25,966 nt of DNA from positions 4,503,348-4,529,313 of the forward strand of contig CP070695.1 in assembly GCA_020353515.1 (NCBI GenBank), read 5' to 3'. This document shows positions 1-25,966 of this stretch, piece by piece (the stretch's first letter is position 1; each line of letters opens with the position of its first letter). Made by a program: the position numbers and the translations under genes. This DNA is from Candidatus Heimdallarchaeota archaeon. GTDB taxonomy: Archaea > Asgardarchaeota > Heimdallarchaeia > Hodarchaeales > Hodarchaeaceae. A model generated the notes under the pieces. It saw only the letters and a list, made by a program, of their open reading frames with translations, had not been told where the DNA came from and searched no databases.

Positions 1-177
1 CACGATGTAGAACAAGAATTGAGGATAATGCTAAACAACCTAATAAATTATAAAGAAAGAATTCTCGAGAAAAAAGAGGTTTTAATTCCTGATATAAGAT
101 GGGATGGTACAAGAAAAAAGGTAGGATTCTTAGAAAAAAAAGAGAGAGCTTTAGAGGAAGCGGCTGGCTCAAAATAA
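1..177 (+). CDS. sqdB: 3' fragment of a probable UDP-sulfoquinovose synthase (SqdB/Agl3-like SDR), 5'-truncated by the window edge
   Basis: Frame 1 is open from base 1 to TAA at 175-177: HDVEQELRIMLNNLINYKERILEKKEVLIPDIRWDGTRKKVGFLEKKERALEEAAGSK. The L..YK.RI......P...W tail resembles my recollection of SqdB/Agl3 C-termini. Only 58 codons are visible, so the family call is tentative. Confidence 0.55.
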   Translation, partial: HDVEQELRIMLNNLINYKERILEKKEVLIPDIRWDGTRKKVGFLEKKERALEEAAGSK

Positions 178-551
178 AACCAAGAGAATGTCCGCAAGAA
201 TTCCAGCCGACGATGAGGAGAAAAGAATTACAGATTTCATTTTAGAAACAAAAAGAATATTTCGACAACGTTTTTAGCTATTAAGGCTGCATTCCCGATT
301 AAACTCTCTTAATTGCGGAAAAATCAGGGGATAAGATTCAATCCTATAAAGCAAACTTATGGTAGGTACATTCGCTCTCTAAAAAACGATTTCAAAAGTA
401 CCAGTGGGGTCACAAAAGTCACTCTCGAGGCTGATGATGAGCATAGCTCTGAGGAAATTCCCGGTTCATAAAATCCTTAATGACTGGAAAAACCGATTGG
501 TTCTTTCGGCAGAAGAACAAGAATTGCAAGAATCTCTGAAAGTTTTTTAAA

Positions 552-2069
552 GTGGTTAGCCACATTAACAAAATTCAAATTCCTGAAATTGCTACCATTG
601 CAAAAGGTGCTGGAATTAGCTTTTTTGGAATCATCAGTTGGGGAGCTCTTAATTACTCGTTTAATGTGTATCTGGCAAGGGTATTAAAACCGGAAAATTT
701 CGGCCTCTATACAATTGGTCTAGCCATATTTAATGTTGTCGGAATGTTATCCTTATTCGGGCTAAACAGTGGGCTCATCAGATATGTTGCTCTCTATAAT
801 GGAGTAAACGATAAAAAAAGAACCAAGGGCACCATCCTTTTTTCTCTAAAAATTTCAATCCTCATCAGTACATCTATTGCTGCAATCCTGTTTTTCTTAT
901 CTAAAGATATTTCATTAAAGCTATTCCATAAGCCTTCTCTTGAATTAGTCATAAAATATTTCAGTCTTTGTGTTCCGTTGTTTGTTATCAGTTCAGTCTT
1001 TCTCTATTCAATCCAGGGCTTTAAAGTCATGAAATATATGGTTTATTCGAGAGATCTTTTCGAGCCGATAAACAGATTCCTCTGGGTTACAATTTTTTTT
1101 CTTGTTGGCCTAAGACTATTAGGAGTTATGTTTGCTTTTCTTATCGCTCTTGGTTTAAATGTGCTTTTTTCTTATGTTCTTTTAAAAAGAATTTTTCCAA
1201 TTTCCCGCTCCCCCATTGTGCCCATCTATGAATCCAAAGAATTATTATCCTTTTCACTTCCCTTATTTTTTATTGGACTAATGCAAATAGGAATAAACAG
1301 AGTCGATGCGCTTTTATTAGGACACTTCGAAGAAGCACAACAAGTGGGAATATATACGGCTGCTTTTCAAACGTGTGTACTATCAGCCATAATCCTTAGA
1401 TCTTTCAACACCATTTTTGCCCCCATCATTTCAGACCTCTTCAACAGAAAGAAGCACGAAAGGCTGGAACTCTTATACAAAGCTGTTACCAAATGGATAT
1501 TCACCCTTAGTTTGCCAATTTTTTTATTGATTCTATTGTTCACCAAGGAGATTCTTTCCATTTTTGGAGAAAAATTTACTCTGGGAGCTTTATGCTTGAT
1601 TATTTTAAGTTCAGGTCAATTGATTAATTCTATGACTGGTTCAGTCGGTTATATGCTCATAATGATTGGCAGATCAGGAATTGCCTTTTTTAATGCGCTT
1701 GGAGTTCTTTCCCTTCAAATAGTACTAAGTCTCATTTTAATTCCTAAATACGGAATCGTTGGCGCAGCTATAGCCACAGCTACCTCTTGGATCCTCCTCA
1801 ATCTAATCAGACTCCTTGAAGTGTTCATAATTTTGAAAATCCATCCTTTTAAGATAAGCTTTTTGAAGCCGATATTAGCTGGAAGTGTCTCGGTCGCAGT
1901 TTTGTACTGGCTTGAAAAATCTGTAATAACATTCGAGCATCCCTTATTATTACTGGTCTCTGGGAGTTCCATATTTATAGGAATCTATGCAATGATCATC
2001 CTTCTTCTTGGATTAGAAGATGAAGATAAGGTCGTTTTTGATAAAGTAAAGGCAAAACTTAAGATGTGA
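552..2069 (+). CDS. wzx: Wzx-type polysaccharide flippase (MOP/PST family)
   Basis: 505 aa, hydrophobic throughout. Contains typical Wzx segments LARVLKPENFGLY, FGLNSGLIRYVA, D.LLLG....QVGIYTAA and LIPKYGIVGAAIAT. GTG start. Confidence 0.92.
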   Translation: MVSHINKIQIPEIATIAKGAGISFFGIISWGALNYSFNVYLARVLKPENFGLYTIGLAIFNVVGMLSLFGLNSGLIRYVALYNGVNDKKRTKGTILFSLKISILISTSIAAILFFLSKDISLKLFHKPSLELVIKYFSLCVPLFVISSVFLYSIQGFKVMKYMVYSRDLFEPINRFLWVTIFFLVGLRLLGVMFAFLIALGLNVLFSYVLLKRIFPISRSPIVPIYESKELLSFSLPLFFIGLMQIGINRVDALLLGHFEEAQQVGIYTAAFQTCVLSAIILRSFNTIFAPIISDLFNRKKHERLELLYKAVTKWIFTLSLPIFLLILLFTKEILSIFGEKFTLGALCLIILSSGQLINSMTGSVGYMLIMIGRSGIAFFNALGVLSLQIVLSLILIPKYGIVGAAIATATSWILLNLIRLLEVFIILKIHPFKISFLKPILAGSVSVAVLYWLEKSVITFEHPLLLLVSGSSIFIGIYAMIILLLGLEDEDKVVFDKVKAKLKM

Positions 2070-2113
2070 CTGTTGGCTAGTGAAGCCTTATTAAACTATC
2101 ATAATTCTAATCT

Positions 2114-2136
2114 ATTTTTAAGCTATGCTTAAAAAT
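2114..2136. repeat. Perfect 10-bp inverted repeat in the wzx-alkP intergenic region
   Basis: ATTTTTAAGC-tat-GCTTAAAAAT, read directly. It could be an operator or a weak hairpin; function unknown. Confidence 0.5.
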
Positions 2137-2259
2137 GACGAATTCCATATATGATAAAAAAAACTGAATGCGAATTTAGCATTCCAGGCGGTACATTGAT
2201 GGAGACCAGGTCAATATTCTTATATACCATATTAAGACAAAAGGATAGGTTGTAAATCA

Positions 2260-3981
2260 ATGCTGGTAGAAAATATAAATTCAAAAAATCCAAATCAAAA
2301 AGTAATAGTAATAGGCTTAGATGCTGCTACCTTCGATATTATCAATCCATTAAAAGAAAAAGGATTATTGCCAAATATATCCAAACTTATAGAGGATGGA
2401 GTATCAGGTAGGCTTTTATCAACACTCCCCTATACATCGGCTCCTGCTTGGAACTCATTCGCAACAGGGAAAAATCCCGGGAAACACGGAATCTACGGTT
2501 TCTCTGAATATAAGACTAATAGCTACGAAATTCAGATAGTAAATTCAAGAAAGAGAAAAACAAAAGCAATATGGAATATTTTAAGTGACTCTGGAAAAAA
2601 AGTAATAATAATGAACATGCCTACGACTTATCCTCCTGAAAATATCTACGGATGTATGGTTGCAGGTTTGCTAACGCCAGGAACAGAGAGTGAATTCACC
2701 TTTCCAGAAGAACTGAAAAAAACCTTATTAAAAAAATTTAATAATTATACAATCGAATATCCTTATCTAATATCAGTGGATAGTTCAAATGTAGAAGAAA
2801 TTTTAAGGGATTTGAGTGATATCGAAGTAAAAAGAACAGAAATTGCTCAATACCTCATGAACAGCCATAAATGGGATCTCACTTTAGTTGTTTTAGTAGC
2901 CCTGGATCGCATTCAGCATTATCTCTGGCACCATATGGAACCATGTCATCCAAAATATAAAAAAGAAACTGCAGAATTATTCGGGAATGCAATCCCATAT
3001 ATGTATCAGAGAATGGATGAATGTATAGGGCGATTAATCCAGGCTCTTGACGATAAGACAACAGTAATCCTGCTCTCTGACCATGGAGCTGGACCAATAG
3101 ATAACTTTTTTCCTTACCTTAATCTCAATAACTGGCTTTTAGATCATGGGTTGCTTCACATGCAAGACAAGAGTTCTTCCTTTAAGTTGATAGAGTCAAA
3201 AAGAAATATAATCCGATTTGCAAAGAAGTATACTCCTCTTTGGTTAAGAAATAGATTTAAAATTCTATTCCCGGAAGTGAGAAACAAATTAGTTACATTA
3301 AATTTTCATGCGCTAATAGACTGGTCACAAACAAAGGCTTACGTAAGGGAAGAAGATTATATCTCTCCTGGTATCCGTATCAATGTAAAAAACCGAGAGC
3401 CCGAAGGTGTCGTCTCCCCTGGAGAAGAGTACGAAAGTCTAAGGAACATAATCATTCAAAAACTGGCACAATTAACTCACCCTCTTACAGGAAAGAAAGC
3501 TTTTAATAAAGTTTACAAAAGAGAGGATGTCTATAAAGGAGATTATGTTGAAGATGCACCTGATTTGGTCGTCGAATGGTCTGAAGATGCGCTTTTCTCT
3601 AAGATCAAACAATACGATTCTTCGAATATGGAGAAGATGGAAAAAATATTTAAGCCAGCTAAAGAAAAATCTGGCGAACACCGAAGAGCTGGTATATTTA
3701 TAGCCTATGGTCCAAACATAAAAAAGGGAAAGATTGTAACAGATGCAGAAATCATTGATATTGCTCCTACTATTTTATACATTATGGGATTGCCAGTGGC
3801 CAGAGAAATGGATGGGAGAGTTCTAACAGAAATTTTCGGAAGTTCTTATTTGAAAGATAATCCAATTAATTTTTCAGCTTTTTCTGATTATGTCAAAGAT
3901 AGCAATACGAAGCAAATCTATAAAAAAGAAGATATAGAAAAAATCAAAAAAAGGCTGCGGAATCTGGGATATTTAGACTAG
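2260..3981 (+). CDS. Alkaline-phosphatase-superfamily protein (type I phosphodiesterase/nucleotide pyrophosphatase-like, COG3379 type)
   Basis: Motifs IGLDAAT, PYTSAPAWNSFATGKNPGKHGIYGF, DRIQH, LSDHG, SGEH, IIDIAPTIL and C-terminal RLRNLGYL. No CxPxR sulfatase motif and no signal peptide evident. Confidence 0.85.
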   Translation: MLVENINSKNPNQKVIVIGLDAATFDIINPLKEKGLLPNISKLIEDGVSGRLLSTLPYTSAPAWNSFATGKNPGKHGIYGFSEYKTNSYEIQIVNSRKRKTKAIWNILSDSGKKVIIMNMPTTYPPENIYGCMVAGLLTPGTESEFTFPEELKKTLLKKFNNYTIEYPYLISVDSSNVEEILRDLSDIEVKRTEIAQYLMNSHKWDLTLVVLVALDRIQHYLWHHMEPCHPKYKKETAELFGNAIPYMYQRMDECIGRLIQALDDKTTVILLSDHGAGPIDNFFPYLNLNNWLLDHGLLHMQDKSSSFKLIESKRNIIRFAKKYTPLWLRNRFKILFPEVRNKLVTLNFHALIDWSQTKAYVREEDYISPGIRINVKNREPEGVVSPGEEYESLRNIIIQKLAQLTHPLTGKKAFNKVYKREDVYKGDYVEDAPDLVVEWSEDALFSKIKQYDSSNMEKMEKIFKPAKEKSGEHRRAGIFIAYGPNIKKGKIVTDAEIIDIAPTILYIMGLPVAREMDGRVLTEIFGSSYLKDNPINFSAFSDYVKDSNTKQIYKKEDIEKIKKRLRNLGYLD

Positions 3982-4003
3982 CAAAAAGAATTAATTCAAT
4001 ACG

Positions 4004-5218
4004 ATGAAGGATTACAGAAATTTGATATCAAATGAAATTGTATTAAATTCAATAAATAAATTAGACAAATGGATAGAAAATAACGGGTGGGCTGGATTTG
4101 ATCCATATGATATAAGAGAATTCTCCTTTTTGATCAAACTGGAAAGGATTGTCATTGCAAGGAGACTAATTCACAGGATAGAAATATTAGATCCACTTTT
4201 TTTTAGAAAGCTGCTTAGAATAAAAAAACGAGTGAATGCTAAGGCAATGGGGCTCTTTGCTGATGGATTTCTCAATCTTTATAATACAACGGGGCAACTT
4301 AAATATTATAAGAAAGCAGAAGAAGCTATGACTTGGCTCGAAAATAACTATTCGAAAGGATACTCGGGAAAATGTTGGGGTTATCCTTTTGATTGGCAAT
4401 CTAGGGTATTCATTCCCAAAAAAACTCCTTCAGCTGTTGTCAGTTCCATTGTAGGAAATGCTTATTGGAGTTTTTACAAAACAACGAGGGAAAAAAACTT
4501 TTTGTCAGAATGTGAAAGCATCTGCAATTTTTTCCTGAATGATTTAAATATAGATAAATTCGGTTCAGATAAGCTCTGTTTTAGCTATACACCTGTTGAT
4601 AATTTTCATGTCAATAATGCAAATCTATTTGCAGCAGAGTTTTTAATCAGAATAGGTAAAGAAACTGATAATGCAAAATTTATCGAAACAGGATTGAAGG
4701 CAACAAATTACTCTTTAGCTCAACAGAATGAAGATGGATCTATATGTTATTGGGGCAAAGACCAAATGAAAAAATGCAATATAGACCATTTTCACAGCGG
4801 ATTTGAAATCAGAAGTTTATACTCTATTTGGAAACTAACTCAGGAAGAAAAAATATATAGCGCAGTTAAGAATTATTACAATTTCTATTTAAAAAATCTC
4901 TACAAGAATAAAACTATCCCTAAACATACTCCAAAAAAAATAAATCCAATCAATATACACAGTTGTACCGAAGCAATATTATGTAATTTAGTTTTAATGG
5001 AAACTTTTCATGAGGGAAAAAATTATCTGTATAATTCGCTTGATTGGACAATTAAAAACATGCAACACAAAGAAGGCTGGTTTATTTTCATGATAATAAA
5101 TATGAAAGGAATCAAGAGGAAGGTAAAGATACCCTATATTCGATGGGGCCAAGCCTGGATGCTTTATGCCCTCAGCAAAGCTTATTCTCATCTAAAGAAT
5201 CACAATTTATATAGTTAA
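4004..5218 (+). CDS. Conserved uncharacterised protein of glycan clusters, probable (alpha/alpha)6 six-hairpin fold
   Basis: 404 aa. Helical segments are separated by aromatic loops: GFDPYD, CWGYPFDWQSR, CFSYTP, VNNANL, QNEDGS..YW, IDHFHSGF, PYIRWGQAW. The fold is inferred. Confidence 0.65.
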   Translation: MKDYRNLISNEIVLNSINKLDKWIENNGWAGFDPYDIREFSFLIKLERIVIARRLIHRIEILDPLFFRKLLRIKKRVNAKAMGLFADGFLNLYNTTGQLKYYKKAEEAMTWLENNYSKGYSGKCWGYPFDWQSRVFIPKKTPSAVVSSIVGNAYWSFYKTTREKNFLSECESICNFFLNDLNIDKFGSDKLCFSYTPVDNFHVNNANLFAAEFLIRIGKETDNAKFIETGLKATNYSLAQQNEDGSICYWGKDQMKKCNIDHFHSGFEIRSLYSIWKLTQEEKIYSAVKNYYNFYLKNLYKNKTIPKHTPKKINPINIHSCTEAILCNLVLMETFHEGKNYLYNSLDWTIKNMQHKEGWFIFMIINMKGIKRKVKIPYIRWGQAWMLYALSKAYSHLKNHNLYS

Positions 5219-5233
5219 TTCTGAAGAGGGACT

Positions 5234-7372
5234 ATGAAACAAGTCTTACTAAAAAGAGGCAATGTAGCATTGGAAAATATTCCTGCCCCATTAATTGAAC
5301 CTAATTCAATATTAGTGGAAGTTGCGTATTCCCTTATAAGTAGCGGTACAGAATTATCAAGTATCAAAGGCTCTAAGGAATCTTTAGCCAAAAAGGCAAT
5401 TCGAAAGCCAGAGTATATAAAAGAACTTCTAAAATATTTCAAAAAGATTGGAATAAAAAAGACTATATCAAAAGTAGAACAGAGAATAAAAAGTTCTTCA
5501 CCCCTCGGCTACTCCTGTTCAGGATACGTTCTTCAAGTTGGAGAAGGAGTGGAAGACATAAAAACTGGGGATCGCGTTGCATGTGCAGGAGGTGGAAAAG
5601 CGTTCCATGCAGAGGTTGTATTAATCCCAAAGAACTTAGCTGTAAAAATTCCTCAGGGATGTGATCTTAAAGATGCGGCTTCTATTGCTTTAGGTTCAAT
5701 CGCAATGCACGGGATTCGGAGAGCGGATGTCAGATTAGGTGAAAATGTGGCAATAATCGGCCTAGGATTACTGGGTCAGGTTACAACTCAACTTTTAAGT
5801 ATATCTGGTTGCCGGACTATTGGTGCTGATCTTGATGAAGAACGGGTTAAACTCGCTGAAAAATTAGGGCTTAAAAAAGGATTTGTTCCATCAGAATCTA
5901 ACCTGGGGCGAGAGGTGCTTAATTTTACTTCAGGTCACGGAGTGGACGCCACTATAATCACAGCTTCGTCTCCCAGCAGCGAGATAATTCAACAGGCGAT
6001 GGAAAACACGAGGAAAAAAGGCAGAGTAGTCATAGTCGGTGACGTAGGATTGGAATTAAAGAGACATCCTCTATACGAAAAAGAAATAGATGTGTTGATT
6101 TCATGTTCTTATGGACCCGGACGATATGACTCTATATATGAGGAAAAAGGGCTAGATTATCCATATTCATTTGTAAGATGGACAGAAAAAAGAAATATGG
6201 AAGAGTATCTTAGACTCATAGCTGAAAATAAATTTGATTTTAAGAGTCTGGTAAGTGATGTCTACAACATCAATAATGCTCCAGAAGCTTATCAAAAACT
6301 GTTGAGCGATGAAAAAAGACCGCTAAGCATTCTCCTAGATTACAATATAAAATCTTTTAAAAAAAAGGAGAAGTTGAAAACGAAAATCAAAACACGAAAA
6401 TTAATGAAGAAACCCAATATAATCAATGTTGGAATTATTGGTGCTGGAGGTTTTGCAAAAAATACTCATCTTTTAAATCTTAAAAAATTGTCCAAATTTT
6501 ACCATATAAAAGCCATCGCCGATATAATTGGTCATAATGCAAAAGACGTTGCTAGCGCTTTTGGTGCGGAATACTGCACTACCAATTATAAAGATATTCT
6601 AGCTGATCCAGAGATTGATGTTGTAATTATCACAACTAGACACAATCTACATGCTAAGATAGCAATAGACGCTGCAAAAGCAGGAAAGGCTGTTCTCACA
6701 GAGAAGCCTATGGCCCTTAATCAAATCGAACTGGATGAGCTTATCCAGGTTATTAAAAACACCAATGTACCCTTTACCGTAGGGTTCAACCGTAGATTTT
6801 CTCCTTCCGCAGTCAAGACAAAGGCAGTGATCGCGAAAAGAATGAATCCTATTATCATTAATTATCGCGTACATGCGGCTTATCTCCCCCAAGAACATTG
6901 GGTTTACACTGATGAAGGAGGGGGTAGAATTATCGGAGAGGCCTGTCATATGCTCGATCTTTTCAATTACTTCACGGATTCCTCAGTAGAAAACATAGAA
7001 GTTACCTCTGTAACTCCTAACACCTCTGATTGTCTGTCATCTGACAATTTTATTGTTACCTTGAAATACGTTGATGGTTCTGTATGTTCTCTCATTTATT
7101 CATCTTTAGGAACCGACGAGCTAGGAAAAGAGTATATAGAAATATTTGCTGACGGCAAAGTTATTACAATTGACGATTTCAAGATCCTAAGAATGATTGG
7201 TACAAAAACAAAAGAAAGTAAAACTCGGCTAATTCAGAAAGGTCATTATGAAGAACTGATTGCATTTGTAAAATGTGTAAAAGAAGGAACAGAATTGCCA
7301 ATTCCCATGAACCAACTTATCAGTGCAACTGAAATTAGTTTTATCATTGATGAAAAGATTAATAACACATAA
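5234..7372 (+). CDS. Bi-domain oxidoreductase: MDR (zinc-ADH-like) domain fused to a Gfo/Idh/MocA domain
   Basis: N-half has ISSGTE, PLGYSCSG, GLGLLG and SCSYGPGRYD. C-half has GIIGAGGFA, EKPMA, GFNRRFSP and GGRIIGEACH. RBS GAGGG upstream. Confidence 0.9.
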   Translation: MKQVLLKRGNVALENIPAPLIEPNSILVEVAYSLISSGTELSSIKGSKESLAKKAIRKPEYIKELLKYFKKIGIKKTISKVEQRIKSSSPLGYSCSGYVLQVGEGVEDIKTGDRVACAGGGKAFHAEVVLIPKNLAVKIPQGCDLKDAASIALGSIAMHGIRRADVRLGENVAIIGLGLLGQVTTQLLSISGCRTIGADLDEERVKLAEKLGLKKGFVPSESNLGREVLNFTSGHGVDATIITASSPSSEIIQQAMENTRKKGRVVIVGDVGLELKRHPLYEKEIDVLISCSYGPGRYDSIYEEKGLDYPYSFVRWTEKRNMEEYLRLIAENKFDFKSLVSDVYNINNAPEAYQKLLSDEKRPLSILLDYNIKSFKKKEKLKTKIKTRKLMKKPNIINVGIIGAGGFAKNTHLLNLKKLSKFYHIKAIADIIGHNAKDVASAFGAEYCTTNYKDILADPEIDVVIITTRHNLHAKIAIDAAKAGKAVLTEKPMALNQIELDELIQVIKNTNVPFTVGFNRRFSPSAVKTKAVIAKRMNPIIINYRVHAAYLPQEHWVYTDEGGGRIIGEACHMLDLFNYFTDSSVENIEVTSVTPNTSDCLSSDNFIVTLKYVDGSVCSLIYSSLGTDELGKEYIEIFADGKVITIDDFKILRMIGTKTKESKTRLIQKGHYEELIAFVKCVKEGTELPIPMNQLISATEISFIIDEKINNT

Positions 7373-7427
7373 TATGCTCTTCTAAAAAAATATTTCACAG
7401 AAGAATTCATTCACTCAATCATTTTCA

Positions 7428-8576
7428 ATGGACGATAAAATAAAAATATGCATATTGACCTCAGTTCATTCAGTGTTTGACACAAGGATTTTTCGTAAAG
7501 AAGCAACGACATTAGTCAAAGAAGGCTATGATGTAAGATTAATTGCTCCCCATGAGAAAAATGAAACTATCAAAGGAATTAAAATAATTGGAGTCGGAAA
7601 GAAAAGTAACAGAATACTCCGAATTTTCAAAACAATAAAACTATCCTTTTTAGCATTGAAACAAAGGGCCAAGGTTTATCATTTTCACGATCCTGAATTG
7701 CTGCCCGTGGGAATACTCTTGAAACTGTTCACTCATAAAAAAATAATTTATGATGTTCATGAACATTTCCCAAATGCAATTCTCAATAAACACTGGATAC
7801 CAAGAGGATTAAGAAAAATTGTCAGGAAAGCTTTTGAAATACTAGAGTTAATCCTCGTCCCATATGTTGATTATGTGTTATATACAACGCCTATTGTCGG
7901 TGAAAGATATAAACAAATGAATGTAAGGACAGAAAGGATTGAAAACTTGCCTCAGCCTGAATATTTCAAGAAATGTCTCGAGAACGACGAGATAGGATCA
8001 TCTGAGGATCCATACATCATTTATCTTGGAATCACGGCTGAAACAAGAGGAATACTTGAGATCGTGATGGCTTTTTCAATCTTGGTAGATAAACACCCAA
8101 ACTTGAAATTATTTCTTGTAGGTCCAACAGGCACAAAGTCATATGGAGATAAAGTTATTGAATTGATAAATAACCTGAAGCTCAATAATAAGGTGAAGCG
8201 AATCCCCCCAGTTCCTTATGAGGAAATTCAAAAATATTTAAAGAGGGCATCAATAGGAATCTTAAATTACTTGCCATATCCCAACAATATGAGTTGTCTT
8301 CCGAATAAAATTTTTGAATACATGGCCTGCGGGCTTCCGATTGTTGCTTCCCATTTTCCAATTTATAAAAAGGTTGTAGAGAGTGCCAATTATGGAAAAG
8401 TGGCGAATCCGGAGGATCCTCAAGATATCGCAAGACAAATTGACGAACTTTTAATGAATCCGGAATTATTAAATGAAATGTCAAAAAATGCTGTCAAAGC
8501 ATTCAAAGAAAAATATAATTGGAACTTTGAGTCGCGAAAACTATTAGATGTCTATTCATTCCTGGTACAAAATTAA
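7428..8576 (+). CDS. Glycosyltransferase family 4 (GT-B, retaining)
   Basis: TSVH...DTRIF.KE, YHFHDPEL, YDVHE and PNKIFEYMACGLPIVAS motifs. Confidence 0.92.
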   Translation: MDDKIKICILTSVHSVFDTRIFRKEATTLVKEGYDVRLIAPHEKNETIKGIKIIGVGKKSNRILRIFKTIKLSFLALKQRAKVYHFHDPELLPVGILLKLFTHKKIIYDVHEHFPNAILNKHWIPRGLRKIVRKAFEILELILVPYVDYVLYTTPIVGERYKQMNVRTERIENLPQPEYFKKCLENDEIGSSEDPYIIYLGITAETRGILEIVMAFSILVDKHPNLKLFLVGPTGTKSYGDKVIELINNLKLNNKVKRIPPVPYEEIQKYLKRASIGILNYLPYPNNMSCLPNKIFEYMACGLPIVASHFPIYKKVVESANYGKVANPEDPQDIARQIDELLMNPELLNEMSKNAVKAFKEKYNWNFESRKLLDVYSFLVQN

Positions 8577-8630
8577 TAGAGAGAAACAGCATATCATCGT
8601 TAAATAGTCGTAACAAAATTGTCTAGTTTT

Positions 8631-9953
8631 TCATACATAGAAATCTTGCAACATTTCAGTTGGCGCTTTGAGAATAAATATCGTAATCGCCACCCCATAC
8701 CATCCGATATTCTCTGCTAGATTCGAAAATACCATTCCAGACATAAAAAATGTCAGGGTTGAAAGAAACCCAGCTAAATATATACTCGACAAAACAGAGG
8801 AAGTTGCTTTTTTTGTCTTTTTCCATGAACTGATTATTAATGATATCGCTCCTATCAAGAAAAAAGCAGCAGCTGGAATGCCAGCCTCAGCTGCTATTGA
8901 TAGAATTGAATTGTGGAGTGTTAATTCATGTGATTTCCCCCAAATTTGTTCCGATACCTCTGTTATTTCGCCACTCTTATTGATAACATATTTTGCACTT
9001 CCTGGACCACAACCTAATATCGGCTTGTCTTGGATCGCTTCTAATGCTGACCTATACATTACAATCCTGACTCCTGTACCATGTTCTAGTAAATTGGACA
9101 TCTTTCGTTCAAACCGCCACGAAAGGCCTATGAAAAGAAATGGAATGATTATTAAAATTGCAACACAGATGAAAAAAGACTTTTTTGCAATCTTTTTCTG
9201 GAAGAATAGGAGAATGATTAATTCAATAAAGAATGTTAATGTCCCCATTACTGATACCGTCGATATAATGCCAATTGCATTAATGATAATGATTGGAGTT
9301 AAAAATTTAGAGTTCCGTAATCTCATCCAAACGAAAGCGAACGGAAACGTTGCGACAATGAATCGGGCAAAAACATTTGGTCTAAAAAAGATTGTAGCTT
9401 GAATGAATCCTTTAAGAGACAGGGGAGCGAAACTAAATGCTTTTCTAAATGCAGAAATATCCTTGGATATGATTACCAATAATATCGCCAAAGCTGCTAC
9501 GATAAAATTTGTATAGGTAATTATTCTGATCAGCATATTCAAGTGTTTCTTATTAATCGAAAGAGCAGCAACAACAACGAAAATCAGGATATATCGGAAT
9601 ATCCAACGTCCTCCCCAAGCTTTGATCCAACCAACATTGAAGTTCGTTATTAATACTGCTGCAAGAGAGATCGTGGTCAGTAATCCGGATAGAAAGAAGA
9701 GCCATATGGATCTGTGTCCAAAGAAGTAGAATTTAGGGCGATAACTGAGACTAAACAAGAATATAATGAATATCACGACCATAAGATACTCTAATGGAGA
9801 AATGTAAAGCTGTTTGGATAGCGGATTGAAGAAATATAACGGCAGAAATACTAGAGATACTTTTAAAATCCGCTCTCTGAAGCGATCAATCGGTTTCAAG
9901 CCGAGAGCTTTTCCATGGGTAGATGGAGGATAATCATTATTCTTTTTTATCAT
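8631..9953 (-). CDS. O-antigen ligase / Wzy_C-family integral membrane protein (ligase, polymerase or O-oligosaccharyltransferase)
   Basis: 440 aa, multi-TM. Contains F.RPNVFARF and a periplasmic-loop signature R..MY..AL..IQDKPILGCGPG ... LHNSILSIAAEAGI. Oriented opposite to the rest of the cluster. Confidence 0.85.
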   Translation of the reverse strand: MIKKNNDYPPSTHGKALGLKPIDRFRERILKVSLVFLPLYFFNPLSKQLYISPLEYLMVVIFIIFLFSLSYRPKFYFFGHRSIWLFFLSGLLTTISLAAVLITNFNVGWIKAWGGRWIFRYILIFVVVAALSINKKHLNMLIRIITYTNFIVAALAILLVIISKDISAFRKAFSFAPLSLKGFIQATIFFRPNVFARFIVATFPFAFVWMRLRNSKFLTPIIIINAIGIISTVSVMGTLTFFIELIILLFFQKKIAKKSFFICVAILIIIPFLFIGLSWRFERKMSNLLEHGTGVRIVMYRSALEAIQDKPILGCGPGSAKYVINKSGEITEVSEQIWGKSHELTLHNSILSIAAEAGIPAAAFFLIGAISLIISSWKKTKKATSSVLSSIYLAGFLSTLTFFMSGMVFSNLAENIGWYGVAITIFILKAPTEMLQDFYV

Positions 9954-10004
9954 CTCGGAAATATATTTGAATACTGTGTTTTAAACTCTTTACTCTCTTT
10001 TTAA

Positions 10005-10033
10005 ATTATATTCAGGTTAACTTGCTTATGCAA
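10005..10033 (-). promoter_or_regulatory. Sigma70-type promoter for the inverted ligase-like gene
   Basis: The minus strand reads TTGCAT (10033-10028), 17 bp, TATAAT (10010-10005), about 50 bp upstream of the ATG at 9953. Confidence 0.7.
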
Positions 10034-10046
10034 TCTCAGACGTTTC

Positions 10047-10055
10047 TGATATAGT
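10047..10055 (+). promoter_or_regulatory. Possible extended -10 promoter for the epimerase operon, back-to-back with the minus-strand promoter
   Basis: TGaTATAGT at 10047-10055. The -35 match is poor (TATGCA at 17-bp spacing). Confidence 0.35.
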
Positions 10056-10211
10056 GAGAATGAATTAAAAATTGTATGATGATACCGGGCAAAACATCGA
10101 ATAAACTCCTAATTCTGTATAAGAAGATGACAACGCATTTCACCAATTTACATAATAATCAAAAATTCTCGCAGCACATGAGTATTTAATCTGGAATAAA
10201 GAGGTCGATAA

Positions 10212-11375
10212 TTGAATTCTAGGGCTAAGCTAAAAATACTCCATGAGAGGGACTTAGTCGACAAGGTCTGCGTCGTCATCGGAACCAGACCAGGTATTAT
10301 AATGTTTAGTCCCATTCTTAGGGCGCTTCACTGCAGCAAGATAAAATACTTTATTATCCATACTGGACAACATTATTCATACAACATGGATAAAAAGTTT
10401 TTTGAGGATCTTAATCTCCCAGAACCAGAGTATAAGCTCGAAAATGTAAAGGATTTTTATCTTCATGGTGAACAAACAGCCGGGATGCTGAAGGGAATTG
10501 AAAAAATACTGGTTAAAGAAAAGCCAAAGATTACATTAGTGGGGGGAGATGCAAACACGAATTTAGCAGGGGCCTTAGCCGCACGAAAACTTCACATACG
10601 GGTTGGGCATGTCGAAGCTGGAGAGAGAAGCGGAGATTGGAGGATGCCAGAGGAACATAACCGGATTATTATTGATCACATCTCAGAATATCTTTTTGCT
10701 ACGAACAAAAAAGCAAAGGAAAATTTAATCCTTGACAATATTAAAGGAAAAATTTTCATTACTGGAAATCCAATTGTGGATGCGGCATACCAAAATCTCA
10801 AGATCGCCCGTTCAAAATCACAAGTATTGGAGAAAATGAAGCTTAAATCTGATGAATATATTCTAATGACTCTGCATAGAGAGGAAAATGTAGACAACGT
10901 TGAAAATCTAAGGTGTGTATTTAAAGGATTAAGTTTGATCTGTAAGGATATTAGGAAGAAGATAATCTTTCTGGCTCATCCAAGGACTGTCAAACGTATC
11001 AATGAATTTGGCCTCAACAATATATTGCGCCCAATTCATTGTCTTCAAATAGAAGAACCTGTAGGCTATTTAGATTTTTTAAATTTGCTGGTTCATTCAT
11101 CCTTGGTAATGACTGATTCCGGAGGCGTCCAACAAGAAAGTTGCATTTTAAAAATTCCTTGTGTCACACTGAGGGACAATACTGAATGGATTGAAACATT
11201 AGAGATATCAGCGAATATTTTGGTCGGTGTATCTCCAAAAAAGATATTGGAGGGCACTACTATCATGCTCAGATCAGGTCGCATGTGGGATAATCCTTTT
11301 GGGGATGGATTTTCGGCGAAAAAAATTGTAAATATCATTGAAAATGATATAACGATGAAAGGGGACAAAACATGA
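10212..11375 (+). CDS. wecB: UDP-N-acetylglucosamine 2-epimerase (non-hydrolysing) family, WecB/WbpI-like
   Basis: GTRP, HTGQHY, GD.NT, HVEAG.RS, MPEEHNR, TLHREEN, TDSGGVQ.E and LRDNTEW motifs. TTG start with AAGAGG upstream. Confidence 0.9.
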   Translation: MNSRAKLKILHERDLVDKVCVVIGTRPGIIMFSPILRALHCSKIKYFIIHTGQHYSYNMDKKFFEDLNLPEPEYKLENVKDFYLHGEQTAGMLKGIEKILVKEKPKITLVGGDANTNLAGALAARKLHIRVGHVEAGERSGDWRMPEEHNRIIIDHISEYLFATNKKAKENLILDNIKGKIFITGNPIVDAAYQNLKIARSKSQVLEKMKLKSDEYILMTLHREENVDNVENLRCVFKGLSLICKDIRKKIIFLAHPRTVKRINEFGLNNILRPIHCLQIEEPVGYLDFLNLLVHSSLVMTDSGGVQQESCILKIPCVTLRDNTEWIETLEISANILVGVSPKKILEGTTIMLRSGRMWDNPFGDGFSAKKIVNIIENDITMKGDKT

Positions 11376-11965
11376 ATGCCGTTTTCGGAAAAGGCCGTAG
11401 ATTACAAGATCATATTATCATAGGGATGAAGTATAAGGAGGACTGCAGAAAAGCCCAGATCGGCAGTTATGCCGTTATTAGGTCTGGAACAATAATATAT
11501 GCTGATGTCGAAATCGGCGATTATTTCCAGACTGGGCACAATGTTATGATCAGGGAGATGACAAAGATAGGAAACAGAGTTGTCGTAGGAACAAACAGTG
11601 TCATCGATGGAAATGTTGAAATCGGAAATTTCGTTAAGATTGAGACTAATGTATATATCCCCACTCACATGAAAATTGGAAACCATGTGTTTATTGGTCC
11701 AGGGGCTGTATTCACTAATGACAAATATCCGCAGCGCTTGCGGGATGAGTATGAACCGAATGGCCCAATACTCGAGGACTCCGTAACAGTAGGTGCTAAT
11801 TCAGCGATTCTTCCTGGAATCCGTATTAAAGAAGGAGCAATAATTGGCGCAGGAAGCGTTGTTACAAAAGATGTTCCACCGTGGAACTTTGCAATCGGAA
11901 ATCCGGCAACGATTTCTCCTCTCCCGGAAAAGCTGCGGGAACCCAATCGCGCAAAAAGGTGGTAG
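11372..11965 (+). CDS. Hexapeptide-repeat N-acyltransferase (WbpD/WlbB-like)
   Basis: Left-handed beta-helix repeats, FIGPGAVFTNDKYP and IGAGSVVTKDVP...GNPA. ATGA overlap with the upstream gene. Confidence 0.88.
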   Translation: MNAVFGKGRRLQDHIIIGMKYKEDCRKAQIGSYAVIRSGTIIYADVEIGDYFQTGHNVMIREMTKIGNRVVVGTNSVIDGNVEIGNFVKIETNVYIPTHMKIGNHVFIGPGAVFTNDKYPQRLRDEYEPNGPILEDSVTVGANSAILPGIRIKEGAIIGAGSVVTKDVPPWNFAIGNPATISPLPEKLREPNRAKRW

Positions 11966-11971
11966 GAAAAA

Positions 11972-12958
11972 ATGATAAAGATAGGCGTAATCGGCTGTGG
12001 GAAAATAGCTGAAAAGCATCTAAATGCGTATAAGAAAATTGACGATATTGACGTATTTGTATCTGACATTGTTGAAAAAGGTAGAGTCGTTGCCAATAAA
12101 TACGGAGCCAAATGGTATGATGATCCGGAACGATTAATCCTTGAAGGAAAAGTCGATGCCATTGATATATGTGTACCTACGCCATCACATCATGATTTCA
12201 TAGTAAAGGCTCTCAAGAGCGGGAAACATGTATTCTGTGAGAAACCACTGGCTTCATCTATAGAAGAGGCTGAGCAGATTCAGGCGAAAGCTATGCAGAC
12301 AAATAAGCTTATAATGGTTGGATACCTTTACAGATTCCATCCCGCATTTGAATTTGCCAATGATATCATCAAAGAAAAAATCATCGGAGAACCTTATTAT
12401 GCGTTTTTCCGATTAGGAGGACGAGGATCTCATAAAGCTTGGAAACATTTAAAAAAGACTGGTGGGGGAGCCGCCAACGAAATGCTGGTCCATATGTTGG
12501 ATTTGGTTGTCTGGTATTTCGGCGAGATTACAAAGGTTGATAACCTTTACACTGATATCATCCTTAAAGAACGAATGATTGAAAATAAAATAGTAAAGCC
12601 CACAGCAGAAGATTTGACTCTATTGAAAATTGACACTACAAGTGATGTAAAAGTGCTTTGTCAATGCGATCTTATAACTCCTAGTTATATGAATTTTATT
12701 GAAATTCATGGGACCAACGGTTCCATGTACACTTCAATTTTGGATCATTTTCCTACCAATGTGTACTGCAAAGAGCCGATTGGTATCTACGATAGAGGAA
12801 ACAATTTTTTCAAGTTCTCTAAGGTTGACTTATTCGAAAAAGAATTGAGATATTTTATCAGTTGTATGAAAAATCGCTGTGTGAATGATGTAGACTCCTT
12901 AAGGGATTCGATTTCGGTAATGAAAGCAATAAACATTCTTTACAAGGAGAATGATTGA
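11972..12958 (+). CDS. Gfo/Idh/MocA NAD-dependent oxidoreductase (WbpB/GnnA-like sugar 3-dehydrogenase)
   Basis: IGVIGCGKIA, ICVPTPSH, HVFCEKPLA, VGYLYRFHP and H.LD motifs. It lies between an acetyltransferase and a DegT aminotransferase. Confidence 0.85.
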   Translation: MIKIGVIGCGKIAEKHLNAYKKIDDIDVFVSDIVEKGRVVANKYGAKWYDDPERLILEGKVDAIDICVPTPSHHDFIVKALKSGKHVFCEKPLASSIEEAEQIQAKAMQTNKLIMVGYLYRFHPAFEFANDIIKEKIIGEPYYAFFRLGGRGSHKAWKHLKKTGGGAANEMLVHMLDLVVWYFGEITKVDNLYTDIILKERMIENKIVKPTAEDLTLLKIDTTSDVKVLCQCDLITPSYMNFIEIHGTNGSMYTSILDHFPTNVYCKEPIGIYDRGNNFFKFSKVDLFEKELRYFISCMKNRCVNDVDSLRDSISVMKAINILYKEND

Positions 12959-14061
12959 TGAAAAGCCAAATTGCAATCACAAAAGTCAATCTGACCGAAA
13001 ATGAAATTCAGGCTGCTGTTGAAATTCTAAAGTCAGGTAATCTAAGACAGGGTAAAAAAACGGAGGAATTTGAATATTCATTTGCCGAGAAAATTGGAGC
13101 GAAATATGCTGTTGCTGTCAGTTCGGGAACGGCTGCTTTGCACATCGCATACCTTTCTGTTTTAGAGATAGGGGATGAAGTTCTCCTCCCTTCTTTCACA
13201 TTCATCGCGACAGCCAGCATGGTTCATTATTCGAATTGCAATCCTATATTTTGTGATGCTGATAGGGAAACATTCACAATCGATATTGAAGATGCTAAAA
13301 AAAGAATAACGGAAAAAACTAAAGCAATAGCTCCTGTTCACTTGTTTGGAAATGCCTGTGATGTGGAAAAAATCGAGGAATTGGCAAATAATCACAATCT
13401 GAGGATAATTTGGGATGCGGCTCAGGCTCACGGAACTCGTTACCGAGGAAAGGACGTTGGATGTCTGAATGATTTGGTATGTTACTCATTTTATCCGAGT
13501 AAGAATATGATTACGGGTGAAGGAGGAATGGTTACAACCAACAATCCCAAACTCAATGAAAAATTAAGGCTCCTCAGAAGTCATGGTCAGGCAAAGAAAT
13601 ATTTTCATACTGACTTCGGATTCAACTATCGAATGACCGATGTTGAGGCTTCGATCGGACTGGAGCAATTGAAAAGACTGGATCCAATGACAGAGATCCG
13701 TCGAAGAAACACAGAAATTTTAAATCAAGGTATCAATACAGTAGACGGCATCATTGCCCAAAAAACAACAATAGGTGCGGATCATTCTTATCATCAATAT
13801 TGTGTTTTAGTTGATCCTGATGAATATGGGTGTGACCGAGATCAATTAGCTTTGTATCTTAAAAACGAGAATATCTTAACAGGAGTCCACTACCCCCGCG
13901 GATTGCATGAGCAGCCAGTTTTTCAAGAAAGATTAGGGAAAATGGAACTGCCTGTTACAGAATATTTGACACGTCATATTCTTGCATTACCTATTCATCA
14001 TAATCTTTACCCCTCCGATATGGAAAGGATTGTTGACGCAATCAAAGAAAATCACAAATAA
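12958..14061 (+). CDS. DegT/DnrJ/EryC1/StrS PLP-dependent sugar aminotransferase (WbpE/GnnB-like)
   Basis: SSGTAALH, DAAQAHG, SFYPSKNMITGEGG (PLP Lys) and GFNYRMTD motifs. ATG 12958 overlaps the upstream TGA and follows AAGGAG; TTG 12955 is an alternative start. Confidence 0.92.
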   Translation: MKSQIAITKVNLTENEIQAAVEILKSGNLRQGKKTEEFEYSFAEKIGAKYAVAVSSGTAALHIAYLSVLEIGDEVLLPSFTFIATASMVHYSNCNPIFCDADRETFTIDIEDAKKRITEKTKAIAPVHLFGNACDVEKIEELANNHNLRIIWDAAQAHGTRYRGKDVGCLNDLVCYSFYPSKNMITGEGGMVTTNNPKLNEKLRLLRSHGQAKKYFHTDFGFNYRMTDVEASIGLEQLKRLDPMTEIRRRNTEILNQGINTVDGIIAQKTTIGADHSYHQYCVLVDPDEYGCDRDQLALYLKNENILTGVHYPRGLHEQPVFQERLGKMELPVTEYLTRHILALPIHHNLYPSDMERIVDAIKENHK

Positions 14062-14137
14062 CTATTTCAAGAACTGCTTTAATTAAAGCCACAAATCATT
14101 AGAACTGAAACAAATTGTGGATTAATTTTTATTAAAC

Positions 14138-15397
14138 ATGAAAATTTTACTTCTTTTCCCTCATTTTAATCCGCCAGAACTCTCAAGTAGCCTGCGATCG
14201 TGGACTATCGGAAGGTTTCTCGCTAATCGTAACAATGATGTCACGGTTTTTGCGCCAGGTGTGAACATGAGAACAGGAAAGCTGTTTCCTGAAATGAAAT
14301 ATCGAATATTTTCGAGTACAAACATCGCTCAACTTCGACTGATCAGGGTCAGGACACTTACTAATTTTCGTAAAAGCCCTTTAAGACGAGTATTTTTTGA
14401 ATTTATATATTCATTTTTAGCGTTCTTTAGAGCCTTGTTTGTCTTTAATATTGATATTGTAGTCGCATCTTATCCTCCCGCAATGATGCCGATATTTGGA
14501 ATTTTCCTTTCAAAGCTGAAACGAATTCCTGTAATTTTTGAGGTCAGAGATCTGTTCGCAGATTATCTAGCTGCCACAGGATATGTAAAGTCCAATCTTT
14601 TCATCAAAATTTCTCTCTTAATTGAAAAGTATGTCTCAAGAGAATGTACAAAGATTATTGCTGTGTCGCCTGGCATTAAACGAGAGTTAATTAAGAAAGG
14701 CATAAAAGACAATAAGATCTTCGTCGCTACAAATGGCTATGAGAATGAATTGTTTGAAAATGCTGATTACAGCTTAAATCCTCGAACTGAATATAAATGG
14801 AAAAACAGCTTTGTAGTTGTCTATGCCGGTGGACTAACACAATCCTATGATGTCTCCACGCTCTTGAGAGCCGCCAATCGAATGAAGAAAAATAAGAATA
14901 TTGTTATCGCTATCATTGGTGATGGTCATCGAAAAAGGGAATATATGGATTATTGCACTAAAAATAATATAAAGAATGTTCAATTTTTAGGTCCAAAACC
15001 AAGAAATTTGATGCCTGCCATTCTATCGAAAGCCGATGTTGGCGTTCATCTATTCCCTGATAATCCTATCTGGGAAATTGTTTTAGGGAATAAAACATTC
15101 GATTATTTAGGAAGTGGTATCCCAATGATCTATGCAGGGAGAGGAGATATATCCGATTTGCTGAATAAATCACACGCAGGAATAACAGTCAGTCCCGAAA
15201 ATTATGAAGAGTTAGCAGAAGCTATTCTTTGGGTGAAATCGAATCCTGAAAAGGCAAATGAAATGGGAAAGAATGGAAAAGAATTTGTAATGAAATATTA
15301 TTCCCGAAACAAAATTCTAGAAGAATATTACCAAATTTTAAAAGACAGTTTTCATTCTGAACCATCCATTCAGAAAACAAAATTTAAAAATGTTTAG
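14138..15397 (+). CDS. Glycosyltransferase family 4 (WbuB-like)
   Basis: FNPPE, FEVRDLF, AVSPG, NG, VVYAG and NKTFDYLGSGIP motifs. Confidence 0.9.
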   Translation: MKILLLFPHFNPPELSSSLRSWTIGRFLANRNNDVTVFAPGVNMRTGKLFPEMKYRIFSSTNIAQLRLIRVRTLTNFRKSPLRRVFFEFIYSFLAFFRALFVFNIDIVVASYPPAMMPIFGIFLSKLKRIPVIFEVRDLFADYLAATGYVKSNLFIKISLLIEKYVSRECTKIIAVSPGIKRELIKKGIKDNKIFVATNGYENELFENADYSLNPRTEYKWKNSFVVVYAGGLTQSYDVSTLLRAANRMKKNKNIVIAIIGDGHRKREYMDYCTKNNIKNVQFLGPKPRNLMPAILSKADVGVHLFPDNPIWEIVLGNKTFDYLGSGIPMIYAGRGDISDLLNKSHAGITVSPENYEELAEAILWVKSNPEKANEMGKNGKEFVMKYYSRNKILEEYYQILKDSFHSEPSIQKTKFKNV

Positions 15398-15399
15398 CT

Positions 15400-16431
15400 A
15401 TGTCTGAAGCCTTTATCTATTTATCCGCTTTCATAGTAAGTCTTTTCATTTCGCTCGGTATATCAACACCCGTATCTATTTGGATCGCGAGCAGAATCGG
15501 AGCGATAGATCATCCAGGTGATTTAACCATTCATGAATATCCGATACCGCGTCTGGGGGGATTAGGTATTTTTATCTCTTGGATAATCACAATAAGTATC
15601 TTCATGATAATTTTTAGTATATATGATCCTAGAATCCTGATAATTCTATTGGGAATTCTATTCATAATTATTATCGGTATCATTGATGACATTCGGGGGA
15701 TAAAGCAGACAAGAAAATTTATTATTTATTTCTTACTGTCACTCACAATATCATGGCTTATCATAGATATTAAATCTTGGTGGATCTTAGCTTCAGCATC
15801 GATCTTTATAGTTGGAATGATAAATGCTTATAACTTTATTGACGGAATGGATGGCTTAGCGAGCGGTTTAGCAATTATTAACTATTTTGCATTATTTATA
15901 TTATTCATTTTTGACGGATCCCTATTGCTAGCTTTTATTTCAATTAGCTATGCTGGTGCTTGTTCCGGATTCTTACCTTACAATTGGCACAGAGCGCGAA
16001 TTTTTTTGGGAGATGTGGGCTCACTGAGTATTGGGCTGTCAATTGCAGGATTATCAGTTATTTTTTTAGAAAACGGATCATGGGATTTCAATCGGGCCAT
16101 TGCAGTTTTATTTATTGCTGCCATTCCCATAGGAGATCTCATATTTACATTTGTGAGAAGAATCATTTGCAGAAAGACTATAAATCCCAGAAGACTTTTT
16201 TTGGGAGACCGCAGTCATTATTATGATCAAATGTATTCGATCTCAACTATGAATACTAAAAAAATAGTGATTATTAGCTATATTGTTTGTGTTGTTTTTG
16301 CCATGCTTGGTATAACTTTGTTTTTCTTGGAAGAAGTGCTGTCTGCATGTTTAGGAATCGCGGGGATTTTCCTTATAATCATGATTGGCAGATGTCTTAA
16401 GATAAAGATTCCAAAGGCTGAGAGAGTTTAA
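15400..16431 (+). CDS. wecA: Polyprenyl-phosphate HexNAc-1-phosphate transferase (WecA/TagO/MraY-like initiating enzyme)
   Basis: IH..PIPRLGGLGI, GIIDD, NAYNFIDGMDGLA, IFLGDVGS and DRSH motifs in a multi-TM protein. Confidence 0.85.
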   Translation: MSEAFIYLSAFIVSLFISLGISTPVSIWIASRIGAIDHPGDLTIHEYPIPRLGGLGIFISWIITISIFMIIFSIYDPRILIILLGILFIIIIGIIDDIRGIKQTRKFIIYFLLSLTISWLIIDIKSWWILASASIFIVGMINAYNFIDGMDGLASGLAIINYFALFILFIFDGSLLLAFISISYAGACSGFLPYNWHRARIFLGDVGSLSIGLSIAGLSVIFLENGSWDFNRAIAVLFIAAIPIGDLIFTFVRRIICRKTINPRRLFLGDRSHYYDQMYSISTMNTKKIVIISYIVCVVFAMLGITLFFLEEVLSACLGIAGIFLIIMIGRCLKIKIPKAERV

Positions 16432-16435
16432 TCTT

Positions 16436-17638
16436 ATGGATATAGATTCTCCTGCTATATTGGGAGGGGATCCCGTATTCGAGAATAAATTGGGAATTGT
16501 CCGACCTCAATTACCTAAGCTTTCATCCATTCAAGAACGCCTGAAGCTCGCTTTGATTTCAGGACAACTAACAAACCAGGGGAAGTACGTCGAGACACTA
16601 GAAAAAAAACTATCTGAATATTTTGGAGTAAGTCACGTCATTACAACATCTAATGCTACTCTGGGTTTAATTATTGTTTTAAAAGCGTTAGAAAGGGAAG
16701 GAGAAGTCATTCTTCCCAGTTTTACATTTGCAGCAACAGGTCATGCAGTTTCTTGGGCCGGGTTGAAACCAGTGTTTGCCGATATCCTTCCAGATACATA
16801 CACTTTAAATCCTGAATCCGTAGCTGAATTGATTAACAAAAATACAGTTGCAGCGATGGGGGTCCATATTTATGGACATCCATGCGAAATTGACGAGCTG
16901 TCCAAAATCGCTGTTCAAAATCGTTTAGAACTTATATTTGACTCTGCCCATGCCTTCGGGAGTTATTATAAAAACAAGATCATTGGGTCATTTGGTCGAG
17001 CTGAAGTCTTGAGTTTTCATGCGACAAAGATTTTTCCTGTGGGAGAGGGAGGCGCTATTTTAACAAATGACGGCGAACTAGCTACCCGCTTGAAATTACT
17101 TAGAGTTTTCGGCGATCCCGGCACAGAAAATACTCAATTGATAGGACTAAATGCGAAAATGCAAGAATTCAATGCATTAATTGGCCTTGAAAATCTAAAA
17201 GTAATCAACCGGCATATTGAAACGCGACGAAAAAGAGCCCAGTTGATGAAGTCCCTTCTTAATGAAACTCCGGGTCTTCAAACACAAAAGGAGCGTTCTT
17301 ATGTTGTCTCAAATTATCAAAATTTTCCTTTATGTATTGAAGAGAATCGATTTGGGTTGGATCGCGATCAACTCTGTTCTGCACTTCTGGCCGAAAATAT
17401 AGGCATCAGAAAATATTTCTATCCGCCACTGCATAAACATAAATCATACATTAATAATTCAGACGGAAATAGAAAGCAGCTTAATGTGACAAATGATGTC
17501 TCAAATCGAATCCTTTGCATCCCAATTTATTCAGATACGACGGAAGAAGAAGTTCATAAAATTTGTTTTGCTATAAAAAAAATATACCTTCATTCAAAAG
17601 CTATTCGTAAATTCATCATCAAAAATGACAAGAACTAA
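16436..17638 (+). CDS. DegT-family aminotransferase, VioA-like (NDP-4-keto-6-deoxyhexose 4-aminotransferase)
   Basis: LTNQG..V..LE, NATLGL, PSFTFAAT.HA, DSAHAFG, SFHATK (PLP Lys), GLNAKMQE and RKYFYP. This motif set is characteristic of the VioA subgroup. Confidence 0.85.
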   Translation: MDIDSPAILGGDPVFENKLGIVRPQLPKLSSIQERLKLALISGQLTNQGKYVETLEKKLSEYFGVSHVITTSNATLGLIIVLKALEREGEVILPSFTFAATGHAVSWAGLKPVFADILPDTYTLNPESVAELINKNTVAAMGVHIYGHPCEIDELSKIAVQNRLELIFDSAHAFGSYYKNKIIGSFGRAEVLSFHATKIFPVGEGGAILTNDGELATRLKLLRVFGDPGTENTQLIGLNAKMQEFNALIGLENLKVINRHIETRRKRAQLMKSLLNETPGLQTQKERSYVVSNYQNFPLCIEENRFGLDRDQLCSALLAENIGIRKYFYPPLHKHKSYINNSDGNRKQLNVTNDVSNRILCIPIYSDTTEEEVHKICFAIKKIYLHSKAIRKFIIKNDKN

Positions 17639-17655
17639 TGTAAAAGGAGCATTTA

Positions 17656-19566
17656 TTGGATATTAAAAATAAGAATCCCATAGGGCTTCGCACTCGCTAT
17701 CTAATGGCAATCGACCTTGTGTGTATAGTCATATCGATTGTATTGAGTTTTATAATACGTATTGAAGCACTTTACGATATCTGGCCCTACTTGAAGAAAT
17801 ATTGGACTCTCTTCATCCTAGCCCCACTCGTCCGTATCCCTGTTTATTATCTCTTTCATCTTTACAAACGGATTTGGCGGTATGCAAGCACTTCAGAATT
17901 AGCTTCCATCGCATTAAGTGGAGTAATCGGGTCCGCAATAATAGCTATCATAAATTTTGTATTGTTACCTATCTTAAATATTCCTCATTGTATATCAGGC
18001 TCGGTGGTCACATTAGAAGGAATCTTAAGCACGATTTTTCTAGGATGCTCTCGATTTCTTTTAAGATTGTTACAGGAAAGGATTCCACCAGATGAAGTGC
18101 CGGACTCATTATTTCTCACACAGAATCGGCGTAGAATTCTAATTATTGGCGCTGGAAATGCTGGTGCTATGATCTCACGTATGATGAAATCATACCCATC
18201 GGTTCAAGAATCTCGTATCATTGGATTCATAGACGATGATCCAAGCAAACTATCGATGCATATCCATGGTGTTCCTGTTTTGGGGACTCGCGACGCAATT
18301 CCTGCGCTTGTGAAGAAACATCATATAAATGAAGCTATAATAGCCATGCCCTCAGCAGATCCAGATTCCATTGATGATATCTATCATATCTGTTCGACGA
18401 TAAGTCTTCCTGTGCGCACACTACCCAGTATCTACGATCTTCTCGCTGGCTCTATGACCTTTGATCAACTTAGGCAACTTCGCACTATCGATGATATGGG
18501 ATATCAAATCTCAAAGCCTCATGAAAAAAGGCCAATAAAACTCACTTCTTTGATGATCACAGGAGGAGCAGGATTTATCGGATCAAACTTCGTCCACTTC
18601 ATGCTCCGAGAGCACCCCGATTACAGAATTGTTGTCTTTGATAAATTGACCTATGCTGGCAACCTCGATAATCTTCAGGGTTTGAAGGGAAAATACGGCG
18701 ATCGCTATGTTTTTGTTAAAGGTGATATTTGTGAATATTCGAAGGTCGCGGATGTAATTCAGCACTATAAAATCGATAGTATTGTTAACTTTGCTGCTGA
18801 ATCACACGTTGATCGCTCTTTAATGAATCCAGAAAGTTTTTTAAATACTAATATATATGGAACTTATTCATTACTGAGAGCAGCAAGACATTTCCGCGTT
18901 AAACGTTTTCATCAGGTATCGACTGATGAAGTTTACGGCCAAGTCACTCGAGGATCTTTCAGTGAAGAAGACCCTCTAGAGACAAGAAGCCCGTATTCGG
19001 CTACAAAGGCCGGTGCAGACCTCCTGGTTCATGCATACCGTACAAGTTTTGGGATACCTGTAACCATCACACGAGGAAGCAACAATATTGGTCCATATCA
19101 GTATCCTGAAAAAGTGGTTCCGTTATTTATTTTGAATGCATTAGAGGATCAAATCCTTCCGGTCTATGGAGATGGGCTTTATGTCCGTGACTATCAGTAT
19201 GTCATCGACCATTGTCGCGGCATTGATCTTGTGCTTCATACGGGGGAAAGCGGCGAAATATATAATTTAGGCGCAGGCAATGAAGTCGCAGCTATCGATC
19301 TTGCTAAAATGATATTGCACTATCTGAAAAAACCTGAATCCCTAATTCAATTAGTTGCTGATCGACCCGGTCAGGATCGTCGATACAGTTTAAATTGCAT
19401 GAAGATCAAGACGTTAGGATGGACACCAAAATGGACATTTGAAAAAGGGTTGGAAGATACAATCAACTGGTACTTGAATAACGAATGGTGGTGGCGCAAG
19501 TTAAAAAACGCAGAGTATTGGAAATTTTATGATACTCAATATAAAGAAAGATTGAGTAAGAAATAG
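17656..19566 (+). CDS. rfbB: Fusion protein: CapD/PglF-like N-terminal membrane and Rossmann (CoA_binding_3) region joined to a dTDP-glucose 4,6-dehydratase (RmlB) domain
   Basis: aa 1-~280: about four hydrophobic helices, LYKRIWRYAS, IIGAGNAG, GFIDDDPSK..IHGVPVLG, IIAMPSA. aa ~296-636: ITGGAGFIGSNF, DKLTYAGN, FAAESHVDRS, STDEVYG, PYSATKA, NNIGPYQYPEK, RPGQDRRY. TTG start after AAGGAG. Confidence 0.9.
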   Translation: MDIKNKNPIGLRTRYLMAIDLVCIVISIVLSFIIRIEALYDIWPYLKKYWTLFILAPLVRIPVYYLFHLYKRIWRYASTSELASIALSGVIGSAIIAIINFVLLPILNIPHCISGSVVTLEGILSTIFLGCSRFLLRLLQERIPPDEVPDSLFLTQNRRRILIIGAGNAGAMISRMMKSYPSVQESRIIGFIDDDPSKLSMHIHGVPVLGTRDAIPALVKKHHINEAIIAMPSADPDSIDDIYHICSTISLPVRTLPSIYDLLAGSMTFDQLRQLRTIDDMGYQISKPHEKRPIKLTSLMITGGAGFIGSNFVHFMLREHPDYRIVVFDKLTYAGNLDNLQGLKGKYGDRYVFVKGDICEYSKVADVIQHYKIDSIVNFAAESHVDRSLMNPESFLNTNIYGTYSLLRAARHFRVKRFHQVSTDEVYGQVTRGSFSEEDPLETRSPYSATKAGADLLVHAYRTSFGIPVTITRGSNNIGPYQYPEKVVPLFILNALEDQILPVYGDGLYVRDYQYVIDHCRGIDLVLHTGESGEIYNLGAGNEVAAIDLAKMILHYLKKPESLIQLVADRPGQDRRYSLNCMKIKTLGWTPKWTFEKGLEDTINWYLNNEWWWRKLKNAEYWKFYDTQYKERLSKK

Positions 19567-19748
19567 ACTGGTGAAAATCCTATCTGCCTGCAGTTCCATT
19601 CTTCACTTTTTTTAAAATCCAACCAATCTAGTTCCCCCCTTTCTTCCAAAAAGTAAAACATTCTCCATCCTATCAAAAAGATTCAAATTTTCTCAGGAAA
19701 AAAATAGGGTATTTGCATTTGATTTGAATGAAAGATCAGGAGCTTAAT

Positions 19749-20609
19749 ATGAATTGGCAACCCGTTATAATAATTGGCGCTCCGCGTTCAGGAACAAATA
19801 TATTGCGGGATTCGATCTCGGAATTTCCAGGAGTATCCACTTGGCCCTGTGACGAAATTAACTTTATATGGAAACATGGAAACATATCCTTTCCTCATGA
19901 TGAGTTGTCTCTAGAATTACTAACCTCTTCAATTCAACTTTTTATTCGAAAGCAATTCGAAAAAATTCATAATAAAACTGGTTGTAAAATTGTATTGGAA
20001 AAAACCTGTGCAAATACCCTACGCTTGGACTATGTTGATAAGATATTTCCAGATGCAAAGTACATCCATATCCTGAGGGATGGGCGTGATGCTGTTGAGT
20101 CAATTATCAGATGTTGGAAAAATCCTGTCAATCCTCCTAAATATTATTTGGATAAATTCTTAATTGTTCCTCCGCCGGATCGACTTAAAGTCTTATGGGT
20201 GATCTTGCGTAAAAGATTTTATTTCAAAAAAGTCCACTCCTGGAGGAGCTGGGGGCCTGAATTTTGCAATCTAAGAAACTTGCTGAATGAAAAAAGACCT
20301 TTATATGAAATTTGTGCATTTCAGTGGCTGGCGTGCGTCTCAAAAACCCTAGAATTTTTCGAAAAAATTGATCCATCAAGATATTTTATATTGAAATATG
20401 AAAATTTTGTGAAGAATCCAAAACCATATTTTTTTGAAATAGGAAAATTTCTTAATATCTCAGTGAAAGAAAATCAAGCGGAAAAAATAATTGAATCTAT
20501 TTCCCAAAAAAATATTAGCAAGTGGAAGCTCAGTCAGTACAGGCAAAAAGTCGAAAATATAATCCCTCTCATATCAAATATGTTGCACAGGCTAAATTAT
20601 GACATATAA
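19749..20609 (+). CDS. PAPS-dependent sulfotransferase (Sulfotransfer_3-like)
   Basis: 5'-PSB loop IIGAPRSGTN, LEKT and 3'-PB motif RDGRDAVES, plus YENFV. The start is probably ATG 19749 (AGGAG at 19738-19742) rather than 19728. Confidence 0.88.
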   Translation: MNWQPVIIIGAPRSGTNILRDSISEFPGVSTWPCDEINFIWKHGNISFPHDELSLELLTSSIQLFIRKQFEKIHNKTGCKIVLEKTCANTLRLDYVDKIFPDAKYIHILRDGRDAVESIIRCWKNPVNPPKYYLDKFLIVPPPDRLKVLWVILRKRFYFKKVHSWRSWGPEFCNLRNLLNEKRPLYEICAFQWLACVSKTLEFFEKIDPSRYFILKYENFVKNPKPYFFEIGKFLNISVKENQAEKIIESISQKNISKWKLSQYRQKVENIIPLISNMLHRLNYDI

Positions 20610-20617
20610 TAAAATAT

Positions 20618-20844
20618 AGTTCATCTCAATCAAGTATGGGTATTCAAAGGACTATTTCCCCGTGGCAAGATAAACATGGGGCCAGCGATATTGGACTCGC
20701 TTGAATCCTTGGGTCCTCTTCATGGCTGTCTTAATCCCCAGATTCAGAACTTAAGACAACTCTGTCCGTTATCCTGTCATCCAGGTAATTGACGATTCTC
20801 TGCGAGTTCCTCTCGATAATCAATTTAAACAGACTCAATCCACA
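20618..20844 (-). mobile_element. Degraded 3' end of an ISL3-family transposase with a decayed right end
   Basis: The minus strand translates CGLSLFKLIIERNSQRIVNYLDDRITDRVV, then after a frameshift LNLGIKTAMKRTQGFKRVQYRWPHVYLATGK*. This parallels the ISL3 C-terminal pattern I.NY...RITN..EG.N..IK..KR.A.GF......IYL..GKL. It is followed by TACCCATACTTGA..GATGAAC, reminiscent of ISL3 right ends. Confidence 0.7.
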
Positions 20845-20950
20845 CTAAATGGAAGATAACCTGAAATACTAATATTATTGTATGTCTCTAAGTATCCTTG
20901 AGAAATTCCTTTGACATCTTCAGACATCAGTAAATAAGGATCTCAATGAT

Positions 20951-22210
20951 ATGAATGCAAATAATTACAAGTACGATATAATCCTAATTGTTTTATTAAT
21001 AATACTATCTCCGCTCTTTCTCTTTCCATTTAATGACTTTGTTTGGTTGGTTTTAATCATTCCGATCATTTGGTCTATACGCGCAATGAAATGCAATCAT
21101 ATTCATACGAACACAATTTTGGATTGGTCATTCTTAATTTTATGTATACAAGTCTTTATCTCTATAATTAATAATTTTAGCACCATATATTCAAGCCTCG
21201 CCAAGGCATATGGCGTATTGTTCGGCTTGATAACGTTTTATGCAGTTGTAAATCTAGCAAAAAGCGAAAAATTGCTTTCCCTATCAATATCAATTTTCAT
21301 TTTCTTGGGATCATTGTTTTCCATTTTGACTTTTCTTGGAACACATCTCATTCTAGAGAGATTTCTTCATGAGGGATTTCAACAATATAAATTTATTTAT
21401 CGTTTTCTTAGAGAAGCGACTCCAATTCTCGATTTTAAAATCAAAGGCGCTGAGATGGGATTTCATCCGAATGCTGTAGCTGGTACTCTGCTTTTTTTCT
21501 ATCCCCTTTTTTTATTTATGGTTGAATTTCATAAGGCCAAAAAACTCTTCATTCTAAAGAACAAAATATTTTTTTATGTGTTTTTCTGGTGCACTAATTT
21601 ATTGATATTTATTATTCTAATTTCCTCAACATCTCTTCTGGCATTATTTGGATTAATAATAAGTTTGATAATCATCATCTTAATTCAAAATAGGAAAAAG
21701 ACCATAAAATATGTATTGGTGGTTTCCATAATAATAGCTTTGTCCATTCTCATTCTTAACCCGAGTCCGTCACTAAAAAATGATTTTGAGAGAAAATGGC
21801 AAAAACGTTCCCCTTTACTATTGAAGGGAATCGAAATCATTAGAGAAAAGCCCTTTACTGGAGTGGGAATAAATCGTTTTAGATACTCTTCAGGCGTAGA
21901 ATATTATTCGGCCCATGCTCATAATCATCTTATTCATATAGCCGCAGAGCTTGGAATTCAAGCCCTTATTGCCTATTTGGCCATTATGATTGGTACGGGA
22001 TATATGTGTTTAAAGGTTTATTGGAATTCTGATATTGAGTGGATGCGCACAGCCATTTTAGGCTTAGGCGGAGGCCAACTCGCTCATTTCTTCTTTGGTT
22101 TAGGGGATTCCATCCCTCTTGGTGCAAAACCTGGGATAATATTCTGGATTTCCCTTGCGTTGATCACGGCGATATATAATTATCATGTCCAAATTGGCAG
22201 CTCCAGATAA
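20951..22210 (+). CDS. O-antigen ligase / Wzy_C-family membrane protein (second copy, different subtype)
   Basis: Multi-TM protein with GFHPNAVAG, R..L...G..IIREKPFTGVGINRF, HAHNHLIHIAAELGI and AHFFFGLGDSIPLGAKPG. Confidence 0.87.
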   Translation: MNANNYKYDIILIVLLIILSPLFLFPFNDFVWLVLIIPIIWSIRAMKCNHIHTNTILDWSFLILCIQVFISIINNFSTIYSSLAKAYGVLFGLITFYAVVNLAKSEKLLSLSISIFIFLGSLFSILTFLGTHLILERFLHEGFQQYKFIYRFLREATPILDFKIKGAEMGFHPNAVAGTLLFFYPLFLFMVEFHKAKKLFILKNKIFFYVFFWCTNLLIFIILISSTSLLALFGLIISLIIIILIQNRKKTIKYVLVVSIIIALSILILNPSPSLKNDFERKWQKRSPLLLKGIEIIREKPFTGVGINRFRYSSGVEYYSAHAHNHLIHIAAELGIQALIAYLAIMIGTGYMCLKVYWNSDIEWMRTAILGLGGGQLAHFFFGLGDSIPLGAKPGIIFWISLALITAIYNYHVQIGSSR

Positions 22211-22476
22211 TTCTCGCATGGAATAAATTGTGATAATTTCTGCTTTTCAAGCTTTATCTGTCTCTTTATTTTCTCTTACTGCTTCTTTTCTATATCTTTA
22301 CACTGTTTTTAGTTGCACTTCTCAGCGGGCCAAAACAAAACATTCCTCTGAAGCAGAGAATTCTAATGGGCTAAGCCTGGGTTATTATGCATATATGCTG
22401 GGGAATTGGTTTCCTGAGTTATCTTATTTTCAAAAAGAAATCAGCTTGAATTTGAGATTGAATCTGAAATAAATTC

Positions 22477-22818
22477 ATGAATGAATTTGTTGAAATTCCT
22501 TGGTTAAAGGTCTTTTCTAATTTTATCTGGATTTTGGGAGCATCTATAACTTTGGCTGCTTTAAGTTACCATGAATTTCTTGCATATATGAGAAAAGAAA
22601 AAAGGATTAATGTCTTTAAAAAAAAATCCTTCAAGAGACCCTTTCTTCTGGGTTTGGTTTTAATTGCAGCAGGCATTAGTGCATCCGTGAATAAACCATT
22701 TCAAGCTGCTATCACAGGGAGTGTATCACTTTTTTTAGTTATATGGTTCCTAAAATTATCGAAAATCAAGCTGCCTAAATTGAGGAAATCAAAAATTGAA
22801 AATAAACTTAACTCATAA
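22477..22818 (+). CDS. Small hypothetical membrane protein (about 3 TM)
   Basis: 113 aa with hydrophobic segments (FSNFIWILGASITLAALSY; FLLGLVLIAAGISA; AAITGSVSLFLVIWF) and basic loops. Co-oriented with the cluster. Confidence 0.65.
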   Translation: MNEFVEIPWLKVFSNFIWILGASITLAALSYHEFLAYMRKEKRINVFKKKSFKRPFLLGLVLIAAGISASVNKPFQAAITGSVSLFLVIWFLKLSKIKLPKLRKSKIENKLNS

Positions 22819-22860
22819 ATATCTCAAAATTAGCAAAAATGTTTTCAGATGCTATAAGTA

Positions 22861-22898
22861 AATTTCGCCTTGACAGCGAAATTGAAAAATGGTTAATT
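22861..22898 (+). promoter_or_regulatory. Putative tdh promoter with its -35 box inside an 8-bp inverted repeat
   Basis: AATTTCGC-cTTGACA-GCGAAATT (22861-22883). TTGACA is at 22870-22875, with a weak TG-g-TTAATT -10 region at 17-bp spacing. Confidence 0.5.
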
Positions 22899-23063
22899 AT
22901 GGCATTGAAAAACAGCCACGAGGAAGAGAAGGAAAAAGTAATTATCACGTGGAAACCTGCTTTTGGAGTTCTATTCAATGCCCCGAAGGAACGGGTTTCT
23001 GCTTATAAGTAAAAACTCTTCAATTCATACTGAAAATAACTTATAGAGCCTGGAGGTAAGAAA

Positions 23064-24062
23064 ATGGCAAAAGAAATGAAAAAAATTATGATCACTGGTT
23101 CTGTCGGTCAAATTGGCTCTGAATTGACAATGGCCTTGAGAGAGAAATACGGTAATGACAATGTCCTCGCCACAGGTCATAGAACACAACCCAGCCCAGA
23201 ACTTCGAGATTCGGGACCATTCGAATTCATCAATGTCTCTAAAAGAGAAACCATCGAAGAAGTCGTGAAGAAATACAACATCGACACCATCTATCATCTG
23301 TCTGCAATCCTTTCCGGAGTAGGAGAGAAAAATCCGAAGCTGTGCTGGGATGTCAACATGAATGGAACTTATAATATTCTAGAAGCAGCCATTGATAACG
23401 ACATGACCAGAATTTTTATCCCCAGTTCGATTGCGGCCTTCGGTCCTGAGACTCCCCTCGATAATACTCCTCAGGAAACAATCCTAAGACCAAAAACAAT
23501 GTACGGAGTCACCAAGGTTGCTGGAGAACTCCTCTGTGATTATTACGTCAAGCGTTTCGGTCTTGACGTCAGAGGGTGCCGCTACCCGGGTATTATCAGT
23601 TACGAAACCTTGCCAGGTGGAGGAACTACAGACTATGCTGTGGCCATCTATTTCGAAGCGGTAAAATACAAAAATTATACTTGTTTTGTTCGAGAGGACA
23701 CACGGCTCCCTATGATGTACATGCCCGATTGCCTCAAAGCTGCCCTGGACTTAATGGAAGCTGATTCCTCTCGCCTGAAGCACTATTCAGATTTTAATGT
23801 CACAGCCATGAGCTTTTCTGCAGGAGAGTTAGCCGCGGAAATCAGAAAACACATCCCTGAATTTGTCTGTGAGTACGAGCCTGACTTTAGGCAGGAAATC
23901 GCTGACTCGTGGCCCAACTCCCTTGACGACTCTGCTGCCCGTGAAGAGTGGGGATGGGAACCGAGCTATGATCTGGCAGCCATGACAAAAGATATGCTCG
24001 AGGTGCTCTCCAAGCGCCACCAAGAAGGAAAGCTAGATTACGAGCGAACCAAGTCACTCTGA
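23064..24062 (+). CDS. tdh: L-threonine 3-dehydrogenase, SDR (NAD-dependent epimerase/dehydratase-like) type
   Basis: ITGSVGQIGSEL, YHLSAILS..GE, PSSIAAFG, MYGVTK, PGGGTTDYAV, PMMYMPD and RQEIADSWP are hallmark motifs of SDR-type TDH. RBS GGAGG upstream. Confidence 0.88.
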   Translation: MAKEMKKIMITGSVGQIGSELTMALREKYGNDNVLATGHRTQPSPELRDSGPFEFINVSKRETIEEVVKKYNIDTIYHLSAILSGVGEKNPKLCWDVNMNGTYNILEAAIDNDMTRIFIPSSIAAFGPETPLDNTPQETILRPKTMYGVTKVAGELLCDYYVKRFGLDVRGCRYPGIISYETLPGGGTTDYAVAIYFEAVKYKNYTCFVREDTRLPMMYMPDCLKAALDLMEADSSRLKHYSDFNVTAMSFSAGELAAEIRKHIPEFVCEYEPDFRQEIADSWPNSLDDSAAREEWGWEPSYDLAAMTKDMLEVLSKRHQEGKLDYERTKSL

Positions 24063-24902
24063 CTTCTCTTTCAAAAAATTCGGCAAAGAAAAAGCAGAGC
24101 GGTGGGTTTCCAGATTAAAATAATTGAGACCTAAAGGAGGGTCTCTCTTTATACTAAGGGGATGAGCATTATCTGAAAGATAAACAAAGCACCAGCTCCC
24201 ACCTGGATAGGTAGGAACAGGAATCACATAGAAACTAACAATCTTATAAAGCTCTTTAAGAGAGGCGCTTTTCTCCCTGATCAGTTCCGAGTTGTAAAGA
24301 GGAGATCCCACCTGGGCAACTACAATTCCCTCATTGTTAAGACAGTTTTTTAGCTTTTCATAAAATCTCTTCTGGTGAAGAGAAGCTGAAGGTCCCACAG
24401 GATCAGAGGAATCAATCAAGATAATATCAAACTTTCGATCTATCTTTTCAATGAATTTTTTTCCGTCAGCTATGACAAGCTCTGTTCTTTGATCTTTGAG
24501 GCAAGGCGAAAGCCAGGGAAAATATTTTTTGGAAACCTCGATAACATGGGGATCAATCTCCACAAGACAGACATTTTTTATATGGTATTTTAAAGTTTCT
24601 TTGAGCACACCCCCATCTCCCCCTCCGATAATGAGAAGATCCAGAGGATCAGGATGAGTAATCAGAGAAGGATGAACGAGCATCTCATGATAGAAAAACT
24701 CGTCTCTTTCTGTCGTCTGAACCAAATCATCCAGGAGTAAAACATTCCCAAAATACTCGTTCTCGAATACTTCTATCTTTTGATAGGGAGAATTTTGCTT
24801 ATAAAGAAGATTCTTTACCTTAAAAAAAATGCCAGTCGATTGAGTATGGTATTCTCTTTTTTCTGACAGATCTTCTTTTCTAATGCTTTTATTCCTAGTC
24901 AT
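24054..24902 (-). CDS. speE: Polyamine aminopropyltransferase, classical spermidine synthase type
   Basis: SPYQKI, QTTERDEFFYHEMLVH, IIGGGDGG, VEID, DSSDPVGP and VPTYPGG.W motifs. Confidence 0.92.
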   Translation of the reverse strand: MTRNKSIRKEDLSEKREYHTQSTGIFFKVKNLLYKQNSPYQKIEVFENEYFGNVLLLDDLVQTTERDEFFYHEMLVHPSLITHPDPLDLLIIGGGDGGVLKETLKYHIKNVCLVEIDPHVIEVSKKYFPWLSPCLKDQRTELVIADGKKFIEKIDRKFDIILIDSSDPVGPSASLHQKRFYEKLKNCLNNEGIVVAQVGSPLYNSELIREKSASLKELYKIVSFYVIPVPTYPGGSWCFVYLSDNAHPLSIKRDPPLGLNYFNLETHRSAFSLPNFLKEKSE

Positions 24903-25807
24903 AATTTCCAGATGAATGGTTTTTCGTCTGTTAGAATCTCTGTTCTCTTCAGACCTTTTATCAGATATAGGGGAAGAACAAAAAGCCCCTTGTGAAGGGT
25001 AGAATGATAAAATTTAATTTTTCTGATTCTGCGATTACGGACCCTCTTTGCGATTTCTTTCTCATCCATTTCAAGCGGATCCGCCTTCTTTGATGCCAGA
25101 ATAAAACCCCATGGCATGCCGAAAGAAAAAACAAAAGACCAGTATGGTCGAACTAAAGGGAAGACTTTTTCCAGGGTTGATGCTAAAGAAACATAAAATT
25201 GATGATAGTAGGGATCAGCGCTCCCTGCCTGAAGGACGAATATCCCATCCTCTGCTAAAATCTCGAAGATCTTTTCAAAAAACTCTTTTGTGAAAAGATA
25301 AATGGAAGGGCCTTTTTCAACCGGTTCAGTCAAATCTGATATGATCGCATCAAATTTCTCCTCCGTATCTTCAACATATTTGCGGGCATCCCCAAAGATC
25401 AGATGAGTTTTTGGATCAGAAAAAGCTCCATCTGACCATTCCGGCAAATATTTCTGACACAGATCTATCAATTGCCTGTCAATATCTACCATGGTCACTG
25501 TTTCAACTATATTATGTCTGAGCACCTCCCTTATCGTTGCCCCTTCGCCTCCTCCAAGAACTAACACTTTTCGAGGGCAGGAATGAGTGATAAGCCCAGG
25601 ATGAACCAAGGATTCATGATACACATACTCGTCTATTTGAGCTGATTGTATCTTCTCATCCAGAAAAAGAATCTTGCCAAAAAACTCGTTGTAAAAGCAT
25701 TGGACGTATTGGTATTCTGTCTTCCCCTCATAATAAAGCTTGTCAATCCTGAACCGCCTGGCAAAAGACTTAGTATAAGGCTCAAGGTAATAAATATCTT
25801 CTGTCAC
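24899..25807 (-). CDS. speE: Polyamine aminopropyltransferase, GGGEG subtype
   Basis: TEYQ, QSAQIDEYVYHESLVHP, LGGGEGAT.RE, MVDID, DLTEP and FG.PWGF motifs. GTG start; its stop overlaps the next gene's ATG. Confidence 0.9.
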   Translation of the reverse strand: MTEDIYYLEPYTKSFARRFRIDKLYYEGKTEYQYVQCFYNEFFGKILFLDEKIQSAQIDEYVYHESLVHPGLITHSCPRKVLVLGGGEGATIREVLRHNIVETVTMVDIDRQLIDLCQKYLPEWSDGAFSDPKTHLIFGDARKYVEDTEEKFDAIISDLTEPVEKGPSIYLFTKEFFEKIFEILAEDGIFVLQAGSADPYYHQFYVSLASTLEKVFPLVRPYWSFVFSFGMPWGFILASKKADPLEMDEKEIAKRVRNRRIRKIKFYHSTLHKGLFVLPLYLIKGLKRTEILTDEKPFIWKL

Positions 25808-25827
25808 TATGGCAGAGATTGTAACAA

Positions 25828-25966
25828 AGAAATCAGGGTCAGGTCTACACTTTTAACTTATTCTGCCTAAATATCTAATTCTTTATAAGAGAAGGATCGG
25901 TTTCGAATCTCCGCTGCTTGAACAATAGAGATGAAAAATAAGTTAAAAGAGAAATCAGGGTCAGGT
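25828..25966. repeat. REP-like repeat cluster: a 17-bp direct repeat plus a 13-bp inverted repeat, truncated at the window end
   Basis: AGAAATCAGGGTCAGGT at 25828-25844 and 25950-25966. CTTTTAACTTATT (25850-25862) pairs with AATAAGTTAAAAG (25937-25949). Confidence 0.7.

Follow-up and report, generated by a model that had tools for sequence, protein, structure and literature searches.

The stretch of archaeal DNA analysed here (the window; 25,966 nucleotides from a Candidatus Heimdallarchaeota genome) encodes a predicted membrane-anchored 4,6-dehydratase downstream of a sugar aminotransferase, a phosphoglycosyl transferase and further glycan genes (Table 1). The frame at 17656-19566 on the plus strand has no internal stop and forms a single 636-aa ORF, as the preliminary description had reported. 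A gene call for this locus, P0002, starts at Met17 and yields 620 aa; the TTG at 17656 was preferred as the start because the closest homologues (P0003-P0010) begin with M..ENRNPIGLR.RYL, which matches residues 1-16.

Domain searches divided the protein into two unlike parts. Pfam placed CoA_binding_3 (PF13727) at residues 72-256 (54.5 bits) and GDP_Man_Dehyd / Epimerase at residues 300-602 (265 / 202 bits), and Polysacc_synt_2 appeared only as a weak secondary match (73 bits). The NCBIfam model for dTDP-glucose 4,6-dehydratase, TIGR01181, matched residues 299-616 over model positions 2-321 with 444 bits, where the curated cut-off is 365.1. This is the combination that had been predicted beforehand: CoA_binding_3 with an RmlB model, not Polysacc_synt_2. 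The AlphaFold model (mean pLDDT 82) opens with four long helices at the N-terminus; an alpha/beta domain, a linker of low confidence and an SDR domain follow.

Table 1. Features of the dehydratase gene and its neighbourhood. Positions are those of the window.
Feature	Position	Strand	Details
Hexapeptide acetyltransferase, GFO oxidoreductase, DegT aminotransferase, GT1 glycosyltransferase	11372..15397	+	Syntenic with metagenome contig L162
WecA/MraY-family polytopic phosphoglycosyl transferase	15400..16431	+	Glycos_transf_4
DesI-like sugar 4-aminotransferase	16436..17638	+	Pfam DegT; ends 17 nt upstream of the dehydratase
Membrane-anchored RmlB-type 4,6-dehydratase (predicted), whole gene	17656..19566	+	636 aa; TTG start; stop included
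Four-helix transmembrane bundle (predicted)	17692..18081	+	Residues ~13-142; AlphaFold helices, hydrophobic windows
Rossmann-like domain PF13727 (CoA_binding_3), with GAGNAG	18124..18444	+	Residues ~157-263; Pfam, alignment A1, model
Swap junction and linker (LAGSMTFDQLRQLRTIDDM...), degenerate PglF-type 'IEDLLRR'	18445..18546	+	Residues 264-297; PglF-like alignment
RmlB-type SDR catalytic domain	18547..19515	+	Residues 298-620; TIGR01181, PDB-sequence matches, Foldseek
T423-D424-E425	18922-18930	+	Catalytic motif, RmlB-type domain
Y447/K451	18994-19008	+	YxxxK motif, RmlB-type domain
Y481	19096-19098	+	In GPYQYPEK
Ala546	19291..19293	+	Asn in 94.5% of 73 soluble RmlBs; never Asn in the fused clade
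Gln573 in DRPGQDRRY	19372..19374	+	His in 100% of 73 soluble RmlBs; Gln in 96% of fused proteins

Helices were predicted at residues 13-36, 42-66, 79-106 and 115-142, with pLDDT mostly >85. Segments rich in K/R lie at the N-terminus of the dehydratase and in its 67-80 loop, and hydropathy and charge distribution are compatible with a catalytic domain on the cytoplasmic side. The PF13727 domain is modelled as alternating strands and helices; in alignment A1 its residues G165, D193 and G210 were invariant and G170 nearly so. The N-terminus also matched WcaJ/EPS sugar transferases (NCBIfam TIGR03025/TIGR03023, model positions 2-249), and the four-helix bundle with PF13727 is common to it and to the WbaP-type large monotopic phosphoglycosyl transferases. 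Unlike WbaP and WcaJ, the dehydratase is without the Bac_transf catalytic domain: Pfam gave no match to PF02397 in the 636-aa protein. The N-terminus matches PglF-like proteins over its full length, WbaP-likes only at residues ~150-265.

The N-terminal ~280 residues had been assigned to the CapD/WbpM/PglF pattern with a degenerate linker, and both points were borne out by alignment. Identity to PglF-like proteins was 47-51% over residues 4-281, and homology extended through P.IYDLL.G....QLR, with RTIDDM of the dehydratase aligned to their IEDLL. Past the linker, of which residues 279-290 have pLDDT <50, the PglF-likes go on to TGAGGSIGSE and the dehydratase to TGGAGFIGSN. PglF of Campylobacter jejuni, WbpM of Pseudomonas aeruginosa and Cap5D/CapD are membrane-anchored UDP-GlcNAc 4,6-dehydratases. 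Like them, the protein combines an N-terminal four-helix bundle, PF13727 and linker with a C-terminal extended-SDR dehydratase domain that is predicted here to be cytoplasmic. The motifs differ: TGGAGFIG, TDE and YxxxK are found in place of the Polysacc_synt_2 motifs TGAGGSIG, TDK and MxxxK, and the catalytic domain is only 24% identical to that of the nearest PglF-likes.

The catalytic domain is of the RmlB type. TGGAGFIG spans residues 302-309, and AESHVDRS, STDE and YxxxK (Y447xxxK451), listed together with it in the preliminary description, were all found. T423, D424, E425, Y447, K451 and the NAD-motif residues were invariant in the 48 family members of alignment A1, and the TDE/YxxxK motif class agrees with Table 1 of a 2022 review of nucleotide-sugar dehydratases. 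The best matches among solved sequences were two dTDP-glucose 4,6-dehydratases, 6BI4 (358 bits) and 2HUN (352 bits), and RmlB structures superposed on the model with target-normalised TM-scores of 0.85-0.92 in Foldseek. Catalytic and NAD-binding residues and the thymine-stacking Tyr are common to the protein and to RmlB/RfbB/DesIV (6BI4, 2HUN, 1KEU, 1R66). That Tyr is Tyr481, equivalent to DesIV Tyr208, which stacks on thymine in dTDP-type enzymes (PMC9741107); no fewer than 90% of the fused proteins have it, and it is among the 85 of 96 soluble-RmlB-conserved positions that the protein keeps. Unlike known RmlBs, which are soluble and ~340 aa long, the protein carries 297 residues of membrane anchor and linker.

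Trees were built for both halves. A related N-terminus was present in 153 of 401 Anaerolineae genomes, and the 30 such loci that were classified comprised 28 with PglF-type catalytic motifs, one fused gene and one frameshift-split gene. The closest N-terminal relatives (47-51% identity) lie among those with PglF-type motifs. Fused N-termini and their closest PglF-likes formed one clade in the N-terminal tree (SH-aLRT 97). In the C-domain tree the fused catalytic domains formed one clade (support 99) nested among soluble RmlBs of Chloroflexota, to which the domain analysed here is 60-64% identical; one of these soluble RmlBs sits one gene from a true rmlA_long (486 bits). As read from the sequences, the halves show separate ancestry, the anchor from PglF-like proteins and the catalytic domain from a Chloroflexota RmlB, and the term "domain-swapped" given earlier is apt. 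Both halves are consistent with a single origin of the fusion. In the first N-terminal tree four PglF-likes fell inside the fused clade, as a second swap would predict. A tree constrained to a single fused clade was not rejected by an AU test (p = 0.52) and scored slightly better than the unconstrained one, and the second-swap claim was therefore dropped.

Full-length fused homologues do exist in other genomes, as had been anticipated. About 55 clusters of 613-683 aa, 48-67% identical and with the identical Pfam combination, came from Chloroflexota and Myxococcota MAGs and from metagenomes. The fused gene is nonetheless rare, occurring in 1 of the 401 Anaerolineae genomes. A scan of genome contigs with the N-terminus alone gave no match, and a scan with alignment A1 gave only soluble RmlB loci among the matches listed. 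A scan of metagenome contigs with P0006 yielded just two loci with the full-length fusion, L161 and L162; their gene order agrees, and the matches are near-identical. In P0058 the fused dehydratase is additionally joined to a hexapeptide acyltransferase, a Rosetta stone arrangement. Two apparent soluble members of the fused clade were rejected: P0071 lacks a start codon, begins within the NAD motif and has Gln573, so that it is probably a fragment, and P0059, on a 1.7-kb contig and also with Gln573, is probably a fragment of a fused protein. P0066 is a real soluble sister in the C-domain tree and retains His and Asn at positions 573 and 546.

An assembly error or frameshift joining two genes might be suspected from the marker-based contamination of the host genome (7.4%). 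However, that genome is a single 4.94-Mb contig (with 11,231 N), and the two halves are equal in GC (40.3% for N, 40.5% for C), with GC3 like that of the neighbouring genes; the composition check gave no sign of recent transfer or contamination. Identity to family members declines in parallel for the N and C halves, and the junction motif QLRQ[LW]R, ~20 variable residues and TGGAGFIG recurs in the majority of 47 further full-length proteins, which come from independent assemblies. Because ~55 full-length homologues have the same junction motif, we regard an artefact as having a negligible chance of being the explanation. At the level of sequence, the fusion is confirmed as a real, rare and unstudied architecture. 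A literature search found no paper describing a membrane-anchored RmlB, in keeping with the earlier remark that the architecture was not one known to be characterised, and in the 2022 review the only dehydratase described with a membrane anchor is WbpM, placed there in one group with PglF. Pdeg was considered as prior art and ruled out, being soluble and PseB-like. In public annotation the fused proteins go simply by the name "dTDP-glucose 4,6-dehydratase", and the anchor stays hidden.

The host genome is archaeal as judged by ribosomal protein S28e; a search of it for archaeal SSU rRNA gave no match. No close relative of the N-terminus was found in 400 genomes of the host phylum, 21 of the host genus included. 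The fused protein is the only one in the host genome above the TIGR01181 cut-off. No RmlA there passed the curated cut-offs (candidates scored 93.7 against 360.65, and 241.5 and 246.6 against 320.25 bits), rmlC gave no match and rmlD none above cut-off; an ST0452-type bifunctional nucleotidylyltransferase is present (447 bits). The gene most likely came to the archaeon from bacteria together with the neighbouring glycan genes, a direction taken from the distribution of the family. Six window genes have syntenic counterparts on a contig of 55% GC, and the genes at 11372-15397 are 37-59% identical in amino acids to their counterparts on L162.

Gene context was drawn from three independent contexts: the window, the genome G738 and the L161/L162 pair. 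In all three an orthologous DesI-like aminotransferase stands directly upstream of the fused gene. The best NCBIfam match of the window copy was TIGR04427, DesI (337 bits, below the 650 cut-off), and its best PDB match was DesI 2PO3 with 238 bits, against 85 bits for PglE (1O61). Gene order in the window is WecA-like transferase, DegT, fused gene. In G738 and L162 it is Bac_transf, PglD/VioB-type acetyltransferase, DegT, fused gene; these bacterial loci have a small PglC-type Bac_transf enzyme and an acetyltransferase of the NeuD/PglB/VioB or PglD type where the window has the WecA/MraY-type gene. Since the bacterial loci combine a PglD/VioB-type acetyltransferase with a PglC-type transferase, the set parallels the bacillosamine operon pglC-D-E-F, and the fused gene takes the operon place of PglF. 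Unlike RmlB, the fused protein has no rmlC/rmlD partner and is paired with an aminotransferase instead. G738 keeps a canonical RmlB of the soluble kind in addition to the fused paralogue; the retention of both suggests that fused and soluble enzymes have diverged in function.

These results support the earlier proposal of a membrane-tethered NDP-glucose 4,6-dehydratase. We are reasonably confident in the explanation as a whole, namely that the protein is an anchored NDP-glucose 4,6-dehydratase that arose by a catalytic-domain swap onto a PglF/WbpM-type anchor. In such a swap a UDP-GlcNAc dehydratase of the PglF/WbpM type would have exchanged its catalytic domain for a Chloroflexota RmlB domain but retained the four-helix anchor, the Rossmann-like PF13727 domain and the degenerate linker. 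The result would be an inner-membrane enzyme with its catalytic domain toward the cytoplasm, which would oxidise C4, eliminate water across C5-C6 and reduce C6, turning NDP-glucose into NDP-4-keto-6-deoxyglucose. The neighbouring aminotransferase would then form NDP-4-amino-4,6-dideoxyglucose, of the viosamine type. In the bacterial loci the acetyltransferase, which has a PglC-type transferase beside it, would N-acetylate this amino sugar. The predicted sugar would carry a 2-hydroxyl where the bacillosamine type has a 2-acetamido group. The enzyme thus described probably starts 4-amino-6-deoxy sugar synthesis for a surface glycan, substrate and product being predicted from homology and context. 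The anchor module would hold the first enzyme of the pathway at the membrane and, by analogy with WbaP, may also bring nucleotide feedback.

The VioA/VioB and DesI routes to dTDP-4-amino-4,6-dideoxyglucose proceed in the same order, an RmlB-type dehydratase followed by a DesI-like 4-aminotransferase, and the VioA/VioB route shares with the bacterial fused loci an N-acetyltransferase of the NeuD/PglB/VioB family. Unlike the fused loci, these routes use soluble RmlB; we know of no instance in which they form a pglC-D-E-F-like operon whose first enzyme is anchored in the membrane.

The position of the fused gene, in the place of PglF beside aminotransferase, acetyltransferase and phosphoglycosyl transferase, would also suit an RmlB-type domain acting as a PglF analogue on UDP-GlcNAc and feeding a bacillosamine or QuiNAc-type pathway. 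The transferase in the window is WecA-like, and the WecA-like family handles UDP-HexNAc sugars. The 2022 review, moreover, lists retaining UDP-GlcNAc 4,6-dehydratases with a TDE/YxxxK triad. However, the review's example of such a retaining enzyme, Pdeg, is FlaA1/PseB-like and not RmlB-like, and the domain considered here passes the RmlB equivalog model, with 60-64% identity to soluble RmlBs and the 85 of 96 conserved positions noted above. The partner aminotransferase, with its far higher score to DesI than to PglE, also argues against a UDP-GlcNAc pathway. We consider this alternative improbable. In the preferred reading the expected substrate is NDP-glucose, not the UDP-GlcNAc of PglF, WbpM and CapD.

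A different role was also considered, for example that of an EvdS6-like decarboxylase acting on an NDP-glucuronic acid, or that of an inert scaffold protein. EvdS6 (8SHH/8SK0) is a close relative in sequence and fold within the RmlB family (8SHH, 299 bits), and two conserved substrate-side residues are altered in the fused clade. Against this, the residues for 4,6-dehydration are invariant in the 48 members, the conserved neighbour is a 4-aminotransferase, which requires a 4-keto sugar, and the window showed no gene for a UDP-glucose 6-dehydrogenase. Such a role is very unlikely, and 4,6-dehydration of an NDP-glucose is the reading followed below.

The two altered residues bear on which nucleotide the sugar carries. 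Compared with 73 soluble RmlBs, the fused clade alone replaces His573 by Gln, in the motif that reads DRPGHDRRY in RmlB, and Asn546 by Ala or Thr, Ala in the window protein; 6BI4 and 2HUN keep both His and Asn. Mimivirus R141 (6VLO) has Asn at the 573 site and Val at the 546 site; of four homologues from giant viruses, which are of the UDP-preferring type, all share the Asn and three the Val. For R141 and the eukaryotic enzymes, UDP-glucose is an accepted or the preferred substrate (PMC9741107). Because the substitutions are confined to the fused clade and fall at sites that differ in the UDP-glucose-accepting R141, the carrier may not be dTDP. TvUGD, the RHM N-domain and R141 belong to the same family and have the chemistry predicted here, and they share with the fused clade an amide residue for the His of DRxGH and a small or hydrophobic 546 site. 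The fused clade differs from this eukaryote/giant-virus type in being membrane-anchored and only ~36-40% identical to it, and in keeping Tyr481, where those soluble enzymes have His, Gln or Asn.

The fused clade may accordingly comprise UDP-glucose 4,6-dehydratases, which would form UDP-4-keto-6-deoxyglucose. The end product would be UDP-4-amino- or UDP-4-acetamido-4,6-dideoxyglucose, whose sugar a phosphoglycosyl transferase would put directly on the lipid carrier as the first one. We hold this possibility tentatively; it amounts to the best explanation narrowed to UDP as the nucleotide. To our knowledge, Bac_transf and WecA-type transferases act only with UDP-sugars, so that a dTDP product fits poorly as an initiating sugar. 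The clade-specific substitutions, set against the His and Asn of the nearest soluble sister P0066, agree with UDP, as do the pglC-D-E-F layout with a Bac_transf enzyme in the bacterial loci, the separate canonical RmlB kept in G738 and the lack of an RmlA above cut-off in the archaeal genome. The homologous PF13727 domain of WbaP has in addition been reported to mediate inhibition by UMP (PMC10942596). Other evidence points toward dTDP: the retained Tyr481, a proposed mark of dTDP-type enzymes where UDP-preferring ones have His, Gln or Asn (PMC9741107), the margin by which the TIGR01181 cut-off is exceeded, the resemblance of the partner aminotransferase to DesI, a dTDP-sugar enzyme, and the true RmlA of G738, through which dTDP-glucose is available there. 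The pocket role of positions 546 and 573 is, moreover, one that we assume from RmlB and GalE structures. Taken together, the chances of dTDP-glucose as the substrate are about even; UDP-glucose, or both nucleotides, is a weaker candidate, and any other substrate is doubtful.

A more speculative version of the UDP reading goes further, and we offer it with corresponding reserve. The fused clade could be a UDP-glucose 4,6-dehydratase of prokaryotes, retuned through the changes at positions 573 (His to Gln) and 546 (Asn to Ala), that starts an undescribed UDP-4-amino-/4-acetamido-4,6-dideoxyglucose ("2-hydroxy-bacillosamine") pathway whose product is placed first on the lipid carrier. The PglF/WbaP four-helix and PF13727 unit would then be a portable nucleotide-sensing cassette for the membrane, moved to a third catalytic domain and into an Asgard-type archaeon.

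The fused protein is the sole RmlB-class enzyme in an archaeal genome that yet has no rhamnose pathway, and pathway reconstructions would be misled by it. The bacillosamine-like operon is predicted to yield 4-amino-4,6-dideoxyglucose, and positions 546 and 573 are candidate determinants of which nucleotide an RmlB enzyme chooses. PglF-like dehydratases and WbaP-type transferases share the four-helix and PF13727 module, which is without a settled function; a 2024 study remarked how puzzling it is that two unrelated enzymes carry it, and suggested nucleotide feedback (PMC10942596). The fused family is a natural experiment on this question, and a second dehydratase scaffold on which the idea can be tested. 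That the catalytic domain was swapped for one of another SDR family, with a different predicted sugar substrate, and yet module and linker stayed in place suggests that the module serves the pathway, through membrane location, partner contacts or regulation, rather than catalysis.

The fused gene proved to be a single open reading frame with a TTG start, as the preliminary description had held in calling it uninterrupted and 636 aa long, and every motif quoted there was found in the protein. The gene-caller version (P0002) has 620 aa and begins at Met17. We prefer the TTG start because the N-termini of the closest homologues (M..ENRNPIGLR.RYL) align with residues 1-16. The domain search matched both expected models, CoA_binding_3 and RmlB; Polysacc_synt_2 gave only a weak secondary Pfam match (73 bits). 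The NCBIfam dTDP-glucose 4,6-dehydratase model TIGR01181 scored 444 bits (curated cut-off 365.1), and the N-terminus matched the first 250 positions of the NCBIfam WcaJ/EPS sugar-transferase models. The AlphaFold model, computed from an alignment of 48 family members, had a mean pLDDT of 82. The N-terminus and the loop at residues 67-80 were K/R-rich, and hydropathy and charge fit a predicted four-pass bundle with both ends cytoplasmic, the arrangement that a 2022 review of nucleotide-sugar dehydratases gives for WbpM. Compared with RmlB structures, the SDR domain gave target-normalised TM-scores of 0.85-0.92; the solved structures best matching it by sequence were 6BI4 (358 bits) and 2HUN (352 bits). 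The fused protein is confirmed as an RmlB-type catalytic domain attached to a membrane module of the PglF type. Its earlier interpretation as a membrane-tethered NDP-glucose 4,6-dehydratase is supported.

Features of the fused protein and its neighbourhood in the window
Feature	Position	Strand	Source or detail
Wzy_C gene (O-antigen ligase/polymerase-like)	8631-9953	-	
wecB UDP-GlcNAc 2-epimerase, hexapeptide acetyltransferase, GFO/UDP-GlcNAc 3-dehydrogenase-like oxidoreductase, DegT	10212-14061	+	wecB 360 bits
Fused dehydratase gene	17656-19566	+	636 codons
Sulfotransferase gene	19728-20609	+	directly downstream of dehydratase
Wzy_C gene (O-antigen ligase/polymerase-like)	20951-22210	+	
Four long helices	residues 13-36, 42-66, 79-106, 115-142		AlphaFold model
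CoA_binding_3 (PF13727)	residues 72-256		Pfam
Alternating strand/helix domain with GAGNAG	residues 159-263		AlphaFold model
Low-confidence linker	residues 279-290		AlphaFold model
Complete extended-SDR domain	residues 298-617		AlphaFold model
GDP_Man_Dehyd and Epimerase	residues 300-602		Pfam

Full-length homologues had been predicted to occur in other genomes, and a protein search recovered approximately 55 clusters (613-683 aa) that share the Pfam domain set of the fused protein and are 48-67% identical to it. JGI, ENA, Logan and NCBI assemblies all contributed; those with a named source belong to Anaerolineales, Caldilineales, Anaerolineae and Myxococcales MAGs, and their proteins are automatically annotated as dTDP-glucose 4,6-dehydratase throughout. 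Most of the 48 aligned members share the junction G[TS]L[TS].[DE]QLRQ[LW]R, followed by about 20 variable residues and TGGAGFIG. Identity to the window protein drops in parallel in the N-terminal (59 to 26%) and C-terminal (77 to 61%) halves. The host genome is one contig of 4.94 Mb; GC content is equal in both halves of the gene, and GC3 resembles that of neighbouring genes. The shared junction, parallel identities, single contig and even GC therefore make an artefact very unlikely.

Related architectures were also seen. A 766-aa family member from an ENA metagenome (P0058) combines a partial PF13727, an RmlB-type domain (177-482) and a C-terminal hexapeptide acyltransferase (708-741), a triple fusion that links the anchored dehydratase to an N-acylation step. 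A 544-aa NCBI protein (P0057) joins membrane helices to an RmlB domain from residue 192; with no PF13727 match by Pfam, it seems to be missing the Rossmann-like domain. The RmlB homologues P0067, P0074, P0092, P0101 and P0118 (720-860 aa) carry intein/LAGLIDADG Pfam domains (PF14890, PF14528) and appear to be RmlB genes containing inteins.

The first 295 residues of the fused protein were searched against 401 Anaerolineae genomes. Relatives matching over residues ~10-280, in frames of 620-700 aa, were present in 153 of them. PglF/CapD-type motifs (TGxGGSIG) were found in 28 of 30 classified loci, which showed ~24% identity to the fused C-domain where any match was found; the remaining two were one fused form and one locus split by a frameshift. 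The closest PglF-type N-termini came from genomes G799 (51% identity) and G703, G682 and G724 (47%). A PglF-like gene on L130 (G434:C302) has the N-terminus most similar to that of the window protein (54%) and is broken across two frames, either through a frameshift or because of a sequencing error. Homology between fused proteins and PglF-likes extends through P.IYDLL.G....QLR, with RTIDDM of the window protein aligned on IEDLL; beyond linkers of similar length, the Rossmann motifs diverge. The linker, degenerate as first described, is thus what remains of the PglF linker, and the catalytic domain's first strand marks where the exchange begins.

Fused C-domains formed a single clade (SH-aLRT 99) nested among soluble Chloroflexota RmlBs in a quick unrooted tree. 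In one case a single gene separates such a soluble RmlB from a true rmlA_long (486 bits). At L042:7376-11068 (Anaerolineae MAG JARYMK010000047.1), rmlA_long, a B12-binding radical SAM gene and soluble rmlB are consecutive. The N-terminal tree, also quick and unrooted, placed the four closest PglF-likes together with the fused proteins in one clade (support 97), and monophyly of all fused N-termini was not rejected by an AU test (p = 0.52). Given the single C-domain clade and the AU result, both halves are consistent with one capture event; we make no claim of repeated swapping.

The host genome is archaeal. It contains ribosomal protein S28e, whose model matched only the archaeal genomes among the controls. 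No archaeal SSU rRNA match was found in its single 4.94-Mb contig, a sequence with 11,231 N, and the rRNA region is probably withheld and not truly absent. The fused gene is the sole TIGR01181 match above cut-off in this genome and its sole PF13727 domain. No close N-terminal relative was found in 400 genomes of the host phylum, including 21 of its genus; the best matches were three PglF-like frames at ~30% identity, all in one genome. A whole-protein search of the 401 Anaerolineae genomes detected the fused form in G738 only, a Caldilineales MAG whose fused protein is identical to P0033, another protein, over the N-terminal region. The family thus has a rare, patchy distribution and is diverse in bacteria. 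Six window genes (hexapeptide acetyltransferase, GFO oxidoreductase, DegT, GT1, DegT and the fused gene) are syntenic with metagenome contig L162 (55% GC) at 37-59% identity. On distribution, and with the family tree unrooted, the simplest reading is that the gene block moved from bacteria into the archaeon. Composition shows that the fused gene is fully adapted to its archaeal host.

The window gene order is GT1, WecA-like polytopic phosphoglycosyl transferase, DegT aminotransferase, fused dehydratase, sulfotransferase and Wzy_C protein, with a 17-nt gap between DegT and the fused gene. This archaeal glycan locus has two Wzy_C genes, of which the one at 8631-9953 lies on the opposite strand. 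G738 has Bac_transf, a NeuD/PglB/VioB acetyltransferase (204 bits, above the model cut-off), DegT and the fused gene; L162 has Bac_transf (202 aa), a PglD-type acetyltransferase, DegT and the fused gene. Both copy the pglC-pglD-pglE-pglF layout. Unlike these loci, the window has no PglD-type gene adjacent to the fused gene, and the 4-amino sugar may therefore be modified otherwise in the archaeon. Together the genes at 10212-14061 constitute a WbpI/D/B/E-like set, predicted to serve a 2,3-diacetamido sugar; three of them are syntenic with L162, where the epimerase matched only as an 80-residue Epimerase_2-like stretch.

In the window as in G738, the adjoining aminotransferase most closely resembles the dTDP-4-keto-6-deoxyglucose 4-aminotransferase DesI. 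TIGR04427 scored 337 and 351 bits, respectively (equivalog cut-off 650), with PseC and LegC models well under these scores at ~200 bits. Against solved structures, 2PO3 (DesI) scored 238 bits and PglE 85 bits. The most economical pathway would convert NDP-glucose to NDP-4-keto-6-deoxyglucose and then to NDP-4-amino-4,6-dideoxyglucose, which in the bacterial loci would be N-acetylated. This would yield an analogue of bacillosamine bearing a 2-hydroxyl group.

We give dTDP about an even chance of being the nucleotide carrier. The fused protein passes the RmlB equivalog model and retains 85 of 96 positions conserved among 73 soluble RmlBs, its partner aminotransferase is DesI-like, and G738 has a true RmlA. 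Also kept is Tyr481, which is proposed to stack on thymine in enzymes of the dTDP type; UDP-preferring enzymes have His, Gln or Asn instead (PMC9741107). Use of UDP, or of both carriers, is possible if short of probable, and two sites point to it. The His of DRPGHDRRY is invariant (100%) in soluble enzymes and Gln in 96% of fused proteins; Asn546 is Asn in 94.5% of soluble enzymes and never in fused ones. We take both sites to line the RmlB nucleotide pocket, the His presumably corresponding to Asp295, which binds the ribose in GalE. Both changes are confined to the fused clade, and its nearest true soluble sister (P0066) keeps His and Asn. Mimivirus R141 (6VLO), a UDP-glucose-accepting 4,6-dehydratase, has Asn and Val at these sites, as do UDP-type giant-virus homologues (Asn in 4/4, Val in 3/4). 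Also favouring UDP, no RmlA scored above cut-off in the archaeal genome, G738 retains a canonical soluble RmlB in addition to its fused protein, and the transferase families beside the fused gene are, to our knowledge, associated with UDP-sugars only. An ST0452-type bifunctional nucleotidylyltransferase is present in the archaeon. Another carrier or substrate is unlikely.

The 2022 review describes a membrane anchor for WbpM only, groups WbpM with PglF as the TDK/MxxxK class, and mentions no anchor for the TDE/YxxxK class. The retaining UDP-GlcNAc dehydratase that it gives as its example, Pdeg, is PseB-like, unlike the RmlB-type fused protein, and was expressed full-length with a tag, a membrane not being mentioned. 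A study from 2024 reported that UMP inhibits WbaP and that the four-helix plus PF13727 module is common to large phosphoglycosyl transferases and PglF-like dehydratases, and left its role in the latter unexplained (PMC10942596). Nothing further on anchored RmlB, or on PF13727 with dehydratases, was found in the open-access literature.

The fused family is rare, recurrent and uncharacterised, and occurs here in an archaeon. Its chemistry is probably ordinary. The anchored-RmlB architecture is relevant to what the anchor module does, a function so far unexplained, offers two candidate specificity residues in the His and Asn546 sites, and predicts a bacillosamine-like pathway that would lead to a different sugar.
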